A stretch of DNA of 64,000 nucleotides, from the IMG/VR virus record IMGVR_UViG_3300050142_000050, positions 128,001-192,000 of that record; one strand, given 5' to 3'. Each line of letters begins with the position of its first letter. Positions within the stretch are counted from its first letter, which is position 1. Both the position numbers and the translations under genes were made by a program. This document shows positions 1 through 64,000 of the stretch, piece after piece. The notes under the pieces were generated by a model that saw only the letters and a list, made by a program, of their open reading frames with translations, searched no databases and was not told where the DNA came from. This DNA is from a virus. Lineage: Duplodnaviria; Caudoviricetes.

Positions 1-1
1 G

Positions 2-697
2 CTGGAAGCCAAGACTCCCATGAGTGGGGTCCTCGAATCCTTCAGGCATCTGCGCTATGAAGTGCAGGCTATCGAAGACAAGTTCGTGGAACTCTTCTCT
101 CGTGGCGACAAGACTGTCGACATCGAAGATCTGCGAGTATCGTCTCTGATGATGTTCGGTTTCCTCAATGCAGTCGATGCTTATATCGAATGGGTGGGGA
201 TGATCGGTGAGCTCTTGAATGGGAACTTCAAGACTCCCTACTACGCCAAGCTCGCTGAGTCGATGGCTACCCAGCATGTACCGCTCCTGCGCAACACCGA
301 GCATAGCTCGCAGACCTATTCGGTGATCGAGGCTTATATCCTCGATATGCGCAAGCGTGGCGTGGACTTGCAGATCAAGAGTGATGACACTTGGTTCTCG
401 ACTCTGGTCGATGATGCAGAGTTCACTCCTGCTGAACTCGATATGCTCAAGCCTCAGGTCATGGGTTTCTTCGGTGTGGTCGGTCCGATCGTCCACCTGC
501 TGGAGCGCAAGTATCTCAAGCGTCAGCAACGCTTGAAGGACCAGATGGAACTGATGGAAGCCCGCATCGTCTTGGTCACCCGCAAGTTGGAAGGTCTCGA
601 TCCTGAATCTCCCGAATACATTCGGTTGAGTAAGGTTATAGCGAGCTACGCTGACAGCATCGCAAAGCTCGATCAAGAGATCGATCGCTCTCACTGA
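2..697 (+). CDS. Putative virion structural protein, 5'-partial (frame open to the window edge)
   Basis: Frame is open upstream of ATG 20 (LEAKTPM...). C-terminal coiled coil (RQQRLKDQMELMEARI...IAKLDQEID). Sits among phiKZ-like head genes. Confidence 0.55.
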   Translation: MEAKTPMSGVLESFRHLRYEVQAIEDKFVELFSRGDKTVDIEDLRVSSLMMFGFLNAVDAYIEWVGMIGELLNGNFKTPYYAKLAESMATQHVPLLRNTEHSSQTYSVIEAYILDMRKRGVDLQIKSDDTWFSTLVDDAEFTPAELDMLKPQVMGFFGVVGPIVHLLERKYLKRQQRLKDQMELMEARIVLVTRKLEGLDPESPEYIRLSKVIASYADSIAKLDQEIDRSH

Positions 698-707
698 GGA
701 TCAAACC

Positions 708-1640
708 ATGCGACAGCATCATCATCACAACCTGCGCCAGGTGTTGCCCAATACACAGGCGCTTGGTACGATGTTTATTCCGACACACAATCGGTTCTTT
801 TGGGCAGTCGAGAAATATCTCGATCTGATCACCGCTCGAGACCGTCTCGAGTTCGGTAAGGGGACGAAAGTCCTTTATGCAGTACTCCAGGGTACCGGTA
901 GGTTTGATTACCAGGACACGATCGCGGTCGCCGATAAGGCCATCCGCCTGGGCATCATCCCTGATGACATCTCGTCGTTCGGATATGCCCAGGTGCGCAA
1001 CAATATCCAGTTGTATGGTACCGAGCTCATCCGCCTCATCAGTGAACGAGTCTCGCTCATCATCAATGGGAATGTGAGCAACCCTCGACCATTCAGTGGA
1101 AACAACCAGGGTCGCGTGCGTCGCAACTTCTATACGCCACCGCTCACCCTGGTGACTGGTTTACAGAAGGTAGCGGATGCCTGCTTCCGTCCTGAGTTCG
1201 CAGAAGATACTCTACGAACAGCTGAGTTCGATGCACTGTCCTGTCTAGCGCATGTCCGGGATTCCCGCAGTTTCTCGGCTGAGTCTCAGACTTCGTGGGG
1301 TGCTCTATTACAAGCGCTCAAGGTTCTTTCATGGCATCTCTCGATGCCCTGGACGGATCACATCGCATGTTCTCGAGTGTTGCGCATCCTCTGGGTGATC
1401 GCCAAGATGGTCTACGGCGATGTCATCGCCAGTCCTCTCCTGCGCGATATGAATGTCGGACTGCGGATGAACAAGTGCTTCGTCACTGATGGTACGGCAG
1501 CAGCACTACCGTGGCCGACAGCCAACACCATGCGCATGTATGTCGAAGAGTACACTCGTGGTACCTCTCCGCGTGCTAAGGCGTATCTGGACGCAGTCAG
1601 CTTGGACATCGACCCTTCGCAAGGAAACTTTGATGCATAA
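708..1640 (+). CDS. Hypothetical protein, probably virion-associated (310 aa)
   Basis: SD GAGGA before ATG. Tightly packed with neighbours. No recognisable motif. Confidence 0.6.
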   Translation: MRQHHHHNLRQVLPNTQALGTMFIPTHNRFFWAVEKYLDLITARDRLEFGKGTKVLYAVLQGTGRFDYQDTIAVADKAIRLGIIPDDISSFGYAQVRNNIQLYGTELIRLISERVSLIINGNVSNPRPFSGNNQGRVRRNFYTPPLTLVTGLQKVADACFRPEFAEDTLRTAEFDALSCLAHVRDSRSFSAESQTSWGALLQALKVLSWHLSMPWTDHIACSRVLRILWVIAKMVYGDVIASPLLRDMNVGLRMNKCFVTDGTAAALPWPTANTMRMYVEEYTRGTSPRAKAYLDAVSLDIDPSQGNFDA

Positions 1641-2640
1641 GTCACATATGCTCCCCTTCGTCATCGACCGAATGTCGAACATGCTCCTGCGCATGAATCA
1701 GCTGACGTCGTCCGGAACAGTACTCGCCAACAAGGCGGCTCATGCTCGCACTATGCGCGATGTGGTGGCTCAGTATGGCGCATCACGGCAGTTGGTGGCA
1801 CTGGCTACCGAGTCGATCTCCGGACTGACTGATATGCCTGAGCTGCGCCTCCTGGGGGCTTACTCGGAACATCGGTGGTCTGCTCACAATGTGAAGGCTC
1901 TGGAATCTCTGGAAAACGCAGTGGTATGTACCACTGACGAAGAGAACAAGAACCTGGGTGAGACCATCACTATCCTGCGACAACTGTTCGAGGATGCGGA
2001 CCAGTCTCTGGACGTACTCTCCTCGAGCGTCGCTAAGACCCGTGCAGACGTTTCGATCGTCAAGGACACATATTCCTATGGTCGTATCATGAGCCTCTCC
2101 AGTGAGGCTTATAATCGATTTTTGGATACATTGACGAGCTATCTGACAGCGTTCCTGTCGATCGACATGACTCTGACCGAAAAGACAGCTTCGGAGCTGG
2201 AGTCTGAAGCTGATTCCACCACCGAGGAAATCTCTTCGGTATCAGGCATGTTCGGTTGCAACGTGACATACTGCGGGATTCACTCCGTCGACCGCGATGC
2301 CGACTTCACTCCCAAAACAACGACGATTGCCGATGCTGGCCTTTCTCGTGAAGTCCTGACTGATCTCCTCACCAAGAACCTCGATCTCCTCGAAAAGATG
2401 TCGACGGTAGCTTGGCATGGTGATGTTGTTGTGCAGGCTCTAGAAAAGCTCGTCGAGCAGTACAACGAGCTGATGGCTTCGGAAGAAGAGCAGAGTCGTG
2501 TTTATGCGGCTTCGCATCGCCGGATGGTCGAGATCATCGCTGGAGCGATCGTGCACTTCTTCAATGAGGGCATGTCGATCACGAATCGTCTGGTTTCGGT
2601 GAGCGATCAGTTCGTCGACTCCGAGATCAAATGTCTTTGA
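1633..2640 (+). CDS. Putative head protein with A-x-E maturation sites (335 aa)
   Basis: Start moved to ATG 1633 (SD AAGGA, overlaps the upstream gene end). Contains ATES and ALES, matching the phiKZ-type S/A/G-x-E cleavage motif. Confidence 0.6.
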   Translation: MHKSHMLPFVIDRMSNMLLRMNQLTSSGTVLANKAAHARTMRDVVAQYGASRQLVALATESISGLTDMPELRLLGAYSEHRWSAHNVKALESLENAVVCTTDEENKNLGETITILRQLFEDADQSLDVLSSSVAKTRADVSIVKDTYSYGRIMSLSSEAYNRFLDTLTSYLTAFLSIDMTLTEKTASELESEADSTTEEISSVSGMFGCNVTYCGIHSVDRDADFTPKTTTIADAGLSREVLTDLLTKNLDLLEKMSTVAWHGDVVVQALEKLVEQYNELMASEEEQSRVYAASHRRMVEIIAGAIVHFFNEGMSITNRLVSVSDQFVDSEIKCL

Positions 2641-2720
2641 TCTGATTGATTAGGGAGAGGGCTCACGCCCTCTCCCTACTTCATTTTATGCTTTGTTACT
2701 CGAATTAGAGGATAGCCCAC

Positions 2721-4106
2721 ATGTTCTCCGTTATGTCCACCGAATCTCTGGCGTTTCAGCCTCGCAGTAAGCTCTACAACCAAGTCTCCGCACTGTGTCA
2801 GGAAGCACTCGACATCATCCAACCTAAGATCAAGGTTGTTCAGCTCTCGGACAAGATGGCTCGTGACGAACTGATGAAGATGAGGTTCCCTCTCCGCCTA
2901 GTGGAGATTGCCAATGAGGCGATGGGCCCCATTTTCAATCGCTGCTTCATCGAATCATCCCCCATGGGGGTGAACGCCTACTGCGGTATTGATGATGTAA
3001 CGATGCGAGGTCGCGGTGACTCTCTGGGCACACTCCTGGAGAAGTATAATCGGGACTACGATGATCACTCGGGTAAGCTCAATCCGAAAGATGACGTCAA
3101 GGTCAAGATGTTCATGGGCATCTACACCGGCTTCTTCGTTCTCAAGACTCCGGGTGGTGAACCTTACTTCACTGCCGACGAGATTGCCGCGATCATGCTT
3201 CACGAAATGGGGCATGCCGACGACTTCATCCGCACATCGCTGCGTACCATCAAGGTCACCACCGACAGTGCCGAGATCGTACGCTACGTGCAGGATCATC
3301 CCTCGGCAGAGAACGCTATGGCGGTCATCGAGACCTTGAAGAAGAAGAATCACCTCGACCGCACTTGGACGGTAATGCTCGCACGATGTGAGGAGTATTT
3401 CAAGAACAATCCCGAACCCTCTGACCCCTACTTCTTCGAGGCATTGGGAGCTCTATGTAATTCGATGAACTCCTCTTCTTTGTTCAACTGTGCATATATA
3501 TCGGAGATGTATGAAAGCGGGGAGAAGCAGAATCGCCGGTGGACCACCGAAACCCTCGTCGATATGGAACGCCAGGCCGATGAGTTTGCGACCCGCAATG
3601 GTGCCGGTGCGGCAGCGGTTAGCGGTCTTCACAAAATGTATCAGCAGTACAATAGTCTGAGTGGGACCCTCGCAGAAATGCGTCGTAGCCCTTTCCTCGC
3701 ATATGAGATTTTCGCTATGACGCTCACATCTCGCATCAATGAATTCATTAATCCGTCAATCGACACGTCGGTTACCGCATACGACCCACTATGGCGTCGC
3801 ATGGAGCTCATCGTCGAGACTATGAAACACTCTTTCTCTAAGGATCCTAGCGAAGAAGTGAAGGTTCACTATCGTAAAGAGATCGAGATCGCTGAGAATA
3901 TTATCCGTCGCTACAAGAGCTCCGCGGCGGCAATCACGCGCAAGGCTATCCTTACCTCCACGAAACTTGTGTCAGTACCTTTGGGGGTACTCTTCTCTCC
4001 ATTCCTGACTTGGTCACGCCGGAGTGACGATTACACCAAGCTGAGTCATTCGACTCGTCATCTGACGCGAAACGACTTCAGCTACATCGCCGACACATTG
4101 CGATAA
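2721..4106 (+). CDS. Zincin metalloprotease (M48-like), probably virion-packaged
   Basis: AAIMLHEMGH (HExxH) plus ERQADEFA third-ligand motif. N-terminal STES|LAFQ putative maturation site. Confidence 0.7.
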   Translation: MFSVMSTESLAFQPRSKLYNQVSALCQEALDIIQPKIKVVQLSDKMARDELMKMRFPLRLVEIANEAMGPIFNRCFIESSPMGVNAYCGIDDVTMRGRGDSLGTLLEKYNRDYDDHSGKLNPKDDVKVKMFMGIYTGFFVLKTPGGEPYFTADEIAAIMLHEMGHADDFIRTSLRTIKVTTDSAEIVRYVQDHPSAENAMAVIETLKKKNHLDRTWTVMLARCEEYFKNNPEPSDPYFFEALGALCNSMNSSSLFNCAYISEMYESGEKQNRRWTTETLVDMERQADEFATRNGAGAAAVSGLHKMYQQYNSLSGTLAEMRRSPFLAYEIFAMTLTSRINEFINPSIDTSVTAYDPLWRRMELIVETMKHSFSKDPSEEVKVHYRKEIEIAENIIRRYKSSAAAITRKAILTSTKLVSVPLGVLFSPFLTWSRRSDDYTKLSHSTRHLTRNDFSYIADTLR

Positions 4107-4144
4107 GGATGTACGGTACCACCCTCGCGGGTGGTACCGTACCT

Positions 4145-4555
4145 TCACGATATGATTTTGCAGAGGTAGCCGGCAGATGCCAACAGAGCGACCACGTTCT
4201 CGATATTCCCATCGGGGATATCGACTTTGATAGTCTTGGAGACACCTTCGGTGATGACCGAGAGGCTACCGGCCGTGATCCACTCGTTGGCGAAGATCCG
4301 CGTCACGGGATTCTCAGCACCATTGTCGATCTCGACCATGAAGTAAGTGAGCTCAGTGACATCAGAAGTCACCGTAGCATCCACCTGACGCACCGCGTTG
4401 TTGTACGGGATGGGATTGGACAAGAACGCCTTATACCCACGATAGGAACCGCGTGAGAGGAGGGTGCCTACCCATACAGTCTCATCACTCAGGTTCTTGG
4501 AGCGGAAGCGAATCTTGTCCCCGATGTCGACATCATTGATTGTCAGGTTTGGCAT
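4145..4555 (-). CDS. Conserved phiKZ-like hypothetical protein (136 aa, beta-rich)
   Basis: SD GAGGA. Overlaps the chaperonin stop. Ends at a hairpin between convergent genes. Confidence 0.65.
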   Translation of the reverse strand: MPNLTINDVDIGDKIRFRSKNLSDETVWVGTLLSRGSYRGYKAFLSNPIPYNNAVRQVDATVTSDVTELTYFMVEIDNGAENPVTRIFANEWITAGSLSVITEGVSKTIKVDIPDGNIENVVALLASAGYLCKIIS

Positions 4556-6404
4556 CTCGGTTCCTCATGTCGATGATCTGACCAGTATTGGCCAACTTCG
4601 GAAGGATGTCCTTGAACCGACGGAACTGCTCATCATAACCGATGAAAGCTTGGATGAGAGCATGCTCGCCATCACAGTCCAGAAACCCTTTCATAACATC
4701 GGGATTGGCCAGATCGCCCTTCTGGATGACGGCTTCATCATCCTTGAGGCGACTGATGCGATAGACGAACTTACTGAAGCTATCTGTGGTCAGAGGGAGA
4801 GGTGCTCGAGTAGCAGCCATCAGGATCTCGACCAAGGTGGTCTGGAGATCGTGAATGACATGCGTCGGATCACTCTTCTCGACACGACCATTGATGATAC
4901 CCAGCATGTGATCATAGCCCGAAAGCACGAAGCCATCGAAGACTGCGCTGGTAGCCGCTGTGATGGCATCCTGGAACACGGTCAGGTTCGAGGCCTGCTC
5001 ATGCCGGGTATCGCCCAGTGTGATCTCATAGAGCTTCTGCGTCGTCGTATGACGATAAAGATCGGTAAGGTGTGCCAGATCTTCGGGATCCAGTGGAGGA
5101 TTGACCGGATCGTTCTGACACTTCTGGATGGTATCGAGCATCTCATCGACCACCGCATTGTAGAAAGGATGATCGGGAGAATTCAAGAAAGGATGGTTAC
5201 TCCCACCATCACGATGGTAGAGACCACTCAGTTCGACAGTGCCACCATGTTGGAACACACTCACACCACCATCGAGACCGATCAGGAGATCACTCGCGGA
5301 CTGCGTGAAGTTACGCTCGAACTTACCAGCACCGGCCACGGCCTTGATGGCTGATACCACCGAGTAGAGAAGACGAGGACGAGCGTGGAACTGGATGCGG
5401 ATGATCCGACCACCCTTCGTCTGCTGATTGTAGGTGTCGATGACCTGATTGAGACGCGATGATTGGAACGAAGGTGCCAAGATCACCAGATCTCGCGTCA
5501 ATCCTTCATTGAGCTTCTTCCAAGGTGTCATACCACCCAGATCCTGCATGGTAGCTGGATCATCACCGACGATGAGTTCGGTGAGGAAGAGCTCTTCCAG
5601 AGAGCTGTCAGCGATCACCTGCTCAGCCATATATAGGACGCAATCTTCCGACAGCATCTGTGTACCAGACTGGTGATTGAGGTCATAGTGAGATTCACAA
5701 CGACCTTCCAGGATGAAGTCGTAAGGGACCTGCTTCAGGATGAAGGGGTCAGAGATCTCAGTGGTCTCAGGACGCACCTTGAAGACTCGTCCACCCTTCT
5801 CAGGGAGACTGGACACCACGGTAGCGATCTTCTCGGACAGATCGCGGTTACCCTTCGAGCTGACCATGGCCATATTCCAGGCCACTGCATACTTGATGTC
5901 CTCACGGGAGTATTCACCCGCCAGATCCATCGTACCGATCAATTCCTCCAGATCATCGATCGTGATCTTGGTCTTCTCGAATTCCTGCCAAATGGACTTG
6001 AGCGTTTCAGCCAGTTGGATGGAACGAGCGATATTCTTAGTACCGATGATGTTCTCATCGAGACCATTGAGGATGTGGCGCATGCTCAGTGCCAGGAACA
6101 ACATCGATGTCGTGGTACCATCACCACAGCGCTGATCCACTGCATGGCCCACGAAGCGGCACATACGCGACAGACTGCGCTCCACCGGACATTCGGATGA
6201 GTAGAGCGATGTCAGGATGCGGATACCATCCTTGGTGAATTCCTCGACATCATTGTTCTGACGATATTTCGAGGAGATCAGGGCACTTGCCGCATAAGGA
6301 CCAGTGTGCAACTTGAGGATGTCGATGATCCCATCGAGTACCTTGACGCCCTTGGTCTTGAGATCTGCGATCGAAGACTGATTGTAATAGATTTTATCCG
6401 ACAT
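4533..6404 (-). CDS. groEL: Diverged GroEL-like chaperonin (623 aa)
   Basis: TKDG, CGDGTTTS nucleotide-binding motif and QDAITAATSAVFDGFVLSG. Start moved to ATG 6404 with SD GAGGA. Confidence 0.8.
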   Translation of the reverse strand: MSDKIYYNQSSIADLKTKGVKVLDGIIDILKLHTGPYAASALISSKYRQNNDVEEFTKDGIRILTSLYSSECPVERSLSRMCRFVGHAVDQRCGDGTTTSMLFLALSMRHILNGLDENIIGTKNIARSIQLAETLKSIWQEFEKTKITIDDLEELIGTMDLAGEYSREDIKYAVAWNMAMVSSKGNRDLSEKIATVVSSLPEKGGRVFKVRPETTEISDPFILKQVPYDFILEGRCESHYDLNHQSGTQMLSEDCVLYMAEQVIADSSLEELFLTELIVGDDPATMQDLGGMTPWKKLNEGLTRDLVILAPSFQSSRLNQVIDTYNQQTKGGRIIRIQFHARPRLLYSVVSAIKAVAGAGKFERNFTQSASDLLIGLDGGVSVFQHGGTVELSGLYHRDGGSNHPFLNSPDHPFYNAVVDEMLDTIQKCQNDPVNPPLDPEDLAHLTDLYRHTTTQKLYEITLGDTRHEQASNLTVFQDAITAATSAVFDGFVLSGYDHMLGIINGRVEKSDPTHVIHDLQTTLVEILMAATRAPLPLTTDSFSKFVYRISRLKDDEAVIQKGDLANPDVMKGFLDCDGEHALIQAFIGYDEQFRRFKDILPKLANTGQIIDMRNRDAKPDNQ

Positions 6405-6433
6405 AAGTCCTCTTTTGAAAATTGAGCTGGGGG

Positions 6434-6838
6434 TCAAATGCCCCCAGCTCGTAAACTCATCATTTCTTTGACGAGGAGCATGATTGTTTCATTAAGCTCC
6501 CCTTCTTTCCTCTTGGGCATCACCTTAGCTCGATCGTAGAGCTTTACCCATTCGTCATGCGGCATGTGGTGGTACACATCGGATACAGTGACACCGAACA
6601 CACTCTCGATCGGGTGTGACTCGAATGCCTCACAGATCTGGGTGAACAGATCTTTCCGTCTTAGATGAGCAGCTGTAGGCTCAAAGAAGCCTAGCATCTT
6701 TTCCAATGGGTTTGTGACGCCTTCAGGATAGATTCCCAAGATGCGAGCATTCATATCCTTACGGAAGAAGTCCCACTGGAAGTTCTCAGCTATACGGTTG
6801 GGGTCAGATACCCCTCGGTACGACTGAGACCTTCTCAT
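6434..6838 (-). CDS. Putative tail-assembly chaperone extension (gpT/P2 gpE'-like). May be made as a -1 frameshift fusion with the upstream gene
   Basis: Frame is open back through the T7 run at 6913-6919. Segment SVFGVTVSDVYHHMPHDEWVKLYDRA resembles gpT-like small domains. First in-frame ATG past the overlap is 6838. Confidence 0.55.
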   Translation of the reverse strand: MRRSQSYRGVSDPNRIAENFQWDFFRKDMNARILGIYPEGVTNPLEKMLGFFEPTAAHLRRKDLFTQICEAFESHPIESVFGVTVSDVYHHMPHDEWVKLYDRAKVMPKRKEGELNETIMLLVKEMMSLRAGGI

Positions 6839-6879
6839 CTCGTCATAAGTGTTCCACCACTCTTTCTCGGTATCAGCAT

Positions 6880-8439
6880 TTACCTCTTTCGAGAATACTG
6901 TACCGCTGCGGTAAAAAAAGCGGAGAACGGATCGAATGTCAGGAGGCCAGAGGGAGTGTCCTCGGAGTGACCGCACTTGGGGCAGGCCATCGAGGGATAA
7001 CCGACATAGGTGATCTGACACTTGTCGACATACTCGCGCATCCTGTTGCGCACTTCATCGCCGTAGCGGTCATCCGCCTCGAGGAGTGCGTATGCGACAG
7101 CTTCACGAGTATCGACCGAGATCCAGCGCGGAGGCTGTTGCTCACCACGGATGACCTCTTCGACCTTCTTCTCAGCCTTCTTCACCCAGGGACCATAAGC
7201 CCGAATGGCTCGCAGGTTGATCAGAGTGTTGAGCGCAGCTGCGTTGTCACCACGGACTTCCTGGACCACCTGAGTGAGGAAAGATTCACCATCCTCCAGA
7301 TGCTCGCGTACGGAAGGTACACGCATCGTGAAGCGATGATTGCCAATCTCGATGACTTCTCCATCGAAGGGATACTTCTTCTGAGCATCGAGAATCTCAG
7401 ATGAGGTATGCTTCTTCGACGAGAAGTGAGCACCCGACATGAACGTGATGACCTCAGGAGGAATCGCCGTATGACGAGTCAGGATCATCTTGCGCAGATC
7501 GGCCTTCAGTGAATGAACGTGATCGCACGCTGGGATATCCTTCTCAGGATCACCCCGATTCGTACACGGAATACGCCAACCATCATAACCGTTGGGCCAC
7601 ATCGCATCGGCCATCGCCATGTAGAGATGTGCCAAATCCGGCATACGAATCGTGCTCAGCAGTAGCTCACGTTGGTTGGCCTGATTGAAGCTCGATGCGA
7701 CGATCTTGTCCAGGATCCAACGTACGCCGATCTCACGACCGAAGAAGCTATTGTAGAAGTGGTAGTAGAGACCATCTTCATTGGCGAACGTGCGCTCCTC
7801 ATTGGCCAGATTGATGACCAATGCATCCGACTCAGAAGGCACTGGGACACGGATGTCCACAGTCATCGCCGAGTTCCATAGAGGCACACGACGGACGACT
7901 CCCTTCTCATGGAGCATCCATGCGGTCAGTGCATCTTCAGCAGCCGGCTGATAGATACCCTGCTCAGAGAAGCGAGACACCAGATCCTGGATACCGATGT
8001 TGCGGCCATCCGACGACACTCGACTCGTGGGAGCGGCTTCGCCATCGGCCTTGATCTTGTTCAGGAAGTCTCGCTGACGTCCTTCCTCAGCACTCTCGTC
8101 ATCGATCGCCTGAGCGATGATGTTCTCGTGACTACCCGTCACCAGGACACGTGCGGCGACAGTCTCGGGTGACGTACGCGCCGCTGCTATATCCAGGATG
8201 TTGGCCAGAGTCTCAACAGAGACATTGGTGAGTACGATGACAGACGGATCGTAGGCGGAAGTACTGCGAGATTGTTCAGTGATCTCCTCTTCAGGTTCTT
8301 CCTCCTTCTTTTCAACAGGAGAAGTACCCAGGTCGAGCTCTTCGTCATCGACATACCCAGGAGTGGGTTCCGGCGCAGGAGTAGCGCTGACATTCAGAGC
8401 ATCCTGCTCTTCAGGAATGCCCTCTTCATTTACGTTCAT
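6880..8439 (-). CDS. Baseplate hub / tail assembly chaperone-like protein (519 aa)
   Basis: Start at 8439 overlaps the upstream stop (ATGA). Acidic N-terminus, Cys motifs (CTNRG...CDH, CPKCGH) and a C-terminal FF as in T4 gp26/gp51-like proteins. Confidence 0.55.
   Translation of the reverse strand: MNVNEEGIPEEQDALNVSATPAPEPTPGYVDDEELDLGTSPVEKKEEEPEEEITEQSRSTSAYDPSVIVLTNVSVETLANILDIAAARTSPETVAARVLVTGSHENIIAQAIDDESAEEGRQRDFLNKIKADGEAAPTSRVSSDGRNIGIQDLVSRFSEQGIYQPAAEDALTAWMLHEKGVVRRVPLWNSAMTVDIRVPVPSESDALVINLANEERTFANEDGLYYHFYNSFFGREIGVRWILDKIVASSFNQANQRELLLSTIRMPDLAHLYMAMADAMWPNGYDGWRIPCTNRGDPEKDIPACDHVHSLKADLRKMILTRHTAIPPEVITFMSGAHFSSKKHTSSEILDAQKKYPFDGEVIEIGNHRFTMRVPSVREHLEDGESFLTQVVQEVRGDNAAALNTLINLRAIRAYGPWVKKAEKKVEEVIRGEQQPPRWISVDTREAVAYALLEADDRYGDEVRNRMREYVDKCQITYVGYPSMACPKCGHSEDTPSGLLTFDPFSAFFTAAVQYSRKR
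6913..6919 (-). other. Candidate -1 programmed frameshift slippery site U UUU UUU
   Basis: Minus strand reads GCT TTT TTT ACC in the upstream frame. A -1 slip gives TTT TTT TAC CGC, in frame with the downstream ORF. Confidence 0.55.
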
Positions 8440-9329
8440 TCCATCTGATCCTTTTTCATAGGAGCTATATAAACAGCATTGGGACGCAGGAGTATCATGC
8501 TCCATCCCTCACCGATGACTCGGTGTAATAACCGATAGGCACTACCGCTATCGTGGACGACGAGTAGTTCTTCACGGATGACGGGATGGGGTAACTTCTC
8601 CATGTCCTTGGTGTAGATGGTGTCCACACCTCTTGTTAATCTGGGAGAGCATGTGAAGGAATCATCCTCTGCGAATTTGACTTCGACAGGGATAGTGTTC
8701 TCTTCATCATTGTGTTTGAGAGCCATCACCTTATCAGTTTCACGAGGCTCGAGATAGGGGCGATACATAGCGCACCATGCTCTCACCATCTGAAAGTGAT
8801 AGAGACTATCGATAGCTAGTGAGTAGCGAGTGATGACCTCTCTTCCCACTTTGTTAAACTTCCGAGTATAAGCGCCACCGTATTTGTCAGTGATGACTTC
8901 ATCCTCGAAACTCTCACCTTTAGTCTTACCCAAGGCAGAGATCTGATCACGGATGTTCACGACGAGAGACTGCTCCTCATCATGACTCATGCCGTATATC
9001 TTACTCATGTACTTGTCGACTGTTTCCTGCAAGACAGGATCTGTGATTTTGATCATAGCGATCGTGTGGTCAGAAGCTCCATAGGTGAAGCTCTCCTCCG
9101 GTGATGATGACATGAAGTATAGATCATGATCAGCACCTAGATTACGAAGGATGTAAGGGATACGTCGCTGCGTGGTGCGCTGGAAGATAGTGCGGAAGAT
9201 ATCGAAGTCATCACGCTTGGGGACTTTAGGTTCCTTAGGAGTGGTAGACTTCTTCTTTTTGGAGGAGACGACAGGGGTCTCACTGATGAGTTCTTCCATC
9301 GGTCGAAATGCCTTTGTATGAATGTCCAA
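8436..9329 (-). CDS. Hypothetical protein (about 297 aa, start uncertain)
   Basis: Long ORF with a Lys-rich N-terminus. Stop overlaps the next start. Confidence 0.65.
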   Translation of the reverse strand: MDIHTKAFRPMEELISETPVVSSKKKKSTTPKEPKVPKRDDFDIFRTIFQRTTQRRIPYILRNLGADHDLYFMSSSPEESFTYGASDHTIAMIKITDPVLQETVDKYMSKIYGMSHDEEQSLVVNIRDQISALGKTKGESFEDEVITDKYGGAYTRKFNKVGREVITRYSLAIDSLYHFQMVRAWCAMYRPYLEPRETDKVMALKHNDEENTIPVEVKFAEDDSFTCSPRLTRGVDTIYTKDMEKLPHPVIREELLVVHDSGSAYRLLHRVIGEGWSMILLRPNAVYIAPMKKDQME

Positions 9330-9361
9330 TCAAAGGATCCCCTACCGAGGATTAAATACCT

Positions 9362-9613
9362 TTAGTCGGACTGATTCTCGATGATCTGTTCGACATTCAG
9401 ACGAATGGTCTCAGTACGTGCGTTGAAGTCAACCAGATCCAAGGTCGATGGGACAGATGTCGTGGTGATGCTGGCACTCAGGAGAGTGATGTCGCTATGG
9501 ATACGCGATAGCGCACCGTGAGCGTCCGTCGAGAAGGTATGCCCTTCGAGATTCTTTCTCATCTTGTTCAGGGAATCGATGAGACCTCGTACCTCTTCAT
9601 CTACATAGCTCAT
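9362..9613 (-). CDS. Small hypothetical protein (83 aa)
   Basis: ATG 9613 (MSYVDEEV...) gives a helical protein. The upstream extension in the ORF track looks non-coding. Confidence 0.5.
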   Translation of the reverse strand: MSYVDEEVRGLIDSLNKMRKNLEGHTFSTDAHGALSRIHSDITLLSASITTTSVPSTLDLVDFNARTETIRLNVEQIIENQSD

Positions 9614-9813
9614 AATCTTTAGGCTCTTGCTTAGGGTTACGGTTGACTCATGTCTGACAGGAAGCGACAATGATAAGCCCACTCGAAGCCCTCGCCTGTC
9701 ATAGTGTATAAACCACCACATTTTCACATTTTAACTCGTGGTATATTGAGAGGTAAACAAACTTGATTTGAGGACCACCATCATTTGATAAGAATTTGAA
9801 TAGGACTGATCCC

Positions 9814-11979
9814 ATGACTTACTTTAGAGAAGCTGATTACAGCGATGTCAGAGCACGTCCTAAACTGCTCACCAACTATGTCGAATCCCTCAAGACACAC
9901 CTATGTCTGATGCATCCCAATGAGAAACCGGATGTCATCGAGGGTTTCATCAAGAACATGGTCCGGGAGAAGATGATCGTCCCGGATATCAACTTCGTAC
10001 ACCACCCAAGAGAGGGTATCAGCGAAGTTAAGGATATGAAGCTTACAGAGTTTGTACCCAAGATTGTCGCTGACAACAATCTGTCACCTTCGGGTACGAT
10101 GTATTACCCTGTGTCCAAGAAGGAGTCTTTCCTCCGACAGTCATTGGTGGAAAAGGTAGCAGAGCGCAATAAGTACAAGCATCTCTACCTCGACAATGAA
10201 GCCCAGGGTAACGTCCGTGAGGCTCAGTATTACTACCACTCTCAGGCTAATGCGAAGATCTTCAATAATGCCATCGCAGGCGGTATGAACATCATCCACT
10301 TCATCCTGGGATGTAAAGCAGGTTTCAATGCGATTACCTCGATCGGCCGTATGTGCGTGAAGCAAGGTTATAGCTTCATCGAACGTGCATTGGTGGGTAA
10401 CATCTATCTTCCCACCAACGAGTCGGTGGTTTCATATATCGTGACGGCTATCCGTCATATCCACCCTGACTTCGAAGCCATGCTTGCGCAGTACAACATC
10501 TATCTGCCTACAGCTGAAGATGTGTTTAAGTATCTGACCAAGTCCCTCCTGCATTATACCTTCAAGGTAGACCATGCTCTGGTGATGGGAACCATCCAAG
10601 CTCTTAACGCCACACAACGCGCCTATGTGTTCTATCTGGGTGCATTGAGTAACATGTGCCGTTTCAATCCAGAACTGATGCGCAAATTAATCGATGATTG
10701 TTTTGTACATGGTGATATCACTGAAGCGATGTACGAGCAGTTCAAACCTGAAGATGTCAAATCCTTCCGAGGAGACATCGTGGCTGCTGTACTCTCGGTG
10801 AACTACTCTGTCTTGGGTACCAAGGGAATGAAGGATGGTAAACCCCTCTATAACTCCCTCAAGGATGCCAAGGAGTCCAACCCTACTGGGCTCAGGGTGT
10901 TTGCTTACTGCTGTCAGACATTCAAAGATGGGTTCGAAAAGATGGTCCCCATCCTAAAACCCATCCTTCAAATCAAATCCACATTTGCTAAGATGACCTT
11001 CCAGGATAGGATTGCTCGTGAAGCAGTCATCCTCTCGGACACCGACAGTAACATCTATACAGCACAAGAAATCGTACAGTGGAAACGTGGTGGTCAGGAC
11101 TTCTCACAGGAGTCCTACCAAATGAATGCTCTTGCTACTTACATCCTCTCACAATCGTTGGAGCATGTTTTTGCCAGACTCTCAGCAGGCTTTGGGGTAG
11201 AGTCCAATGACGTATACATGATCTCGATGAAGAACGAGTTCCTGTATCCTGTCTTGGTATCGACGAGTCTTGCTAAGCACTATCTGGCAATCGCCACTAT
11301 GCAGGAAGGTTCACTCCTACCTTCTCCTAGAAGGGACATCAAAGGTGTGGGCTTTAGATCCTCTGCTTATCCCAAGAAGGTGAAGCAAGGCTTTGAAGAC
11401 TTCTATGTGAAGTTTGTAGAGATGGTCATGAGTGGTGCTCCCATTTATGCATCCTATCTCCTCGACCATGTGGCGAAACTGGAACGAGAAATCGAACGAT
11501 CAATTCGGGATCGTGAGTCCGACTATCTCCAGACGGTGGCTGTACGTCTCAAGGAAGACTATGAGGAACCTGAGTCCTCTAACTACTTCTACCACATTTT
11601 GTGGAATGAGGTATTCGCACAGGACTTTGGAGAAATGGTCCTCCCCAACAAATGCTTCAAGATCCCTCTCTTGGGTGGTGATAAGTTCATAAAGAACAAG
11701 GCACTCCACAAGTTGATCGCAGATAAGTATCCAGAGATCTGGAAACGACTCTCTGCTTTCATGGAGAGGAACCCACAGCGTAAGTTCTCCTCATTCCTCA
11801 TACCTCCCTTCAAGGGAAGTACCAATGAGTTCTTCATGGATGTGATGGACATGAGGTCTCATATTTCACAAGCACTGACTTCCTACTACCATCTTCTCGA
11901 TGGTCTGGGTATCGGTACTGTGGATAGGCGTCAGGAGAGCCTGGTATCTGACTATTACAAACCTTCTGGTCAGTGGTGA
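9814..11979 (+). CDS. Family B DNA polymerase, palm/fingers subunit (phiKZ gp82-like split polymerase)
   Basis: QANAKIFNNAIAG (region III), LSDTDS (region I), IKGVGF. No exonuclease domain. Start 9814 has SD AGGA. Confidence 0.85.
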   Translation: MTYFREADYSDVRARPKLLTNYVESLKTHLCLMHPNEKPDVIEGFIKNMVREKMIVPDINFVHHPREGISEVKDMKLTEFVPKIVADNNLSPSGTMYYPVSKKESFLRQSLVEKVAERNKYKHLYLDNEAQGNVREAQYYYHSQANAKIFNNAIAGGMNIIHFILGCKAGFNAITSIGRMCVKQGYSFIERALVGNIYLPTNESVVSYIVTAIRHIHPDFEAMLAQYNIYLPTAEDVFKYLTKSLLHYTFKVDHALVMGTIQALNATQRAYVFYLGALSNMCRFNPELMRKLIDDCFVHGDITEAMYEQFKPEDVKSFRGDIVAAVLSVNYSVLGTKGMKDGKPLYNSLKDAKESNPTGLRVFAYCCQTFKDGFEKMVPILKPILQIKSTFAKMTFQDRIAREAVILSDTDSNIYTAQEIVQWKRGGQDFSQESYQMNALATYILSQSLEHVFARLSAGFGVESNDVYMISMKNEFLYPVLVSTSLAKHYLAIATMQEGSLLPSPRRDIKGVGFRSSAYPKKVKQGFEDFYVKFVEMVMSGAPIYASYLLDHVAKLEREIERSIRDRESDYLQTVAVRLKEDYEEPESSNYFYHILWNEVFAQDFGEMVLPNKCFKIPLLGGDKFIKNKALHKLIADKYPEIWKRLSAFMERNPQRKFSSFLIPPFKGSTNEFFMDVMDMRSHISQALTSYYHLLDGLGIGTVDRRQESLVSDYYKPSGQW

Positions 11980-12042
11980 GAGATGGGTCCATCTGGACCC
12001 ATCTCTATCCTATGTCACATCACTCTAGCAGGAATTGTCCTT

Positions 12043-12417
12043 ATGTCCGAACCATCCGGCGAGATAGAAACTACCCAAGGAGGGGGTAGTGACCATGATG
12101 CCAAATTCGATCGTCTGTGTAACGCATTCGATTCTCTGGTAGAACGCATGGATCGAGATCGAGATGCGATCTTCGCACAGCTCGAGCAGATGAACGATCA
12201 TCATCATAAAACTCAGACAAAAATTGTCGAAGAGTTCAGCAGTGCAATCAGCACTCTGCGAGAAGGACAACGATCCATCGATGAGAATCAATCCAAGATT
12301 CTCTCCTCACAGGGCATGTTTGTGGGTGTGGTGGTGATTGCTGTGGCATTGGTGGTATCGAGTGTTAAGGGCGTACTCGAGATCATCTTCGATGTGTTCG
12401 ATATATTTGGACGATAA
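12043..12417 (+). CDS. Coiled-coil protein with a C-terminal transmembrane helix (124 aa)
   Basis: ATG 12043 with SD AGGA. Hydrophobic segment MFVGVVVIAVALVVSSV. Confidence 0.6.
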   Translation: MSEPSGEIETTQGGGSDHDAKFDRLCNAFDSLVERMDRDRDAIFAQLEQMNDHHHKTQTKIVEEFSSAISTLREGQRSIDENQSKILSSQGMFVGVVVIAVALVVSSVKGVLEIIFDVFDIFGR

Positions 12418-12461
12418 AAGAGATGTATAGGGAGTGGCCAGATGGCCACTCCCTATATAAC

Positions 12462-13514
12462 TTATGCTGCTTTCTGACCAGCCTCTTCGGCCTGCTTCTT
12501 GAGCTTGCGACGAGTGACCTTATGGATATTCTTGACCAGCATCGCAAAAGCACCGGCCATGAAGCCGATAGCAGCTGCACATATGACCAACACCGCCTTC
12601 AGTGCAAACCCGAGAGACTTACGGATGAGCTTGGCAGCGACACGACGCCACAGCTTCTGACGGAAGTCATTCTCGATTCGGGATGCCGCGATAGAAGCCA
12701 TAGTGAAACGCTTCGTGAGATTGGTCACGAAACTATTCCCCGCGAGGAAACCTCCTACCTTCTTCAGGAGTTCTCCCAGTTTCGATTTGAAATCAGTGAA
12801 GACCTTGGTGAGCGTTTCCTTGTTCCAACCCAAAGCCGAAGGGGTACCGACTTCCTTGAACACGCCGTCACCGCCATCGACTTCGATAGTACCGGTGAAG
12901 ACAGTCTCAGTGCCCTGCACCTTCACATCCACATTGACCTTGCGTCCTGGGAACTTGATATTGCGGAGCTTGTCACGCAGATCATAGAGGACCTTCTGGA
13001 GCATGTTCCCATTGGCATACTCTGTCTTGGTCATAGCCAGTGTAGTACCGACCACTGCGGTCAGTGCCACAATCGAACCGATCACTCGGATCGCAGTACC
13101 ATGGCCAGTACCATCGATCTTCTCATCGATCTTACCCTTCACACGAGCCAGTGCATCGATAGCCGGCTTCAGGAAGGTGCCGACAGTCTCAGTCGCCTTC
13201 TTGAAAGAAGTGATGAGTTTGGCGATACCACTGGCGATCCAATCGACCACTTTGTTGGCAGCCTTCTTCGCAGTATCTGCGATAGCCTGCATGATACCTT
13301 CCATGGCCATGATCTTCTCATGCTCACCCATGCTCTCGAGAGCCACACCCGATTCCAGGAGTGTCCCATAGGCAGTACCGGCCAGGAGACTATTGCGGAT
13401 GATGGTACCACGCAGGATGGAGGTCAACTCCTCATTGGGGAGAGTGTCCTCCAGATGGTAGAGGGTATCGAGTTTACGTTCGAGATCATCGATCCCAGGA
13501 CCTTTGGTGAACAT
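12462..13514 (-). CDS. Processed head/ejection protein, paralog family member (350 aa)
   Basis: Start moved to ATG 13514 (SD AAGGA). ALES and AMEG motifs, two hydrophobic segments, ALGWNKETL motif. Confidence 0.65.
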   Translation of the reverse strand: MFTKGPGIDDLERKLDTLYHLEDTLPNEELTSILRGTIIRNSLLAGTAYGTLLESGVALESMGEHEKIMAMEGIMQAIADTAKKAANKVVDWIASGIAKLITSFKKATETVGTFLKPAIDALARVKGKIDEKIDGTGHGTAIRVIGSIVALTAVVGTTLAMTKTEYANGNMLQKVLYDLRDKLRNIKFPGRKVNVDVKVQGTETVFTGTIEVDGGDGVFKEVGTPSALGWNKETLTKVFTDFKSKLGELLKKVGGFLAGNSFVTNLTKRFTMASIAASRIENDFRQKLWRRVAAKLIRKSLGFALKAVLVICAAAIGFMAGAFAMLVKNIHKVTRRKLKKQAEEAGQKAA

Positions 13515-13586
13515 GTCCGAATTCCTTGCCTGTGAGGGGGTGACTTTCATAAAATGTAATGGGAGAGGGGCGTAATGCCCCTCTCC

Positions 13587-14114
13587 TCAAATAGGGTCAT
13601 ACTTCCCATTCTTAATGGAACTATCGGTGAGCATACGTCGCGTCAGATCGGTAGCTAACTTGTCGGCCATGTCATTGAGTTTGTCTCCACTATGAGATTT
13701 CACCTTGACATAACGACATGACTTTAGCTTATCGATCTTTGCTCCGATCTCTCTGATGAGATCGGCATTCTTGATGGGCTCCCCATTGACCCCTATCCAT
13801 CCACGCTTAGCCCACATCTTCCTCCACACAAAGAGGGAAGCAAGCGTATAAGCACTGTCACTATAGATGACCACTGTCTCCAGATCAGGTAAATCCAGAG
13901 CATAGTTGACGGCCATCAATTCCATCTGGTTGATGGTAGCTCCACGGTGAGCATAGGCAGCAGTATGGACGATCTTCTTATTGATATCGTCCCACACTAC
14001 ATAAGCGCATGATGATGCATCGGGTCGTCTGTGCGATCCGTCAGTGTAAATGTGGACTACAGATGGAATCTTCTTGGGGAGATCTGCATCTTTGGTTTCC
14101 ATGGTGATCTCCAT
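13587..14114 (-). CDS. rnhA: Ribonuclease HI
   Basis: IYTDGS, TINQMELMAV, YSDSAY, IKNADL and VKSHSGDKLNDMADKLA give the full D-E-D-D/H catalytic set. Confidence 0.95.
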   Translation of the reverse strand: MEITMETKDADLPKKIPSVVHIYTDGSHRRPDASSCAYVVWDDINKKIVHTAAYAHRGATINQMELMAVNYALDLPDLETVVIYSDSAYTLASLFVWRKMWAKRGWIGVNGEPIKNADLIREIGAKIDKLKSCRYVKVKSHSGDKLNDMADKLATDLTRRMLTDSSIKNGKYDPI

Positions 14115-14153
14115 TCATTCTCTATCAAACCATGGTCGCCCTATAGGGAAAAT

Positions 14154-14197
14154 AAAACCAGAATCAATTATTTTCAACACTATATCACCACAGTGAA
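14154..14197 (+). promoter_or_regulatory. Putative early (virion-RNAP) promoter
   Basis: AAAACCAGAATCAA-N13-TATATCACCACAGTGAA. Near-identical copy at 17154. Core resembles the phiKZ early TATTAC motif. Confidence 0.65.
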
Positions 14198-14248
14198 GTT
14201 AAGGTAATGAATAGTTCGTTATCTCAATTTCATCAAGGAGAATGTCCC

Positions 14249-14458
14249 ATGAAGATTCTGCACAAGCTCTCGATGAAGGCCAACATCGCAACGCACTCGC
14301 TGATCTCGAGCACTAAGACTGTGGTGTCGTCCTACAAGAACGATCCCACGTTCCGCTCCAATGTGAACATGATGGGTATCGCCTTCATCTATGGCGCCGC
14401 GACATCACACAACTACCACACTCGCAAAGCCCGCAAGGCTGCGAAGAACAAAGCCTGA
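14249..14458 (+). CDS. Small early protein (69 aa)
   Basis: SD AAGGAG before ATG 14249. First gene after the early promoter. Confidence 0.7.
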   Translation: MKILHKLSMKANIATHSLISSTKTVVSSYKNDPTFRSNVNMMGIAFIYGAATSHNYHTRKARKAAKNKA

Positions 14459-14461
14459 TCA

Positions 14462-14516
14462 AACTGGCGTCCTACGTGGTGTGGGGATATTCCCCACACC
14501 ACTATTGAAATCAGTT
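14462..14516 (+). promoter_or_regulatory. Conserved intergenic RNA hairpin E1 (RNase III-like site)
   Basis: aactgg..tc-CTAC-[12-bp stem gtggtgtgggga/tccccacaccac]-TATT-ga..tcagtt. Confidence 0.6.
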
Positions 14517-14538
14517 ATACACCTCAAGGAGAATCAAC

Positions 14539-14727
14539 ATGTTTGGTATCAAGAAGGCTATAGTCAACGCCTCGCAAGTCAAGAATCACATCAGAGGTGA
14601 CATCGAACTCCGCATCAGAGCCACTGATGCATTTGCTGCCTTCGGTGAAGGCTTCGGTGTCGGTCTCATCGCATCGATCCCAGTAGCGATCGCATTCATC
14701 ACCATCGCCAAGAAAGCCATCAAGTGA
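14539..14727 (+). CDS. Small membrane protein (62 aa)
   Basis: SD AAGGAG. C-terminal Gly-rich TM segment (GFGVGLIASIPVAIAFITIA) followed by KKAIK. Confidence 0.7.
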   Translation: MFGIKKAIVNASQVKNHIRGDIELRIRATDAFAAFGEGFGVGLIASIPVAIAFITIAKKAIK

Positions 14728-14781
14728 CTATCTTCCTACGGACTGTGATCTTGTCCTAATCACAGTCCTATTGAACATAGT
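14727..14781 (+). promoter_or_regulatory. Conserved intergenic RNA hairpin E2
   Basis: actat-c-ttc-CTAC-[10-bp stem ggactgtgat/atcacagtcc]-TATT-gaa-c-atagt. Confidence 0.6.
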
Positions 14782-14805
14782 TATCAAAAATCAAGGAGAA
14801 CACCC

Positions 14806-15237
14806 ATGTCCACCATCGCCTGCTTCTCACCCAAGATCGTCCGTCAGGGTAATAAGCATATCGTTATCATGAACCCCTTCGCGAAGCCCGCTAATGTGGG
14901 TCGTCGATTCGTCGAAACAATCGGATACACCGAAACGAAGGATCTCCTCTCGCTCAACTCGTACGATATCGAAGAGCGTGAGTTCGAATACTTCTCGCCC
15001 TCCTACCAGTACGCTTATGCTGAGTTTATGGAGCGTCCGGATGCTAAGGAGATCCTGGGTCGTATCATTGAAAATGCTATCCACCTCAACGCCAAAGAAG
15101 CTCGTGCTCACATGACTCACAACAACGCCAGTGAACCGATATACAACACCGACTGGTCGCAGTTCACGATCTCGATCGACACTCTCTACCAGATCCATGC
15201 ACAGACTGCCGAAATGGTAGTCGACTCATTCAAGTAA
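14806..15237 (+). CDS. Early hypothetical soluble protein (143 aa)
   Basis: SD AAGGAG. Codon pattern like highly expressed genes. Confidence 0.75.
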   Translation: MSTIACFSPKIVRQGNKHIVIMNPFAKPANVGRRFVETIGYTETKDLLSLNSYDIEEREFEYFSPSYQYAYAEFMERPDAKEILGRIIENAIHLNAKEARAHMTHNNASEPIYNTDWSQFTISIDTLYQIHAQTAEMVVDSFK

Positions 15238-15239
15238 AC

Positions 15240-15291
15240 ACTATTTTCCTACGTACTGCGGGTATTAACCCGCAGTACTATTGAGCATAGT
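15240..15291 (+). promoter_or_regulatory. Conserved intergenic RNA hairpin E3
   Basis: actat-t-ttc-CTAC-[10-bp stem gtactgcggg/cccgcagtac]-TATT-gag-c-atagt. Confidence 0.6.
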
Positions 15292-15305
15292 TTAAGGAGG
15301 TCCTT

Positions 15306-15668
15306 ATGAACTTCATCATTCATACCGTTGTGGCCATGTTTATCACTCAGCTAATTATGGTAGTCTTCACCTTCTCGAAATTGACACGTCCGTACAAGGA
15401 CATCCCACTCAAGAACAAGGTGATCTTTGTCCTGGCCAACGTCGGCGTACTGCTGACCCTATCTACGCCGATTCTGATCTTCGCTTTGACGAAGGTTCTG
15501 TTTCTCGGGGTCGTTGCGATTATCGCGTCATTCACTGTATTTTCAGTCGTCATCGTAATGGATGTCGCGGGTCATGACCTGGGCGTTGATGTGAAATCAG
15601 ATTTGATGCGTTGCAACCGCATCTCGTACATTCTCAGCTGCGCATCATTCGGTCTCATCGGCCGGTAA
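15306..15668 (+). CDS. Multi-pass membrane protein (120 aa)
   Basis: SD AAGGAGGT. Three to four hydrophobic helices. Confidence 0.75.
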   Translation: MNFIIHTVVAMFITQLIMVVFTFSKLTRPYKDIPLKNKVIFVLANVGVLLTLSTPILIFALTKVLFLGVVAIIASFTVFSVVIVMDVAGHDLGVDVKSDLMRCNRISYILSCASFGLIGR

Positions 15669-15693
15669 CCCAACTCCAATAAGGAATATCACC

Positions 15694-16056
15694 ATGTCTC
15701 ACCCTGACGTCGACCTGCGCACTGCGCGTGATGTATTCGGCAAACATGCCAAATCGATCTTCAACAAGGAAACCTATTATCCTTCGATCGATGAGAAGAC
15801 AGCTTCTCGCTCGGGTATTCCCGAATGCGATCGTGTCCTCTTCAACAAGTTGACCAAGCGGATCATCGATGATCCCGATTGCGATATCACTAAGGCTGAG
15901 CTGGCGGTCTTCATGTCCGTCCGTAAGACCTTTCCTGAGATCGGTGTCGAAATCGACTACATCGTCAAGACCAACAAGTATCGCAAGCCCATACTGGGCG
16001 GTATCATCGGAACCCTGATTACGGCCGTGGGTGTCCTGGCCTTCATCAATCGCTGA
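15694..16056 (+). CDS. Tail-anchored protein (120 aa)
   Basis: SD AAGGA. C-terminal ILGGIIGTLITAVGVLAFI-NR. Confidence 0.75.
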   Translation: MSHPDVDLRTARDVFGKHAKSIFNKETYYPSIDEKTASRSGIPECDRVLFNKLTKRIIDDPDCDITKAELAVFMSVRKTFPEIGVEIDYIVKTNKYRKPILGGIIGTLITAVGVLAFINR

Positions 16057-16102
16057 CCTCTTACATGGGTAGGAATATTCCTACCCATCATTGAGCTCAA
16101 TG
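16051..16102 (+). promoter_or_regulatory. Conserved intergenic RNA hairpin E4
   Basis: tga-c-ctc-TTAC-[palindrome atgggtaggaatattcctacccat]-CATT-gag-c-tca. Confidence 0.6.
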
Positions 16103-16126
16103 AAAAGCTCTCCAAGGAGAATACAC

Positions 16127-16306
16127 ATGTCTGACAACAATACCAACAAAGAGTCCATCGAGTCCATCCGCGAAAAGACCCAGCTCTATGAAAAGCTGGC
16201 TGAAGCTCATCGCGAAAAGCGCCAGCTCAAGGAAGAGGTCGCCAAGGGCACCATCCTGACGGCAGTCGCATGCTCGCTCTATTTCATCTTCGGTCTCAAG
16301 AAGTAA
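16127..16306 (+). CDS. Tail-anchored microprotein (59 aa)
   Basis: SD AAGGAG. Charged helix followed by TILTAVACSLYFIFGL-KK. Confidence 0.7.
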   Translation: MSDNNTNKESIESIREKTQLYEKLAEAHREKRQLKEEVAKGTILTAVACSLYFIFGLKK

Positions 16307-16320
16307 GAAAGGTTTTCACC

Positions 16321-16500
16321 ATGACCCCCCAGAACAATCAGTCGGAACTCGACATCGCCAACGAAAAGCTCGAAAAGGCCAAGGCCGCTTTCACCGAAGC
16401 CGCTTCTGACAGCGAGCGCACCTCCAAGCGCGAAGTGGTGGCCGGCGCTGCTTCGATCACGGCCTTCGGGATCCTGATCTATCGGGCCTTCTTCTCGTAA
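16321..16500 (+). CDS. Tail-anchored microprotein (59 aa)
   Basis: SD AAAGG. Charged helix followed by VVAGAASITAFGILIY. Confidence 0.7.
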   Translation: MTPQNNQSELDIANEKLEKAKAAFTEAASDSERTSKREVVAGAASITAFGILIYRAFFS

Positions 16501-16502
16501 CA

Positions 16503-16556
16503 ACATTCCTCTTACATGCATAGGGGCATTTGTCCCTATGCATCGTTGAGTGATGT
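16503..16556 (+). promoter_or_regulatory. Conserved intergenic RNA hairpin E5
   Basis: acatt-c-ctc-TTAC-[10-bp stem atgcataggg/ccctatgcat]-CGTT-gag-t-gatgt. Confidence 0.6.
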
Positions 16557-16575
16557 AACAACTCAGGAGTGAAAA

Positions 16576-16740
16576 ATGGATAACGAACAACTCAATGAAA
16601 TTGAAGAGCATGACCGCTACAACAAAGCAGCCATTCGCTTCAACACCACACTCGACGCCGCCGGCGCGGTACTGATCACCGCCGCAGGTCTCTGTCTCTC
16701 CGCAATCGCGATTCTCGCGACCAAGCGAATTTCCAAGTGA
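16576..16740 (+). CDS. Tail-anchored microprotein (54 aa, not in ORF track)
   Basis: SD AGGAG. MDNEQLNEIEEHDRYNKAAIRFNTTLDAAGAVLITAAGLCLSAIAILATKRISK. Confidence 0.65.
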   Translation: MDNEQLNEIEEHDRYNKAAIRFNTTLDAAGAVLITAAGLCLSAIAILATKRISK

Positions 16741-16748
16741 GGACTACC

Positions 16749-16880
16749 ATGGACAACAACGAACCCGCCTACACCCCCGAGCAGCTCAACTCCAAGACCG
16801 CGGCGATCTACATCGGTGCCGCATGGGGAGCGATCTGCTTCGCCATCGGATACTTCGGTGTCCGCGTCATCAATAAGTAA
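16749..16880 (+). CDS. Tail-anchored microprotein (43 aa, not in ORF track)
   Basis: SD GAGGA. MDNNEPAYTPEQLNSKTAAIYIGAAWGAICFAIGYFGVRVINK. Confidence 0.65.
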   Translation: MDNNEPAYTPEQLNSKTAAIYIGAAWGAICFAIGYFGVRVINK

Positions 16881-16896
16881 TCGGAGAGGATTACAC

Positions 16897-17025
16897 ATGG
16901 AAGATCGTGCAGAAGAAAAAGCTCCCAATCCCGACAACCGGGACAAGGAGTTCGTCCTGGGGCTGGGTAGTGTGGTAGCACTCCTCGCATCCATCGTTTG
17001 TCTCACCTCGGTATTGCGGAGTTAA
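16897..17025 (+). CDS. Tail-anchored microprotein (42 aa)
   Basis: SD GAGGA. MEDRAEEKAPNPDNRDKEFVLGLGSVVALLASIVCLTSVLRS. Confidence 0.65.
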   Translation: MEDRAEEKAPNPDNRDKEFVLGLGSVVALLASIVCLTSVLRS

Positions 17026-17030
17026 ATACC

Positions 17031-17150
17031 ATGGAAGAAGCACCAAAGAAGACCCTCGAGGTCGTCGTCAATGTCTCGAACAAGGCCGTGATCCTGGGTA
17101 GCCTGTCTGCCCTGGTGACTGGCGTGATCTACGGGATTCTCAATCGCTAG
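17031..17150 (+). CDS. Tail-anchored microprotein (39 aa, not in ORF track)
   Basis: SD GGAG. MEEAPKKTLEVVVNVSNKAVILGSLSALVTGVIYGILNR. Confidence 0.6.
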   Translation: MEEAPKKTLEVVVNVSNKAVILGSLSALVTGVIYGILNR

Positions 17151-17153
17151 ATC

Positions 17154-17197
17154 AAAACCAGAATCAAAAAATATCAACCTCATATCACAACTGTGAA
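17154..17197 (+). promoter_or_regulatory. Putative early promoter, second copy
   Basis: AAAACCAGAATCAA-N13-CATATCACAACTGTGAA, same spacing as the 14154 copy. Confidence 0.65.
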
Positions 17198-17249
17198 TGG
17201 GGAAAACAATCCTGTTCTTTTCAATCATCTTTTTTGAGTGGAGCTCAAC

Positions 17250-17609
17250 ATGTCTATCACCAACAACGATTCCGCCGACCTGAACAACAACGGCGACAAC
17301 AACAGCCGTGCCAACAAGAAGGTCGAGTCGAAGACCACGACCGCCAAGAGCGAAGACGGCTCGAAGACCACCACCACGACGGTGGAAACCGAAACCGAAG
17401 TCAAGCCCGGTCTGTTCGGTCGTCTCTTCGGCACCATCGCCCGCAACCCCGTCAAGTCGACCGTCGTGGTCGCTGCTGTGGGCACGGGTGCATACTTCGG
17501 CTACAAGCACTTCCAGTCGGCCGGCGAAGTCGTCGTGGCCACCTCGGATGTCGTCGAAGAATCGGCTGAAGTGGCCGTCGAAACCGCGGCTGCCTTCTTC
17601 GGCCGCTGA
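17250..17609 (+). CDS. Early protein with Asn/Thr-rich N-terminus and a central hydrophobic helix (119 aa)
   Basis: SD GGAG before ATG 17250. TVVVAAVGTGAYFGY segment. Strongly biased codons. Confidence 0.75.
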   Translation: MSITNNDSADLNNNGDNNSRANKKVESKTTTAKSEDGSKTTTTTVETETEVKPGLFGRLFGTIARNPVKSTVVVAAVGTGAYFGYKHFQSAGEVVVATSDVVEESAEVAVETAAAFFGR

Positions 17610-17660
17610 TACCTCTACCACAATAACCGTGGGTCGCATCACTAATAGGAGGTAATCGAC

Positions 17661-17723
17661 ATGATTGCCATGATGATCAATCTGCTGATGAAAACCTCTT
17701 CGGTTATCACCGGTAAGAAATAA
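17661..17723 (+). CDS. 20-aa hydrophobic micropeptide
   Basis: Perfect SD AGGAGGT. MIAMMINLLMKTSSVITGKK. Confidence 0.5.
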   Translation: MIAMMINLLMKTSSVITGKK

Positions 17724-17733
17724 GGAACGAACG

Positions 17734-17856
17734 ATGGAGAAGACTTCCTCTATTGTCGGAACCATCGTCGTATTCGGCCTCGCCATTTATGGCGCGATCG
17801 ATTTGGGCTACAAGATCCTCACGATGTCGCGCAAGCTCAGCGAATACGACGAGTGA
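17734..17856 (+). CDS. Single-TM microprotein (40 aa)
   Basis: SD AAGGA. MEKTSSIVGTIVVFGLAIYGAIDLGYKILTMSRKLSEYDE. Confidence 0.6.
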   Translation: MEKTSSIVGTIVVFGLAIYGAIDLGYKILTMSRKLSEYDE

Positions 17857-17861
17857 TAGAG

Positions 17862-17903
17862 TGGTGGGGGCATATGCCCCCACCACCTTATCCTTTATTT
17901 TTT
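17862..17903 (+). terminator. Intrinsic terminator ending the early operon
   Basis: GC stem gtggtggggcat/atgccccaccac (G/C runs approximate) followed by a T-rich tract. Confidence 0.7.
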
Positions 17904-17940
17904 GTCTTCATTGTATGTCACCCGATAGAGGGAACCTATA

Positions 17941-18915
17941 ATGGATAGCTTAGAAGCGGCATCTATCGATGCTATTATCACTCTCATGGCTACACTCTCC
18001 CCCAAAGCGAGAGACAATGTGGAAGGTGAGCTCTATCGAGCTACTGCTTCCTCTGATGAAGCCACACCTGCTCATATCCTCGAGACGGTCTTCTCCGATT
18101 TTGTAGATGACCTCAAGGAAGTGGGTATCACTCTCTCCTTGGATCTCAATGAGATTCTCAACACACCCTCTCTCTTGGGTGAGTTTGTAGAGCTCAGCAG
18201 CTACATCTTACCCAACAACCTTTATGCCCACGTGAAGGGTAACCCCAGGATCCGTAGTCTGATCAACTCCATCCTGGAGGGATCAGCGGCTGAGCATGAG
18301 ACCACCATCGAAGCCTACCTGACAGGACTGGCTGGTCTGGAGACAGACAATCCGATCCTACCTGACCTGGTGTATTTCATCGATGCCAATCATTCCAAGA
18401 TCGGTCAGACTGGTATTTTCACAGATTATCTCCACGAGATCAAATCTCTGGCTGATGATGAGCGACTCTCAGTCGACTCCGATGATGAAACCCATATGGC
18501 TTTCTCTCAGAGGATCAAGGATATCGCAGGTCGCTTCAAGAATGCATTGTTGGTCTATGAGGATGATTCCCTCTTCAGGATCTTCAACATCTTCTTGCGA
18601 GACCTCCTGTCTCCCATGAATTTCATTCACTATTCCTACCTCTTCTTGAACAAAGCAGAAGATCTCCCTGAGGAGATCGGTGAGTTGTTCAGACGCAGGT
18701 GGTATCAGTTCTATGTCACCCATCAGATCTTCCCTGAGTACTATACAGTGCGCCCAGGGATGTCTCCGAGTGAGAATATGGCCAAAGCCATGGTAGCTGC
18801 GGCCTACACCTTCTCTCCGGATGTGGAAGCCTTCGACCGACGGATGCGCGATATCAATGAACTCATTCCCGTCGAGGGTGGTCTGATCCGATCGCTTTAT
18901 GAGGAGATCAACTAA
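17941..18915 (+). CDS. Hypothetical protein (324 aa) coupled to the RNAP subunit gene
   Basis: Stop overlaps the next start (TAATG). Preceded by a TATG motif. Confidence 0.7.
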   Translation: MDSLEAASIDAIITLMATLSPKARDNVEGELYRATASSDEATPAHILETVFSDFVDDLKEVGITLSLDLNEILNTPSLLGEFVELSSYILPNNLYAHVKGNPRIRSLINSILEGSAAEHETTIEAYLTGLAGLETDNPILPDLVYFIDANHSKIGQTGIFTDYLHEIKSLADDERLSVDSDDETHMAFSQRIKDIAGRFKNALLVYEDDSLFRIFNIFLRDLLSPMNFIHYSYLFLNKAEDLPEEIGELFRRRWYQFYVTHQIFPEYYTVRPGMSPSENMAKAMVAAAYTFSPDVEAFDRRMRDINELIPVEGGLIRSLYEEIN

Positions 18916-20303
18916 TGCAACGTCCTCCTATCGTGGAGCACATCATCCGGCATCCTGAATCCTTGATCTATATCGGATTCAACAAGGAGATCTGGATGAT
19001 ACCAGATCGCCTCCTGGCCGATGTACGGACATCTCCCACCGAACTCAAGTTCGAACTCGCCATGCGAGTGGCTCCCTATCGAGGGAAGCTATTCGTCCAT
19101 GACGGTATGTTCTATGCCATTACATCTTGGGAGCGGACTGACGATAGGTCGACTGACAGTCGGACTTATACCGTCGAAGCGATCGAGACGGGAGTCCCTC
19201 ATGATTCCAGCGAAAAGTTCCCTCTCCTGCGTCCCTCCGATGTGATCGAGATCCGTCCTGGAGAAATCATGAATTACAAAGGTGGTGAAATCATCAAGAC
19301 GACCGTGGGTCGTTTTGTGGCTAACTACCTCCTCTTGTGTTATCCATTCGGCGAAACGGTGGATTACATCAATGAGGAATTCTCGGCAGGTAAGCTTGAA
19401 GGTCTCATCTCCAAGCTGATCCTCAGTAAGAAGATCTCGCCTCGAGTCTTCAAGGACAAATTCGTCAATACCCTGACACTCCATGGTCATACGACCGAGA
19501 TGTTCTGTCCGGGTATCTCGGCGAAGGTGATCACCGTCCCAGATCATGTCAAGAATCTCCTCATAAGGCTCGTAGAAGAGAATAAGGAAGCTTTGGAGGC
19601 AGGTGACTCATCTGTGATGAGTGACATCGAGAAGGCCGTTATTTCGGCTTACAAGGACTACCTCAAAGGAGACTCATCACTTCACTTCCTCCTCAAGAGC
19701 AAGTACTTTGCAGTGACCCTCAAGAAGCTGTTCCTGACACATGGGATGGTAGAAGTGTTCGGTCAACCTGGGAAGTTCGTCTGGGTCACACAGGCCATGG
19801 GTTCTGGGTGGAAGAAGAAGGACTTTTCTGTCATCTGTAATGAGACCAGACAGGGCTCATTCTCACGAGCTGTGGAAACTCAGTTCGGTGGTGTTATTGC
19901 GAAGATGATTCTGCGTGTGTTCCAGGATGTCATCATCGGCCTTGCTGATTGTGGTACATCTCATGGTGAACCTATGCTCGGTACACCTGCCCTGGCCAAA
20001 GAGATCGAGAACTCTTATCAGATCCTACCGAGTGGCGAAAGCTCTCTCATCGATGCGTCTACCGCAAAGAGTCTGGTAGGTAAGAAGTTCTATCTCCGCA
20101 CACCTGGGTATTGTGAAGCAGAAGGTGGATATTGCTCCAGATGCTTCGGTTATATCTACGAAGAACACGGCCAGAGATCCTTCGCTACCCTAGCGAATGA
20201 CTTTGCTCGAAATCAAACGACTGCATCACTCAAAAAGATGCATGGTGTCAGCCACAGTACGGTGGATGTGTCCGACTTGAATAAATTCCTAGTCGCGACG
20301 TAA
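18915..20303 (+). CDS. RNA polymerase beta' C-terminal subunit, virion RNAP (phiKZ gp80-like)
   Basis: DCGT...LRTPGYC...YCSRCFG zinc site and trigger-loop-like QTTASLKKMHG. Size and closeness to the gp82-like polymerase favour gp80 over gp74. Confidence 0.8.
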   Translation: MQRPPIVEHIIRHPESLIYIGFNKEIWMIPDRLLADVRTSPTELKFELAMRVAPYRGKLFVHDGMFYAITSWERTDDRSTDSRTYTVEAIETGVPHDSSEKFPLLRPSDVIEIRPGEIMNYKGGEIIKTTVGRFVANYLLLCYPFGETVDYINEEFSAGKLEGLISKLILSKKISPRVFKDKFVNTLTLHGHTTEMFCPGISAKVITVPDHVKNLLIRLVEENKEALEAGDSSVMSDIEKAVISAYKDYLKGDSSLHFLLKSKYFAVTLKKLFLTHGMVEVFGQPGKFVWVTQAMGSGWKKKDFSVICNETRQGSFSRAVETQFGGVIAKMILRVFQDVIIGLADCGTSHGEPMLGTPALAKEIENSYQILPSGESSLIDASTAKSLVGKKFYLRTPGYCEAEGGYCSRCFGYIYEEHGQRSFATLANDFARNQTTASLKKMHGVSHSTVDVSDLNKFLVAT

Positions 20304-20330
20304 ATCGTATAGACAGCACAGGGAAGAATT

Positions 20331-21137
20331 ATGTCACGTCGTAAATCTCGTTATCGTGGGGTCCAGTCGGATTCCTCTGTCCCTCCGGTAACCGGTGCGG
20401 AGCAGGAAGACGTCACCAATACTGGTGATGAAGAAACCCAGGAAGATGAATCCCAGGAGGAAGAAATGACCGAAGAAGAACAGCAGCAAGAGTCGACCTC
20501 TCAGACTCCTGTCGAAGAAGTCACCGAATCGACCACTCCGGCTGAAGAGATCGCTCTGGAAGAGTCGCAGCAGGAGCCCACTCCTACGGTCGAGCAGTCG
20601 GAGGAAGCTCCTCAGGAGGATACTCCTTCTGAACCCGAGCAGACGTCTGAGGAACCGGCTTCTACCGAGGTCGTCGAATCGGACGATGATGTCGAGGTTC
20701 CCACCGATGACGAACAACCGACTGTCGTCGTCGTCGAAGATTCCAAGCAGCTCGCCAAGGTCAAGGAGATCCTCGGTAAGATCAAGGACGCCATCGCTAC
20801 CGATACTGGTGGTGAGATCTCGTACATGCAAGATCTTGCAGACCTGCTGGCCGGCTTCTTGTTCGTCTTCCGCAACAATGCCACACCTCAGATCCTGGAC
20901 TATGTGGTGGACTTCTTCAAGGAGAACCTCGAGGGCGTGTGTGCACCTGAGAAGTTCCTCCAACCGATTTCGCTCCTCGATCGCCAGTCGCAGCGTCGTC
21001 TGTCGCACATCTATACTCTGTGGTATTCGATGGCCAGCGGCCAGAAGACCCGCGTCGACAATGGTGCCTCGACTACCATCATGGGTAAGAGCACGTTCTA
21101 CCTCTATTACCGTCGATTCTTCCGCGAGATCGATTAA
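20331..21137 (+). CDS. Protein with a long acidic disordered N-terminus and a helical C-terminal domain
   Basis: About 130 residues rich in E/Q/T/P/S, then a folded-looking region. Confidence 0.7.
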   Translation: MSRRKSRYRGVQSDSSVPPVTGAEQEDVTNTGDEETQEDESQEEEMTEEEQQQESTSQTPVEEVTESTTPAEEIALEESQQEPTPTVEQSEEAPQEDTPSEPEQTSEEPASTEVVESDDDVEVPTDDEQPTVVVVEDSKQLAKVKEILGKIKDAIATDTGGEISYMQDLADLLAGFLFVFRNNATPQILDYVVDFFKENLEGVCAPEKFLQPISLLDRQSQRRLSHIYTLWYSMASGQKTRVDNGASTTIMGKSTFYLYYRRFFREID

Positions 21138-21188
21138 AAAATAAGGATAGTAGGTAGTGTCCCGCGAGGGACACTACCTATATCTCTA

Positions 21189-21653
21189 TCAGTCCGAAAG
21201 GTCGTTGTTGTTGGCGCGCAGTTCGCCTTCCTTGATGGTATCACCGATCTGGTCCCGCAGGATATCTTCCAGATTGTAACCATCCAAGGAAGTGTCTTCG
21301 ATACGAGCAGTACGGGCTGCCAGGACCATAGCTGCGATGCGGTCTTTGGAGGCACTCGCATTCTGCGTAGCGATCTCGTGATTACGCAGCTTGAGGTTGG
21401 CCGATGCCACAGTGGACTTATCGACTTCACCCAGAGCCTTGAGTGTGGTGGTGATCAGATTGAGATCATCCTCTTTGACATTGGGTCTACCCTCATCATC
21501 GACCAAGGATATACCTTTGACAGCCTCCATGAGCTTAGTGGTAATAATACCACGTGCACTCGAAGTTGTCTCAAAGGACTCCTCGGACATGACCAATTCG
21601 TCTTGAAGCGACCGGAGTACTCTCCCTCGCTTATCACCTTCGATATTCGACAT
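21189..21653 (-). CDS. Conserved phiKZ-like hypothetical protein (154 aa)
   Basis: SD GAGGA. Helical. Ends at a hairpin between convergent genes (21151-21180). Confidence 0.7.
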   Translation of the reverse strand: MSNIEGDKRGRVLRSLQDELVMSEESFETTSSARGIITTKLMEAVKGISLVDDEGRPNVKEDDLNLITTTLKALGEVDKSTVASANLKLRNHEIATQNASASKDRIAAMVLAARTARIEDTSLDGYNLEDILRDQIGDTIKEGELRANNNDLSD

Positions 21654-21766
21654 AGAGCAATCCTCATATTACCTACAAGATAGACGAAATAGGGTGTACC
21701 GCCTTACAAAATAAAATATTTTAGATCGTCCATCAAATGGATCTCTGTCAATTATGGGGTTTATAA

Positions 21767-22660
21767 ATGAAAAAGAAATCGACCAGCATCTGCTTTAACG
21801 AAGACGGACCCATCAATAGCCGATGGGCCAGTTTCCTTGCAGAAAATCAATCGGAGGAGATCTTCCTTATTCCCAATGGGACTAAGGCGGCTTCTGATCT
21901 GGCTGAACAAATGACACAAGCAGACTTCCAGTCTTCTGTGAAGAAGATCGTCTGCATGAAAGCACCCGAATTCGAAGTCAGGGTACTACCCATCGTTTCG
22001 GGACAATCCATCTCGAGTCCCTATTACGCGTGGGACATGGATACCATCCACAGATGGGCATGCACCAAACTAGCAGCACCCCTGCTGGATATGGCATCAC
22101 GCGAGATCGGTAAGCGAACGCTTCCTATCAAGATGGACGAAGAGCAGACTTCGGCTGCATGTTACATGGCTCTGCGTATGTGGAACATACTCATATTGGT
22201 CGAAGAAACCAATGCGATACCTGCATCCATCATGGCTCTCATTATCCCCCACACTGTATACATCACCGAAGAAGGTGTGAACACAGTGGCCCTCAACCAT
22301 GCTATCGGGGGTGATTATTTCTCGTTCCATCGCCTGACACGGCAGCTCATGATCGATGTCGGCTCTGAAACATTCACAATCGGACTACCGCGCCTCCTGC
22401 GAATCCTGACAGAAGCCGTCCTTCCCTTCTACCGGACCATCAAGACACGTAAACTTGAATGGTTCATCAAGGATAATTCAGGAGACTATGCGCAACATTC
22501 ATTCTTCGAGTTCGGCATCATCGTCCACCAGATCATGAGCCGTCTCTCCATCCGCCATATCACTGAAGAGAACCCTGTCCCAGACAGTGACCTCATCATG
22601 CTCGGCAAGAAGGCAGAGTTCTTGGAGTCTCATGCCTCCATGATCAAGAAGATTGACTGA
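21767..22660 (+). CDS. Hypothetical protein (297 aa)
   Basis: Long ORF after an AT-rich divergent intergenic region. Confidence 0.7.
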   Translation: MKKKSTSICFNEDGPINSRWASFLAENQSEEIFLIPNGTKAASDLAEQMTQADFQSSVKKIVCMKAPEFEVRVLPIVSGQSISSPYYAWDMDTIHRWACTKLAAPLLDMASREIGKRTLPIKMDEEQTSAACYMALRMWNILILVEETNAIPASIMALIIPHTVYITEEGVNTVALNHAIGGDYFSFHRLTRQLMIDVGSETFTIGLPRLLRILTEAVLPFYRTIKTRKLEWFIKDNSGDYAQHSFFEFGIIVHQIMSRLSIRHITEENPVPDSDLIMLGKKAEFLESHASMIKKID

Positions 22661-22747
22661 TCACACGGTGAGTCGTCCTAATCCAGGGACAGTCCAAAAG
22701 GACAAGCTCATCTCCCATAACACCACGAATTACATAAGGGTGTCACC

Positions 22748-23173
22748 ATGGCTAAGCAAGATAGGTCCGCACGTTTCTTCACCGTAGAGAATATACGGCA
22801 AACCTCGGACCCGCTCCCCAGATTGATCCGTCTGATCTTCCATTACTTCCAGATCACGAATGATTCGTTCGCTGATCGCTATCATCGGTTCTATACCCAT
22901 ATCTACGGCACTGATCGTCAGGGTGTGTCGCAGATCAACATGAAGAAGAACATCGACAAGAATGCCCTCATCAATGGGCGTCGAAACCTGACCATCAAGT
23001 CCTTCATCAATGTCCTAAAGGTATTTGGGTTTGACATCGTCGAAATGACGGTTACCCTCAAAGATTCTACTTCAGGAGAACTGCACACATTTTCCACGAC
23101 GCAGTCTGCTGAGGAGATCGATGCCGTAATCCTCAAGAAACAAGAGGAAGAAGCATCGCAAGGCTTCCTTTAA
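22748..23173 (+). CDS. Conserved phiKZ-like protein, possible HTH-like DNA binder
   Basis: LPRLIRLIF...LTIKSFINVLKVFG pattern. Confidence 0.55.
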   Translation: MAKQDRSARFFTVENIRQTSDPLPRLIRLIFHYFQITNDSFADRYHRFYTHIYGTDRQGVSQINMKKNIDKNALINGRRNLTIKSFINVLKVFGFDIVEMTVTLKDSTSGELHTFSTTQSAEEIDAVILKKQEEEASQGFL

Positions 23174-23189
23174 CAAGAGGTGATTTCAC

Positions 23190-23486
23190 ATGGCTAAGAT
23201 CACTGATTTTGATGGCAACACCATCCTTACGACAACGGGTCTGGAAAGCTTCCTCTTTGTGGTCATCCACAATGGCGGTACTGTATCCATCTTCAAGGAT
23301 GAACGACCGATCGACCCCACAGTCGATCTGATCGGTGTCCATCAGCTCGATATCGAGAAGCTCCCTGATCCGATTACCACGGTGAAGCTGGATGAGGACC
23401 AGAAGGTCGCGATGGTCAAACTCGGCTTCCATGTCGATGAGATCGTCGTACCTGACGTACCACAGGAGGAAACCTCCGGTGAGTGA
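23190..23486 (+). CDS. Small hypothetical protein (98 aa)
   Basis: SD GAGGT. Confidence 0.65.
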   Translation: MAKITDFDGNTILTTTGLESFLFVVIHNGGTVSIFKDERPIDPTVDLIGVHQLDIEKLPDPITTVKLDEDQKVAMVKLGFHVDEIVVPDVPQEETSGE

Positions 23487-23724
23487 GGACTTAGGCCTCC
23501 GACTCGATGTGGTGGATGAGAAGGGTCAAACCCGGACTTACACTCGGGAATGGAACATCGATCCTCGTGTCGATCTGATCGGAATGAACATCAGTCAGAT
23601 CTTCGGTATCGCTACTCTACCCTATCCACATACGGCGGTCCATTTGAAAGGACCAGAGTATCGGGTGGTTAAGGTAACCGATGCCGTCAATGCGTCATCT
23701 AGTTTCTATATCGGACTAGGTTGA
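23479..23724 (+). CDS. Small hypothetical protein (81 aa, GTG start)
   Basis: SD AGGAGG before GTG 23479, overlapping the upstream stop. Confidence 0.6.
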   Translation: MSEDLGLRLDVVDEKGQTRTYTREWNIDPRVDLIGMNISQIFGIATLPYPHTAVHLKGPEYRVVKVTDAVNASSSFYIGLG

Positions 23725-23822
23725 TCTTAAATCTGAGTATGAGTGGAGGGCTAACGCCCTCCACTCATGTCTCTTTATTTTTTCTGATTTTATGATCTGA
23801 ACTCCTAGAAAGAGAAGTCACC

Positions 23823-24488
23823 ATGAACCCTCGTCGTAAAGCAGCGGAGGACTTCGTCTTCGATTTGATGAATCGACAAGATCCATCCGGCTATAACACC
23901 AACTACTACCGCAAGATGTTTGAAGGTATGGATGACGAGACCTTCACTAAGTGGATGACCCAGATGCGTGACAATCCTCACGCCAAACTCATCCTCTACA
24001 CGATCCCCCTCAAGGTAGAGATCGATGTGCAAGCATCTCTCGACACAGCTAAGTTCTTGGGGATCGAAGTGTTCGAGCGACTGCGTATCTGGGACCCTAT
24101 AGAACAGCGTCACGTGTTGACTCCTGAACGATATATGATCCTACGTATGTATGTACGTCGCCTTAAGCAGTATCTGATGGACGGTCTGTCCGTACCTGAT
24201 TCAGATCGTCGTCTGAACCCTCTCACCAATCAGGTTGTAGGTGTCGACAAGGCCTCAGCATTCTCCTATCCACAGGCCCAGATGATCGCAGAGAAGGGTC
24301 TTAATAAAACCCTTCATGAGATCATGACCATCCGTGGGGGTAACATCGAAGCTTATGCTAAGATGAAAGGTCAGATCGAAGAGAATGGTGAAGCATCGAC
24401 TGATGTGATCGATGACACTTCTGGTGTTCAATCTGCCCAGACCCTGAGGACATTCCTCGAAGGTATGCATCTGGTAACTAACCTCTAA
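23823..24488 (+). CDS. RNA polymerase beta C-terminal fragment, virion RNAP (phiKZ gp149-like)
   Basis: LTNQVVG..KASAFSYPQAQMI...TLHEIMTIRGGNIEA resembles the beta C-terminal GGQRFGEME...LQELLTIKSD region. Confidence 0.7.
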   Translation: MNPRRKAAEDFVFDLMNRQDPSGYNTNYYRKMFEGMDDETFTKWMTQMRDNPHAKLILYTIPLKVEIDVQASLDTAKFLGIEVFERLRIWDPIEQRHVLTPERYMILRMYVRRLKQYLMDGLSVPDSDRRLNPLTNQVVGVDKASAFSYPQAQMIAEKGLNKTLHEIMTIRGGNIEAYAKMKGQIEENGEASTDVIDDTSGVQSAQTLRTFLEGMHLVTNL

Positions 24489-24499
24489 GGAGACAGTAG

Positions 24500-25933
24500 A
24501 TGCCTTTTGTAGACACTTCTTCACTGACATCCGGTCTCGCATCCTCCAAAGCATCGGTAGTGGCCGATGTACAGAACTATGCAGCAAAGACAGTCCCATC
24601 CATCCCCACGAATGCGGCATCGGCCGTATCTGGTGCTGTGTCGGGAGCTGCCGGTAAACTCTCCAGCACCGCAGGATCTATTACATCCTCGATCGGGGGT
24701 GTGACATCGGGCCTCACTTCTGCGGTGGGTTCTATCAACTCCAAACTTACCGGCGTGGTGGGTAAACTCACGAGTTCTGTATCGGGTACTCTCAATAAGG
24801 CATTTGCGAGTATCACCTCCAAGGGAGGTAGTACGAATACCACAGGTGTCTCTGACCCCACGGCTTCCACTATACCCACAGCCAATCCTACCACGACCGG
24901 CTTCACCATCTCAACTGATGCAGTGACACCAAAGGCTGCCGGTACGGGATCTGATTCTAGTTGGATCGGTACGTTGTCGACCAATATGTCGTCGACGGCG
25001 CTGACCACAGTGGTGGACCGTTATAAACTACCTGACTTCAATAAGCTGGGTAAGACACTGACATCCAGCAGTGGACTCTCTTCAGCAAAAGGTCTACTGT
25101 CCTCTGTGAAGAGCATCACCAACACGGTGACCTCTCCTATCAAGACAATCCGCTCGACGATCTCGACAGCGGTAGGTACCATCAATCAAGTCAAGAGCGG
25201 TGTTAGCTCTGTCGTATCTCTGGCTAAGAACACCACCGCTTCGATCAGTCGCGATGTGGCTTTGTTCAAGTCAGCCACATCCAGTGTCCAGAACGTACTG
25301 GGGACTAACTCCCTGAATGGGCTGTTCAGCGGAAAGACTCCCACTCTTACCGGGAGCACTGCGACAGTCGATGCCACGATGGCCAACTCCATCAGGACTC
25401 TGGCCAAAGCCGCTGGTTGTACGATACCTAACGATGAGTATACCTCCTCCAACGTACAATCGGCACTATTCGGATCAGCTCTGTCACTAGCTATCGCTCA
25501 CGGTATGACTGACATGGTAGCATCTCTTCTGAACTGTGAAACTGCATCGTCCGATAAGACTGCGGTCAGTACCGCTTTCGAAACTGCTGCCAACACCAAC
25601 ATCTCTCTGGCTGGTGATGTATTGGACAAGCTCGATGGGAGCTATGATGGACTGAGTGCCGATATCGACAAACAGCTCGTCACCAACAGTAGCCTCAAAT
25701 CCAGTGACGCTACTACCGCCAGTAGCATCCTATCCCGTCTGGGTACGACACCACTCACCACTCTATCGGTGGCAAAGATCGACACGGATTCATTACCGAT
25801 CATCGATCTGGGTACTGTGTGTAACTGTAACCCATCTTTCCTCGATAGTCTGACTGGAAGTAGCACTCTGAGTAAGTTCTCGAATGCTTCGACCATGACG
25901 ATGAACAGCACTGGAGCCCTCGCTTGGGCTTAG
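24500..25933 (+). CDS. Ser/Thr/Gly-rich low-complexity protein, probably virion-associated
   Basis: 11-residue amphipathic periodicity. SD AAGGAG. Confidence 0.65.
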   Translation: MPFVDTSSLTSGLASSKASVVADVQNYAAKTVPSIPTNAASAVSGAVSGAAGKLSSTAGSITSSIGGVTSGLTSAVGSINSKLTGVVGKLTSSVSGTLNKAFASITSKGGSTNTTGVSDPTASTIPTANPTTTGFTISTDAVTPKAAGTGSDSSWIGTLSTNMSSTALTTVVDRYKLPDFNKLGKTLTSSSGLSSAKGLLSSVKSITNTVTSPIKTIRSTISTAVGTINQVKSGVSSVVSLAKNTTASISRDVALFKSATSSVQNVLGTNSLNGLFSGKTPTLTGSTATVDATMANSIRTLAKAAGCTIPNDEYTSSNVQSALFGSALSLAIAHGMTDMVASLLNCETASSDKTAVSTAFETAANTNISLAGDVLDKLDGSYDGLSADIDKQLVTNSSLKSSDATTASSILSRLGTTPLTTLSVAKIDTDSLPIIDLGTVCNCNPSFLDSLTGSSTLSKFSNASTMTMNSTGALAWA

Positions 25934-26020
25934 ATGATTTATAAAAAGAACGAGATATATTATCCTAGGGTCCCCATAAGGGGCCCTAGGGTCCTCGATA
26001 TATCGAAAGAGTTGTGTCCT

Positions 26021-26036
26021 CATATTACCAAAGTGA
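26021..26036 (+). promoter_or_regulatory. Putative early promoter upstream of the nvRNAP operon
   Basis: CATATTACCAAAGTGA matches the core of the other copies. Confidence 0.55.
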
Positions 26037-26103
26037 CTTAGGGTATCCAAATTGATCGTTTTGGCCAACGATCACCCTGTCGCTAACTATGAGGAACTAG
26101 AAC

Positions 26104-27441
26104 ATGGCTGATATTCCAGGACACTACGTATTCCATCGTATCGGTCCTGGCAATAGTCAGGACGTGCGCTACTCTTATTCGGATAGCGTCAGCTCTCCCT
26201 CTCACACGTTCATGACATCGGAGGGTGAACACATCTATGCAAACATCATGAACGGTAGTGGTGAGGATTTGATCTTCGGCAATAGCCTGAGAGCCAAACC
26301 CAAACTAGTACCACCATCCACAGCCTCTCGTTTCCTACACAGTCACGGCGAGATCGTCGTGACAGTATGGCGTCGTGCAGGTACAGTCGTCACCCCAAAC
26401 CCCAATGTGAAACCTATCGTAAAGCCCATCCAGCAGGAAACCGTCAACATCCCTTATCGTCGTCTCGTGGACGGCGTGGTGTGGATCGAAGGTTTGGGTG
26501 GCTATCTCACACTGGCTGCCAACATCAATGCGCTGATCTCAGCTATCCGTGAGGATACCATCGATCCGACATGGGGTCCCATGTCCGTGAGCATGTCCCA
26601 CTATCTTCGAGACCCAAGTGAAGTATATGCTGATGGTCGTATCAAAGTGGATAGAGCTGTAGTCAACTCGGATAGTTTCTGGATCACATCGAGTGAACCA
26701 GAGCGTCTCGGGACAGTCCGGTTGTGCATCATGGATGTCCCTATCAATCCGAGCCTGAGCAATCGGGTATATGGGTCACTCAGTGTACCGCCAGGTATGG
26801 TGGAGATCCACTATGGTTCTCGTGGGAGTGAAGAGACAGCTCTGGTGAGCATCGATGTACTCATGCGTGATCGTGTAGTGCACTTTGACACGAGGCTGTA
26901 TGATACGATGTCTGGTCCATTCTTCGGAGGTGTGATCACTTGGGATCGAGATGCGCTGGTGGATTACATCCACGATCGTAAAGCGCGGTTCAAGTTCACA
27001 CGCGAGAAGGCAGCCCTGGCAGAGATGACAGCTGACTTTGCAATGAGTGAGAAGATCAAGGAGACTAATCAGATCATCGCAGACCGCGATGTGACGATTG
27101 CAGATCTCACTGAGCAACTCGAAGAGATGCGCAGTATCAACTCCAAGCTTGAGAAGCGTCTCAAGTTACAGCGTGAACAGGTCAAAGCTATCACCGATGG
27201 TGACGCACTCGGTATCGTGGCAGAGACCATCACCACAAAACTGGAGACCGAACGTCTCCAGGCACTCAATGATCGTCAGGAACAGATCAATAAGGAGAGT
27301 AAGAGTAAGATCGAGAATAGTGCAGTCAAGGTAAAGTTCGGTTTCGAACTGATCAAGAGCTCCATCGGTTTGATCGTAGCAGCGATCGGACTGGCGACAG
27401 CTGTATTGGCCTTTACTGCAAAGAAGAAAGGAGGCAAGTGA
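26104..27441 (+). CDS. Coiled-coil protein with a C-terminal TM anchor (phiKZ gp122-like by position)
   Basis: Long heptad region followed by SIGLIVAAIGLATAVLAFTA-KKK. Confidence 0.65.
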   Translation: MADIPGHYVFHRIGPGNSQDVRYSYSDSVSSPSHTFMTSEGEHIYANIMNGSGEDLIFGNSLRAKPKLVPPSTASRFLHSHGEIVVTVWRRAGTVVTPNPNVKPIVKPIQQETVNIPYRRLVDGVVWIEGLGGYLTLAANINALISAIREDTIDPTWGPMSVSMSHYLRDPSEVYADGRIKVDRAVVNSDSFWITSSEPERLGTVRLCIMDVPINPSLSNRVYGSLSVPPGMVEIHYGSRGSEETALVSIDVLMRDRVVHFDTRLYDTMSGPFFGGVITWDRDALVDYIHDRKARFKFTREKAALAEMTADFAMSEKIKETNQIIADRDVTIADLTEQLEEMRSINSKLEKRLKLQREQVKAITDGDALGIVAETITTKLETERLQALNDRQEQINKESKSKIENSAVKVKFGFELIKSSIGLIVAAIGLATAVLAFTAKKKGGK

Positions 27442-27482
27442 GCCTATGTCCTACATCCATGAAACCAGGAGGACGAGTATCC

Positions 27483-29039
27483 ATGTCAGTCACGAGTCTG
27501 GTGGCAAAGATTTCCACGCTCATGCCACAAATCAACCACCGAGCCATGAAGTATGCCACCGAAGAGGCCATCGATAACTCACACGAGTTCCCCGATGCAA
27601 TCTTTCGGGAAGCCATCAAGATCGTACCCGCCAATATCGAATATCTGGGTTACACGATCCTCGGTGCAAAACAACAGGCTAAGCATGAGATGGATCCTCG
27701 GACTGCAAAGCCCAAGATCTCTACTTGTGCGGTGACTGAATCTCACCTCAGACTGGTCTCCTATCGCTTCCGTTTCAACGGCGAGTATTACGAGGCTATC
27801 ATGTCTGTCCCGTATATGCACAACGGGATGTTGCATGTGAACGGTAAGCGTTCGATTGTCAACAAGGTACTCCTGGAGAAGACCTTCTTCAGGCAGAGTG
27901 ATAATGGGAAAGACGGGATCCAATTTACAACGACCCAATTACCGATTCCCTTCAATCGTAAATCGCCTGTGCGGATCAAGTCTTTGACCTCCTTCGCGGA
28001 ATATCAGGCAGGCATGATCACGACGAAGTTGTTCAGTGGTCAAATCACAGGGAAGTGCGGTGATACCACCATCGTACTTTATCTGATGGCTAAGTTTGGG
28101 GCCATCAAAACATTCCGGAAGATGGGTATCTCTCCGGACGATCTCTTCTTTGTCGATCACATCAATCGTGCCGATAAGGATCAGTTCGAGTATTTCTCGG
28201 CACTGAACTTCACGATCATTGGGGATGAGACTCCTCCTCTCCTCCTCAAGGTTCGCAAGAACGTCCTCGAGAACGAGGCTACAAAGAAGTTCGTGGTCAA
28301 CCTCCTCAAGGTCATGGGCTACTTTGACTTCCAAGATGTGAACAACGTCTATGACGCTGACGCTACCACTTGGAAGGTCATGTTAGGATTCACATTGAGC
28401 GCAGAGCGTTCGATGCCCAAAGCATGCAGCCTCGCAGACGCCAACCTGAACTCCGTGGACGTATTCATCGATCCTGCATCGAGGCGTCGTCTGGCCGAGT
28501 CCGGTATCATCGTGACGGACACATATGACCTGATGGCTCATGTGTTTGTCCACCTGGACTACTACCTGGTTAATCTCCGGGTGGAAGATCTCTACAACTA
28601 TCGACTCGATTCCAAGAGTGGTATCTTGATCGAGTTCTTTGCAAAGCGCATCTTCAATGCCATCTACGAGTTGGCTCATCGTTCTAACATCCAGGCCAAG
28701 GATGTGAACACGATGATCAAGAGGTGCTCTCGCAAATTCACGACAGCATCGTCCAGGAAGGACGATGATCAAGTGATCGTACCCCAAGAAATTGTGGGTG
28801 ACAATCTCCTCCTCTGCGGAGGATTGACGAAGGTACGTGTAGGCGGTAAGCCCGAGCATCGACTCGACCCATCGTGGCTTGCCGTAGAATCAATCGGAGC
28901 GTTTGGCGGTAACACGGTGAATAGGACTGGTTATATCAATCCTTACATCCCCACCGATCCAGACTCCGAGTTTGGGGCAATCATGATCCCCTCGTATGCT
29001 GAGGAAGTCGCAAGACTTAGCGAAATCCTTCCTCGGTAA
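27483..29039 (+). CDS. Non-virion RNA polymerase beta N-terminal subunit (phiKZ gp123-like)
   Basis: YLGY...VSYRFRFNGE...SVPYM.NG.LHVNG pattern (beta N-terminal, F.INGTERV-like). Start 27483 has SD AGGAGG. Confidence 0.7.
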   Translation: MSVTSLVAKISTLMPQINHRAMKYATEEAIDNSHEFPDAIFREAIKIVPANIEYLGYTILGAKQQAKHEMDPRTAKPKISTCAVTESHLRLVSYRFRFNGEYYEAIMSVPYMHNGMLHVNGKRSIVNKVLLEKTFFRQSDNGKDGIQFTTTQLPIPFNRKSPVRIKSLTSFAEYQAGMITTKLFSGQITGKCGDTTIVLYLMAKFGAIKTFRKMGISPDDLFFVDHINRADKDQFEYFSALNFTIIGDETPPLLLKVRKNVLENEATKKFVVNLLKVMGYFDFQDVNNVYDADATTWKVMLGFTLSAERSMPKACSLADANLNSVDVFIDPASRRRLAESGIIVTDTYDLMAHVFVHLDYYLVNLRVEDLYNYRLDSKSGILIEFFAKRIFNAIYELAHRSNIQAKDVNTMIKRCSRKFTTASSRKDDDQVIVPQEIVGDNLLLCGGLTKVRVGGKPEHRLDPSWLAVESIGAFGGNTVNRTGYINPYIPTDPDSEFGAIMIPSYAEEVARLSEILPR

Positions 29040-29065
29040 CTTTAACACAACCCACAGAGGTTCCC

Positions 29066-30922
29066 ATGTACCAGACACAGCCAAACCCTCCACTCATCAA
29101 CGCGCTTTACAATTCGTTGGTGGCCATCGGTCACCAGTACGTGGCATCGGGTCACATCGGTCGCCAAGCGTACGATGTCATGACACGGCTGTTTCAGCCC
29201 GGCGTCGGCGCAGAATGCGACCGCAATGTTCTTCGCATGCAAGGCGAGTTTGAGCACTATGCGCGCTCCACGCCAGGAGCCATCGTCAATGGCGGGGGTT
29301 ACACCGAACAGACGATTGCGATGTTCCTTTCGAACTGGATGCTGCCGACAGCGTCTACTATCTGTCAGCAAATGAATATCCCGCTGCACGGCCATCCTCA
29401 GCAACATATGCCACAGCCGGTAGGGGTCGGAATGATTCCATCCAATACCGGCCCTGCCGTGGGATTCATCAACCCGTCGAATGCTCCACAGACTGTGCAA
29501 CCACAACCGCACCAACCGGCTCCGCCACCCCCACAACCGCCAGTGGCTGCTCCTCAACAAGCAGCCACTCCGGCCCAACCGACAGGAGGTCAGACCGTGG
29601 GAAAACGAAAGACACCTCTATCGCTGATCCCAGTCGATAATCGGTCCGAGCATGACTTCATGAACGCGCCTGTCCCTGGCGCTCCGCATAACAGCATGGT
29701 AGGTCGTTGCTACGACTTGTACGAACACATGCGCTTCACCTACAACAAGAATACCGACATCTACTTCGATGTGGCTATGGGCAACATCGATGAGATCGAG
29801 GCCAGTGATGAGGATGCTCTCCGATCGTTCACGAGTAGTATGCCATCATCGATGATCAACCAAGCTTTTGTTGCACATCTGGCTTATAACCATGTGGAAC
29901 GAATCGCTGTCCCGATGAAATCCTTCCTTGAAGCACGTGACGTTATCTGGGGGGCCATCAATGACCCATCCATCGCGGGTATCGATATCGCGTTCTCTGA
30001 GCGCATCTGGCGCGCTGCCATCAAGGTCGTCGGCATGCTCCCTCGTGGACCCAGCATCGCGCTCGACCGCTATCTGACAGCAGCCGTCAATCGTGCTCTC
30101 TGGGTATCGATGCGCAACTCCAGTGCGACGAATGCATCGATCGTCATCGAAGAGCTGGCGGACTTGGTGGATGTGGTAGGTCCTGCCGCCGCCCTCAATC
30201 TCCCTCGCACTATCAATGGCGGTAAAGGCCTCCTGGCGAGGATTGTGGATGTAGCCATCGTCAATGCACTGGGCGGTAACACGGGCGTGATGTTCACATC
30301 GCCCGAGACGACCCCTCTGGAGGAGATCCGTACATCACGTGCATTCCCATCCTGCATCAAGGGGGTATATCCGTCCAAGCTGTTCATCCCTGACATCATA
30401 GATGGTGACTACGTCGAGAAGTTCATCCAGCGTATGCAGGATGGACCTGGTAAGGAATACACGTATCTGCTGTCTCGCCGGAAGATCATCGTGACCAATT
30501 CGCTCGATGAAGACATGGCTTATGGCGCCCCGGTACATCCGACTACATTTGTCGGTATCACTCCGAGGGTCATCGGTAAGTTCAAGCAGAACTTTGTCCT
30601 ACCTCATGATGGAATGCCTCTCGAGTTCTACTTGAGGGATTATCGCATCAATCTACCGATGGATGAGAAGAAGGCCAATCGTCGCCATATCCTGAGCACC
30701 TATTACGACGGTACGCAGGAGGAGATCGATGTCCTCAATATCACCTACAATAAGCTCACTGTCAAGCGCGTCCTCAAGAAGGACGAACTGGTCCGTGACA
30801 GCGTCGTCTTCTCGCTCCCATTCGGTGCGGGAAATGGCGCGCAATATACGAAGCTGGATCTGTTCTGCATGCAGGACGATAACGAGTCTGCGGGTATCAC
30901 CCACTTCGCAGCACACCGATAA
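29066..30922 (+). CDS. Hypothetical protein (618 aa) with a Pro/Gln-rich linker
   Basis: QPQPHQPAPPPPQPPVAAPQQ linker between two folded-looking regions. Follows the gp123-like gene. Confidence 0.7.
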   Translation: MYQTQPNPPLINALYNSLVAIGHQYVASGHIGRQAYDVMTRLFQPGVGAECDRNVLRMQGEFEHYARSTPGAIVNGGGYTEQTIAMFLSNWMLPTASTICQQMNIPLHGHPQQHMPQPVGVGMIPSNTGPAVGFINPSNAPQTVQPQPHQPAPPPPQPPVAAPQQAATPAQPTGGQTVGKRKTPLSLIPVDNRSEHDFMNAPVPGAPHNSMVGRCYDLYEHMRFTYNKNTDIYFDVAMGNIDEIEASDEDALRSFTSSMPSSMINQAFVAHLAYNHVERIAVPMKSFLEARDVIWGAINDPSIAGIDIAFSERIWRAAIKVVGMLPRGPSIALDRYLTAAVNRALWVSMRNSSATNASIVIEELADLVDVVGPAAALNLPRTINGGKGLLARIVDVAIVNALGGNTGVMFTSPETTPLEEIRTSRAFPSCIKGVYPSKLFIPDIIDGDYVEKFIQRMQDGPGKEYTYLLSRRKIIVTNSLDEDMAYGAPVHPTTFVGITPRVIGKFKQNFVLPHDGMPLEFYLRDYRINLPMDEKKANRRHILSTYYDGTQEEIDVLNITYNKLTVKRVLKKDELVRDSVVFSLPFGAGNGAQYTKLDLFCMQDDNESAGITHFAAHR

Positions 30923-30974
30923 GGTAAGGGAGGTGGGGCAATGCCCCACCTCCTCTATCCTCTTATTTTTTTGA

Positions 30975-31823
30975 TCAGACACTCGTGTCCGTCAGCTGGC
31001 GCATTGATACGTTGACCTGACGGGTGAACTGAGCCGCCGATGTGGAGAAGGTGAAGCCGGCCTCGGTGACGTGTTCCACCAAGTGAGCATTCACGAGTTC
31101 TTCGTAGGTGAAGAACTCACCATCAGCACCCTCGACAGTGATGCTCTTGGTCGACGCGTAGATGTGACCATACTCACTCAGAGTAGCATAGCGAGCATCA
31201 CCACCATCGATGGCACCGACTGCTTCATACACTTCTTCACCAGTCACGACGATCGAGAGGGGGAGGTTGATCGAGATCGAGTCACCCAGATCCGTCACAG
31301 CACCGTTCGCGTCGGCAGTAGGCGGTGTAGGAGTCAGGTAGTCAGGAGTAGGCGTATAAGCCGTCACCACACCTGTGGAGGGATCCTTCTTGACATAGGA
31401 CACCTGTGAAGCCAAACGCGTCATCTTCTTGGCATAGTAGTGAGCATGCGGTACACCATCGATGTCCTTGACCACACGCAACGCATAGTTGGCGCGTTCT
31501 TCGGTCGTCAGCTCCGACTCCAGTGGTACCACACGGAAAGGACGCAGACCATAGAGGTTCTGGTTCAATGCCGAGACAGGCTGTGCCGACGACAGGATTT
31601 CCGAGTCATTCCTACGACCCTTGTTGCCGTAGACAAACCAGCCGATGTAAGGTGTGGTCTCATGATCTTGGTCTTCCAAGATACCCAGATGAGCATTGAG
31701 CGATGTGTTGAGCTCAGGACGAGGAGTGCAGTTGTACAGACGCTCCACTGCAAATGCAGCACCGCGCAGCGTGCCGCGAGCATTGATCACCGTGGCATTG
31801 ATAGCAGAAGAATTGGTAGTCAT
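30975..31823 (-). CDS. Virion structural protein (phiKZ gp127-like by position)
   Basis: SD GAGGT. Beta-rich. Adjacent to the baseplate-like and portal genes. Confidence 0.55.
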   Translation of the reverse strand: MTTNSSAINATVINARGTLRGAAFAVERLYNCTPRPELNTSLNAHLGILEDQDHETTPYIGWFVYGNKGRRNDSEILSSAQPVSALNQNLYGLRPFRVVPLESELTTEERANYALRVVKDIDGVPHAHYYAKKMTRLASQVSYVKKDPSTGVVTAYTPTPDYLTPTPPTADANGAVTDLGDSISINLPLSIVVTGEEVYEAVGAIDGGDARYATLSEYGHIYASTKSITVEGADGEFFTYEELVNAHLVEHVTEAGFTFSTSAAQFTRQVNVSMRQLTDTSV

Positions 31824-31839
31824 GATTACCTCTTTCTAT

Positions 31840-34032
31840 TTAGGGAGCATAGTGGTGCATACCGAAGATCGGTAGCGAGATAGTCTGCACACTGTTAACT
31901 GTGACTGTACCTGGGTCACTCACGACAGCACGTTCTGGCGGCATACCTGCATCCATCACATCCATGATCGTCAGGACGGATTCGTGATAGGTACCCACTG
32001 ACGAATGGATGTCATCTGACACACTGGAGATGCTCGGTATCTCGAGAGACACCTCATCCACATCATCCTGAGTATCCTGATAGCGCAGGAGGAGATATCC
32101 TGAATCGTCGATTTCATCGAAGATCTCATCCTTGGCTATATCGTTGGACAGCTTGTTCCCCGAGTTCGTATAGGGAGTATTCTTCGAACTGTCAGAGAAC
32201 ACCACCATATAGCTGCACATCTGCACAAACAGATTACGAATACGATCATACCCGTATTGTGCCAGTGAGAAGTCACCGAATGTATCCATGAAGGTAGTAG
32301 GGGGAACGAGTTCGATCATGAGAGCGTCGGCCAGACGAGTCCATGCCGTCACTGAATCTGCTTGGCCATCGTAGGTGTCGATAATCGCATTAGAGATATC
32401 GATACCCTCACTACCGAGCCATGTTGACATGGAGTCAAACCCAGGGATGAGATCCATCTCGATCACACGCTTCTCATGACACAGTCCTGAGAGATAACGA
32501 ATGACTTCACCGAACTCACCGAGTGATGTACTCATATCGGATAACTGGTGCATCACATAGGCACCCCATAGTCTATCGGCCATAACCGAGAAGTCAGCAG
32601 GGTCTGTGATGTCAGTATCATAATAAACGTCCTGGAACCACTTCTGGACGTTGATATACTTAGCCACGTGGGTCTTACGCCCGAATGTGTCGATGAGCTT
32701 CAGAGCAGGCTCCAGAGCCGTCCTGAAGGCTATCTGGATAAGAGCCTTCTTGGGGATGACATCATTCTTCTCACCAGCGATCCGTGAGGTCGCATAAGAG
32801 TAGAGAGCCAATGCTTCGCCAGGGGTCAGATAGAGGGCATTGCCACCTAGAGGCTCGACCACTCGGATCTGATTGCGATAATACCCTTCCGCAATCGATA
32901 CCACCAGAGTCTCCAACAGGAAGTTACTCATCAGTAGTACGAATGGGATGTTCTTGGGTAGAGGTCTGATCTCCAAGAACTTTGTGGGATATTCATTGAA
33001 AGGCGTGGATACCAGATGATCCTCAGCAGTTTCTACAGTCTGAGCATCTGTGGCATCGGCCAGACCCTGATCGAACAAATAGTTCTGGAGGATATCGACA
33101 TCGATAGTCGGAATCTCCGATGATAGTGTCGAATAATTAACAGGGATCGAGATAGGAGCCAAGAGAGGCTTGAGCTGATAGTCAGAAGCTTTGGTCTGAC
33201 GATCCATGATGACCTTACGACCGTAGAGACCGATACCGAAATCCTTGAGGAGGCGCTTGGCCAGGATCATCAGATTGGAGTGCTTACCTCGATTGTCATC
33301 GAAGTAGCCGATGTTCTGATAGAGCATCATGGCTTGCTCTCGGGGGAGGATATCAGAATAGTCCCCAATCCCATGTGACTTGAGCTCATTCCACAGATGG
33401 AAGGAGTGTACATAGGAAGTCTTGATATAGGAGATTCTCTTGGCGGCAATCAACATTGCGAGCTCACCATAGAGAGCACCTATCGCGGTCAGATCGAAAA
33501 GTTCCTCAGCTGCAATGAAGTCAAAGTGCCACCTCTCGCTGTACATCGACAGGAAATTCTGGATGTCCACAATCAAGGCTGGCTCTTCAGCTTCCTCAAG
33601 AAATCCACTCCCATATTGGACGAGAGTGAGGTCCTTTGCAGCGAGAGCTTTTTCCATACTAGACACCGGGAATAGTATGGATTTGATCAGATCTACCTGT
33701 TTGGGGTAGGTCGCACAGAGTCTTTGATAATAGGTACCGCCTGGGGCATAAGCCTCAGCAGTGCGAGGGTGAGAGTTGAGATTCTCCTTGGTGAAATTGA
33801 TAACCTGCTTGGTGTCGAGCGAAGTCACCTGCATCATCGTATCCGATGCATGGTACTCACCGATCATGTTCAGGTAATACTTCCACCGAGTCTTATCTGA
33901 GAAATCGGTCTGAAGACCCTGCTTCTGGAGTGAGAGATTGATCAACACCCCAAGCGGTTCGTATTTGATCGTGATCGATCTTAAGAAGTTATAAATCTGC
34001 TTCTGATAAAGCCGCATGTCGGACGAGATCAT
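31840..34032 (-). CDS. Virion structural/baseplate protein (phiKZ gp128-like)
   Basis: WKYYLNMIGEYH.SDTMMQVTSLDT.QVI.FT pattern. Divergent from the portal gene. Confidence 0.65.
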   Translation of the reverse strand: MISSDMRLYQKQIYNFLRSITIKYEPLGVLINLSLQKQGLQTDFSDKTRWKYYLNMIGEYHASDTMMQVTSLDTKQVINFTKENLNSHPRTAEAYAPGGTYYQRLCATYPKQVDLIKSILFPVSSMEKALAAKDLTLVQYGSGFLEEAEEPALIVDIQNFLSMYSERWHFDFIAAEELFDLTAIGALYGELAMLIAAKRISYIKTSYVHSFHLWNELKSHGIGDYSDILPREQAMMLYQNIGYFDDNRGKHSNLMILAKRLLKDFGIGLYGRKVIMDRQTKASDYQLKPLLAPISIPVNYSTLSSEIPTIDVDILQNYLFDQGLADATDAQTVETAEDHLVSTPFNEYPTKFLEIRPLPKNIPFVLLMSNFLLETLVVSIAEGYYRNQIRVVEPLGGNALYLTPGEALALYSYATSRIAGEKNDVIPKKALIQIAFRTALEPALKLIDTFGRKTHVAKYINVQKWFQDVYYDTDITDPADFSVMADRLWGAYVMHQLSDMSTSLGEFGEVIRYLSGLCHEKRVIEMDLIPGFDSMSTWLGSEGIDISNAIIDTYDGQADSVTAWTRLADALMIELVPPTTFMDTFGDFSLAQYGYDRIRNLFVQMCSYMVVFSDSSKNTPYTNSGNKLSNDIAKDEIFDEIDDSGYLLLRYQDTQDDVDEVSLEIPSISSVSDDIHSSVGTYHESVLTIMDVMDAGMPPERAVVSDPGTVTVNSVQTISLPIFGMHHYAP

Positions 34033-34098
34033 GATGCTATCCTTATCTCATTGATGACGCCTCGTCATCTACAGCCACAGCTTCAATGAAGGTGCTAT

Positions 34099-36486
34099 AT
34101 GGCAAAGAAACCTAAAATTGTCTCCAATATCATGGACATTCTGGGAGGTAGGATTAATATACCACAGAAGGAGTCCCCTAAAGCGGGTGATGCCAGCCTG
34201 ATGCCTACTGATCGTCGCAGTGAGGTCATCCTCCAGCTCGAGAAGAGCACCAATCATAATAAGACTCAGGCGACTGCGACGATCTCGCCGACAGCACTTA
34301 TCGGAGACTCGATCGAGCGAGTCCGTTCGCGTCGTATCGAAAATCGCAGAGCACTACTCCTCAATCCTGATGTCCAAAAAGCAGCGGATCTGATGGTAGC
34401 ATCGTGCTTTGCTCCTAACGACCTGAACTGTACCGAAGTCCCGGTAACAGTGACCCTCGAATCGATCGATACCGATACGAGGACTGCTATCTCCGACTTC
34501 CTGACCAAGGAGTTCGAACGTCGTCTCGACCTCTCTGTGGAGGCTATGCGCATGGCGCATGACTTCATGTACAAGGAAGGATCTGTCATCAGGATGGTCA
34601 TCCCATCCTCATCGGTGGATGACCTCCTGGGATCGGCTACTGGTCTTGAGGATCTCAAGACTAAGATCGACTCTGAGAGCAAACATGGGTCACTATTCGG
34701 CTTCGGTGATGAAGTACCGATGCAGGTGGGCAATCTTGCTTTGGAGTCCATCATCCCTACCTTCTTCACCAAGGACAAGGTGAAGGATACTGGTGAGGTT
34801 GCTCCATTCTCAGAATTTGCGACTGAGGCACTCAAGAAAGTGTCCTTTACAGACAACGTCTCTGTGGTGACAGGTTCGAAGAAAGCCAAGCAGATCACCA
34901 CTACGCATGTCAAGAATAGGCTCTATGCCCGCTTCGGTGACAACATCACTGCTTCGATGGATCCGCCAGATCCCAATGTTGAGCAGAAGGCTGAGCCTAT
35001 GATCCTGTCGATTCCTCCCGAATCGGTGACAGTGATACATACTCCTGGTGATGCGGCATCCCATATCGGCTATCTGATCCTCTTGGATAGTTTCGGTAAC
35101 CCCATCGACACATCGGCCAATGACTTTGACAACATCTCATTTGGTCAGATGTCATCAGGTACCACTGGGTCTTTGATCAATCAGACTTTCAATGCGTACG
35201 GGATGGGTACTACCAGTGGTGTGAGTGAACATCATCTGATGGCCATGAATGCGGTCTATAATCGCATCATGATCAACCACATCAACCAGCGTCTCAGTAA
35301 GTCCGGTTTCGGCAACAGCATCCTCGAAGAAAACGAGTCGATGCTGCGCTGTATGTTCTCGCGCTTCTTGGGATCTCACGACACTCGAGTCCTATTCGTA
35401 CCGGCTTCTCTGATCACCTATATGGCAATCGAGTTTGATGGTCGCGGATATGGGGTATCGATGCTCGAGGGTGTGAAGCACTCCCTCTCACTCTACACCG
35501 CCGTGAACATCGCACGCGTCACCGCTGCTATTAAGTCAGCGACTGATCGTCGTAAGATCTCAGCCCAGTTCACTGAGAACATGAACATCCATCCTGAGCA
35601 ATTCATTCAGAATGTTCAGAGCAAGTGGATCGAGAAGTCCTCATACTCGTTCGGACTGGATCCTCGAGACATTGTGCGACAGATTGCATCTAAGTCCATC
35701 ACATTCGATCTGAAGGGTATCCCCGGGATCGAGGACTTCAGCATCTCCAATGAACCAGACTCCAAGTCGGCATCATTCGATTTCGATGCGGATGTAGAAA
35801 AGCGCCTCATGGACAATGTCCTGAGTGGGATGAAGGTCCCTGCTGCTGCTATGAACAATCTGTCCGAAGAAGAATACTCGCGTTCAGTGGTGACTTCGAA
35901 CCTATTCTTCAACATGACCACGATCGGATTGCAGCGATATATCATCAAAGCTATCTCACCCTTCCTGGTCAACATCGCCCGTTGGTCTCCTAGCATCCGT
36001 AAGCGTCTCGAGGAGATCCTCTCTGGTGGCGGCGGGAAGAAGACTCCCAAGCAGACAGAAGTCGGCACAGTCGATGACTCTACTGATCACAAGTCGAAAC
36101 TCGATGAAGTCATCGATTCGATCGTCATTACTCTTCCTCGTCCCAACATTGCACCGACAGAAAGTCAGTTCAAGGTATTCGGGGCAATGAGCGAAGCAGT
36201 CACCGCTATGGTGAACGCTGTACTTCCCGATGATCTCATCGGATCGGATGATCGTTCGGCAGCTGCTCTCAAGATGTTGCGCTCGAGCATCATCCGTCGG
36301 AACATCATCAACTTCATGACCACGTCCGGTATGACGGGTATCGATATCCCCGCTACCGACTTCTCCGGTGAGCATGCTGATATGGTCGATACGCTCAACG
36401 CATTGACTAACATCAATGCGATGCTCGACACTCACGTCAAAGTGACGACTCTGAGTGATTCGCCAGATACCGCAGAAGGATATTGA
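34099..36486 (+). CDS. Portal protein (phiKZ gp129-like)
   Basis: Size and position. N-terminal LLNPDVQKAADLMVASCFAPND pattern. GLED and ALES processing motifs. Confidence 0.65.
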   Translation: MAKKPKIVSNIMDILGGRINIPQKESPKAGDASLMPTDRRSEVILQLEKSTNHNKTQATATISPTALIGDSIERVRSRRIENRRALLLNPDVQKAADLMVASCFAPNDLNCTEVPVTVTLESIDTDTRTAISDFLTKEFERRLDLSVEAMRMAHDFMYKEGSVIRMVIPSSSVDDLLGSATGLEDLKTKIDSESKHGSLFGFGDEVPMQVGNLALESIIPTFFTKDKVKDTGEVAPFSEFATEALKKVSFTDNVSVVTGSKKAKQITTTHVKNRLYARFGDNITASMDPPDPNVEQKAEPMILSIPPESVTVIHTPGDAASHIGYLILLDSFGNPIDTSANDFDNISFGQMSSGTTGSLINQTFNAYGMGTTSGVSEHHLMAMNAVYNRIMINHINQRLSKSGFGNSILEENESMLRCMFSRFLGSHDTRVLFVPASLITYMAIEFDGRGYGVSMLEGVKHSLSLYTAVNIARVTAAIKSATDRRKISAQFTENMNIHPEQFIQNVQSKWIEKSSYSFGLDPRDIVRQIASKSITFDLKGIPGIEDFSISNEPDSKSASFDFDADVEKRLMDNVLSGMKVPAAAMNNLSEEEYSRSVVTSNLFFNMTTIGLQRYIIKAISPFLVNIARWSPSIRKRLEEILSGGGGKKTPKQTEVGTVDDSTDHKSKLDEVIDSIVITLPRPNIAPTESQFKVFGAMSEAVTAMVNAVLPDDLIGSDDRSAAALKMLRSSIIRRNIINFMTTSGMTGIDIPATDFSGEHADMVDTLNALTNINAMLDTHVKVTTLSDSPDTAEGY

Positions 36487-36528
36487 TAGGTATAGGGTGA
36501 GGGGCATCTGCCCCTCACCCTACTACCC

Positions 36529-37395
36529 TTATGCCACAGCGCCAGACAGCGTCGTGAATTGCGAAAGCACGTTCGCAGTCGTGGTGGCCAGACCACCGCT
36601 CAGAGCAGTCGATAGGTCGCTCACACCAGGCAGAGCCTTCTGGAAGTCGACTTCGTGTAGCTTGAGGGCCTGAGCGATCTGCTTACCACGGGCAGTCACG
36701 TTGGGACCATCCTGCATCAGTGTGGTGAAGGAGATCTGACGATCGGGACGAGTGACCTCGGTGAGGTTACCGTTCCAGCCAGGAGCACCGATGTCCGAAG
36801 GAACCATGTTGGTGCACAGCTGGGCACGAATCAGGTTTTCAGGACGATAGGTGCGGTCGTACATCAAGTACATGATGTCCGCTGCAAACCACGACATGGT
36901 CAGAGGAGGCAACGCGGTGCCCGAAGGTACCAGCGAGGCCATCGATGCGGCCTGAGTGTCAGGGTCGCTGACCATCTTGACCCACCACTCGAACAGATTG
37001 AAGATGGGATTGCCCAGACGTTCAGGGATCGTAGCCGAAGGCGTGATCTGCGAACGGTTTGAACGGGTAGGTGCCATCAGCTGCTGGCTGTCACGGCCCA
37101 CGTTCATACCGTCACTGTCGAGTGACAACGAAGAATCGAGACCGTCCCAGGTGGTGACGCATTCTTCGATGATGGCCTTGAAGATCTTCTCACCACCATC
37201 GACGAGCTTGAAGATCTTGGGAGTGCTCACCACGACAGCCTGACAGGGTAGTATGACGAGCGGAGTCGCCGCATCGATCGATGGGATGTTAGGACCAAAG
37301 CCATGTTGACCGGTCCCTACGACATTCGAAATCCAAGCGTCGGAGGAAGAACCAAACTTCCCACCGGCGACAAGCGCATTATCCATTGTAGGCAT
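36529..37395 (-). CDS. Tail tube protein (phiKZ gp30-like, 288 aa)
   Basis: Directly downstream of the sheath gene. GTGQHG...TRSNRSQ.TPS.T.PERLGNPI..LFEWW..MVSDPDT pattern. Start 37395 has SD GGAG. Confidence 0.75.
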   Translation of the reverse strand: MPTMDNALVAGGKFGSSSDAWISNVVGTGQHGFGPNIPSIDAATPLVILPCQAVVVSTPKIFKLVDGGEKIFKAIIEECVTTWDGLDSSLSLDSDGMNVGRDSQQLMAPTRSNRSQITPSATIPERLGNPIFNLFEWWVKMVSDPDTQAASMASLVPSGTALPPLTMSWFAADIMYLMYDRTYRPENLIRAQLCTNMVPSDIGAPGWNGNLTEVTRPDRQISFTTLMQDGPNVTARGKQIAQALKLHEVDFQKALPGVSDLSTALSGGLATTTANVLSQFTTLSGAVA

Positions 37396-37479
37396 TGCCA
37401 AAACTCCAGAATAAGGATAAATACAAGAACCGATCCATGGTAAAGGGGACCATGCTTCCAATCACAGTCCCCTAACCAC

Positions 37480-39483
37480 TTACGCCTCGTAACGCTGCAA
37501 CTCGACGGTGAAGTTACCCTGACGGAAGGGCATCGCACTGCTGATAGCGATATTCGCCGAGATCACATAACCCTTGTTCTGATCACCGGCAGTCTGGAAC
37601 ACGGTGACCTTCACACTGACACCCCCGTTCTTGAGACGGTCGTTGATCTCATTGGTCATGTCTTCGCCGATCGACGAGAACATTTCCTCAGCAGGACGAC
37701 GGACACCAGCCTGACGTGCCCAGACCACACGCGAGAGCATGTAGGCATAGGAGACGTAGTCGCTCATTTCCTCGTTGGAGAGGAGCGAGGTGTCGTCTTC
37801 ATAGACGGTGCGCAGATCGGGATAGAAGATGACATTCATCGACGCATGCATGCAAGTGTTCAGGCCGATGGCCCACGCAGTCTTGCGATCGTCGTCATCG
37901 TCCGAGGACCAGTTGATCGAGCTCAGCACAAAGTCGTTGACGTTGCTGTTGGGCTGACCAGCAGTCGAACCTGCTACGCGCTGACCGCCATTGAGATCAC
38001 GCAGCTTCTTGGCACGGTCCACCAGTAGAGGCACAATACCGGTGTAGTCGGTACCATTGACCAGATTACCGCACTGACCATAGATAGCCACACGGTGACA
38101 ACCCACGCCGTTCAGGATCGAGTCTGGATAGTTGGCGGCCTGAGCAGCCAGTACCGAAGCGATCGCGAGATCTTCTGCCTTGGTGTTGGGATCACGCAAC
38201 ACGTCCTGCGTAGCGATACGTAGATTCAGGTTGTCACGCATCGTGAGCAGTTGGAAGAGCGCCAGCTTCGTCGGCTGGGTGAACCCAGGATCGAAGAAGT
38301 GAGTGATCGGCCACTTGGTCAGATACTTGAACTCCCCGTGGTCAGTACCTGCGATCCAGTCACGGATCAGGGTCTGGAGACCCAGGAAGCTCACATCACC
38401 ATCATCCCCACCTTCGAAGTAGTTCAGGACAGCACTGTTCACCACACCGCTGGAAGCACCATCGATCTGCAACACATCGATGTACTCGTTGTTACCATCC
38501 ACACCCTTGATCAGGTCCAGACGATAAGGATCGACACCCGTCAGGTCGCTCGACTTGCCGATGATCAGGTTACCGATCGTTTCGATGTGCTGACCGTAGG
38601 ACAGGATCTTGAAATCGAGCAGCGCATCACCAGTGTCGGCATCGGCATACTTGCGAGCGATCACACTGCGGAACGCATAATTCGTTGCAGTGGGATTGTA
38701 GATAGCCACGTTCTTGAATGAGAAGTCATTGTAGGAGGTACCATAACGGTCCACCACAGCCGACGCGGTCGTTGATGTCGAGGTGGGCAGCTCCATCGGA
38801 GCGAATCGATAGATAGCCGAGCCCACCGCATCAGCGATAGCGGCATTGCTCGAAGTAGCCGAGAAGAGCTTGAAGCCCAGACGATTGCCGTACTTACCGG
38901 GTGAGAGAGCCTCACCGGCCAGAATCGGGTAGGTAGTCTTCTGTGCGGCACCAGTACCGGTGACCACGGGTTCCAGAGTGCGGTAGGACTCGTTGTCAGC
39001 CAGCTTGCGATACACCCACTTGATCTTCACACCGGGAGCAGTCTCGTTGGTGACATTGTCTGCCAACTTCTTGGGAGTCGGGTTGCCGCTACCATCCAAG
39101 ATCAGAGCACCGCTGGCGGTCTTCTGGTACTGGATCACATTGACCAGCGACACTTCCAGGAAGAGACCGAATGTGGATGTCTTGGCATCCGCAGCTGCCA
39201 GACGCATGGCGCATACGCCACCACCATTCGAATGGATACCCAGCATGCGCGTAGCCGGTGTGTAGTAGGGAGATGTCTCGAGGAAAGACTCGGCACCAAA
39301 TGCCTTGGTCATTTCCTTACCACCACCGAAATAGATACGACCCGGTACACCGCGCTCTGCGAGAATGAACTGGATCGGTGTACTCAGACCGCTCTCGAGT
39401 TGAGAGGTGAGGACCGACGTGGATGCCTTGGAACTGTCCAAGATATCCAGTTTGACTGTAGGGTAACCCTGATTGTTAGCCAT
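37480..39483 (-). CDS. Tail sheath protein (phiKZ gp29-like, 667 aa)
   Basis: YFEGGDDGD and FFDPGF motifs, C-terminal sheath domain. Start 39483 has SD AAGGA. Confidence 0.8.
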   Translation of the reverse strand: MANNQGYPTVKLDILDSSKASTSVLTSQLESGLSTPIQFILAERGVPGRIYFGGGKEMTKAFGAESFLETSPYYTPATRMLGIHSNGGGVCAMRLAAADAKTSTFGLFLEVSLVNVIQYQKTASGALILDGSGNPTPKKLADNVTNETAPGVKIKWVYRKLADNESYRTLEPVVTGTGAAQKTTYPILAGEALSPGKYGNRLGFKLFSATSSNAAIADAVGSAIYRFAPMELPTSTSTTASAVVDRYGTSYNDFSFKNVAIYNPTATNYAFRSVIARKYADADTGDALLDFKILSYGQHIETIGNLIIGKSSDLTGVDPYRLDLIKGVDGNNEYIDVLQIDGASSGVVNSAVLNYFEGGDDGDVSFLGLQTLIRDWIAGTDHGEFKYLTKWPITHFFDPGFTQPTKLALFQLLTMRDNLNLRIATQDVLRDPNTKAEDLAIASVLAAQAANYPDSILNGVGCHRVAIYGQCGNLVNGTDYTGIVPLLVDRAKKLRDLNGGQRVAGSTAGQPNSNVNDFVLSSINWSSDDDDDRKTAWAIGLNTCMHASMNVIFYPDLRTVYEDDTSLLSNEEMSDYVSYAYMLSRVVWARQAGVRRPAEEMFSSIGEDMTNEINDRLKNGGVSVKVTVFQTAGDQNKGYVISANIAISSAMPFRQGNFTVELQRYEA

Positions 39484-39541
39484 GGTGATATTCCTTCTCA
39501 ACCGACTATAGTGTGACGAGACCTAGAGCGGAGTAGCCCTT

Positions 39542-40594
39542 ATGGGACGCGACAATTTATTCAAAACACTGAACGTGTCATCGATCCTGCACGAGGACTC
39601 GATCACCCGTTTGCTTACATTTTTGATGACCAATCGTGGAGCGATTCTCCCTACCCAGAAGAAAAGCGAGCTCTTTCGAACCCGCTTTTCAGGAAGTTCT
39701 CCGATCGCCGATCTGGTACAATCCATCGCTGCATCAGGGAAGGACAAAACCTACTCCCTCCTCAGACTGCCCACCAAGATGAACAGTCTTCCTGAGTGTA
39801 TCGACATGACGTTCATCACGATGGATGTGATGCAGATGAAGAGTGCACTCAAGAACCCTCCTTCGTCGTCATTGGTTGCGTTCCCAGAGATCAACGATCG
39901 GGTGATCGTCAACATCTCCGACCTCACCAAGGCAAACGGAGATTTCTCCGATGTGAGCCAGTTCCATGGTCGCATCGTGAAGGATTTTCTGTCTCGGAGC
40001 TACTACAATTCGAGCTCTCCGACGTGGATTTCTCCCACATTCGTGCGCCATGTCGCCAAGGTCTATAGTATGACCGTAGCCGCTGGCCTAGCAGGTCAGT
40101 TTAAGACTACGCCTGTGACTGAGAACCTGATCAAGATCATCTTGTCCTTGTTCTATGTCGGGAAGATGACATCTCCCGCGACCGCAGTGTCGTTTGTGAA
40201 AGCCAATGCACGAGATCTGGGTCTGTATGACATCTACGATCTCGATCAAATCGCGGCGCTTTCGAAGGAAGTTTTGGGTACTCCTATCCCCACAAATATT
40301 GTCGATGTGACACGGCTCATCGCGGCTCTGGATATATCCGAGATCGGTGGATCAGAGCATCCTCACATCGATGTACCCATCATGAACCGCAAGTTCATGA
40401 CCATCTTCAGTGACAGCAATGTGTCGCGCATTGCGCTTGAGTACCCTCCGTATTTTGCCTACATCCTTCTGTCGGTGGCTTCGGGTATCCGCTGCGGACT
40501 TAGCTTCTCTATGGCTAAGTTCAAGCTCGATTCTGAAAACCGAAAGGTGATGCAGGAATTGGTCCGTAACCCTGCGGTCTTGTCCGGATTGTAA
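39542..40594 (+). CDS. Virion structural protein (phiKZ gp28-like by position)
   Basis: Divergent from the sheath gene, first of the gp28-27-26-like block. Confidence 0.55.
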   Translation: MGRDNLFKTLNVSSILHEDSITRLLTFLMTNRGAILPTQKKSELFRTRFSGSSPIADLVQSIAASGKDKTYSLLRLPTKMNSLPECIDMTFITMDVMQMKSALKNPPSSSLVAFPEINDRVIVNISDLTKANGDFSDVSQFHGRIVKDFLSRSYYNSSSPTWISPTFVRHVAKVYSMTVAAGLAGQFKTTPVTENLIKIILSLFYVGKMTSPATAVSFVKANARDLGLYDIYDLDQIAALSKEVLGTPIPTNIVDVTRLIAALDISEIGGSEHPHIDVPIMNRKFMTIFSDSNVSRIALEYPPYFAYILLSVASGIRCGLSFSMAKFKLDSENRKVMQELVRNPAVLSGL

Positions 40595-40606
40595 AGGATC
40601 CTCCCC

Positions 40607-43252
40607 ATGAAATTACCGTCGACTCCCTCGGCTAGTCTGGCATCCTATCTGAACCAGCTTTACTTCGGTAAAACCTGGAACTCACCGGATGACCACGGAC
40701 GTGTCAATTTCGGGATCGACAAAGCCGCTAAGAGGGTCAAGATCGGTACGGTGACGATTGATCGGTCCGAGGTGGGTCTTCCCACCTCGGGCACGGTCTA
40801 TGCTGTCTATCGATCCCCCGCTACACGCTTTGGTCGATTCATCAAACTTCCGCACCGCACCTGGGTCAATGCCAATGACATCCTGAATGACACAGGTGTC
40901 AGGTTCGATATCTACAGTGCGAGTGGGCATCCTCTCCCGATGGGAGCCATTTGGCTCTTGTATAACAAGATCACAGACGTGGTCGTGATCGCAGTGGAGA
41001 CCACCTCTACACGTAAGTGTACAGGTGAGACTTATCCATCGCTTTATATCACTGTCAATTTTGACACGAGCAGAGCCTCTCCGGTGGAGAAGAGCTACCT
41101 GAAGGTGTCTACTACCCTGGGATCGGTGACTACACCTACAATCGTCTCTCAGGCGATTTTAGAGGCATTCGATCAGCACCCTCATGGTACTACAGTCCTG
41201 GTGAACGGTATCGTCTACCTGGCTCGTGTCCATGTGCCTATTCTGGTACATGGAGATGTGGTCGAGATCACCTCCGATCCCGATGTGGTGGGATATACTG
41301 ATATCGATGTGGACAGTGACGTCACGGGATACTACTCCGAGTTGTATGGAGAGTATCGTGAGATTCTCCATATCCCCAAGAGCCTCAATCCCAACAATGT
41401 GATCATCACCAATGACACAGTCGACTTTGTGGTCTATGACCCATCGACACATCGTGGGCTCTACGGGATCCGTATCGATGAACATGCGATCGAGTCGATC
41501 ACGCACAATGACTTCTCGATCCCTCGGACTCTATTGGCAGCATTGCGTCAGTCCCTAGGGTCACTATCTGTGAAGATCCGTGTATATGTGCGCTTCCCCA
41601 CGAAGCCTCTGACGCTCACCAGTGATGTGAATAACCTGAGTGACCTCTATGGTTTCTCGGATGAGAAGATCATGGGTCATCTGACAGCTTCTATCCCTGA
41701 GGGTATCTCGGAGTGGAAAGCTCAGAATCTGGAAGTCTCTCCCTTCCTTGACTTGCTCTATTCCGCCAATGTCGCTTCAGCTGAGACCGTGGTCAATAAG
41801 TTCGAGGCAGCAGTCGGCTTCTTCGATATCGCATCGACTATCGGTGATGCTCGCAGGTCTTACGTCTATGGAGGTGGTCCTACCACTGTCCGTAAACCAG
41901 CACGCCTCTATGGTTACCGTTGTGATGTGATCATGTATGCCGAAGGTATCAAGATCCGCGACGACTATGTGGCAGTAAGTGACATCGACTCTGAGCATTT
42001 CTCAGTCAGTGTCTTGGAGGGAGTCACACTACCCACCACTGCGAAGATCGACCTCTATGTCTTCGAGTATGGGCTGAGGACACCTACCACATTCGTCCCC
42101 TCTCCATCTAATCATACCCTGGTGATGGACAGTGATGATTACACTGTGGTTAAGAAGATCCAGTATTCGTCTCCTCGTAATGTCCTTAAGGGTACTGCGA
42201 CTGACGGATTTGTTGCGATCGCTGCATCGTCTTCAGACTACACAGTCACTGCGAATACTGATGGTACCTACACCTATCTGTGGAAGGGTATCCATTACGA
42301 CTCGACCTTCCATCTCATCCCCAAGTATGGTCTGCGTACGCAGATCCTCACGATCGATGATGAGTTGGCTGACAGTCAGTCCTTGGTGTTCGATCTCAAG
42401 AAAGTGACATCTGACTCCAATGTGCTCATCCCATCCATGTATTACAATACAGCTGAGGTCTACATCAATGGACACCGTCTCGTGGAGAATGTCGATTACT
42501 CCATCGTGCACGAATATGGTGCACAAAGTGACATCCTCTCCACACTCCTCATGATCTCCAATGCTGAGTACATCTCTCTGACTTCGTCGAATAATATCGT
42601 CGAGGTAGTGTTCCACGGAGATACAGTGGGATCATTCGACTCCGGCTACGTCATCGACAATAAGTTGACTCGTAAGTCTACCCCAGCATTCTGGGAGAAG
42701 CAGTGCAGTCGTATCTTCGTCGATGGTAAACTCACCGACGGTTTCACCGAAGTGGGTAATACGCTCGAGTCGGAGAGTGATCTTCGCGATGGGGGTCTTT
42801 TCATGATCGAGTGGAATATGCCCTATTCTGCTCTCAAACTCCTGAAGAGTACCTCCTCATCTGATGATCGGTCACTCAAGGCCAAGATCGACATCCTCTT
42901 AGGTCTCGTACAACAAGTCTACCCTGATACGACTGTCATCGATCACGTGTATAAGCTCTATAGTCCTTTCCTGGCACAGGTAGGCTATGACGTGATGAAG
43001 GGTAACCTCACTATCGTGAATGAACCCTCGACAGATGCATTCTTGCGTCAGTTTGCAAAGTACAAGATCCTAGTGGACAATGATCCTGTGTTAGGAGCAT
43101 CCAACACAGCAGTCGACCGTAGGTTCGTGGATATCAATGCCCACTATACCAACATCTCGACTGAGGATCCCACCGATATGCTCAGTATCCAACGACTCGA
43201 TAGTCTGGTACTGACTCCGTCCGCTATCTCGATCAGAGAGGTCCTGCTATGA
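40607..43252 (+). CDS. Large virion/baseplate protein (phiKZ gp27-like)
   Basis: 881 aa. KLYSPF near the C-terminus. Stop overlaps the next start. Confidence 0.6.
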   Translation: MKLPSTPSASLASYLNQLYFGKTWNSPDDHGRVNFGIDKAAKRVKIGTVTIDRSEVGLPTSGTVYAVYRSPATRFGRFIKLPHRTWVNANDILNDTGVRFDIYSASGHPLPMGAIWLLYNKITDVVVIAVETTSTRKCTGETYPSLYITVNFDTSRASPVEKSYLKVSTTLGSVTTPTIVSQAILEAFDQHPHGTTVLVNGIVYLARVHVPILVHGDVVEITSDPDVVGYTDIDVDSDVTGYYSELYGEYREILHIPKSLNPNNVIITNDTVDFVVYDPSTHRGLYGIRIDEHAIESITHNDFSIPRTLLAALRQSLGSLSVKIRVYVRFPTKPLTLTSDVNNLSDLYGFSDEKIMGHLTASIPEGISEWKAQNLEVSPFLDLLYSANVASAETVVNKFEAAVGFFDIASTIGDARRSYVYGGGPTTVRKPARLYGYRCDVIMYAEGIKIRDDYVAVSDIDSEHFSVSVLEGVTLPTTAKIDLYVFEYGLRTPTTFVPSPSNHTLVMDSDDYTVVKKIQYSSPRNVLKGTATDGFVAIAASSSDYTVTANTDGTYTYLWKGIHYDSTFHLIPKYGLRTQILTIDDELADSQSLVFDLKKVTSDSNVLIPSMYYNTAEVYINGHRLVENVDYSIVHEYGAQSDILSTLLMISNAEYISLTSSNNIVEVVFHGDTVGSFDSGYVIDNKLTRKSTPAFWEKQCSRIFVDGKLTDGFTEVGNTLESESDLRDGGLFMIEWNMPYSALKLLKSTSSSDDRSLKAKIDILLGLVQQVYPDTTVIDHVYKLYSPFLAQVGYDVMKGNLTIVNEPSTDAFLRQFAKYKILVDNDPVLGASNTAVDRRFVDINAHYTNISTEDPTDMLSIQRLDSLVLTPSAISIREVLL

Positions 43253-44937
43253 CAAATCCTATCCTCGATGAGACCTTGCTGTACAAAGCGGCTCTCCCTG
43301 CGATTTACGAACGCAACCAGATCTATGATCCGACATGGGAAGATCCTTCCTATGCCAACTACTCTGGTAAGCGTATCGTACCTGCGGTCAACTCGATCGT
43401 GCGCGATACTGACAACTCCCAGCTCTGGGTGGTAGCAGTCAGTACTGCTAATATCCCCTCCTATATCGCAGTACCGAGCCTCTCTGACGATGTGTCGGTA
43501 GCTTCTCTACTCAATTACGGGAATGCCAAACTACGACTCTACATTGACCGTCGTGCAGCTCCCTATCCAGTCACTATCGACTCCAAGTGTCGTTTCCTGG
43601 GTAAATCACCCAGGTCGTATCGTCTGTCGCGATATCCTGGTCAGTCTAACCAGACCATCATCTCGCAGCGCTATGATGCGACAGACACTCTGGTGTCGAA
43701 CCTGGTGCCTCTGTCTCCCATCGATTCTTCGAACACTAGTTGGTATATGCCCTCATGCAAGGTGGGTGTCGCTCTGGAAGACAATGAGGAAATCCTCCTC
43801 GAAGTCTTCGATGAAGCAGGTCAGGAACTCTACTCGGCCAAGCTCTTCGTCAAAGAGTCGGCTGTCATCAATGAGAACCTGTTCTACACCAAGCCCATCG
43901 CTGCACTCAACGTGCGAGCCAACCAGACTCTGGCCGATGGTACCTTCTACGTCTATGAACGTCAGGATGTCTTGTCGTTGGGTGTATCGGCACAGCTCGT
44001 ATACACCGATGGTACGACAGCGGATATCGCGATCGACAATGAGAAGTGCTTCCTCTATGGGGCTGAGGATTTCATCTCATCAGCACCTGGACTCACTCAG
44101 ACCATGACAATCAAGTATTTCCGTTCTCCCCACGAATCCATCTCTGCGGCAGCTGCCTCTTCCAATGGTGAGATGATCACCAAGGAATTCACGGTCACTG
44201 TCGTACCTGCGGAGACAGGTGTCTCCTCGAAGATCGTACCCGTCCCCTACTACAACTCGGCTTCTGGTCAGTATGTGGTTCGGTACTTCATGTACTTTGG
44301 AGATGGTTCAACCAGTCGTGATGTGACTGCCTATGTATCCATCATCAGCGGTACCCTCAACTTAGGTTCGTCTGGTTTTGGTACGTGGCAGAATTACACG
44401 ATCCGGATCAACATGCGTAATGTGAATGGTGTGATCTACCCCACCAACACGTATCGTACTCAGAACATCCGTATTCGATTCGGGGCACCTACTGCTCTGG
44501 TGAGCTGGTCCTTCACGGACAGTGCCACCTCGCCGTATGTGTATGGTCTGGACACAGCGCTCTCACGTCGTCCTCGGATCAAGTACGATGCTACTCTCAA
44601 CAAGTACTTCGTACCGACAGATCCGTTCGGAAACAAGGCTGCTTTCATCAATTCCTTCTTCACCATGGTATCGCCCATGTATGATGCGAATCTGATGTCG
44701 GCACCTCAGCAACCGACTCACTTCCTGATCCGCGATATCTCGACAGGGGCGATGATCTCTCCAGCTATGATTCCGGTGGACAATTACAGCCTGGCTTTCA
44801 ATATCGCAGAATCGATCGCTGGTCAGCACAACAATGCTACAGTCTTGGTGGAGTTCATCAAGCAGGTGAATGCCAGCACGAACTTGATTCTCTATGGTGC
44901 TCCAGTCACCGTTTCGTCTGGATCCTACGCAGGATAA
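43249..44937 (+). CDS. Virion structural protein (phiKZ gp26-like)
   Basis: 562 aa, beta-rich. ATGA overlap. Confidence 0.6.
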   Translation: MTNPILDETLLYKAALPAIYERNQIYDPTWEDPSYANYSGKRIVPAVNSIVRDTDNSQLWVVAVSTANIPSYIAVPSLSDDVSVASLLNYGNAKLRLYIDRRAAPYPVTIDSKCRFLGKSPRSYRLSRYPGQSNQTIISQRYDATDTLVSNLVPLSPIDSSNTSWYMPSCKVGVALEDNEEILLEVFDEAGQELYSAKLFVKESAVINENLFYTKPIAALNVRANQTLADGTFYVYERQDVLSLGVSAQLVYTDGTTADIAIDNEKCFLYGAEDFISSAPGLTQTMTIKYFRSPHESISAAAASSNGEMITKEFTVTVVPAETGVSSKIVPVPYYNSASGQYVVRYFMYFGDGSTSRDVTAYVSIISGTLNLGSSGFGTWQNYTIRINMRNVNGVIYPTNTYRTQNIRIRFGAPTALVSWSFTDSATSPYVYGLDTALSRRPRIKYDATLNKYFVPTDPFGNKAAFINSFFTMVSPMYDANLMSAPQQPTHFLIRDISTGAMISPAMIPVDNYSLAFNIAESIAGQHNNATVLVEFIKQVNASTNLILYGAPVTVSSGSYAG

Positions 44938-44940
44938 GTG

Positions 44941-44968
44941 AGGTAGGAGGGCTCACGCCCTCCTACCT
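44941..44968 (+). terminator. Hairpin with GGGC-TCAC-GCCC core
   Basis: 12-bp perfect stem. Same core at 2652-2677 and 61775-61804, TAAC variant at 23739-23768. Confidence 0.6.
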
Positions 44969-45004
44969 TTCACATGCTATGATCAATAACTCACGAGGGC
45001 TATC

Positions 45005-46276
45005 ATGACCTATGTCCCTGTCAAAATTGTCACACAGATCGGCTCGACCCTCAAGGAGTCGACTGACCTTACCGTGACGCTCGAGTCCGTGCGATATGGA
45101 ACTCACTTCCTTGTTGTGGAAAAGCTGGAGCGTTACTACACCCTCAACCTGGCACTCATCTTCCTGAGGGAGACGGGTATCGTCATGACGCATCCTGTTT
45201 CGACAGGACTGACCACTCTCCTGGATGACCAATTTGTCACCAAGTATTTGGTGGACTATATCCCATCTATCAATTCCAAGGGTGCTTACAACAAGCGACT
45301 GTCGGTCCTCAATCCCATCTCTGATAAGAGATATGAGGTGGACTATACTCTCTTGGAGACGCCCACTATCCGCAATGACAACCAGCTCAAAGGAAGTCTG
45401 GATGATCTGGTGATTTCGAGCACCAAGGATCTCTCCAACTCCCTAGTGGTTGTCAACGGGGTATTCCATCGCACTATCCTCCATCAGGACGAACTCTTCG
45501 TCGTGGACGGTTTCCGCACGATGCGCGTTTCTGCTCACAAAGATGTCACTCTGATCGATACGACGGAACTGGGGGGTCACACATGTATCCCGATTACAGA
45601 ATCGATGGTGACCATTGATCAGTATAATGGATTGGCTACGATCGATGCAGGAGTGAGTATCGATGGTAAGACAGTACTCATCGTCATCGATGGTTATCTC
45701 TATCACATGGAGTCTAATGTCCTGATTCCTCTGGGAGGTCGTTTCCTCTCCCTCCACACGAACCGATTGGACCTCGTCCGTCAGTTCCGCAATAACCCCA
45801 GGACACTCCTCCATAAAGACATCCTGAGGGACGTCCCTGCTCAAGATTCGCGTCGCTATGATGATGCTTTTGATGACATCTTCATTTCCAATCCTATAGG
45901 CGTCCCTTTGGGGACACTCGAGAATGTAGGGTTCGTGAAGTCGCGTATCGCTCATTATCACAGCTTCCTGATCGTCATCAATAATGACAGTGTCTTCTCT
46001 GTCGCTACTGATGTACATCCTGATGCTGTCAAAGGCGTATACAAGCATTTTGCATCTTCGTTCTTATCAGGGGTGGTGAATCTAGGATGCGGACTATGTC
46101 CTTCCTATCTCATCTACGAGGAGGATGGGGGTTTCCGTGAAGTCATGGTCGATGATACTCATCGAGACTACGACTCCTATCGGTCTATCCGCAATCCCAA
46201 TTACATCTCACCTCCCAAATTTGTAGAGGACAGTGTGTTCTCGAAAGTCCGCTTCATCGACTATGTGTCGGCATAG
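45005..46276 (+). CDS. Virion structural protein (423 aa)
   Basis: NSLVVVNGVFH and VLIVIDGYLY repeated-domain pattern, as seen in phiKZ-like virion proteins. Confidence 0.55.
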   Translation: MTYVPVKIVTQIGSTLKESTDLTVTLESVRYGTHFLVVEKLERYYTLNLALIFLRETGIVMTHPVSTGLTTLLDDQFVTKYLVDYIPSINSKGAYNKRLSVLNPISDKRYEVDYTLLETPTIRNDNQLKGSLDDLVISSTKDLSNSLVVVNGVFHRTILHQDELFVVDGFRTMRVSAHKDVTLIDTTELGGHTCIPITESMVTIDQYNGLATIDAGVSIDGKTVLIVIDGYLYHMESNVLIPLGGRFLSLHTNRLDLVRQFRNNPRTLLHKDILRDVPAQDSRRYDDAFDDIFISNPIGVPLGTLENVGFVKSRIAHYHSFLIVINNDSVFSVATDVHPDAVKGVYKHFASSFLSGVVNLGCGLCPSYLIYEEDGGFREVMVDDTHRDYDSYRSIRNPNYISPPKFVEDSVFSKVRFIDYVSA

Positions 46277-46295
46277 TTAGAGTAGGAGAAATCCA

Positions 46296-47186
46296 GTGAG
46301 TTATGAAGAACTTCGTCAGCAGCATCTGACTGCTCTGGCATACAAACACGCTGTGGATATGCATGGGGTGTCACCGACACTGATCAAGGTCATGGATACC
46401 GATGGTAACCTGGCTACCGAACTGGGTCTGCCTGACCTGTCGGATACGCAACAGGTCCATGAAACGATCACTGAGAACTTCAGTCCCGATGCGATGCGTG
46501 AGATGGCTCTGGAGAGCCTCCTGACTAAGCTCGCTGGTCTGCTGGCCAAAGCTCCCAAGTTCATCGCCAAGGGCATGGTCGATCAGCTCAAGGGCTTTGT
46601 GTTTGGTAAAGCATTCGGGATGTTGGCTGGTCTGGCCATCACATCGGCGATGAAGATCAAGCGCTCCATGAAGAAGAACTCTCCGGTCTATTCCTTCGAC
46701 ACATGTCGTAAGGCTCTGGCTATCTATACGGAGGTCTCCAAACTCCTCAAGGATATCGCCGGTGCTTATCCGACTGTGTCGCAGGATGCTCCCTGGGATA
46801 AGATCCAGGCGAAGATCGATTCGGACTTCGAAAAGAAGATCGACAAGCTCTCTGCCGATCTGGACCCTCTCCTGGAAGTACAGCCTGGTCCCTATGACCA
46901 TTCTGGTTGGGATGAGCTCCATTTCGTCAATAGTGCTCAGACTGCCAGTAAGGCTGCTGAGGTGTTCGGCAAGAGCTTGGAAGTGTGGACCAAGAATGGT
47001 CGTCTGACCCAGGCTCTCATCAATCGCTTCGGCGATGATCAGATGAAGACTGCCGATCAGATCAACAAGGTGACTCAGTTCTACAACAAGGCCTTTGAAC
47101 TGGGTCATAAGGCTGACACCCTGGTCGACAAGATCCTCGTCGGTGTTTCGCACCATTACGAGCCTGTCGAAGCTCCCAAGAAATAA
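46296..47186 (+). CDS. Processed head/ejection protein, paralog 1
   Basis: GTG start with SD AGGAG. ALES site, hydrophobic segment, DHSGWDELHF. Confidence 0.65.
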   Translation: MSYEELRQQHLTALAYKHAVDMHGVSPTLIKVMDTDGNLATELGLPDLSDTQQVHETITENFSPDAMREMALESLLTKLAGLLAKAPKFIAKGMVDQLKGFVFGKAFGMLAGLAITSAMKIKRSMKKNSPVYSFDTCRKALAIYTEVSKLLKDIAGAYPTVSQDAPWDKIQAKIDSDFEKKIDKLSADLDPLLEVQPGPYDHSGWDELHFVNSAQTASKAAEVFGKSLEVWTKNGRLTQALINRFGDDQMKTADQINKVTQFYNKAFELGHKADTLVDKILVGVSHHYEPVEAPKK

Positions 47187-47197
47187 GGATCGCAACC

Positions 47198-48205
47198 ATG
47201 GCTACTCTCATCAACACATCACCTTCGGCAGTGATGCTCGCTATGCGAGCTCGTGAAGTCCTCACACAAGAAGGTCCTGATCCTGCGACGCAGTGCTTCC
47301 TCAACTTCGATGAAGATCGATATGAATTCGAGCGCATGGGCGCTTTTGAATCGATCGATATGTTCACAGGTCATGAGAAGCTCCTCCTGACGACTCTGTC
47401 GGATGATCACATCCATAACTTGGCTGTCGAAAGCATCGGTGATGTTTTCAAGAACATGGTCGACTGGGCATCGGAGCATCCGATCCTCACCACCATCGGC
47501 GGTGTGGCGCTCTTCGCTGGTAGCATATATGTGACCACATCTATCCGCGAGCGCTATGTACCAGCTCGTGGTACGATGGATGTGATCCTCGACACCTACA
47601 AGGAACTCGTCAAGGTCGAGACCGAAGCTTGCGCTATGATCCCCAAGGATCTGAACATGCACAAGTGGGAAGACTTCTACATGTACATGGGTCGTGAGGT
47701 CAATATACTCAAGACAGCGACAGGTCGTCTCAAGCAACAGGTCGCCAACATCAAGACTGTCAAGTTCGAAGAGTCTGGTTGGACTCCTGATAACTTCTCG
47801 GTTTATATCGATGAGTTCGTCAAGACTTACAATGGTCTTTCGGAGGCAACTCGTGAGGCTCGCAATACCGCCAAGACACTGATCGCCATCCGAGAACTGG
47901 CCAAGCGTGCGGATCGCCTCTCCACGGAGGTCGATGAACTCGAGCAGAAGAACTCCAATCTGCGCGACAAGAACGCTCGTCTGGAACGAGAGAACCAAGA
48001 ACTCCGTGACCGTCTCTACAAGCCTGTGACCGGCTTCCGTGGAGCAGTACGTCCCGGTAGCACTGAGCCTGAAGATGTGATCTTCTATATCACCGAGACC
48101 ATGGGTGAGATGTCGAAGATCATTTCTGCATCGGCTTCGGTTGCTCGTCAGATCGTCCACTGGAATGATCGCATGAGCAAGAACTTCAAGCGCGTGGCGA
48201 AGTAA
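47198..48205 (+). CDS. Processed head/ejection protein, paralog 2
   Basis: AFES and AVES sites, IGGVALFAGSIYV, EESGWTPDNF, coiled-coil insertion. Confidence 0.65.
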   Translation: MATLINTSPSAVMLAMRAREVLTQEGPDPATQCFLNFDEDRYEFERMGAFESIDMFTGHEKLLLTTLSDDHIHNLAVESIGDVFKNMVDWASEHPILTTIGGVALFAGSIYVTTSIRERYVPARGTMDVILDTYKELVKVETEACAMIPKDLNMHKWEDFYMYMGREVNILKTATGRLKQQVANIKTVKFEESGWTPDNFSVYIDEFVKTYNGLSEATREARNTAKTLIAIRELAKRADRLSTEVDELEQKNSNLRDKNARLERENQELRDRLYKPVTGFRGAVRPGSTEPEDVIFYITETMGEMSKIISASASVARQIVHWNDRMSKNFKRVAK

Positions 48206-48207
48206 TC

Positions 48208-49083
48208 ATGGACAGTCTTAGCACTCATCTCTTCGACGAAGCTCTCCAGCAGCTGACCTATATCGAATTGACCAAAAATGGTCACATCGATCCGATGTTG
48301 GTGAAGTTCGTCCTCCATGATCAGTCGGTGCGAGACAGACTGGGGATCGAGTCTTTGGAATCCGATGGGGATATCCAGAAGGCTCATCTCCAGATCATGT
48401 CATCCATCGATCCAGCTCATACAGCAGAGGCTGCCCTGGAAGGCATCCTCGACTTCATTGTCAATGTAGCAGAGACGGTAGCTGACTATTCCACCAATAT
48501 CCCAACTAAGGTAGGACAGGCTATTACTGGCAGTGCACTCTTAGTGCGATTCGGTGCAACGTGGGCCGGTGGATATGTGATCAAGCACGATGTCTTTATG
48601 GACATGATCAAGACCACTCGCACGCTACTCGAATATGACGAGTATGTGGTCAAGCATTTCCCTGATCCGTCAGATGCGGATGCAGTGGAAGAATTCATGT
48701 ATGAGATGGGTGAAGAGACCAACCGCGGTCGGTTCTCAGTAGCTGAGACCCACATCAAGTTTCTCTTCAACTACAAAGATGTAGTGTCAGCTCCCACCTC
48801 TGGTTGGACTGTCGCCAATATCGAACAAGCTCATCATGAGATCGATAAGCTATATAAGCAGCTGAGAGACTCTGCAAAGCGTTATGAATTTCGCTTGGAT
48901 ACACTGCGCACATTCATCCGCAAACATGAGAAGGATCGTACTTACAAGAAGACGATCTCGAACATCAAGCGTGTCATCGATAATGGTCTCAAAGGTTTCG
49001 TTCTCTCATCGCGGGCAATCAAATACCTCGATAAGAAATTCGCAGCTGTGCTCAAGAAGTCTCAGGTCGTACCACACGACTGA
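48208..49083 (+). CDS. Processed head/ejection protein, paralog 3
   Basis: GIESLES and ALEG sites, PTSGWTVANI. Confidence 0.65.
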   Translation: MDSLSTHLFDEALQQLTYIELTKNGHIDPMLVKFVLHDQSVRDRLGIESLESDGDIQKAHLQIMSSIDPAHTAEAALEGILDFIVNVAETVADYSTNIPTKVGQAITGSALLVRFGATWAGGYVIKHDVFMDMIKTTRTLLEYDEYVVKHFPDPSDADAVEEFMYEMGEETNRGRFSVAETHIKFLFNYKDVVSAPTSGWTVANIEQAHHEIDKLYKQLRDSAKRYEFRLDTLRTFIRKHEKDRTYKKTISNIKRVIDNGLKGFVLSSRAIKYLDKKFAAVLKKSQVVPHD

Positions 49084-49161
49084 TTTTTTGAAGAAATATC
49101 AACCTGGTAGATGGTAAGTTTACTTCCACTATCCATATGTGTACACTAGGAAGGACATGAC

Positions 49162-49980
49162 ATGTCACATGCAAAGTTGTTTGAAGAAGCCTCGCAGGCG
49201 CGTTGTTTGCATCAGCTGGCCGCCAAGGGCCCTCTGTCGAACGATCTGATCGCGTTCCTGAATCACGATGGTAAGCTACTGTCGGATATGGGCATCACGG
49301 GGGTGGCTGTCGAAGATCTCGGTACGGCCACGGTTCAGGTCAAGCTTTTGAGCGCGCTTGACCCCGACTACATGGAAAACATCGCAACTGAAGGTTTCCG
49401 CGACTTCATCAAGAAGTACCGCAAAGCGCTCATGATTGCCGGCATCTTCCTCCCCTTCGTTTTCTGGGCCGGTTTTGCTGGTTGGGTCATCAAGCGCAAG
49501 GATGACAAGGTACCCTGCGTCACTCGCAAGGAGTTTGACACCGCCCGCGCTGCCTACGAAAAGGCTGCTCGAGAGTTCGAGACCTTGTTCAACAGCATTC
49601 CTCACGACTTCCAGAAAGCATCGTGGGAAAAGTTCTCGGCGCAAGTCGGAGAAATGAGCAAGCAAGACCTCGAAGGCGAGCTCGATACTCAGCCGTTCGC
49701 ACAGTCCGGATGGAACGAATCGAATTTCAACTCGGCGGTCGACTATCTCGATGCGCAGGTCAAGCACTGCGAAGAGGCTCAGAAGAAGCTCGCTGCGAAA
49801 CTGGCAGGAGTGGAACGCTATTCGGCCGACCCGAGGGCCGACAAAGCAGTACTCGCTCTGATTTCGCGCGCAACCGGATCACAGTCCGGTCTGTTCGGTG
49901 AGGTATCGAAACAGCTGAAGCGCCTCCTGCGCATCGGTAAGGCTGTATCGCGTCACTTCAGTCCCAAGAAGGACAAGTGA
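49162..49980 (+). CDS. Processed head/ejection protein, paralog 4
   Basis: AVED and ATEG sites, TM-like LMIAGIFLPFVFWAGFAGWV, AQSGWNESNF. Confidence 0.65.
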   Translation: MSHAKLFEEASQARCLHQLAAKGPLSNDLIAFLNHDGKLLSDMGITGVAVEDLGTATVQVKLLSALDPDYMENIATEGFRDFIKKYRKALMIAGIFLPFVFWAGFAGWVIKRKDDKVPCVTRKEFDTARAAYEKAAREFETLFNSIPHDFQKASWEKFSAQVGEMSKQDLEGELDTQPFAQSGWNESNFNSAVDYLDAQVKHCEEAQKKLAAKLAGVERYSADPRADKAVLALISRATGSQSGLFGEVSKQLKRLLRIGKAVSRHFSPKKDK

Positions 49981-50120
49981 TTTCGGGTCGTACGGTTTAA
50001 GAGGTCCGAAGAGGGACATGGGAAAACTTAGGAGTAGGGGGTCACTCCCCTACTCCTCTTTCTCCTTATACCTATGAGGTCCTCCCTGGAGGCTACTGAA
50101 GGACAGTTCTAGGAGCTCTT

Positions 50121-50885
50121 ATGTCGAGTCCATATACCAACCCAGTGACGACCATCACTGACATCTCCAAGTATTTCGAAAAGGACGAGACTAAGTTCTC
50201 CATGAAGTTCATTGGTGAAACCCTAGAACTGAGAATACCTCGTCGTTTTGGTACGCATGGATTCCTGGAGATCGGTGACAGTGTCACCACCATCGGATCG
50301 ATGGACATGATCTTCGATGGTAAATATCGCGCAGGTCTTAACATCCTAGCAGCGATCACTATCGAACCTACCGATATCGGTTCCATGACCTACAATGGTG
50401 TCGAGTATGTAGTGCTCCACCTCAAGACTGGCGACACTTTCATGACGTCCTATCGCGTCATCCAGAATCAGCGTGTGGTCTACGCTCTGTGGAAGGAATA
50501 CATCGAGTCGGGTAATGTACCCTACCACTATACCTACAACGACCTCCTCAAGCTATTCGATACAGCTAAGGAGATCACCGGTGCAGGTATCGGTGTGTCT
50601 CGCTCTGTATGGAGCGGTATCATCGCTCACTTGGCTCGAGACTCCGACAGCGTGACTGTACCCTATCGGCGTACGCCCATGGATAAACCCATGATGTTTG
50701 TCCCTCTCAACTCTATCTCCCTGGCTCCCAGTGGTACTGTGGCACGTATCAACGGTTCCTATTTCAGGGATCGTGGTACCGTGTCTGCACTCCTCCATGA
50801 AGTGACAGAAAAGCAGCCATTCGAAGATGTGCTGCGTGGTCTCCCACCGAGAGATGTGGGGAAAGGTCATGAGCCGATACTTTGA
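50121..50885 (+). CDS. Conserved phiKZ-like protein next to the prohead protease (gp176-like, possibly an RNAP-associated fragment)
   Basis: VPYHYTYNDL..LF...GI.AHLARD...YR...INGSYF pattern. Functional link is weak inference. Confidence 0.5.
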   Translation: MSSPYTNPVTTITDISKYFEKDETKFSMKFIGETLELRIPRRFGTHGFLEIGDSVTTIGSMDMIFDGKYRAGLNILAAITIEPTDIGSMTYNGVEYVVLHLKTGDTFMTSYRVIQNQRVVYALWKEYIESGNVPYHYTYNDLLKLFDTAKEITGAGIGVSRSVWSGIIAHLARDSDSVTVPYRRTPMDKPMMFVPLNSISLAPSGTVARINGSYFRDRGTVSALLHEVTEKQPFEDVLRGLPPRDVGKGHEPIL

Positions 50886-51147
50886 CGTCATCAAAGCCTG
50901 GTACTCCTTGCGGAGGTTATCACGAGAAGATTCCTTATGGACCCCTGTCTACCAGGAATATACTTCACTCGTGATCAGTACGATCTGCCTCTTAGGAGAC
51001 AGGCTTATGATGGATATATTCGCCATCGCCTACTATTTGTCTGTCATGGTTATCTTAGCTAACCTAGTACAGATAGACCACAGTTCATTAGTGAGTCTTT
51101 GTAGGCGGTATCTTTTATTTTTGGTGGACAAGGATAGGTCGCCATGA
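50869..51147 (+). CDS. Possible small membrane protein (92 aa)
   Basis: SD GAAAGG, hydrophobic segments. Fills the gap and overlaps both neighbours. Confidence 0.35.
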   Translation: MSRYFDVIKAWYSLRRLSREDSLWTPVYQEYTSLVISTICLLGDRLMMDIFAIAYYLSVMVILANLVQIDHSSLVSLCRRYLLFLVDKDRSP

Positions 51148-51992
51148 CTTCTACCATGCCTAAAAATATCCAGTTTCGTATGGAAACCCTGTTCACGGGT
51201 AAGAATGGTCGTGTCGGTGTGATCAAGCCCGATTCGAATGGTATCTACAAGGGCTTGCCCATGATGGTACTCAACCAGACGACCCAACAGAAGACCTATT
51301 ACGAACCTGAGTCGATGATGAAAGCCATCACCAACCCTGAGGGTACCTTCTATAAGAACTATGTGGCCCACAAGGCCTATGGTGAGTTAGGTCACCCTCG
51401 CTTCACGGGTATGGATAAGGATGCCGCACTGGCTCGTCTCATGGACGTCCAGGAAGCACGTGCATCCCACCTGTTCACAGGGATCTATACCGATGCTCCT
51501 GCATCGGATGGTACTATCGTCCTACGAGCAGATATCAAGCCAGCTGGTGAGAAAGGTGCTACTCTCAAGGAAAGCCTGGATGATCCCATCCAGAATACAG
51601 CTTTCTCACTGCGAGCATTCGTGTCGGGTCAGATGCTCCCCGATGGTCGTACCTTCCGTACCGTCCATGCTTTCACCACATTCGATGCAGTCCTGGCTTC
51701 TGGCTATGCGACGACGGATAAGTTCCATGCCATCGGCCTGGAATCGATGGGTAATGGGGTTGACGATTTCCATGAATATGAGATCGACATCACCTCGGAT
51801 GGTAAGCTCCTGATCGATGCCGTGGCATTGGAGTCTTTGGCTGATAGTGAATTGGCTGAGATTTTGGGCACCAATACTGTCGGGCGAGTGGTGCGCACGC
51901 GCACTCTGATCGATCCCGACTCGGGCCTACTGGCTCGTCATGGTGATCGGTATGCTCGTTCGCTCTTCCACGATCACTTCAAAGGACTCTGA
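51144..51992 (+). CDS. Prohead maturation serine protease (phiKZ gp175-like)
   Basis: AYGELGHP (catalytic His), NTAFSLR (catalytic Ser), TFDAV. C-terminal GLES and ALES autocleavage motifs. Confidence 0.85.
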   Translation: MTSTMPKNIQFRMETLFTGKNGRVGVIKPDSNGIYKGLPMMVLNQTTQQKTYYEPESMMKAITNPEGTFYKNYVAHKAYGELGHPRFTGMDKDAALARLMDVQEARASHLFTGIYTDAPASDGTIVLRADIKPAGEKGATLKESLDDPIQNTAFSLRAFVSGQMLPDGRTFRTVHAFTTFDAVLASGYATTDKFHAIGLESMGNGVDDFHEYEIDITSDGKLLIDAVALESLADSELAEILGTNTVGRVVRTRTLIDPDSGLLARHGDRYARSLFHDHFKGL

Positions 51993-51994
51993 TC

Positions 51995-53128
51995 ATGGTA
52001 GCTATACCTCTACCCATCAGCGAATCGGAATTGGAGATCGAGACTCCTTATCTGATCGCTAACTCCTTTACCATCGTCTTGGAATATCTGAAGGGTCAAA
52101 CCCGAACGAAGACCAAGATGGGTGGACAGAAGGTATCCAACACCTTCGAATATCCTTACGGTCGTATCGAAGGTACCACCGATTCTCATGGTGAAGAACT
52201 CGACATCTTCCTGGTGTCGATCGATGCAGATCACCTCGATGTTTATGTCATCGATCAGATCTGTCCCGATACACGCCTCTTCGATGAGCACAAGATCATC
52301 CTGGGCGCTACGACGCAGGAAGAAGCAGTCGCCGCTTATCGCGCGTGCTACGGCGACGCCGTGCGTGTGAACCGCATCGGTGCGGTGACCACCTTCAGTC
52401 AGGAAGACTTCCGTATTTGGATCGATGCCAAATCGGTGACCTACTTCCCTGCCTCTCACTATACAGGTCCTAAGGGACCTTCTGTGGAAGTCACCAAGTT
52501 CTTCACCGATCGATCCAAGCTTCCTCAGATCACACCTTCGGGTGCATTTGAGATCAAGCTACCTGACATCTCCAAAGGTCCTCTGATCAAGACCTCTGCT
52601 ATCGAGGGTGGTATCAAATATACCGCTTACCTCTATTCGGAGTTCTCGATCCTGGAATGGACCAATGCGATCGATGATCTGGTCCTGGCCATGCATGATG
52701 CCACTGAGTTTGATGAGTTCCATATCCGACTCATCTCACGTGGTGGTGCTGTCCATCTCATGGGTCGTCTGATCTCGGCTATGGATACCACCAAGGCCCA
52801 CGTCGTCACCTATGCAGATGGGTGTGTGGCCTCAGCAGCCACAGGTACCTGGGTAGCAGGTCATGAACGTCACATCTGTGAGGGTGCATACTTCATGCAA
52901 CATATGTCCTCACAGGGTGCTTCTGGTAAGACCACGAGCATCTTGCGTCGTGCAGGCTTCACCAAGAAGTATGTCGACCGTATCCTCGACCGACTCGTGG
53001 AGCATGGACCCTTCAATGAGAAGGAAGTCGACGACATGCGCAATAGCGAGTGCGATAAGTTCCTGAGCGGTCGTACCGCCATCGAACGTATCGGTGCGGT
53101 TTCCTATACTCGCGAACGGAGGGTGTAA
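51995..53128 (+). CDS. InPase (inorganic pyrophosphatase-like) domain fused to a ClpP-like serine protease
   Basis: N-terminal YGRIEGT...LDIF...VYVIDQ...FDEHKIILG. C-terminal ISRGG, VASAAT, FMQH, DKFLS. Confidence 0.7.
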   Translation: MVAIPLPISESELEIETPYLIANSFTIVLEYLKGQTRTKTKMGGQKVSNTFEYPYGRIEGTTDSHGEELDIFLVSIDADHLDVYVIDQICPDTRLFDEHKIILGATTQEEAVAAYRACYGDAVRVNRIGAVTTFSQEDFRIWIDAKSVTYFPASHYTGPKGPSVEVTKFFTDRSKLPQITPSGAFEIKLPDISKGPLIKTSAIEGGIKYTAYLYSEFSILEWTNAIDDLVLAMHDATEFDEFHIRLISRGGAVHLMGRLISAMDTTKAHVVTYADGCVASAATGTWVAGHERHICEGAYFMQHMSSQGASGKTTSILRRAGFTKKYVDRILDRLVEHGPFNEKEVDDMRNSECDKFLSGRTAIERIGAVSYTRERRV

Positions 53129-53131
53129 CCC

Positions 53132-53800
53132 ATGGAGTTCCAAGAATATCGCAGGGATCTCCTCCCGGCCGAATCCTTCGCTATGGAGTCATTCAGTTTC
53201 ACTCCGAAGAATACCGATGGTCTGAAACAGACGCGCTCCATGGGCGATCTCCTACAGATGGTGGCTGAAGAAGAGAACCGGGTACCCAGTTACTTCAAGC
53301 CAGCCACTATCCTGGTCAAGGATGGCGTACATCACGTATCCATCTTCACTGGGTTCTCGATCGATGGGACATCTCTGTCTCAGCGTCTGTGTATCTTCTT
53401 CCAGGAGCTCACTGAGAAGGACGAAGTCCATCTCCGTCTCACCAGTCACCTGACCAATGTAGCCCCTGTGGCATACCTCTCGCTCATCGCAGCGATCGGT
53501 CGTTGTAAGGCGTCTGTCAAGATCTACCTCGACACTATCGTGGATGATGAACTCGCATACTTCTACCTGGCATGCCCTGAACTGGTCATCGGTAGCATGG
53601 GTGCGCTCATGATCCCCTCCTACTGTCAGCAGATACCCGAAGACATGAGTTCATCATGGCGTGAAGTATCTGACTTCTTCAAGTGGCTGGTCGAATTGGC
53701 GCAAGATCGTGGGCTCATCACCTCCGAACAAGCACAGACTCTCCACTCTGGTCAAGATGTCGAAGTCGACCTCGAAGCCTATATGGCTAAGACATTTTGA
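53132..53800 (+). CDS. Degenerate ClpP-fold protein, probably inactive
   Basis: Spacing of strands and helices parallels ClpP, but the Ser and His motifs are replaced (VDDELA, LMIPS). N-terminal AES and AMES sites. Confidence 0.45.
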   Translation: MEFQEYRRDLLPAESFAMESFSFTPKNTDGLKQTRSMGDLLQMVAEEENRVPSYFKPATILVKDGVHHVSIFTGFSIDGTSLSQRLCIFFQELTEKDEVHLRLTSHLTNVAPVAYLSLIAAIGRCKASVKIYLDTIVDDELAYFYLACPELVIGSMGALMIPSYCQQIPEDMSSSWREVSDFFKWLVELAQDRGLITSEQAQTLHSGQDVEVDLEAYMAKTF

Positions 53801-53861
53801 TAATGGTATGATGGGATCAGGGGAATTCCCCTGATCCCTCTCCCTATTTATCAGGTGAACT

Positions 53862-56477
53862 ATGGCTATCCTGTTTGAAAAAGATTGGCGTAATGCAGCT
53901 GGTAAGCTACGTGCTATACCCCATTACAACACCAAGAATGTCAGCTTCTTGCGTATGGCCCAACTTCTCAAGAAGATGGGTATCAAGAACTATGCGTTCC
54001 ATCTCTGTCTCTACGACAAGGATCTACTGAACGTCGATCCACATAGTCTGACAGAAGATACACCCGAAAATGAGATCCTGCGTCAGAAGGTCTGCAATGA
54101 AGCAGCGAGGAATCTTTGGTACTTCAAACGCGAAGTCCTCAAGATCTACTCACAGGGTGGCGATCCAGTACCCTACGAGTTGAACCGTGGTTCACTCTCC
54201 ATGACCTGGTGCTTCCTCAACGGCATCGACTACTGGTCCATGCAGCCGCGACAGGCACAGCCACTCGATGCTAAGATCCGTACACCGGACGGTCATATCA
54301 CCATGGGTGATGTGGCATACGGTACTCAGATCTTGGCTCCCGATGGTACGACAGTGCGAGTCGCTGGTGTCTACCCCCACGGCGCCAAACCGGTATACAA
54401 AGTAACCCTGTCGGACGGACGTTCCACTGAGTGTTGTAATGACCACCTATGGCGGGTGTACTGCTCATCGTGGAAAGAACCTTGGCGAGTATACTCACTC
54501 GAACAGATTCGCGCATCTCAGGATGAGATCCTTATCCCATTCTGGAATGGTACTGACTTCTCTAATCACTTGACAATAGATTCCATCGAATATGTCGGCG
54601 ATAAGGAAGTCCAATGCATCCATGTTGATCATCCCGATCATCTCTACATCACCGATGATGATATCGTCACTCACAATACAGGCAAGACCGTCGGAGCCTT
54701 GGCGATCACCACTTGGGTGATGTACATCGGTGCTAAGTCGTATACATTTGGTATGATGACTAAGGATGACACTCTGCGTACGGAAAACATTTCTCGTATC
54801 AAACGCATGCGAGAAACGCTTCCATCGTGGATGCTGGCACCCGATCGTTATGCCGATAAGAACAACTCCACCACTCTCTACTATGCTGCTCTGAAGAACA
54901 AGTATGAGACGATGGTGGGCCAGGCCGACGAAGCCAGCGCTGACAAGCAAGCACGTGGTTCGTCTCCTTCCGGTGTACATTTCGACGAAATTGCATTTAT
55001 CTCGCACATCAGAAAGTCCTACTCGGTGATTCTGTCATCGACCGACACTGCACGAGCAAATGCTAAAGCGAATGGTCAGCCTCACTCGAACATTATCACT
55101 ACCACTGCTGGCGATCCATCCAAGAGAGATGCTAAAGCAGCAGCTGAAATCCTCGATGGTGCAATGAACTTCACTGAGACATTGTACGATATCGAGGATA
55201 GTGAAAAGCTCCACATGGTGGTGAAGGCCAACTCTCCTAAGAAGATGATCAATGGTACCTTCTCCCACCTTCAGTTGGGGAGGACCAATGAGTGGCTCCG
55301 AGACATCATCACTCGCAACAACTTGTCAGCAGATGAAGTCTGTCGCGACTATCTCAATCGCTGGGTATCCGTCCAGGACAATCCCATCATCCCCAAAGAG
55401 ATCCTCAGCCGAATCACATCATCTCAGATCGACCCAGTGTGGACTGAGATCATCAGTGATAGATTCCTCATCAGGTGGTACGTACCGCAGAGTGTGGTGG
55501 AATCTCGTGATTTCAAGAACACACCTATCATCGTGGGATGTGACTCGTCAGAACTCATCAACAGGGACGCTACCACTCTCGTGGGGATCAATCCCAAGAC
55601 ACTGGAGGTGGTCTTCACCTATCGAGCAGTCGAGGGTAATATCAACACAGTAGCGACTTCGATCGCTAACTTCTTGATCCGCTATCCCAAGATGTTGTTC
55701 ATCCCAGAAAACAAAAGCTCTGGAACATCGATCATCGATATCGTGGGTGCTATGTTGACCCATGCAGGTCAGAATCCATTCAAGCGCATCTTCAACTGGG
55801 TCGTAGACCGCCGTAATGAGGCTGAGTTCGGAAGGATCAATATCAATGATCCATCGCTGTTGGAAACATCTGTCAAGCGATACTTCGGCATCAAGACGGA
55901 CAAGTCCAAGCGCGATGAGCTCTATAGCTCAGTCCTCATCAAAGCCACCTCTCGTGCAGGGCACCTCACTAAGGACGCAAGACTCGTCTCCGAACTCAGC
56001 TCCCTTGTGGAACGCAATGGACGAGTCGATCACGCAGCTGATGGTAAGGACGATACTGTCATCGCCTATTTGATGGCGATGTGGATCATCTTCTTCGGTA
56101 AGAACCTGGACGTATACGGGATCGAACCTGGTACGATCATGTCCTTTGCTTCTTATGGTAATTCTAACTCTGAAGAAGAGCAGAAGCGCCGTAAGCAAGA
56201 AGCCATCATCAAACATGCGACTGATCAAATCGAGAAGCTCTCTAATGCTCTCAAGAATCAATTCGATCTATCTGTGATCGAGATGATCAAGGGAGAGATC
56301 CGTAAGTATGAAGCCATGCTTCCTGAGTCTCGTTTTATCGAACCTGCTACCACTGATGAGATCATGCGCGATCCCTTCAAATTTGCCGATAGGAAGGCCG
56401 TGGAGGACAATCGTGGTATGTTCGGTACGATGGGGCAGAAGAGAGCAGAAAGCATCCTGACGGACTTACTAGGGTAA
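53862..56477 (+). CDS. terL: Terminase large subunit (phiKZ gp25-like) with an intein
   Basis: Walker A PRQ|TGKT split by the intein, Walker B VHFDEIAF, ITTTAG, nuclease VGCDSSE and GKDDTVIA. Confidence 0.92.
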   Translation: MAILFEKDWRNAAGKLRAIPHYNTKNVSFLRMAQLLKKMGIKNYAFHLCLYDKDLLNVDPHSLTEDTPENEILRQKVCNEAARNLWYFKREVLKIYSQGGDPVPYELNRGSLSMTWCFLNGIDYWSMQPRQAQPLDAKIRTPDGHITMGDVAYGTQILAPDGTTVRVAGVYPHGAKPVYKVTLSDGRSTECCNDHLWRVYCSSWKEPWRVYSLEQIRASQDEILIPFWNGTDFSNHLTIDSIEYVGDKEVQCIHVDHPDHLYITDDDIVTHNTGKTVGALAITTWVMYIGAKSYTFGMMTKDDTLRTENISRIKRMRETLPSWMLAPDRYADKNNSTTLYYAALKNKYETMVGQADEASADKQARGSSPSGVHFDEIAFISHIRKSYSVILSSTDTARANAKANGQPHSNIITTTAGDPSKRDAKAAAEILDGAMNFTETLYDIEDSEKLHMVVKANSPKKMINGTFSHLQLGRTNEWLRDIITRNNLSADEVCRDYLNRWVSVQDNPIIPKEILSRITSSQIDPVWTEIISDRFLIRWYVPQSVVESRDFKNTPIIVGCDSSELINRDATTLVGINPKTLEVVFTYRAVEGNINTVATSIANFLIRYPKMLFIPENKSSGTSIIDIVGAMLTHAGQNPFKRIFNWVVDRRNEAEFGRININDPSLLETSVKRYFGIKTDKSKRDELYSSVLIKATSRAGHLTKDARLVSELSSLVERNGRVDHAADGKDDTVIAYLMAMWIIFFGKNLDVYGIEPGTIMSFASYGNSNSEEEQKRRKQEAIIKHATDQIEKLSNALKNQFDLSVIEMIKGEIRKYEAMLPESRFIEPATTDEIMRDPFKFADRKAVEDNRGMFGTMGQKRAESILTDLLG
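54255..54677 (+). mobile_element. Class 3 mini-intein (141 aa) in terminase Walker A
   Basis: Starts AQPLD (Ala1), block B DHLW, block F VQCI, ends THN with +1 Thr. WCT triad present, no homing endonuclease. Confidence 0.88.
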
Positions 56478-56576
56478 ATTAGAGCATAGGGAGGGGATCA
56501 TCCCCTCCCTATGTATCTAGAGTTCGCTATTACTCCCCAATAGTGTGAGACAACTATCAGAAAATGAGATGACACG

Positions 56577-57821
56577 ATGACCGCTATTACGGAAGGTTTC
56601 GGTGCTCTTGGTATTAGCATCAACAACAACCACATCCTCAAGATGAAAGAACTCGTGGTACGGTTCACGATTCGTGGCTCTAACCCACTCACCCTCCATG
56701 GGAACACCCTGGGTGTCCACCCTATCGTTTTCAAGGACAGTGATCGAGATGCTCTCTTCGATATTTTCGGAGTGGACTATGCTCACTTCAAGAATACGAT
56801 CAAGGGTATCCACACAATCGACAAGACCCGCAATGTGCAGAGTGATCCTTTCAACCTCCTGTGCTTCTGGCTGATCTATCTGGCTCCCATCTTCATCAAG
56901 AACGAACGTATCCGTCACGGATTCATGATGGACGTGTTGCGTTACTTCAATTTCAAGATCTTCACTTCTGTGGTGAACAACTCATTCCCCCATGGCGCGA
57001 ATGAAGGGGTGATGGAAGCCACGGTGATGAGCCTCAACAAGAAGTGGGATATCATCAAGTATAAAACATGGTCTGGTCTTATCGAATCTCACTGTGAGAA
57101 GTTCCTCGATCAACACGATCGTCGTCTCAGTACACCTGTGTTTGAACTCTCATCCGATGAGAAGTTCCTCAATGTGGTGGCTGAGATGCAAGGTATGCTT
57201 CGTCAGAAGATCGTGACCTTCGCTCAGAACTATTATGCTACCCATGCCGAGGGTACTTCTCTCAAATCCAAGTCATCTGTGGGTACCGGTGAAGACGGTG
57301 AGAAGATCGTAGCTCAACAAGCATCGGTCATCGAGTCGGCATCGGCTGCTATGATCAGTGAGCTCCTGAACCTCTCTATGTTCATCAACGATTCGAGGAT
57401 CGATGATGTTTCGAGGCAGGTATCATCGATATCCTCCAGGATGCTCAAATCAGCCCTCATGGAGCTCAATCGCATCGCGGTGATACAAGCCTCCTCCAAG
57501 AAGTTCGACCTCACTGAGAAGGCTCCTGTGGGCATCAATTACATCGGTGTCCGTGTACTGCTCCTAGTTATCATCAAAACCATGTTGAGACACTGTCAGC
57601 AGAAGAAGGTGAACCCTGCTAACCACGCAGCTGTATTCTCCACCATGCAGGCAGCATATACCTCATCGCGTATCATGGATCAGGATATCGCCGACATCAA
57701 ACGATCAGTGGGTCTCATCATCGACCACCTGGGTATTACCTCGAATGAGGCCTCCAAGGCGTCACTGCGCCTCGGTGTGATTTATTACATCATCTACCGT
57801 ACTCTGGAGAAGATGAAATAA
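56577..57821 (+). CDS. Conserved phiKZ-like hypothetical protein (414 aa)
   Basis: Long helical ORF after the terminase gene. SDPFNL and W.I.KY.TW patterns. Confidence 0.7.
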   Translation: MTAITEGFGALGISINNNHILKMKELVVRFTIRGSNPLTLHGNTLGVHPIVFKDSDRDALFDIFGVDYAHFKNTIKGIHTIDKTRNVQSDPFNLLCFWLIYLAPIFIKNERIRHGFMMDVLRYFNFKIFTSVVNNSFPHGANEGVMEATVMSLNKKWDIIKYKTWSGLIESHCEKFLDQHDRRLSTPVFELSSDEKFLNVVAEMQGMLRQKIVTFAQNYYATHAEGTSLKSKSSVGTGEDGEKIVAQQASVIESASAAMISELLNLSMFINDSRIDDVSRQVSSISSRMLKSALMELNRIAVIQASSKKFDLTEKAPVGINYIGVRVLLLVIIKTMLRHCQQKKVNPANHAAVFSTMQAAYTSSRIMDQDIADIKRSVGLIIDHLGITSNEASKASLRLGVIYYIIYRTLEKMK

Positions 57822-57842
57822 TAAATCACCAGAACTCATGGT

Positions 57843-58409
57843 GTGGACCTAACAAGGAGAAGCATCATGGATACCACAATGCAAGTTATGATCGATCGGG
57901 TGATAAGTAAAGGGAGCGGCATTCTCGACGATAACGCGAGACTATCTGAGACGTTGTTACAAGTCGCAGCTGCAATTGAGCTGAATACCGCAAGTGGGTC
58001 GCCGTACAACTCGGAACCGAAAATCTACAGCGATGAAGTAAGTGAGCTTCTTAACGAAAAAGCCAATCTTCTGACAGACCTTATCTCCACCAACTTAAGG
58101 CTGATAGTCGCATCAGCATCGCTCAGTGGAGCTGATCCGAACTTCTTTGACCGACAAACGACTGGGTCCGATACTCAGCCTCCGGAGACAGTCGATGAAC
58201 CTACTCCCGAGAAGACGTACGAGGGTTATCAACTCCGAGTCGTCGAGGAGCGTGATGCTCTGAAAACGAAAATGGATGCTCTCTCAAAATTCCTCAACTC
58301 CAACGCAGTAAACGACCTCACACCGGACGCCAGTGATCTTCTGAATCGGCAGTGGTATGCGATGAAAGGATATCTGGACATCCTCGATAAGCGCATCGCG
58401 CTGTTCTGA
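57843..58409 (+). CDS. Hypothetical protein with a C-terminal crAss001_48-like helical domain
   Basis: YQLRVVEERDAL..KMDALSKFL...LL.RQ..AM.GY..IL.KRI. More likely start is ATG 57868 (SD AAGGAG). Confidence 0.55.
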   Translation: MDLTRRSIMDTTMQVMIDRVISKGSGILDDNARLSETLLQVAAAIELNTASGSPYNSEPKIYSDEVSELLNEKANLLTDLISTNLRLIVASASLSGADPNFFDRQTTGSDTQPPETVDEPTPEKTYEGYQLRVVEERDALKTKMDALSKFLNSNAVNDLTPDASDLLNRQWYAMKGYLDILDKRIALF

Positions 58410-58636
58410 GTCGACGCTGTATCTGTGATATGGATAGGGGGATGGCCTGAGGCCATCCCCCTACTCTACCTCTATTCCGTCTGTAAAAATAACACTCTTA
58501 TCGAGCTATATCCCATGTGAATTTTAGACATAATAGCTCCTAAAACTACACCTCAAAATAGGTGGGATGGTATACGGATTTACCGGCTAACGATCCCCCC
58601 CTAGACATCAATTTCAGACAATGGAATGGATAAATC

Positions 58637-60505
58637 ATGAACGATATGGCAGCTCGATTCCCAGGTCGACGCAAAGCAGTTACCCCTCCCAACGCCTTCA
58701 AGCGTGATCGTGAGATCCCTGATGTGTGGGTGGACGATTCACGTGACGAACTGTTCATGGACTTTGCCCGCGCTACATTGGACGACATCTATCTGTCCCC
58801 CACTGAGAAATACCAGGATCGTATCGCTAATGCTCATCGCGCGTACGCTGACGATCAAGCACATGCCCAGCGCATGTATGAGTACTCGTCCAAAGGTTGG
58901 TGCATTCCTGCTACGCCTATCCTGGCTAATGGTGGTACCACTCGAGGTCTTCCGATCTCGTGCTACCTGACTCATGTTCAGGACGATATGAAGGACATCA
59001 TCGGCCACTGGGCCGAGATCGCTCATCTGGGTCATAAGGGTGGTGGTATCGGATCTTACTGGGGCGATGTCCGATCGGCCGATGAGAAGATCGGTCTCAT
59101 TGGGAAGTCGTCTGGCGTGATGCCGTTCCTAAAGGTAGATGATGCCCAGACTGCCAGTATCAGCCAGGGTAACGCACGACGTGCATCTGCGGTCGTGTTC
59201 CTCGACATCGATCACCCAGAGATCGAACTCTTCGTCGAGATGCGTCAGAAGACTGGTGGCGATCCCAAGTACAAGTGCCTCAACCTACATCATGGGGTGG
59301 TCATCACCGATGCCTTCATGTGGGCAGTAGTCATTAATGGTCAATGGGACCTGAAAGCCCGCACGACAGGATTGGTCGTGAAGACCCTGAGCGCTCGAGC
59401 GCTATTCGAGAAGATCATCGAATATCGCATGGCCAATGGTGAGCCGTTCATCCTGTTCCTTGAGAATGCGAACAAGCATGTCCCCATTCACCACAAGAAA
59501 GCAGGACTCCTCGTACGAACATCCAACCTTTGTATGGAGATCCTTCTTCCCACCGGTAGAGATCAGTACGGTAATCATCGTACTGCGGTCTGTGCCCTTT
59601 ATCAGCTGAATGCTGAAAAGTTTGACGAGTGGAAAGATGATCCGAACATCATCGAAGATGTCGCTCGTTTTATGGATAACGTCTTGACCGACTATATCGA
59701 CCACGCCGGTCCTGACTTCGCACGAGCCACCTATTCGGCACAGCGTGAACGCTCGATTGGTGTGGGCCACTTCGGTATCCATTCCTACCTCCAGATGAAG
59801 AATGTCCCGGTATCTTCGCCGATCGGTATGGCTATGTCGACAAAGATCGCCAAGCATATCAATGACGGCATGAAGGCTGCTTCGTATAAGCTCGCAGTCG
59901 AACGTGGCCCGTGCCCTGATGCGGCCGACTATGGGATCATGGAGCGATTCTCCTGTAAAACCGCCATGGCTCCCACCGCTTCAGTATCTATCGTAGCAGG
60001 TGCTGGATGCTCAGCAGGTGGTGACTTCATCCCGGCGAATATCTACACACATAAGACCAGGGTCGGTTCTTGGTCTGTCAAGAATAAGTGGTTGACGAAG
60101 GTGCTGGACGCCTATGGTAGGAATACCAATGAAGTCTGGGATTCGATCGTGAAGCACACGGGGTCGGTGGCCCATCTTGACTTCTTGTCAGATCACGAGC
60201 GTGATGTGTTCAAGACTGCCTATGAGATCGATCCGAAGTTTGGTATCCTCTACAACGAGGCTCGTATCCCTCACATCGACCAATCACAATCGTACAACAT
60301 GTACATCCCACCGATGATCGATCGTGCCGAACTGATGCGTATCCACATCGACGGTTGGATGCGCGGGATCAAGTCCTATTACTACCTGCGTACTCTGGCT
60401 CCTAGCCGTGGTGATAGCAGTGATGGTGAAAAGATCCAGGTCGTGGGATGGACTCCGGAAGAGCCGGGTAAGGTGACCTACGAAGAATGCACTTGGTGTC
60501 AGTGA
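58637..60505 (+). CDS. nrdA: Ribonucleotide reductase class Ia alpha subunit (no ATP cone)
   Basis: PATPILAN, ISCYL, SNLCMEI, CALYQ, TAMAPTAS, SYYY and C-terminal CxxC. Confidence 0.95.
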   Translation: MNDMAARFPGRRKAVTPPNAFKRDREIPDVWVDDSRDELFMDFARATLDDIYLSPTEKYQDRIANAHRAYADDQAHAQRMYEYSSKGWCIPATPILANGGTTRGLPISCYLTHVQDDMKDIIGHWAEIAHLGHKGGGIGSYWGDVRSADEKIGLIGKSSGVMPFLKVDDAQTASISQGNARRASAVVFLDIDHPEIELFVEMRQKTGGDPKYKCLNLHHGVVITDAFMWAVVINGQWDLKARTTGLVVKTLSARALFEKIIEYRMANGEPFILFLENANKHVPIHHKKAGLLVRTSNLCMEILLPTGRDQYGNHRTAVCALYQLNAEKFDEWKDDPNIIEDVARFMDNVLTDYIDHAGPDFARATYSAQRERSIGVGHFGIHSYLQMKNVPVSSPIGMAMSTKIAKHINDGMKAASYKLAVERGPCPDAADYGIMERFSCKTAMAPTASVSIVAGAGCSAGGDFIPANIYTHKTRVGSWSVKNKWLTKVLDAYGRNTNEVWDSIVKHTGSVAHLDFLSDHERDVFKTAYEIDPKFGILYNEARIPHIDQSQSYNMYIPPMIDRAELMRIHIDGWMRGIKSYYYLRTLAPSRGDSSDGEKIQVVGWTPEEPGKVTYEECTWCQ

Positions 60506-60566
60506 CCCAAGACTGACTTCTTTCATCGAACCGTCCGTAGTCAATTTTACAAAGAAAGCTTCAGAG

Positions 60567-61766
60567 ATGACTTCTTTTACTCTCTTCGACAATGAACCCA
60601 CCATCGAAGAAATCACTCTTCAGCGTCGTGATAAGGTGATGAATGGAATCCACAATGGATCTATTCCTCATGAGAAGATCGCCTATATTCCGATGGAATA
60701 TCTCGATGTCACCAGCATCCCTGGCGTGGCCAGTGAGAATATCCTGACTGAGTCCAGAGTCTACAAGCCGTTTCGATATGAGTTCGGCTATCGGATGTAT
60801 GAGATGCAGAACAATCTGCATTGGATGCAAGACAAGATCTCCATGGACGAAGATATCGTGCAATTCGGTCGGCTTCCTGATCAACAGCGAGAAGTCCTTG
60901 AGGACATCTTCCCGATGTTCGTGAAGAATGACATGGTGGCTGAAGACTTCTGGGCTGGTAAATACCAGCGCATCTTTAAGCCCCATGAGATCCAGATGGG
61001 CATCGGTGCTGCTGTCAACATGGAGGCTATCCATAAGAGTGCCTATGCCTACCTATTGGATTCTCTGGCATTCCCTGTGGGTCGCTACAGCGACTTCTTG
61101 ACCCATCAGGAAGCCACTGATAAGCTCGACTACACGACGGGCTTCCATATGACCTCGCTGTACGAGACCCTGGCATCGATCTTCATGTTCGGTGCGATGA
61201 CTGAGGGTGTACAGCTCTATGGGAACTTCGCAGTCATGATGAGCTTCCCTCACCGCAATCTGATGAAGGGTATGGGTCAGGTGGTGACCTGGTCGGTGCG
61301 TGATGAGAGTCTGCACTGTGGGTTCGCAGCACAACTGTGGAAGCACACTCTTCTGGAGTTCGGTCATCTCATTGACATCAAGGCTCTCTTCACATGGTGT
61401 CAGAAGATCGCCCATCGGGTATATCAGAATGAGGTCGGTTTTGCAACCCTGATCTTCCGCCGTGGTCCTCTTCCGGATATGACGTTCGAACAACATTGCC
61501 AATACATGCGTCACCTGATTGACTCGCGTCTGAAGTCTTATGGGATCGCACCCATCTTCGGTGAACCTGAGACGCCGTATGACTTCTTGACGTCTCTTCT
61601 GTCAGGCGTCGAATATGCCAACTTCTTCGAGCAGCGTGCTACTGAATACGGCATGGCGAACCTGACTGGTTCGTTCCAGCCTGCATACGGCGCAGCACTG
61701 AGCGAGATCGACTTCATCAAGGAAAAACGCAAGTCTCTTGGTTTTGCTGTACCCGAAGGGGTTTGA
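60567..61766 (+). CDS. nrdB: Ribonucleotide reductase class Ia beta subunit
   Basis: YKPFRY, EAIHKSAY (radical Tyr), EGVQLY, RDESLH, NFFEQRATEY. Confidence 0.95.
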   Translation: MTSFTLFDNEPTIEEITLQRRDKVMNGIHNGSIPHEKIAYIPMEYLDVTSIPGVASENILTESRVYKPFRYEFGYRMYEMQNNLHWMQDKISMDEDIVQFGRLPDQQREVLEDIFPMFVKNDMVAEDFWAGKYQRIFKPHEIQMGIGAAVNMEAIHKSAYAYLLDSLAFPVGRYSDFLTHQEATDKLDYTTGFHMTSLYETLASIFMFGAMTEGVQLYGNFAVMMSFPHRNLMKGMGQVVTWSVRDESLHCGFAAQLWKHTLLEFGHLIDIKALFTWCQKIAHRVYQNEVGFATLIFRRGPLPDMTFEQHCQYMRHLIDSRLKSYGIAPIFGEPETPYDFLTSLLSGVEYANFFEQRATEYGMANLTGSFQPAYGAALSEIDFIKEKRKSLGFAVPEGV

Positions 61767-61774
61767 ATGTAATA

Positions 61775-61804
61775 GAGAGAGGAGGGCTCACGCCCTCCTC
61801 TCTC
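61775..61804 (+). terminator. Hairpin with GGGC-TCAC-GCCC core after nrdB
   Basis: 13-bp perfect stem with no T-tract. Confidence 0.6.
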
Positions 61805-61818
61805 ACTACCTATACCTC

Positions 61819-61855
61819 AAGTCAATTTATTTGATAGTCATATTACCAGAGTGAA
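61819..61855 (+). promoter_or_regulatory. Putative early promoter
   Basis: TCAA upstream element at the same spacing as 14154, plus CATATTACCAGAGTGAA. Confidence 0.6.
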
Positions 61856-61897
61856 GGAAGTGAATCTCCCTTCGTTCTAATTAAGGAGTGTCCTAAC

Positions 61898-61972
61898 ATG
61901 GCCAATTCTATCTCTTATGGTAGCCCTACTCGTAGTGCCCGTATCCGTGATCTGCGCGATACCCGCATCTGA
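61898..61972 (+). CDS. 24-aa Arg-rich micropeptide
   Basis: SD AAGGAG. MANSISYGSPTRSARIRDLRDTRI. First ORF after the early promoter. Confidence 0.5.
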   Translation: MANSISYGSPTRSARIRDLRDTRI

Positions 61973-62014
61973 TCTTCCATCGCATCCGACTACTTCGAAA
62001 AAGGAGAGGTCTCC

Positions 62015-62761
62015 ATGAAAGCTATCGCACCAACCGTCACCTCAGTGAAGAGTCTCAGACTCTCGCTAGGTGATAACCAAGAGGTATTTGCAAAGAAGAC
62101 CGGGTATTCTCAATCACGAGTATCCCGCATGGAAGAGAAGGACCTGATATCTCTAGACAATCTAAAAAAGATGCTCGATGTGTTCGGTTATGATCTACAT
62201 GTCGATGCGATCAGTCGCGATACGGGTCATCGTCTCAGCCTGGTCGGCGAAGGAGCCACTGCGTTGACTTTGGATCGGGAGGGTCCTAAATTCTTCACCT
62301 CCGATAAAGAGATCATAGATCCAGAACTACTACGTAGCATCATGGGTATGGATCATGATGATGAGAGTGTTACGATTGGAGGTAAGAAATTCGATAGATT
62401 CAATAGATATTCTCGCAGCTTTATTCGGGTCACTATTGGGGGTTTCCGAGGTAGTGTCTGCCCGCTCTATCTGGCGAATTTATATTACAGAGGGGAGCAC
62501 CCCTCTAAGGGACATCGCGTGTTCCCGGTGGACGGAAATTACTCGAACTTCAGCAGCGATAACATCTTCATCGGGAATCCGAGAGACTATACGCCTACAC
62601 AAGTTCCCTACCGAGTGATTCATCAGGGTAAAGTCATCGACCAGAGTTTTAGCGGATATGAAATGCGGCGCCTTATAAACCGTATTCGGTGTCAAGATAA
62701 AAATTATGACCATACCCTCCAAAAGAAGATTAACGGTAGGTGGGTGACTGCTGATTTCTGA
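62015..62761 (+). CDS. XRE-family HTH protein with a degenerate HNH-like domain
   Basis: LR..LG.NQE.FAKKTGYSQSRVSRME (XRE). C-terminal VFPVDGNYSNFSSDNI resembles HNH_3 V.HIDG...NN...NL. Confidence 0.65.
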   Translation: MKAIAPTVTSVKSLRLSLGDNQEVFAKKTGYSQSRVSRMEEKDLISLDNLKKMLDVFGYDLHVDAISRDTGHRLSLVGEGATALTLDREGPKFFTSDKEIIDPELLRSIMGMDHDDESVTIGGKKFDRFNRYSRSFIRVTIGGFRGSVCPLYLANLYYRGEHPSKGHRVFPVDGNYSNFSSDNIFIGNPRDYTPTQVPYRVIHQGKVIDQSFSGYEMRRLINRIRCQDKNYDHTLQKKINGRWVTADF

Positions 62762-62839
62762 TATTTGAGTATTTAGTTGAAATTACCCAAAACCTTTTCG
62801 GTACTGTAAGAAGTGCTGATTTGAATTAAGGAATGTCCT

Positions 62840-63388
62840 ATGTCCAATATTCAAGAACCCTATGCCTCCATCAACCTCGAACTCCAGCTGTTCGAAGATG
62901 GGAGGATCAGCTCTAACCTCAGTACCAGTGCCCGGGATATGCGTCCTCAATTTGTCCTTGACGAGATTGACAAGTATTCCGCTGCGGAGCGTCAGGCTCT
63001 CGTCAAGTGTCCTTTCCATAAGGAAAAGGACAAAGATCAGACTACGGTAGCGAGGGAGCAACCGAAGATCCTGAACGAGTTCTGGACGAACTTCGAATCC
63101 GACCAGGTCGAGGTGGGTCGCGATTATCGGATTATCGCTTTCCACTATAAGTCAATGATCAGTACCGATATAACGATGATCGTTACGGACAATACGGGTC
63201 GTCAGCGTGCGAACATCGATGTCGAATTTTCGGATTGGCTCGACCTACGTAAGGTGACCAGATTCAAGATCACCGATCGATTCGGCAGTATGAGTTTCTT
63301 CTCCGTAGGCGTATTGGAATATCGCCCGGACGGTAGGGAAATTTATATCGATGAATCTCGTGACCGTAAGGATTCCGCAAATGTCTAA
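62840..63388 (+). CDS. Hypothetical protein (182 aa)
   Basis: SD AAGGA. Stop overlaps the next start. Confidence 0.65.
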   Translation: MSNIQEPYASINLELQLFEDGRISSNLSTSARDMRPQFVLDEIDKYSAAERQALVKCPFHKEKDKDQTTVAREQPKILNEFWTNFESDQVEVGRDYRIIAFHYKSMISTDITMIVTDNTGRQRANIDVEFSDWLDLRKVTRFKITDRFGSMSFFSVGVLEYRPDGREIYIDESRDRKDSANV

Positions 63389-63863
63389 GTTGTCTAGAAA
63401 TACACTACGCATCATTCAGGCTATCAGTCAGTACGGAGACCATATCGGTATTCGGACGGCACTTAAGAATCTATGCGATCTCTCGAACACTGACGACATT
63501 CTGAAGGTGACCAGCGCAGCCATTCGCGAACTCTCTCGTGAGCTGCTTTCCGTCGAAAATATCCTGACACCATCGCACGGTGTCTTGAAGTTCGAGATCG
63601 AGGATATATCCCCTGAACTCGGCTCTGTCATCATTGTGAGAAATGTGACGTACGATCACAGTGATCCCGTAGAGCAGGGTAGGATCATCTGTGCTCGGGA
63701 TAAGGCGCAGAAGATCGTCGATATCCTGAATGGTCTTCCTGAAGACGTACCGATCGACATCTCCCTCAAGAAGGCGGAAGTGTTGGAGGGTACCGGAGAC
63801 CAGGACGTCCAACTCGAGGATAGCTTCGAGCAGAAGCTCGTTGATCTCCTCAACAAAAAATAA
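63381..63863 (+). CDS. Hypothetical protein (160 aa)
   Basis: ATG 63381 with SD AAGGA. Followed by a hairpin at about 63878-63906. Confidence 0.65.
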   Translation: MSKLSRNTLRIIQAISQYGDHIGIRTALKNLCDLSNTDDILKVTSAAIRELSRELLSVENILTPSHGVLKFEIEDISPELGSVIIVRNVTYDHSDPVEQGRIICARDKAQKIVDILNGLPEDVPIDISLKKAEVLEGTGDQDVQLEDSFEQKLVDLLNKK

Positions 63864-63928
63864 TACCATCCACAAAAGGAGGAGGGGTATTATGCCCCTC
63901 CTCCTATCATTCAAGAGGTCTTGACAAT

Positions 63929-64000
63929 ATGACAATCGATCCCATTGAGGCTCTCATCCTCAATATCCGCATCTCTCTGGAGGCAAGCTTCCAGAGTGAA
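63929..64000 (+). CDS. 3'-truncated ORF at the window end
   Basis: SD GAGGT. MTIDPIEALILNIRISLEASFQSE..., includes an SLE motif. Confidence 0.45.
   Translation, partial: MTIDPIEALILNIRISLEASFQSE

Follow-up and report, generated by a model that had tools for sequence, protein, structure and literature searches.

The window analysed here, a stretch of 64,000 nucleotides from a virus of the Caudoviricetes, carries on its minus strand a gene of 519 aa (gene A, 6880..8439), which is read from an ATG that JGI calls too and is closed by a TAA at 6882-6880, the C-terminal end of its product being ...FDPFSAFFTAAVQYSRKR*. Close to this end, the codons GCU UUU UUU ACC place a slippery heptamer, U_UUU_UUU, on a conserved Phe-Phe (6913..6919, minus strand, read from the sequence). 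The initial annotation had called it an in-phase X XXY YYZ site at 6919-6913, and the phase is indeed correct, although ten sense codons, and not nine, separate it from the stop. On the same strand, an open -1 frame extends from 7021 to 6434. When read from the slip site it begins YRSGTVFSK... and, according to the list of open reading frames, continues for 159 codons plus a stop (6434..6913, minus), which bears out the fusion of about 668 aa proposed earlier (509+159 = 668 aa, as predicted). The lower part of this extension is what the gene finder calls as gene B (6434..6838, minus), a product of 134 aa from ATG 6838. No promoter or terminator pattern was found between both genes. The neighbours of gene A in the window are a 287-aa protein of unknown function, a divergent DNA polymerase and a GroEL-like chaperonin, and RNA polymerase subunits and helicases are found next to its counterparts in related phages.

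Runs of seven T occur just twice in the 64-kb window. Among the 94 in-phase X_XXY_YYZ sites of the 250-kb genome, the gene A site is an outlier, with 149 codons open past the stop as compared to 42 for the next-best one. Moreover, 80% of the Phe codons in this genome are UUC, and UUU-UUU accounts for 4 of its 140 Phe-Phe pairs. The rarity of the T7 run, the outlying open frame, a codon pair against the bias and the conservation in all relatives described below place the arrangement of the site beyond chance. On the other hand, homopolymer runs are prone to error in some sequencing chemistries, and a true sequence with eight T would make of the locus a single 668-aa gene, or else the locus could be a frameshifted pseudogene. 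The T7 run, however, is identical in five JGI loci from independent assemblies, the 134-aa product of gene B is present on 24-33 contigs from many samples, and four further Logan contig sets (contigs, not raw reads) contain no indel at the run, which is not an assembly error. The finished genomes of cultured phages (phiKZ, 201phi2-1, SPN3US, RSL2, pTD1 and others) likewise require a -1 shift exactly here, and the 0-frame tail of gene A past the FF (T-A-A...) can be aligned with the 0-frame tails of the relatives, so that artefact or decay is extremely improbable. All differences between the window and two strain variants, L005 and L006, lie in the N-terminal region of gene A, so that these variants are uninformative on the slip site. 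Among sequencing runs searched for the stretch, no RNA run was listed as containing it.

Gene A is the single ortholog in its genome of phiKZ gp77 (phrog_4585; the gp77 family also comprises phrog_8054), and it is also orthologous to 201phi2-1 gp136 and EL gp47. The phrog_4585 profile matches residues 206-536 of the 541-aa open reading frame (E 2.4e-39), and the gp77-family profile has one match in the whole genome (E 1.3e-40). SPN3US gp47 is a different, head-associated gene. The tblastn matches of gene A are jumbo phages, and megablast revealed no close DNA relative of the locus in the phage collection. Scans of IMG/VR with the window protein and with that of LucasX gave no matches, and a word-indexed protein search, profile included, recovered a 98% strain variant, one 25% relative and nothing more. 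Gene A was compared with 25 further sequences, which represent some 20 distinct lineages of jumbo phages and are 15-25% identical, for a total of 26. In spite of this divergence, all 26 have an in-frame UUU UUN at one conserved position, which encodes Phe-Phe or Phe-Leu. UUU is always the codon for the first Phe, and it is followed by UUU, UUC, UUA or UUG; in the Phe-Leu variants Leu is encoded by UUA or UUG, never by CUN. The wobble base before UUU is U in 22 of the 26, spread over eight amino acids, which makes a strict heptamer. The other four have G at the first heptamer position (in Noxifer, G_UUU_UUC and nothing else), so that the rule of P-site re-pairing is relaxed in them. As judged from this comparison, selection demonstrably acts on the nucleotides of the U-run. 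A useful negative control is T4 gp26, which ends in the same FF but with UUC UUU, and whose -1 frame closes at once.

The frame is as constant as the site. A small downstream ORF lies in the -1 frame in all 18 lineages of the first set, where the apparent gaps between A and B go from -4 to 236 nt, with 218 nt in phiKZ, and are all congruent to 2 mod 3. From the U-run, the -1 frame stays open for 154-175 codons in all the relatives, a range that includes the 159 codons of the window, and the IMG/VR loci L024-L038 show the same -1 relation and open frame. Conservation of heptamer and frame overlap in homologous gene pairs had been put forward as a check of the frameshift, and the UUU UUN site and the open -1 frame are kept in all the relatives compared.

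In seven lineages (phiKZ, AgentSmith, pEa54, PCH45, D3, Ea35-70 and Kc263), the -1 ORF has no ATG, GTG or TTG before extension residue 52-88, and the conserved -1-frame motifs GHVxxxxFG and EAYDxxYGI lie upstream of the first possible start. From the A stop to the last candidate start, the three codon positions of the -1 frame show 132/115/259 substitutions in the pTD1 group and 13/11/32 in the 201phi2-1 group, and the remaining extension has a substitution pattern like that of this stretch. The region annotated as intergenic thus evolves, on the evidence of these counts, with coding periodicity. A different explanation for the window would be two ordinary genes, with B made only from ATG 6838, perhaps coupled through a mini-ORF, and the heptamer as a by-product of Phe-Phe. 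ATG 6838 exists, is chosen by all gene callers and, in a departure from phiKZ, would permit an independent start of the 134-aa product. The putative 14-codon mini-ORF that the initial annotation offered as a ribosome relay (6835..6879, minus, third frame; TAAATG ... ATGA over ATG 6838) is present as described, and the B of the window is scarcely recognisable as a family extension. However, ATG 6838 has no Shine-Dalgarno at a workable distance, unlike the neighbouring genes whose upstream sequences were compared. The UUU UUU and the wobble U run counter to the codon bias of the genome, the length of 159 codons falls within the family range, and the spacing of the stem-loop described below is right. 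Furthermore, the same ORF in several relatives lacks any start ahead of its conserved coding-type sequence, for which reason the relay, a particularity of the window, cannot be the mechanism of the family. Two ordinary genes are, in sum, quite unlikely.

Programmed -1 recoding at the gp77-family locus, with a short and a long product, is well supported by sequence comparison, and the two-product -1 strategy that had been proposed for phiKZ-like phages finds strong support in the site, the frame and the coding character of the linker. How the frame is changed is a different matter. Because the conserved Phe-Phe dictates the phase in which the U-run is read, phase by itself does not separate a ribosomal slip from a transcriptional one. 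The main rival is in fact transcriptional slippage, in which the phage RNA polymerase would stutter on the T7 run (5-8 T in the relatives) and add one U to some mRNAs, giving the same 668-aa fusion. Transcription in these phages relies on multisubunit RNA polymerases of their own, and the conserved element is a homopolymer run whose wobble-extended length is under selection. Strong structure in the RNA downstream is no conserved feature of the family either: among the 18 lineages folded, most lack it, and just 3 have z below -2 in the 70 nt that follow the site. On the contrary, the window does have a candidate stimulator, a stem-loop at 6868..6905 (minus) with 15 pairs and a GAAA loop, which holds the stop codon of gene A. 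A stem-loop had been noticed here before, but it starts 7 nt and not 12 nt past the heptamer, and it is longer than was stated. Its stability of -16.2 kcal/mol (z = -3.5) was matched by none of 200 shuffles, a search of Rfam with positions 6400-7200 matched no family, and inspection of the sequence by the heptamer revealed no evident upstream SD-like element. That a stable stem-loop follows at the canonical distance of 7 nt speaks against transcriptional slippage, as do the exact X_XXY_YYZ in 22 of the 26 sequences and the variants U_UUU_UUA and U_UUU_UUG, which are classical ribosomal slip sites. The runs are also short, 5-7 T in many lineages, whereas known bacterial cases of transcriptional slippage use about nine or more (Thermus dnaX, Shigella mxiE). 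Transcriptional slippage is accordingly regarded as unlikely, and the -1 slip as most likely ribosomal.

Regarding the protein itself, the N-terminal ~166 residues of gene A are acidic and disordered, and residues ~170-519 are folded, with an AF2 model of pLDDT ~80 over this part. The product contains a Zn-ribbon CPKCGH and the C-terminal motif ...FDPFSAFF. Its designation as a tail/baseplate assembly gene receives moderate support. Rows 19-43 of the BFVD matches of the model are T4-like baseplate hub assembly protein, chaperone or subunit models (E 5e-5 to 6e-2, probability 0.95-1.0, TM by target 0.45-0.60), and hhalign against T4 gp26 gives E 0.0017 over 23 columns, with a common C-terminal CPxCG...FFxL. 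Other searches were negative: Pfam, including PF12322 (T4_baseplate), had no match at E <= 0.1 for the window protein or five relatives, NCBIfam had none for gene A at E <= 1, and Foldseek found none at E <= 0.001 in PDB and none below E 0.05 in the Swiss-Prot AFDB. VIA-align of the model against PDB gave short helical matches only, with Z at most 5.7. As modelled, gene A has a fold like that of the T4 gp26/gp51-type baseplate-hub assembly proteins, with which it shares also the C-terminal zinc-ribbon/FF motif; gene A differs from them in its twofold length and in the disordered acidic N-terminus of ~166 residues. The records of phiKZ gp77 and 201phi2-1 gp136 carry no note of detection in virions or by mass spectrometry, unlike those of their neighbours, as would be expected of a chaperone. 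A gp77-family homolog is among the early-expressed proteins of phage Churi (PMC11849849).

As for the extension, an exhaustive search of 1.84 billion representatives with its 159 aa found no homolog other than the window's own 134-aa protein. The same lack of relatives resulted from tblastn of gene B against the phage collection, from comparing the window's B by BLASTP with three counterparts in the same position and from a PHROG scan at relaxed E, where the extension families are phrog_12109, 7580 and 13274. An HMM of 24 family extensions gives 0.6 bits to the window's B, which is not recognised, but hhalign against the 24-sequence extension profile detects a weak colinear similarity over residues 60-151, with a score of 20.4 (E 0.01) reached by none of 200 shuffles. 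Position, -1 frame and length agree with those of the family's small ORF. As for structure, gene B has no meaningful neighbour in the ESM Atlas, where its own model has a pLDDT of 0.41; the BFVD matches of the extension model are jumbo-phage small ORFs only, and its Z against PDB is at most 4.3. The extension family shows no likeness to T4 gp51 or gp26 by hhalign (E 0.39 and 0.38). Nor could the segment like gpT or P2 gpE' that had been suggested in the downstream ORF be found by Pfam, NCBIfam, PDB-sequence or fold searches.

All these data would fit the following pathway. Gene A is the gp77-family copy of a leaf-litter jumbo phage, and most ribosomes translating it would stop at the TAA of 6882-6880 to release the 519-aa protein. 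In a fraction of them, the two tRNA-Phe on the UUU UUU of 6919-6913 would move one base back, probably aided by the stem-loop 7 nt downstream, and after the slip these ribosomes would read another 159 codons in the -1 frame, ending at 6434. The resulting 668-aa form would consist of the disordered N-terminus, the folded core, the zinc ribbon and a mainly helical C-terminal domain, which is the one annotated as "gene B". The phiKZ counterpart would be gp77 plus "PHIKZ076.4", with products of about 533 and 687 aa. The predicted junction of the long form reads ...SAFF-YRSGTVFSK for the window and ...TFF-YFGG... for phiKZ. A ribosomal -1 frameshift of the gp77 family, producing 519 and 668 aa here and conserved across the Chimalliviridae, is regarded as the probable explanation of the locus.

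The comparison with lambda G/GT, from which the initial annotation started, holds as a functional analogy. As in lambda gpG/gpGT, P2 E/E+E' and Mu, a morphogenesis-type gene would have a -1 slip near the end of its first ORF that results in a C-terminally extended form; in both, the second ORF lacks independent initiation and the arrangement is kept despite sequence divergence. However, the lambda genes lie between those of the tail tube and the tape measure, whereas gene A, away from any such genes, lies between the DNA polymerase and the GroEL-like gene. The first ORF has about 520-650 aa in the gp77 family and about 100-140 in the G/GT-type systems, and a U-run that encodes a conserved Phe-Phe takes the place of G_GGA_AAG or similar as slip site. 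Pfam, NCBIfam, PDB-sequence and fold searches revealed no relation of sequence or fold between the gp77 locus and G, T, E or E'. E. coli dnaX (tau/gamma) and orfA-orfB of the IS3 family share with gene A, as proposed, the in-phase heptamer with -1 slip, a stem-loop at 6-8 nt and an N-terminus common to both products; in dnaX, however, the slip occurs on A_AAA_AAG, preceded by an SD-like element, and gives the shorter protein, whereas in gene A it would lengthen it through U_UUU_UUN. On the basis of the fold likeness to T4 gp26/gp51, the two forms may act as a chaperone pair in baseplate-hub assembly. A broader proposal, towards which the balance tilts only slightly, is that all Chimalliviridae depend on an unannotated -1 frameshift that fixes the ratio of the short and long forms of a gp26/gp51-like assembly factor. 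The G/GT strategy would then have been invented independently with an unrelated chaperone, whose extension would serve as a partner adaptor.

It is rare for programmed frameshifts to be shared by all of a virus family, and those that are usually mark steps sensitive to the ratio between two protein forms, lambda G/GT, dnaX and retroviral gag-pol being examples in which this ratio matters. No description of a frameshift in the gp77 family was found in genome records or in the searchable literature on jumbo phages, phiKZ or Chimalliviridae; mentions of "gp77" in that literature follow the numbering of other phages. In the records examined, gp77 and its extension appear as distinct genes, whose annotated starts are often implausible. 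If the broader proposal is true, the extension is wrongly annotated, in more than 200 deposited genomes, as a separate small gene with an arbitrary ATG, GTG, TTG or CTG start. The gp77 gene belongs to the core of the phiKZ-like nucleus-forming phages, which serve as models in phage cell biology and are considered for therapy. Recognition of the frameshift would correct the annotation of 237 phage records with a gp77-family gene. It would also define a new protein for structural and genetic work, the long form of roughly 670-690 aa, and provide a hypothesis directly testable in phiKZ. The window alone is of smaller value, as a further member, very divergent, in which the rule is borne out.

The gene in which a lambda G/GT-type -1 frameshift had been proposed, a 519-aa ORF of the phiKZ gp77 family (gene A), runs on the minus strand from ATG 8439 to TAA 6882-6880, as in the JGI call, and its product ends in ...FDPFSAFFTAAVQYSRKR*. 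The slippery site described in the initial annotation is indeed there: a correctly phased X_XXY_YYZ heptamer, U_UUU_UUU, at 6919-6913 (minus strand), within the codons GCU UUU UUU ACC and ten sense codons ahead of the stop. The -1 frame entered by the slip (YRSGTVFSK...) continues for 159 codons, as far as 6434, so that the fusion product would have 509 + 159 = 668 aa, as had been estimated. The stem-loop reported downstream is also present, with other dimensions: it is longer and nearer the heptamer (6905-6868, minus strand; 15 pairs, starting 7 nt past it), with a predicted energy of -16.2 kcal/mol and z = -3.5, a stability equalled by 0 of 200 shuffles. Among the 94 in-phase X_XXY_YYZ sites in the 231 ORFs of the genome, that of gene A is a clear outlier, its -1 frame continuing for 149 codons past the 0-frame stop, with 42 for the next site. 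Moreover, the U-run is kept against codon bias, since UUC makes up 80% of the Phe codons genome-wide and UUU-UUU only 4 of the 140 Phe-Phe pairs. Outside the window, four further in-phase heptamers lie 0-4 codons from a stop, with -1 extensions of 30-46 codons: A_AAA_AAA, C_CCA_AAU, C_CCA_AAA and G_GGG_GGG, at 7440-8024 (-), 39938-41263 (+), 72086-72343 (-) and 199787-200530 (-) of the whole genome (G000:C1).

The window comes from an IMG/VR virus record of 249.6 kb, whose source is leaf-litter metagenomes. The T7 run is exact, with identical flanks, in all five fetched loci, which come from different JGI samples, and four more contig sets in Logan, from other samples, cover the site without any indel letter; the T7 run is not an artefact. 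Two strain variants (L005 and L006) differ from the window at 25 positions (8020-8495), all but one of them in the disordered, acidic N-terminal part of gene A, whereas the folded part of gene A and the 134-aa downstream ORF (gene B, 6434-6838, minus strand) are invariant. The 134-aa product is recorded on 24-33 contigs.

Gene A matches phrog_4585 (E 2.4e-39), is the only gene of this type in the genome and, by tblastn, resembles phiKZ-like jumbo phages at 20-25% identity. Through phage DT01, a family of 237 phage records was reached, including phiKZ gp77 and 201phi2-1 gp136, the latter annotated as 'similar to phiKZ gp77 and EL gp47'. The locus was compared in 17 cultured lineages (LucasX, DT01, SPN3US, Noxifer, pEa_SNUABM_54, PCH45, pTD1, Eowyn, phiKZ, 201phi2-1, Ea35-70, AgentSmith, RSL2, Aeromonas D3, Yong XC31, Kc263 and KPN8) and in a second set of IMG/VR loci (L024-L038). 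In every case the gp77 homolog is followed by a small ORF in the -1 frame, with apparent gaps of -4 to 236 nt that are all congruent to 2 mod 3. From a U-run at the homologous Phe-Phe (or Phe-Leu) onwards, no stop interrupts this frame before that of the small ORF. The extension so defined is near-constant in length (154-175 codons, a range that fits the 159 of the window), while the annotated small genes vary from 69 to 153 aa, with ATG, GTG, TTG and even CTG starts. All 26 sequences have UUU as the first Phe codon of the site, and the second codon is UUU (14), UUC (9), UUA (2) or UUG (1), a Leu at this residue never being encoded by CUN. The base just before the first UUU is U in 22 sequences, across the amino acids A, I, V, T, S, Y, N and G, and G in the other four. 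Such a U-run is not a mere consequence of Phe-Phe: T4 gp26 (T4 gene 26; L039 7803-8429) ends in ...CPECGKTHAHVIRGLKEFFELL*, with the same zinc ribbon and FF motif (...CPECG...FFEL), but uses UUC UUU, its -1 frame being closed at once and devoid of any -1 ORF. Conservation of the putative recoding locus holds throughout the family. No recoding at this locus was found in the searchable literature, and a joined CDS is marked in 0 of 17 annotated GenBank regions. A hexamer right after the U-run, ACCCUA or AUCCUA, recurs in L002, L011, L014, L017, L023 and other relatives, many of these lineages having only about 20% protein identity in common; it reads Thr-Leu in the 0 frame and Tyr-Pro in the -1 frame, and either constraint from coding in both frames or some part in slippage could account for it.

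For many members of the family, an independent gene in the -1 ORF is precluded. In phiKZ this ORF opens 6 codons ahead of the run, and the first ATG, GTG or TTG comes at residue 86 of the 165 of the extension; in AgentSmith, pEa54, PCH45, D3, Ea35-70 and Kc263 it comes at residues 88, 59, 52, 66, 69 and 61, respectively, downstream of the conserved motifs GHVxxxxFG (residues ~20-40) and EAYDxxYGI (~60-80). In six sequences of the pTD1 group (60-100% identity), the substitutions between the stop of gene A and the latest candidate start number 132/115/259 at positions 1/2/3 of the -1-frame codons. The remainder of the extension (565/416/1003) bears this coding signature too, and the pre-start stretch of the 201phi2-1 group has 13/11/32. 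In the window, independent initiation at ATG 6838 may be an additional route, either directly or relayed by the 14-codon mini-ORF (6879-6835, minus strand; TAAATG ... ATGA), which exists as the initial annotation described it. No Shine-Dalgarno sequence lies at a workable distance from this ATG, neighbouring genes having GAGGA or AGAGGA, and no promoter- or terminator-like site was found between genes A and B.

The window extension has no sequence homolog among 1.84 billion representatives and is missed by an HMM built on 24 family extensions. In a profile-profile comparison, its residues 60-151 are colinear with the family core (GI..NP ... FG.s..e....P), with a score of 20.4 (E 0.01) that 0 of 200 shuffles reach (mean 10.9, sd 1.9), and the window extension is read here as a highly diverged member of this family. 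The best match of the genome to the extension-family HMM is a 505-aa ORF outside the window (G000:C1 ~23.8-25.3 kb, +), whose segment IYETEFGSID...HDDPEK...ESFMDYMRE (E 0.0014, or 0.02 with a corrected alignment) may be a small helical module in common with the extension, or chance.

The site is best explained by -1 slippage of tRNA-Phe, tandem or in the A site, on U_UUU_UUU, with a relaxed first position in the family (G_UUU_UUU, G_UUU_UUC). The window stem-loop, at 7 nt, would probably stimulate slippage; strong structures downstream are not the rule in the family, z falling below -2 in only 3 of 18 lineages. Transcriptional slippage on the T-run, the main rival, would yield an identical protein; both the shortness of the runs (5-7 T) and the occurrence of U_UUU_UUA/G, classical variants, lean towards the ribosome.

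Gene A has no match in Pfam, NCBIfam or PDB sequence searches. Its AlphaFold model (15 sequences, pTM 0.61) is disordered at residues 1-166 and folded at 170-519 (pLDDT about 80). Fold searches of PDB and Swiss-Prot gave nothing useful; in BFVD, the gp77 family ranks first (E 1e-18 to 1e-8), ahead of many T4-like models, 225-310 aa long and named 'baseplate hub assembly protein / chaperone / hub subunit' (E 5e-5 to 6e-2; probability about 1.0; TM by target 0.45-0.60). With hhalign, the C-terminal CPxCG...FFxL pairs with the last residues of T4 gp26 (E 0.0017). A distant relationship of the family to T4 gp26/gp51 is probable, by fold and C-terminal motif, not by Pfam model, with the difference that the T4 proteins have no frameshift. 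The missing virion or mass-spectrometry note on phiKZ gp77 and 201phi2-1 gp136, whose neighbours carry such notes, fits a non-structural assembly factor. This role is to be taken with caution, since a homolog of phage Churi is listed among early-expressed proteins (PMC11849849) and gene A is surrounded by replication and transcription genes. The phiKZ-type extension is modelled with a disordered linker of ~46 residues, followed by C-terminal helices predicted with confidence (pLDDT about 90). This model matches only the 'small ORFs' found in other jumbo phages, and not gpT, E′ or gp51; the gpT/P2 gpE′-like segment claimed for the downstream ORF was not found. What stands of the lambda G/GT analogy is the strategy, in which a -1 slip would give a putative assembly factor in two lengths, short and long; membership of that family does not, as the genomic position differs and homology was not found. 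Directly downstream of the frameshift locus lies a very divergent GroEL-like chaperonin of 623-634 aa (4533-6437, minus strand; phrog_5725 'chaperonin groEL', E 6e-12; a weak, below-cutoff 20 bits to Pfam Cpn60_TCP1), with no adjoining GroES-like gene.

Follow-up and report, generated by a model that had tools for sequence, protein, structure and literature searches.

How phiKZ-like jumbo phages handle their messages once these have been transcribed is a question raised by a short operon in which five similar hairpins separate a series of small genes. These phages are known for their host-independent transcription; to our knowledge, almost nothing is known about the fate of their polycistronic messages after synthesis. 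The window that was analysed comprises 64,000 nucleotides (positions 128,001 to 192,000 of IMG/VR record IMGVR_UViG_3300050142_000050) of a metagenomic 250-kb phage contig from leaf litter, which is 89% complete and for which gene calls were taken from the identical contig L250. The RNA polymerase domain PF00562 was not detected in the contig, and the assignment to the phiKZ-like phages is therefore based on the divergent PolB, the tail sheath, the virion proteins and the promoter and terminator motifs; a single-protein locus search with the tail sheath yielded no close relative. In the first-pass annotation, five hairpins lying between a stop codon and the next SD had been proposed as RNase III-like processing sites of an early operon. 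All five could be located on the + strand, each between the stop codon of the upstream gene and the next AAGGAG-type SD, and the transcription unit to which they belong is composed as follows (positions in the window):

14153..14200 (14181), + strand: early-promoter-like motif aaccagaatcaa...TATATCACCACAGTGAAG, PWM score of 39.6 bits, at the head of the E1-E5 unit.
14462..16556, + strand: five-element array within one transcription unit; small ORFs of 39-143 aa, mostly membrane-type.
14462..14516, + strand: E1; upstream stop codon TGA at 14456-14458; -30.1 kcal/mol, z -4.4, 71.8 bits; lower stem AACUGG/UCAGUU, mid stem UC/GA, loop CUAC/UAUU, upper stem GUGGUGUGGGGA/UCCCCACACCAC, apical loop UAU.
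14725..14783, + strand: E2; z -3.6, 63.5 bits; lower stem UGACUAU/AUAGUUA with the stop codon TGA (14725-14727) at its base, loop CUAC/UAUU, upper stem of 10 bp, apical loop of 9 nt.
15241..15292, + strand: E3; z -5.5, 72.9 bits; lower stem ACUAU/AUAGU, mid stem UUC/GAG, loop CUAC/UAUU, upper stem GUACUGCGGGU/ACCCGCAGUAC; the SD begins 2 nt past the element.
16054..16099, + strand: E4; z -5.4, 65.2 bits; short lower stem UGA/UCA formed by the stop codon TGA (16054-16056), mid stem CUC/GAG, loop UUAC/CAUU, upper stem AUGGGUAGGA/UCCUACCCAU.
16503..16556, + strand: E5; family fold of -23.9 kcal/mol versus an MFE of -30.0 kcal/mol, 61.7 bits; lower stem ACAUU/GAUGU, mid stem CUC/GAG, loop UUAC/CGUU, upper stem AUGCAUAGGG/CCCUAUGCAU, apical loop of 8 nt.
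17861..17900, + strand: canonical terminator at the end of the E1-E5 unit, an 11-bp GC-rich hairpin followed by CTTATCCTTTATTT.

The consensus fold of the elements, whose stabilities range from -22 to -30 kcal/mol, consists of a lower stem of 5 bp, a mismatch, three further base pairs, a 4x4 internal loop YUAC/YRUU and an upper stem of 10-13 bp. This two-tier hairpin, which had been claimed as a fold shared by all five elements, is also the single-sequence fold of E1 to E4 (z -3.6 to -5.5), whereas the MFE structure of E5 pairs the 5' flank with the SD instead. Sequestration of the SD by the 5'-arm sequence UUCCU was rejected as a general function, since it is found in the MFE structure of E5 alone. 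Covariation was assessed in an alignment of ten copies from the phage genome and an eleventh copy from a relative: 97.6% of the 208 cells are paired, and compensatory changes are present at 14 of the 19 pairs. None of 500 shuffled controls reached this level, and slid registers pair at 34-52%. The lower and mid helices covary (ACUAU/AUAGU, ACUGG/UCAGU, ACUGA/UCAGU, ACAUU/GAUGU), and the G-U pairs that had been noticed on the top strand were found in seven to eight cells, confined to these lower parts of the hairpin, where they would turn into A-C mismatches if the other strand were folded. The covariation of the lower and mid helices and the strand-specific G-U pairs require a folded molecule that extends over the entire element on the + strand and thus point to a read-through transcript; we infer that the folded molecule is RNA rather than single-stranded DNA.

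Conservation is not restricted to pairing. Across the 11 copies, UC-YUAC, YRUUGA and, in the upper stem, base pairs 2-3 and 8-9 show little or no variation. The earlier statement that the upper stems differ completely in sequence could thus not be maintained, as base pairs 2-3 (U-A, G-C) and 8-9 (G-C, G-C) hardly vary. Part of this conservation stems from recent duplication, because one upper stem is common to four copies; GTGGTGTGG occurs four times genome-wide and ATGGGTAGGA twice. The proposed covariation of the closing pair with the loop holds in 11 of 11 copies, which fall into the classes C-UAC G...C U-AUU and U-UAC A...U C-RUU; these classes represent two lineages only and may reflect descent instead of function. 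The upper stems are perfect Watson-Crick palindromes without G-U pairs. In one environmental strain, the apical loop of E5 is exactly inverted (GCATTTGT to ACAAATGC), and the persistence of this inversion in a wild strain suggests that the sequence of the apical loop is not critical, as expected for helix-directed recognition. Mimicry of a CRISPR repeat (hairpin followed by AUUGAA) was rejected, as the stems vary and no matching repeat was found in reference genomes.

A covariance-model search of the genome, which had been suggested as a check, extended the five elements to a family of exactly ten in the 249,638-bp genome, all on the + strand and scoring 61.7-75.3 bits, with the next-best match at 28 bits. 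The eleventh copy is located in the syntenic operon of the relative phage. All 11 copies point in the same direction as the flanking genes, with a stop codon within or beside the lower stem and an SD 1-18 nt downstream, and all lie between co-directional ORFs, inside transcription units that are presumably transcribed as continuous messages. Additional copies outside the contig were seen in reads, and the upper stem of E3 occurs with different flanks in one further copy, likewise seen in reads. The early-promoter-like motif, as judged by PWM, is present in about 20 copies in the genome, all on the + strand, and a near-identical motif at genome position 91,635 heads the unit carrying copies A and B. 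Seven of the ten elements are located downstream of such a motif, the sole basis for the label "early operon", and this label does not extend to the other three. The relative, whose PolB is 65% identical, keeps the element, while its neighbouring small genes are all unrelated. Relatives with a PolB of about 55% identity lack it, and the family is confined to one narrow lineage; the suggested search of relatives was thus positive in the PolB-65% relative and negative in five IMG/VR jumbo-phage records, including a 308-kb relative, in which the covariance model had no match.

The best-known counterpart of such an array is found in phage T7, whose early mRNA is cut by host RNase III at five intergenic hairpins with an upper stem of about one helical turn and an internal loop. 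The early intergenic regions of T7 were folded with the same tool as the elements, and all five combine a 5-bp lower stem, which contains or adjoins the stop codon, with a conserved loop ACUC/UAUGAU and an upper stem of 9-13 bp, the sequence of which partly recurs between sites. This upholds the structural and positional analogy drawn in the first-pass annotation. Like R0.3, R0.5, R1, R1.1 and R1.3 of T7, the elements are intercistronic, lie within polycistronic units of presumably continuous transcription instead of at their ends, and have the upstream stop codon within or beside a lower stem of roughly 5 bp. Both sets form irregular hairpins of about two turns, in which an internal loop separates the lower stem from an upper stem of about one turn, with upper stems of similar length that are partly shared between copies, a sequence-conserved internal loop, a small cap loop and no U-tract, and the 3' strands of the loops are similar (UAUGAU in T7, UAUUGA in the elements). 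However, there is no sequence homology between the elements and the T7 signals, and an Rfam search matched no relevant family, which indicates analogy and not common descent. In contrast to the T7 sites, the elements have a symmetric 4x4 loop YUAC/YRUU, an additional mismatch that splits the lower helix and upper stems without G-U pairs, and they are carried by a phiKZ-like jumbo phage with its own RNA polymerases, for which cleavage is predicted. In the Bacillus phages SP82 and SPO1, which are large myoviruses, Bs-RNase III processes the early polycistronic mRNAs at a small number of conserved stem-loops; these sites are similar in kind to the elements but differ in host group and sequence. 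In the papers that were searched, no description of such sites in phiKZ-like phages was found, in line with what the first-pass annotation had stated.

Because the T7 early hairpins share this architecture, RNase III-type processing is the best reading, and we tentatively propose, at somewhat less than even probability, that the elements are intercistronic processing and stability signals of the T7 RNase III-site type, which act in the sense transcript. They probably mark the places where long messages are cut or capped; we infer the cleavage itself, the position of the cut and the enzyme. Once the polycistronic message of the small genes has been made, each element would fold into an irregular helix of about two turns, which would be bound by a double-strand-specific endoribonuclease, most likely host RNase III, and nicked at the 4x4 internal loop. 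Recognition would be helped by the conserved base pairs beside the loop and by positions 8-9 of the upper stem. The upstream cistron would be left with the stable upper hairpin at its end, shielded from 3' exonucleases, and the downstream cistron would begin with a short unstructured leader ahead of its SD, thereby uncoupling the stability and translation of adjacent accessory genes. A domain search of the 89%-complete contig found no RNase III or dsRBD domain (PF14622, PF00636, PF00035), and the host enzyme is a likely candidate because relatives of the phage infect Proteobacteria.

The confinement of the family to a narrow lineage and the lack of an RNase III or dsRBD domain in the contig count against RNase III-type processing, and the invariant loop letters, which are kept although the flanking genes have been replaced, suggest that recognition depends on sequence, which is not strictly required by RNase III. 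The element could instead be the binding or cleavage site of a sequence-specific factor other than RNase III, for instance a phage RNA-binding protein or endoribonuclease with a logic like that of T4 RegB or RegA, or a host factor, which would read the 4x4 loop together with the adjoining base pairs and regulate the set of accessory genes post-transcriptionally. Such a factor would account for the near-invariance of the loop letters and of base pairs 2-3 and 8-9, even in the relative with unrelated neighbours, and a lineage-specific family is expected if the element has co-evolved with a lineage-specific protein. However, no candidate protein was found, a translational operator is hard to reconcile with the variable distance to the SD, and the loops of the T7 RNase III sites are also conserved in sequence, so that loop conservation is compatible with RNase III. 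Recognition by a specific factor is rather unlikely, and it is unlikely that the loop is read by a dedicated factor of this lineage, an unrecognised endoribonuclease or RNA-binding protein, and not by RNase III. If a dedicated factor does exist, the elements would define a post-transcriptional regulon of accessory genes, which might, for example, set the moment at which early messages are shut off, or sort those early transcripts that need to exit the transcription compartment of a nucleus-forming phage. The hairpins might also remain uncut and act passively, by blocking 3'-to-5' exonucleases or insulating translation. This would be similar to the REP/BIME elements, repeated intergenic palindromes in operons that are able to stabilise upstream mRNA, and it agrees with the stability, repetition, intergenic location and co-orientation of the elements with the genes, and with the stop codon at the base of the helix, where a terminating ribosome would open the lower tier only. 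To block exonucleases, however, a hairpin needs no lower helix that covaries and no invariant internal loop, and the ordinary hairpins of the phage would suffice; a passive role is quite improbable. REPs, moreover, occur in both orientations in host genomes and are linked to RAYT transposases, whereas the elements have one orientation, no Y1 transposase and no bacterial copies.

A very unlikely explanation is that the elements act on the DNA, as a selfish MITE-like palindrome, a hairpin site of a recombinase or a PeSL-like recombination hotspot that shuffles gene cassettes in hyperplastic regions. Relatives have entirely different small genes around the elements but share conserved core genes on either side, some copies have identical stems, promoter cassettes are duplicated between loci, assemblies break at the element repeats, and the inversion of the E5 apical loop is a palindrome event at the DNA level. 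The perfect Watson-Crick upper stems are likewise compatible with a role in DNA, but they were discarded as a sign of it, since the terminators of the phage are equally poor in G-U pairs (9/445 and 0/295 pairs). On the other hand, all copies have a single orientation and carry strand-specific G-U pairs, none are present in bacterial genomes or unrelated phages, the contig contains neither tyrosine nor serine recombinase nor Y1 transposase, and attC-like core sites are absent. Circular or reshuffled cassettes had been named as evidence for such a role; no inter-element joints or deletions were found in four metagenome DNA runs, the assembled contigs of which would miss rare variants, and six contigs of this phage are clonal throughout the array. 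Recombination may be a by-product and not the function of the elements. An integron attC site was rejected, as PF00589 is absent and the conserved sequences are TCYTAC and YRTTGA instead of the R''/R' core RYYYAAC/GTTRRRY, and so was an IS200/IS605 or REP-RAYT hairpin, as PF01797 is absent, all copies are on the + strand and 185,579 reference genomes contain no true copies. The PeSLs of T4-like phages (PMC2839356, PMC4122927) are also short conserved stem-loop repeats; they lie between small non-essential genes, in hyperplastic regions where the set of genes changes from one relative to the next. PeSLs combine a sigma70-type early promoter with a working terminator, whereas the elements carry neither, and the PeSL analogue in the phage genome is the canonical terminator paired with an early promoter. 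That the element is a transcriptional signal is highly improbable. It would then act on the phage RNA polymerases as a weak terminator without a tail or as a pause site, in a series graded along the operon, or else serve as a promoter of the middle class, with its upstream box at YTAC and its start site at YRTTG. In length and in their G-rich 5' arms, the upper stems are similar to the terminator stems of the phage, and the spacing of 24-29 nt between YTAC and YRTTGA recalls the phiKZ middle promoters, in which TTAC is located about 24 nt upstream of the start site (PMC4666361). The terminators of phiKZ and 201phi2-1 (PMC10914365, PMC11512511) resemble the elements in that they occur in many copies and form perfect, GC-rich hairpins of comparable size whose 5' arm is rich in purines, but they end transcription units with a TTAT/U-rich tail (hairpin + TTAT in phiKZ; PMC10914365), whereas the elements are located inside units closed by canonical terminators and are followed by YRUUGA, which pairs back into the lower helix. 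About 60 canonical terminator hairpins in the phage genome carry the Y-rich tail CTTATTT; no TTAT or T-rich tail follows E1 to E5, and a terminator scan flagged none of the five but did flag the hairpin at 17861, so that a phiKZ-type intrinsic terminator was rejected and the observation that no U-tract follows was confirmed. The YTAC lacks an A-rich stretch upstream, and within the elements neither a match to the early-promoter PWM (from about 20 sites) nor TATG was found (promoter motifs: PMC4666361). The lower helix forms after passage of the polymerase and spans the putative start site, and its covariation is therefore explained by neither terminator nor promoter. On these sequence grounds, both readings, which had been listed as possible refutations of a processing role, are disfavoured.

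If the elements are RNase III-type processing sites, they suggest that phiKZ-like phages still rely on RNA processing to set the output of single accessory genes, with an enzyme that is most likely that of the host. They also flag the borders of cassettes in a region where genes are replaced very rapidly, and are thereby useful for the annotation of jumbo phages from metagenomes, and the compact element of 55 nt is readily testable without culturing the phage.

Wider searches are in agreement with a narrow distribution. Loose pattern scans of IMG/VR gave chance or coding matches only, and no true copies were recovered by stricter scans, which covered IMG/VR, JGI metagenomes and reference genomes. 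Sixty matches of one loose pattern fell in a conserved gene of an unrelated phage that is abundant. In the 308-kb relative, hairpins called de novo were all U-tailed terminators. In support of the processing reading, more distant relatives have syntenic operons with long irregular hairpins that lack T-tails and are not homologous to the elements.

The hairpins were found on a single 249,638-bp IMG/VR virus contig, of which the window covers bases 128,001-192,000. The contig is linear, with 50.6% G+C and a completeness of 89% (CheckV), and at least 24 metagenome runs from leaf litter contain it in near-clonal form. Its PF20286 divergent family-B DNA polymerase (PolB), tail sheath and virion proteins show only 24-32% identity to phiKZ-like jumbo phages of Proteobacteria, including Pseudomonas EL, Psa21, Serratia Moabite, Erwinia phages and Vibrio phages; Megablast revealed no close cultured relative. 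The five intercistronic hairpins of the window, E1-E5 (14462-16556, plus strand), lie at the positions given in the first-pass annotation. The family fold consists of the following parts:

Base: lower stem of about 5 bp, then a mismatch of 1-2 nt
Middle: 3-bp YUC/GAR stem
Internal loop: symmetric 4x4, YUAC (5' strand) opposite YRUU (3' strand)
Upper stem: perfect, 10-13 bp
Tip: apical loop of 3-9 nt

Folded singly, E1-E4 adopt this two-tier structure (z -3.6 to -5.5), which had been claimed for all five, but the MFE of E5 corresponds to another fold, in which the 5' flank is paired with the SD (-30.0 versus -23.9 kcal/mol for the family fold, a gain of 6 kcal/mol). E5 alone has a 5' flank, CAUUCCU, able to pair with the downstream SD (CAGGAGUG; window 16499-16575).

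A regular-expression scan followed by the covariance-model search that had been proposed at the outset yielded exactly ten genomic copies, every one on the plus strand and scoring 61.7-75.3 bits; the next-best match reaches 28 bits. The covariance model places five of them outside the window:

Genome 92,324, plus strand, family copy
Genome 92,724, plus strand, family copy
Genome 194,764, plus strand, family copy
Genome 198,351, plus strand, family copy
Genome 204,457, plus strand, family copy

An eleventh copy (61 bits, E = 3e-16) with a new upper stem, AUGCUCUGGUUC/GAACCAGAGCAU, comes from a relative, on a 14-kb ENA contig encoding a DNA polymerase with 65% identity to the phage's. It is located in the syntenic small-gene operon adjoining RNase H; none of the small proteins around it resembles the phage's own, while identity is 29-64% for the core genes on either side; the element has thus persisted beyond its neighbours. 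Moreover, in contigs of three runs the E3-type core has other flanks, along with a compensated lower stem not seen before, CUGUA/UACAG; an E3-like core (window 15246-15285) and an E1-like core (14470-14508) were found with flanks that the 249,638-bp contig does not contain (for example, GCGGCATAATCTGTA before and TACAGTCAACTGAAAAGGAAC after the core). Thus, the family has further members, located in the 11% of the genome that the contig lacks or, alternatively, in a relative occurring alongside the phage.

An alignment of the 11 copies (an earlier version used ten) comprises 208 cells at 19 pairs; 97.6% of the cells form standard pairs, and both-sided changes occur at 14 of the 19 pairs. None of 500 shuffles reached the observed covariation values, and slid registers pair in just 34-52%. 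The lower and mid helices covary and hold all wobble pairs save one apical G-U, the single exception to Watson-Crick pairing in the upper helix. The upper stems had been proposed to differ completely, which they do not: pairs 2-3 (U-A, G-C) and 8-9 (G-C, G-C) are nearly invariant, and GTGGTGTGG is shared by four copies and ATGGGTAGGA by two. The described association between closing pair and loop letter is true in 11/11 copies; however, it separates just two subfamilies and might be a matter of descent.

The stop codon of the upstream gene is found in every copy either inside the lower stem's 5' arm or a few bases before it (TGACTAT, TAACTAT, TAGACTAT or AACTGA). Downstream of the 3' arm comes an AAGGAG-type SD, at a spacing that varies from 1 to 18 nt. 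Element-free gene pairs of the same clusters are spaced by just 5-25 nt. The E1-E5 unit is headed at window 14181 by a copy of the conserved early-promoter-like motif tCATATTACCAnnGTGAa, which occurs about 20 times in the genome, always on the plus strand; at genome 91,635, an almost identical copy of the motif stands at the head of the unit of two elements outside the window, A and B. The label of an early operon is thus supported for 7/10 copies only, because no such motif is found near the remaining three.

T7's five early intergenic regions, folded with the same tool, place the stop codon within or next to a lower stem of 5 bp (UGAUA...UAUCA); they have an internal loop conserved in sequence (ACUC/UAUGAU), an upper stem of 9-13 bp with a conserved base (AAGGUC) and a tetraloop, and lack a U-tract. 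These hairpins are the established RNase III sites of T7; they are not annotated in the RefSeq record. The analogy drawn in the first-pass annotation holds for architecture, position and the pattern of a conserved loop with partly shared stems, whereas the sequences are not homologous. The best-supported reading is that the elements may act in the sense transcript, being processed or capped like T7 RNase III sites. Some RNA-level role in cis is likely; that they are T7-type sites cut by RNase III specifically is conceivable, but falls somewhat short of an even chance. No RNase III or dsRBD domain was found in the phage contig (89% complete), so that any RNase III would need to be the host's. 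It is rather unlikely that a dedicated factor recognises the loop instead; the invariant loop sequence in a lineage-restricted family, which is the main reservation about the RNase III reading, would nonetheless fit such a factor equally well. The family is missing in relatives with a PolB about 55% identical. Two of them nevertheless carry long irregular hairpins of their own in the syntenic operon, which are situated between small genes, lack T-tails and are not homologous to the family:

L247:17720-17772, irregular hairpin
L247:18392-18445, irregular hairpin
L249:15974-16016, irregular hairpin

One of these relatives' hairpins combines a lower stem of 8 bp with a 4x4 loop and an upper stem of 10 bp, and the set fits a structure-level function that may have been reinvented or is fast-diverging. 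The papers searched contain no description of such sites in phiKZ-like phages, in line with the initial assessment.

Promoters or terminators are unable to explain the covarying helix, because its arms flank the putative start or stop point. The genome contains about 80 other GC-rich perfect hairpins of 10-15 bp, most with tetraloops; about 60 precede a pyrimidine-rich stretch ending in CTTATTT, and some are bidirectional. These tailed hairpins are the counterpart of the terminator motif published for phiKZ, in which TTAT follows a hairpin (PMC10914365). Two examples in the window are:

13562-13586, minus strand, canonical terminator (GC-rich hairpin and tail)
17861-17886 (wider span 17861-17900), plus strand, canonical terminator ending the E1-E5 unit, flagged by the consensus scan

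The same scan flags none of the five elements. They do not match the early-promoter PWM and lack the TATG of phiKZ late promoters (PMC4666361); phiKZ middle promoters, with their TTAC some 24 nt before the start site (PMC4666361), resemble the elements only faintly. Many canonical terminators have a promoter motif or TATG within about 50 nt downstream.

A less probable alternative is that the elements function at the DNA level, in recombination. In one strain (run X24), the 8-nt apical loop of E5 (window 16526-16533) is exactly inverted (GCATTTGT to ACAAATGC), as is classic for a DNA palindrome that has flipped: four positions are changed, and the loop equals the reverse complement of the reference. 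The inversion shows DNA-level activity of the palindrome, and equally that the sequence of the apical loop can be dispensed with. The X24 strain shows about 1% SNPs in neighbouring genes. However, the contig has no gene for a tyrosine recombinase, a serine recombinase or a Y1 transposase, the conserved letters differ from attC cores, and no copies occur in reference bacterial genomes or unrelated phages. Strain contigs are clonal, and no joints between elements were found in four metagenome runs. The G-U-poor upper stems are not diagnostic, since G-U is also scarce in the phage's own terminators, at 9 of 445 pairs for one strand and 0 of 295 for the opposite strand. As with the promoter-early stem-loop cassettes (PeSLs) of T4-like phages (PMC2839356, PMC4122927), recombination between element copies probably contributes to the turnover of gene cassettes, which we take to be a by-product and not their function.

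A cassette of promoter plus leader, about 75 nt long (aaccagaatcaa...TATATCACCACAGTGAAGTTAAGGTAATGAAT), is near-exactly duplicated at window 14153-14235 and genome 91,607-91,690, upstream of unrelated genes, and several independent assemblies break exactly at window 14207 within it. A third related copy lies at window 17181 (17153-17200) within the small-gene cluster, which makes the 254-aa minus-strand ORF 17022-17786 a probably spurious call. An RNase H gene (PF00075, E = 2e-26; 13587-14114, minus strand) is divergent from the hairpin-bearing operon, an arrangement kept in all relatives examined. The 143-aa gene between E2 and E3 (14806-15237) looks dispensable in nature: in JGI strain contig L252, it carries C14991A, creating a TAA stop, a 6-bp deletion and one more SNP. 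Strain contig L253 has a 35-bp deletion (17355-17389) inside a 119-aa Thr-rich ORF (17250-17609).
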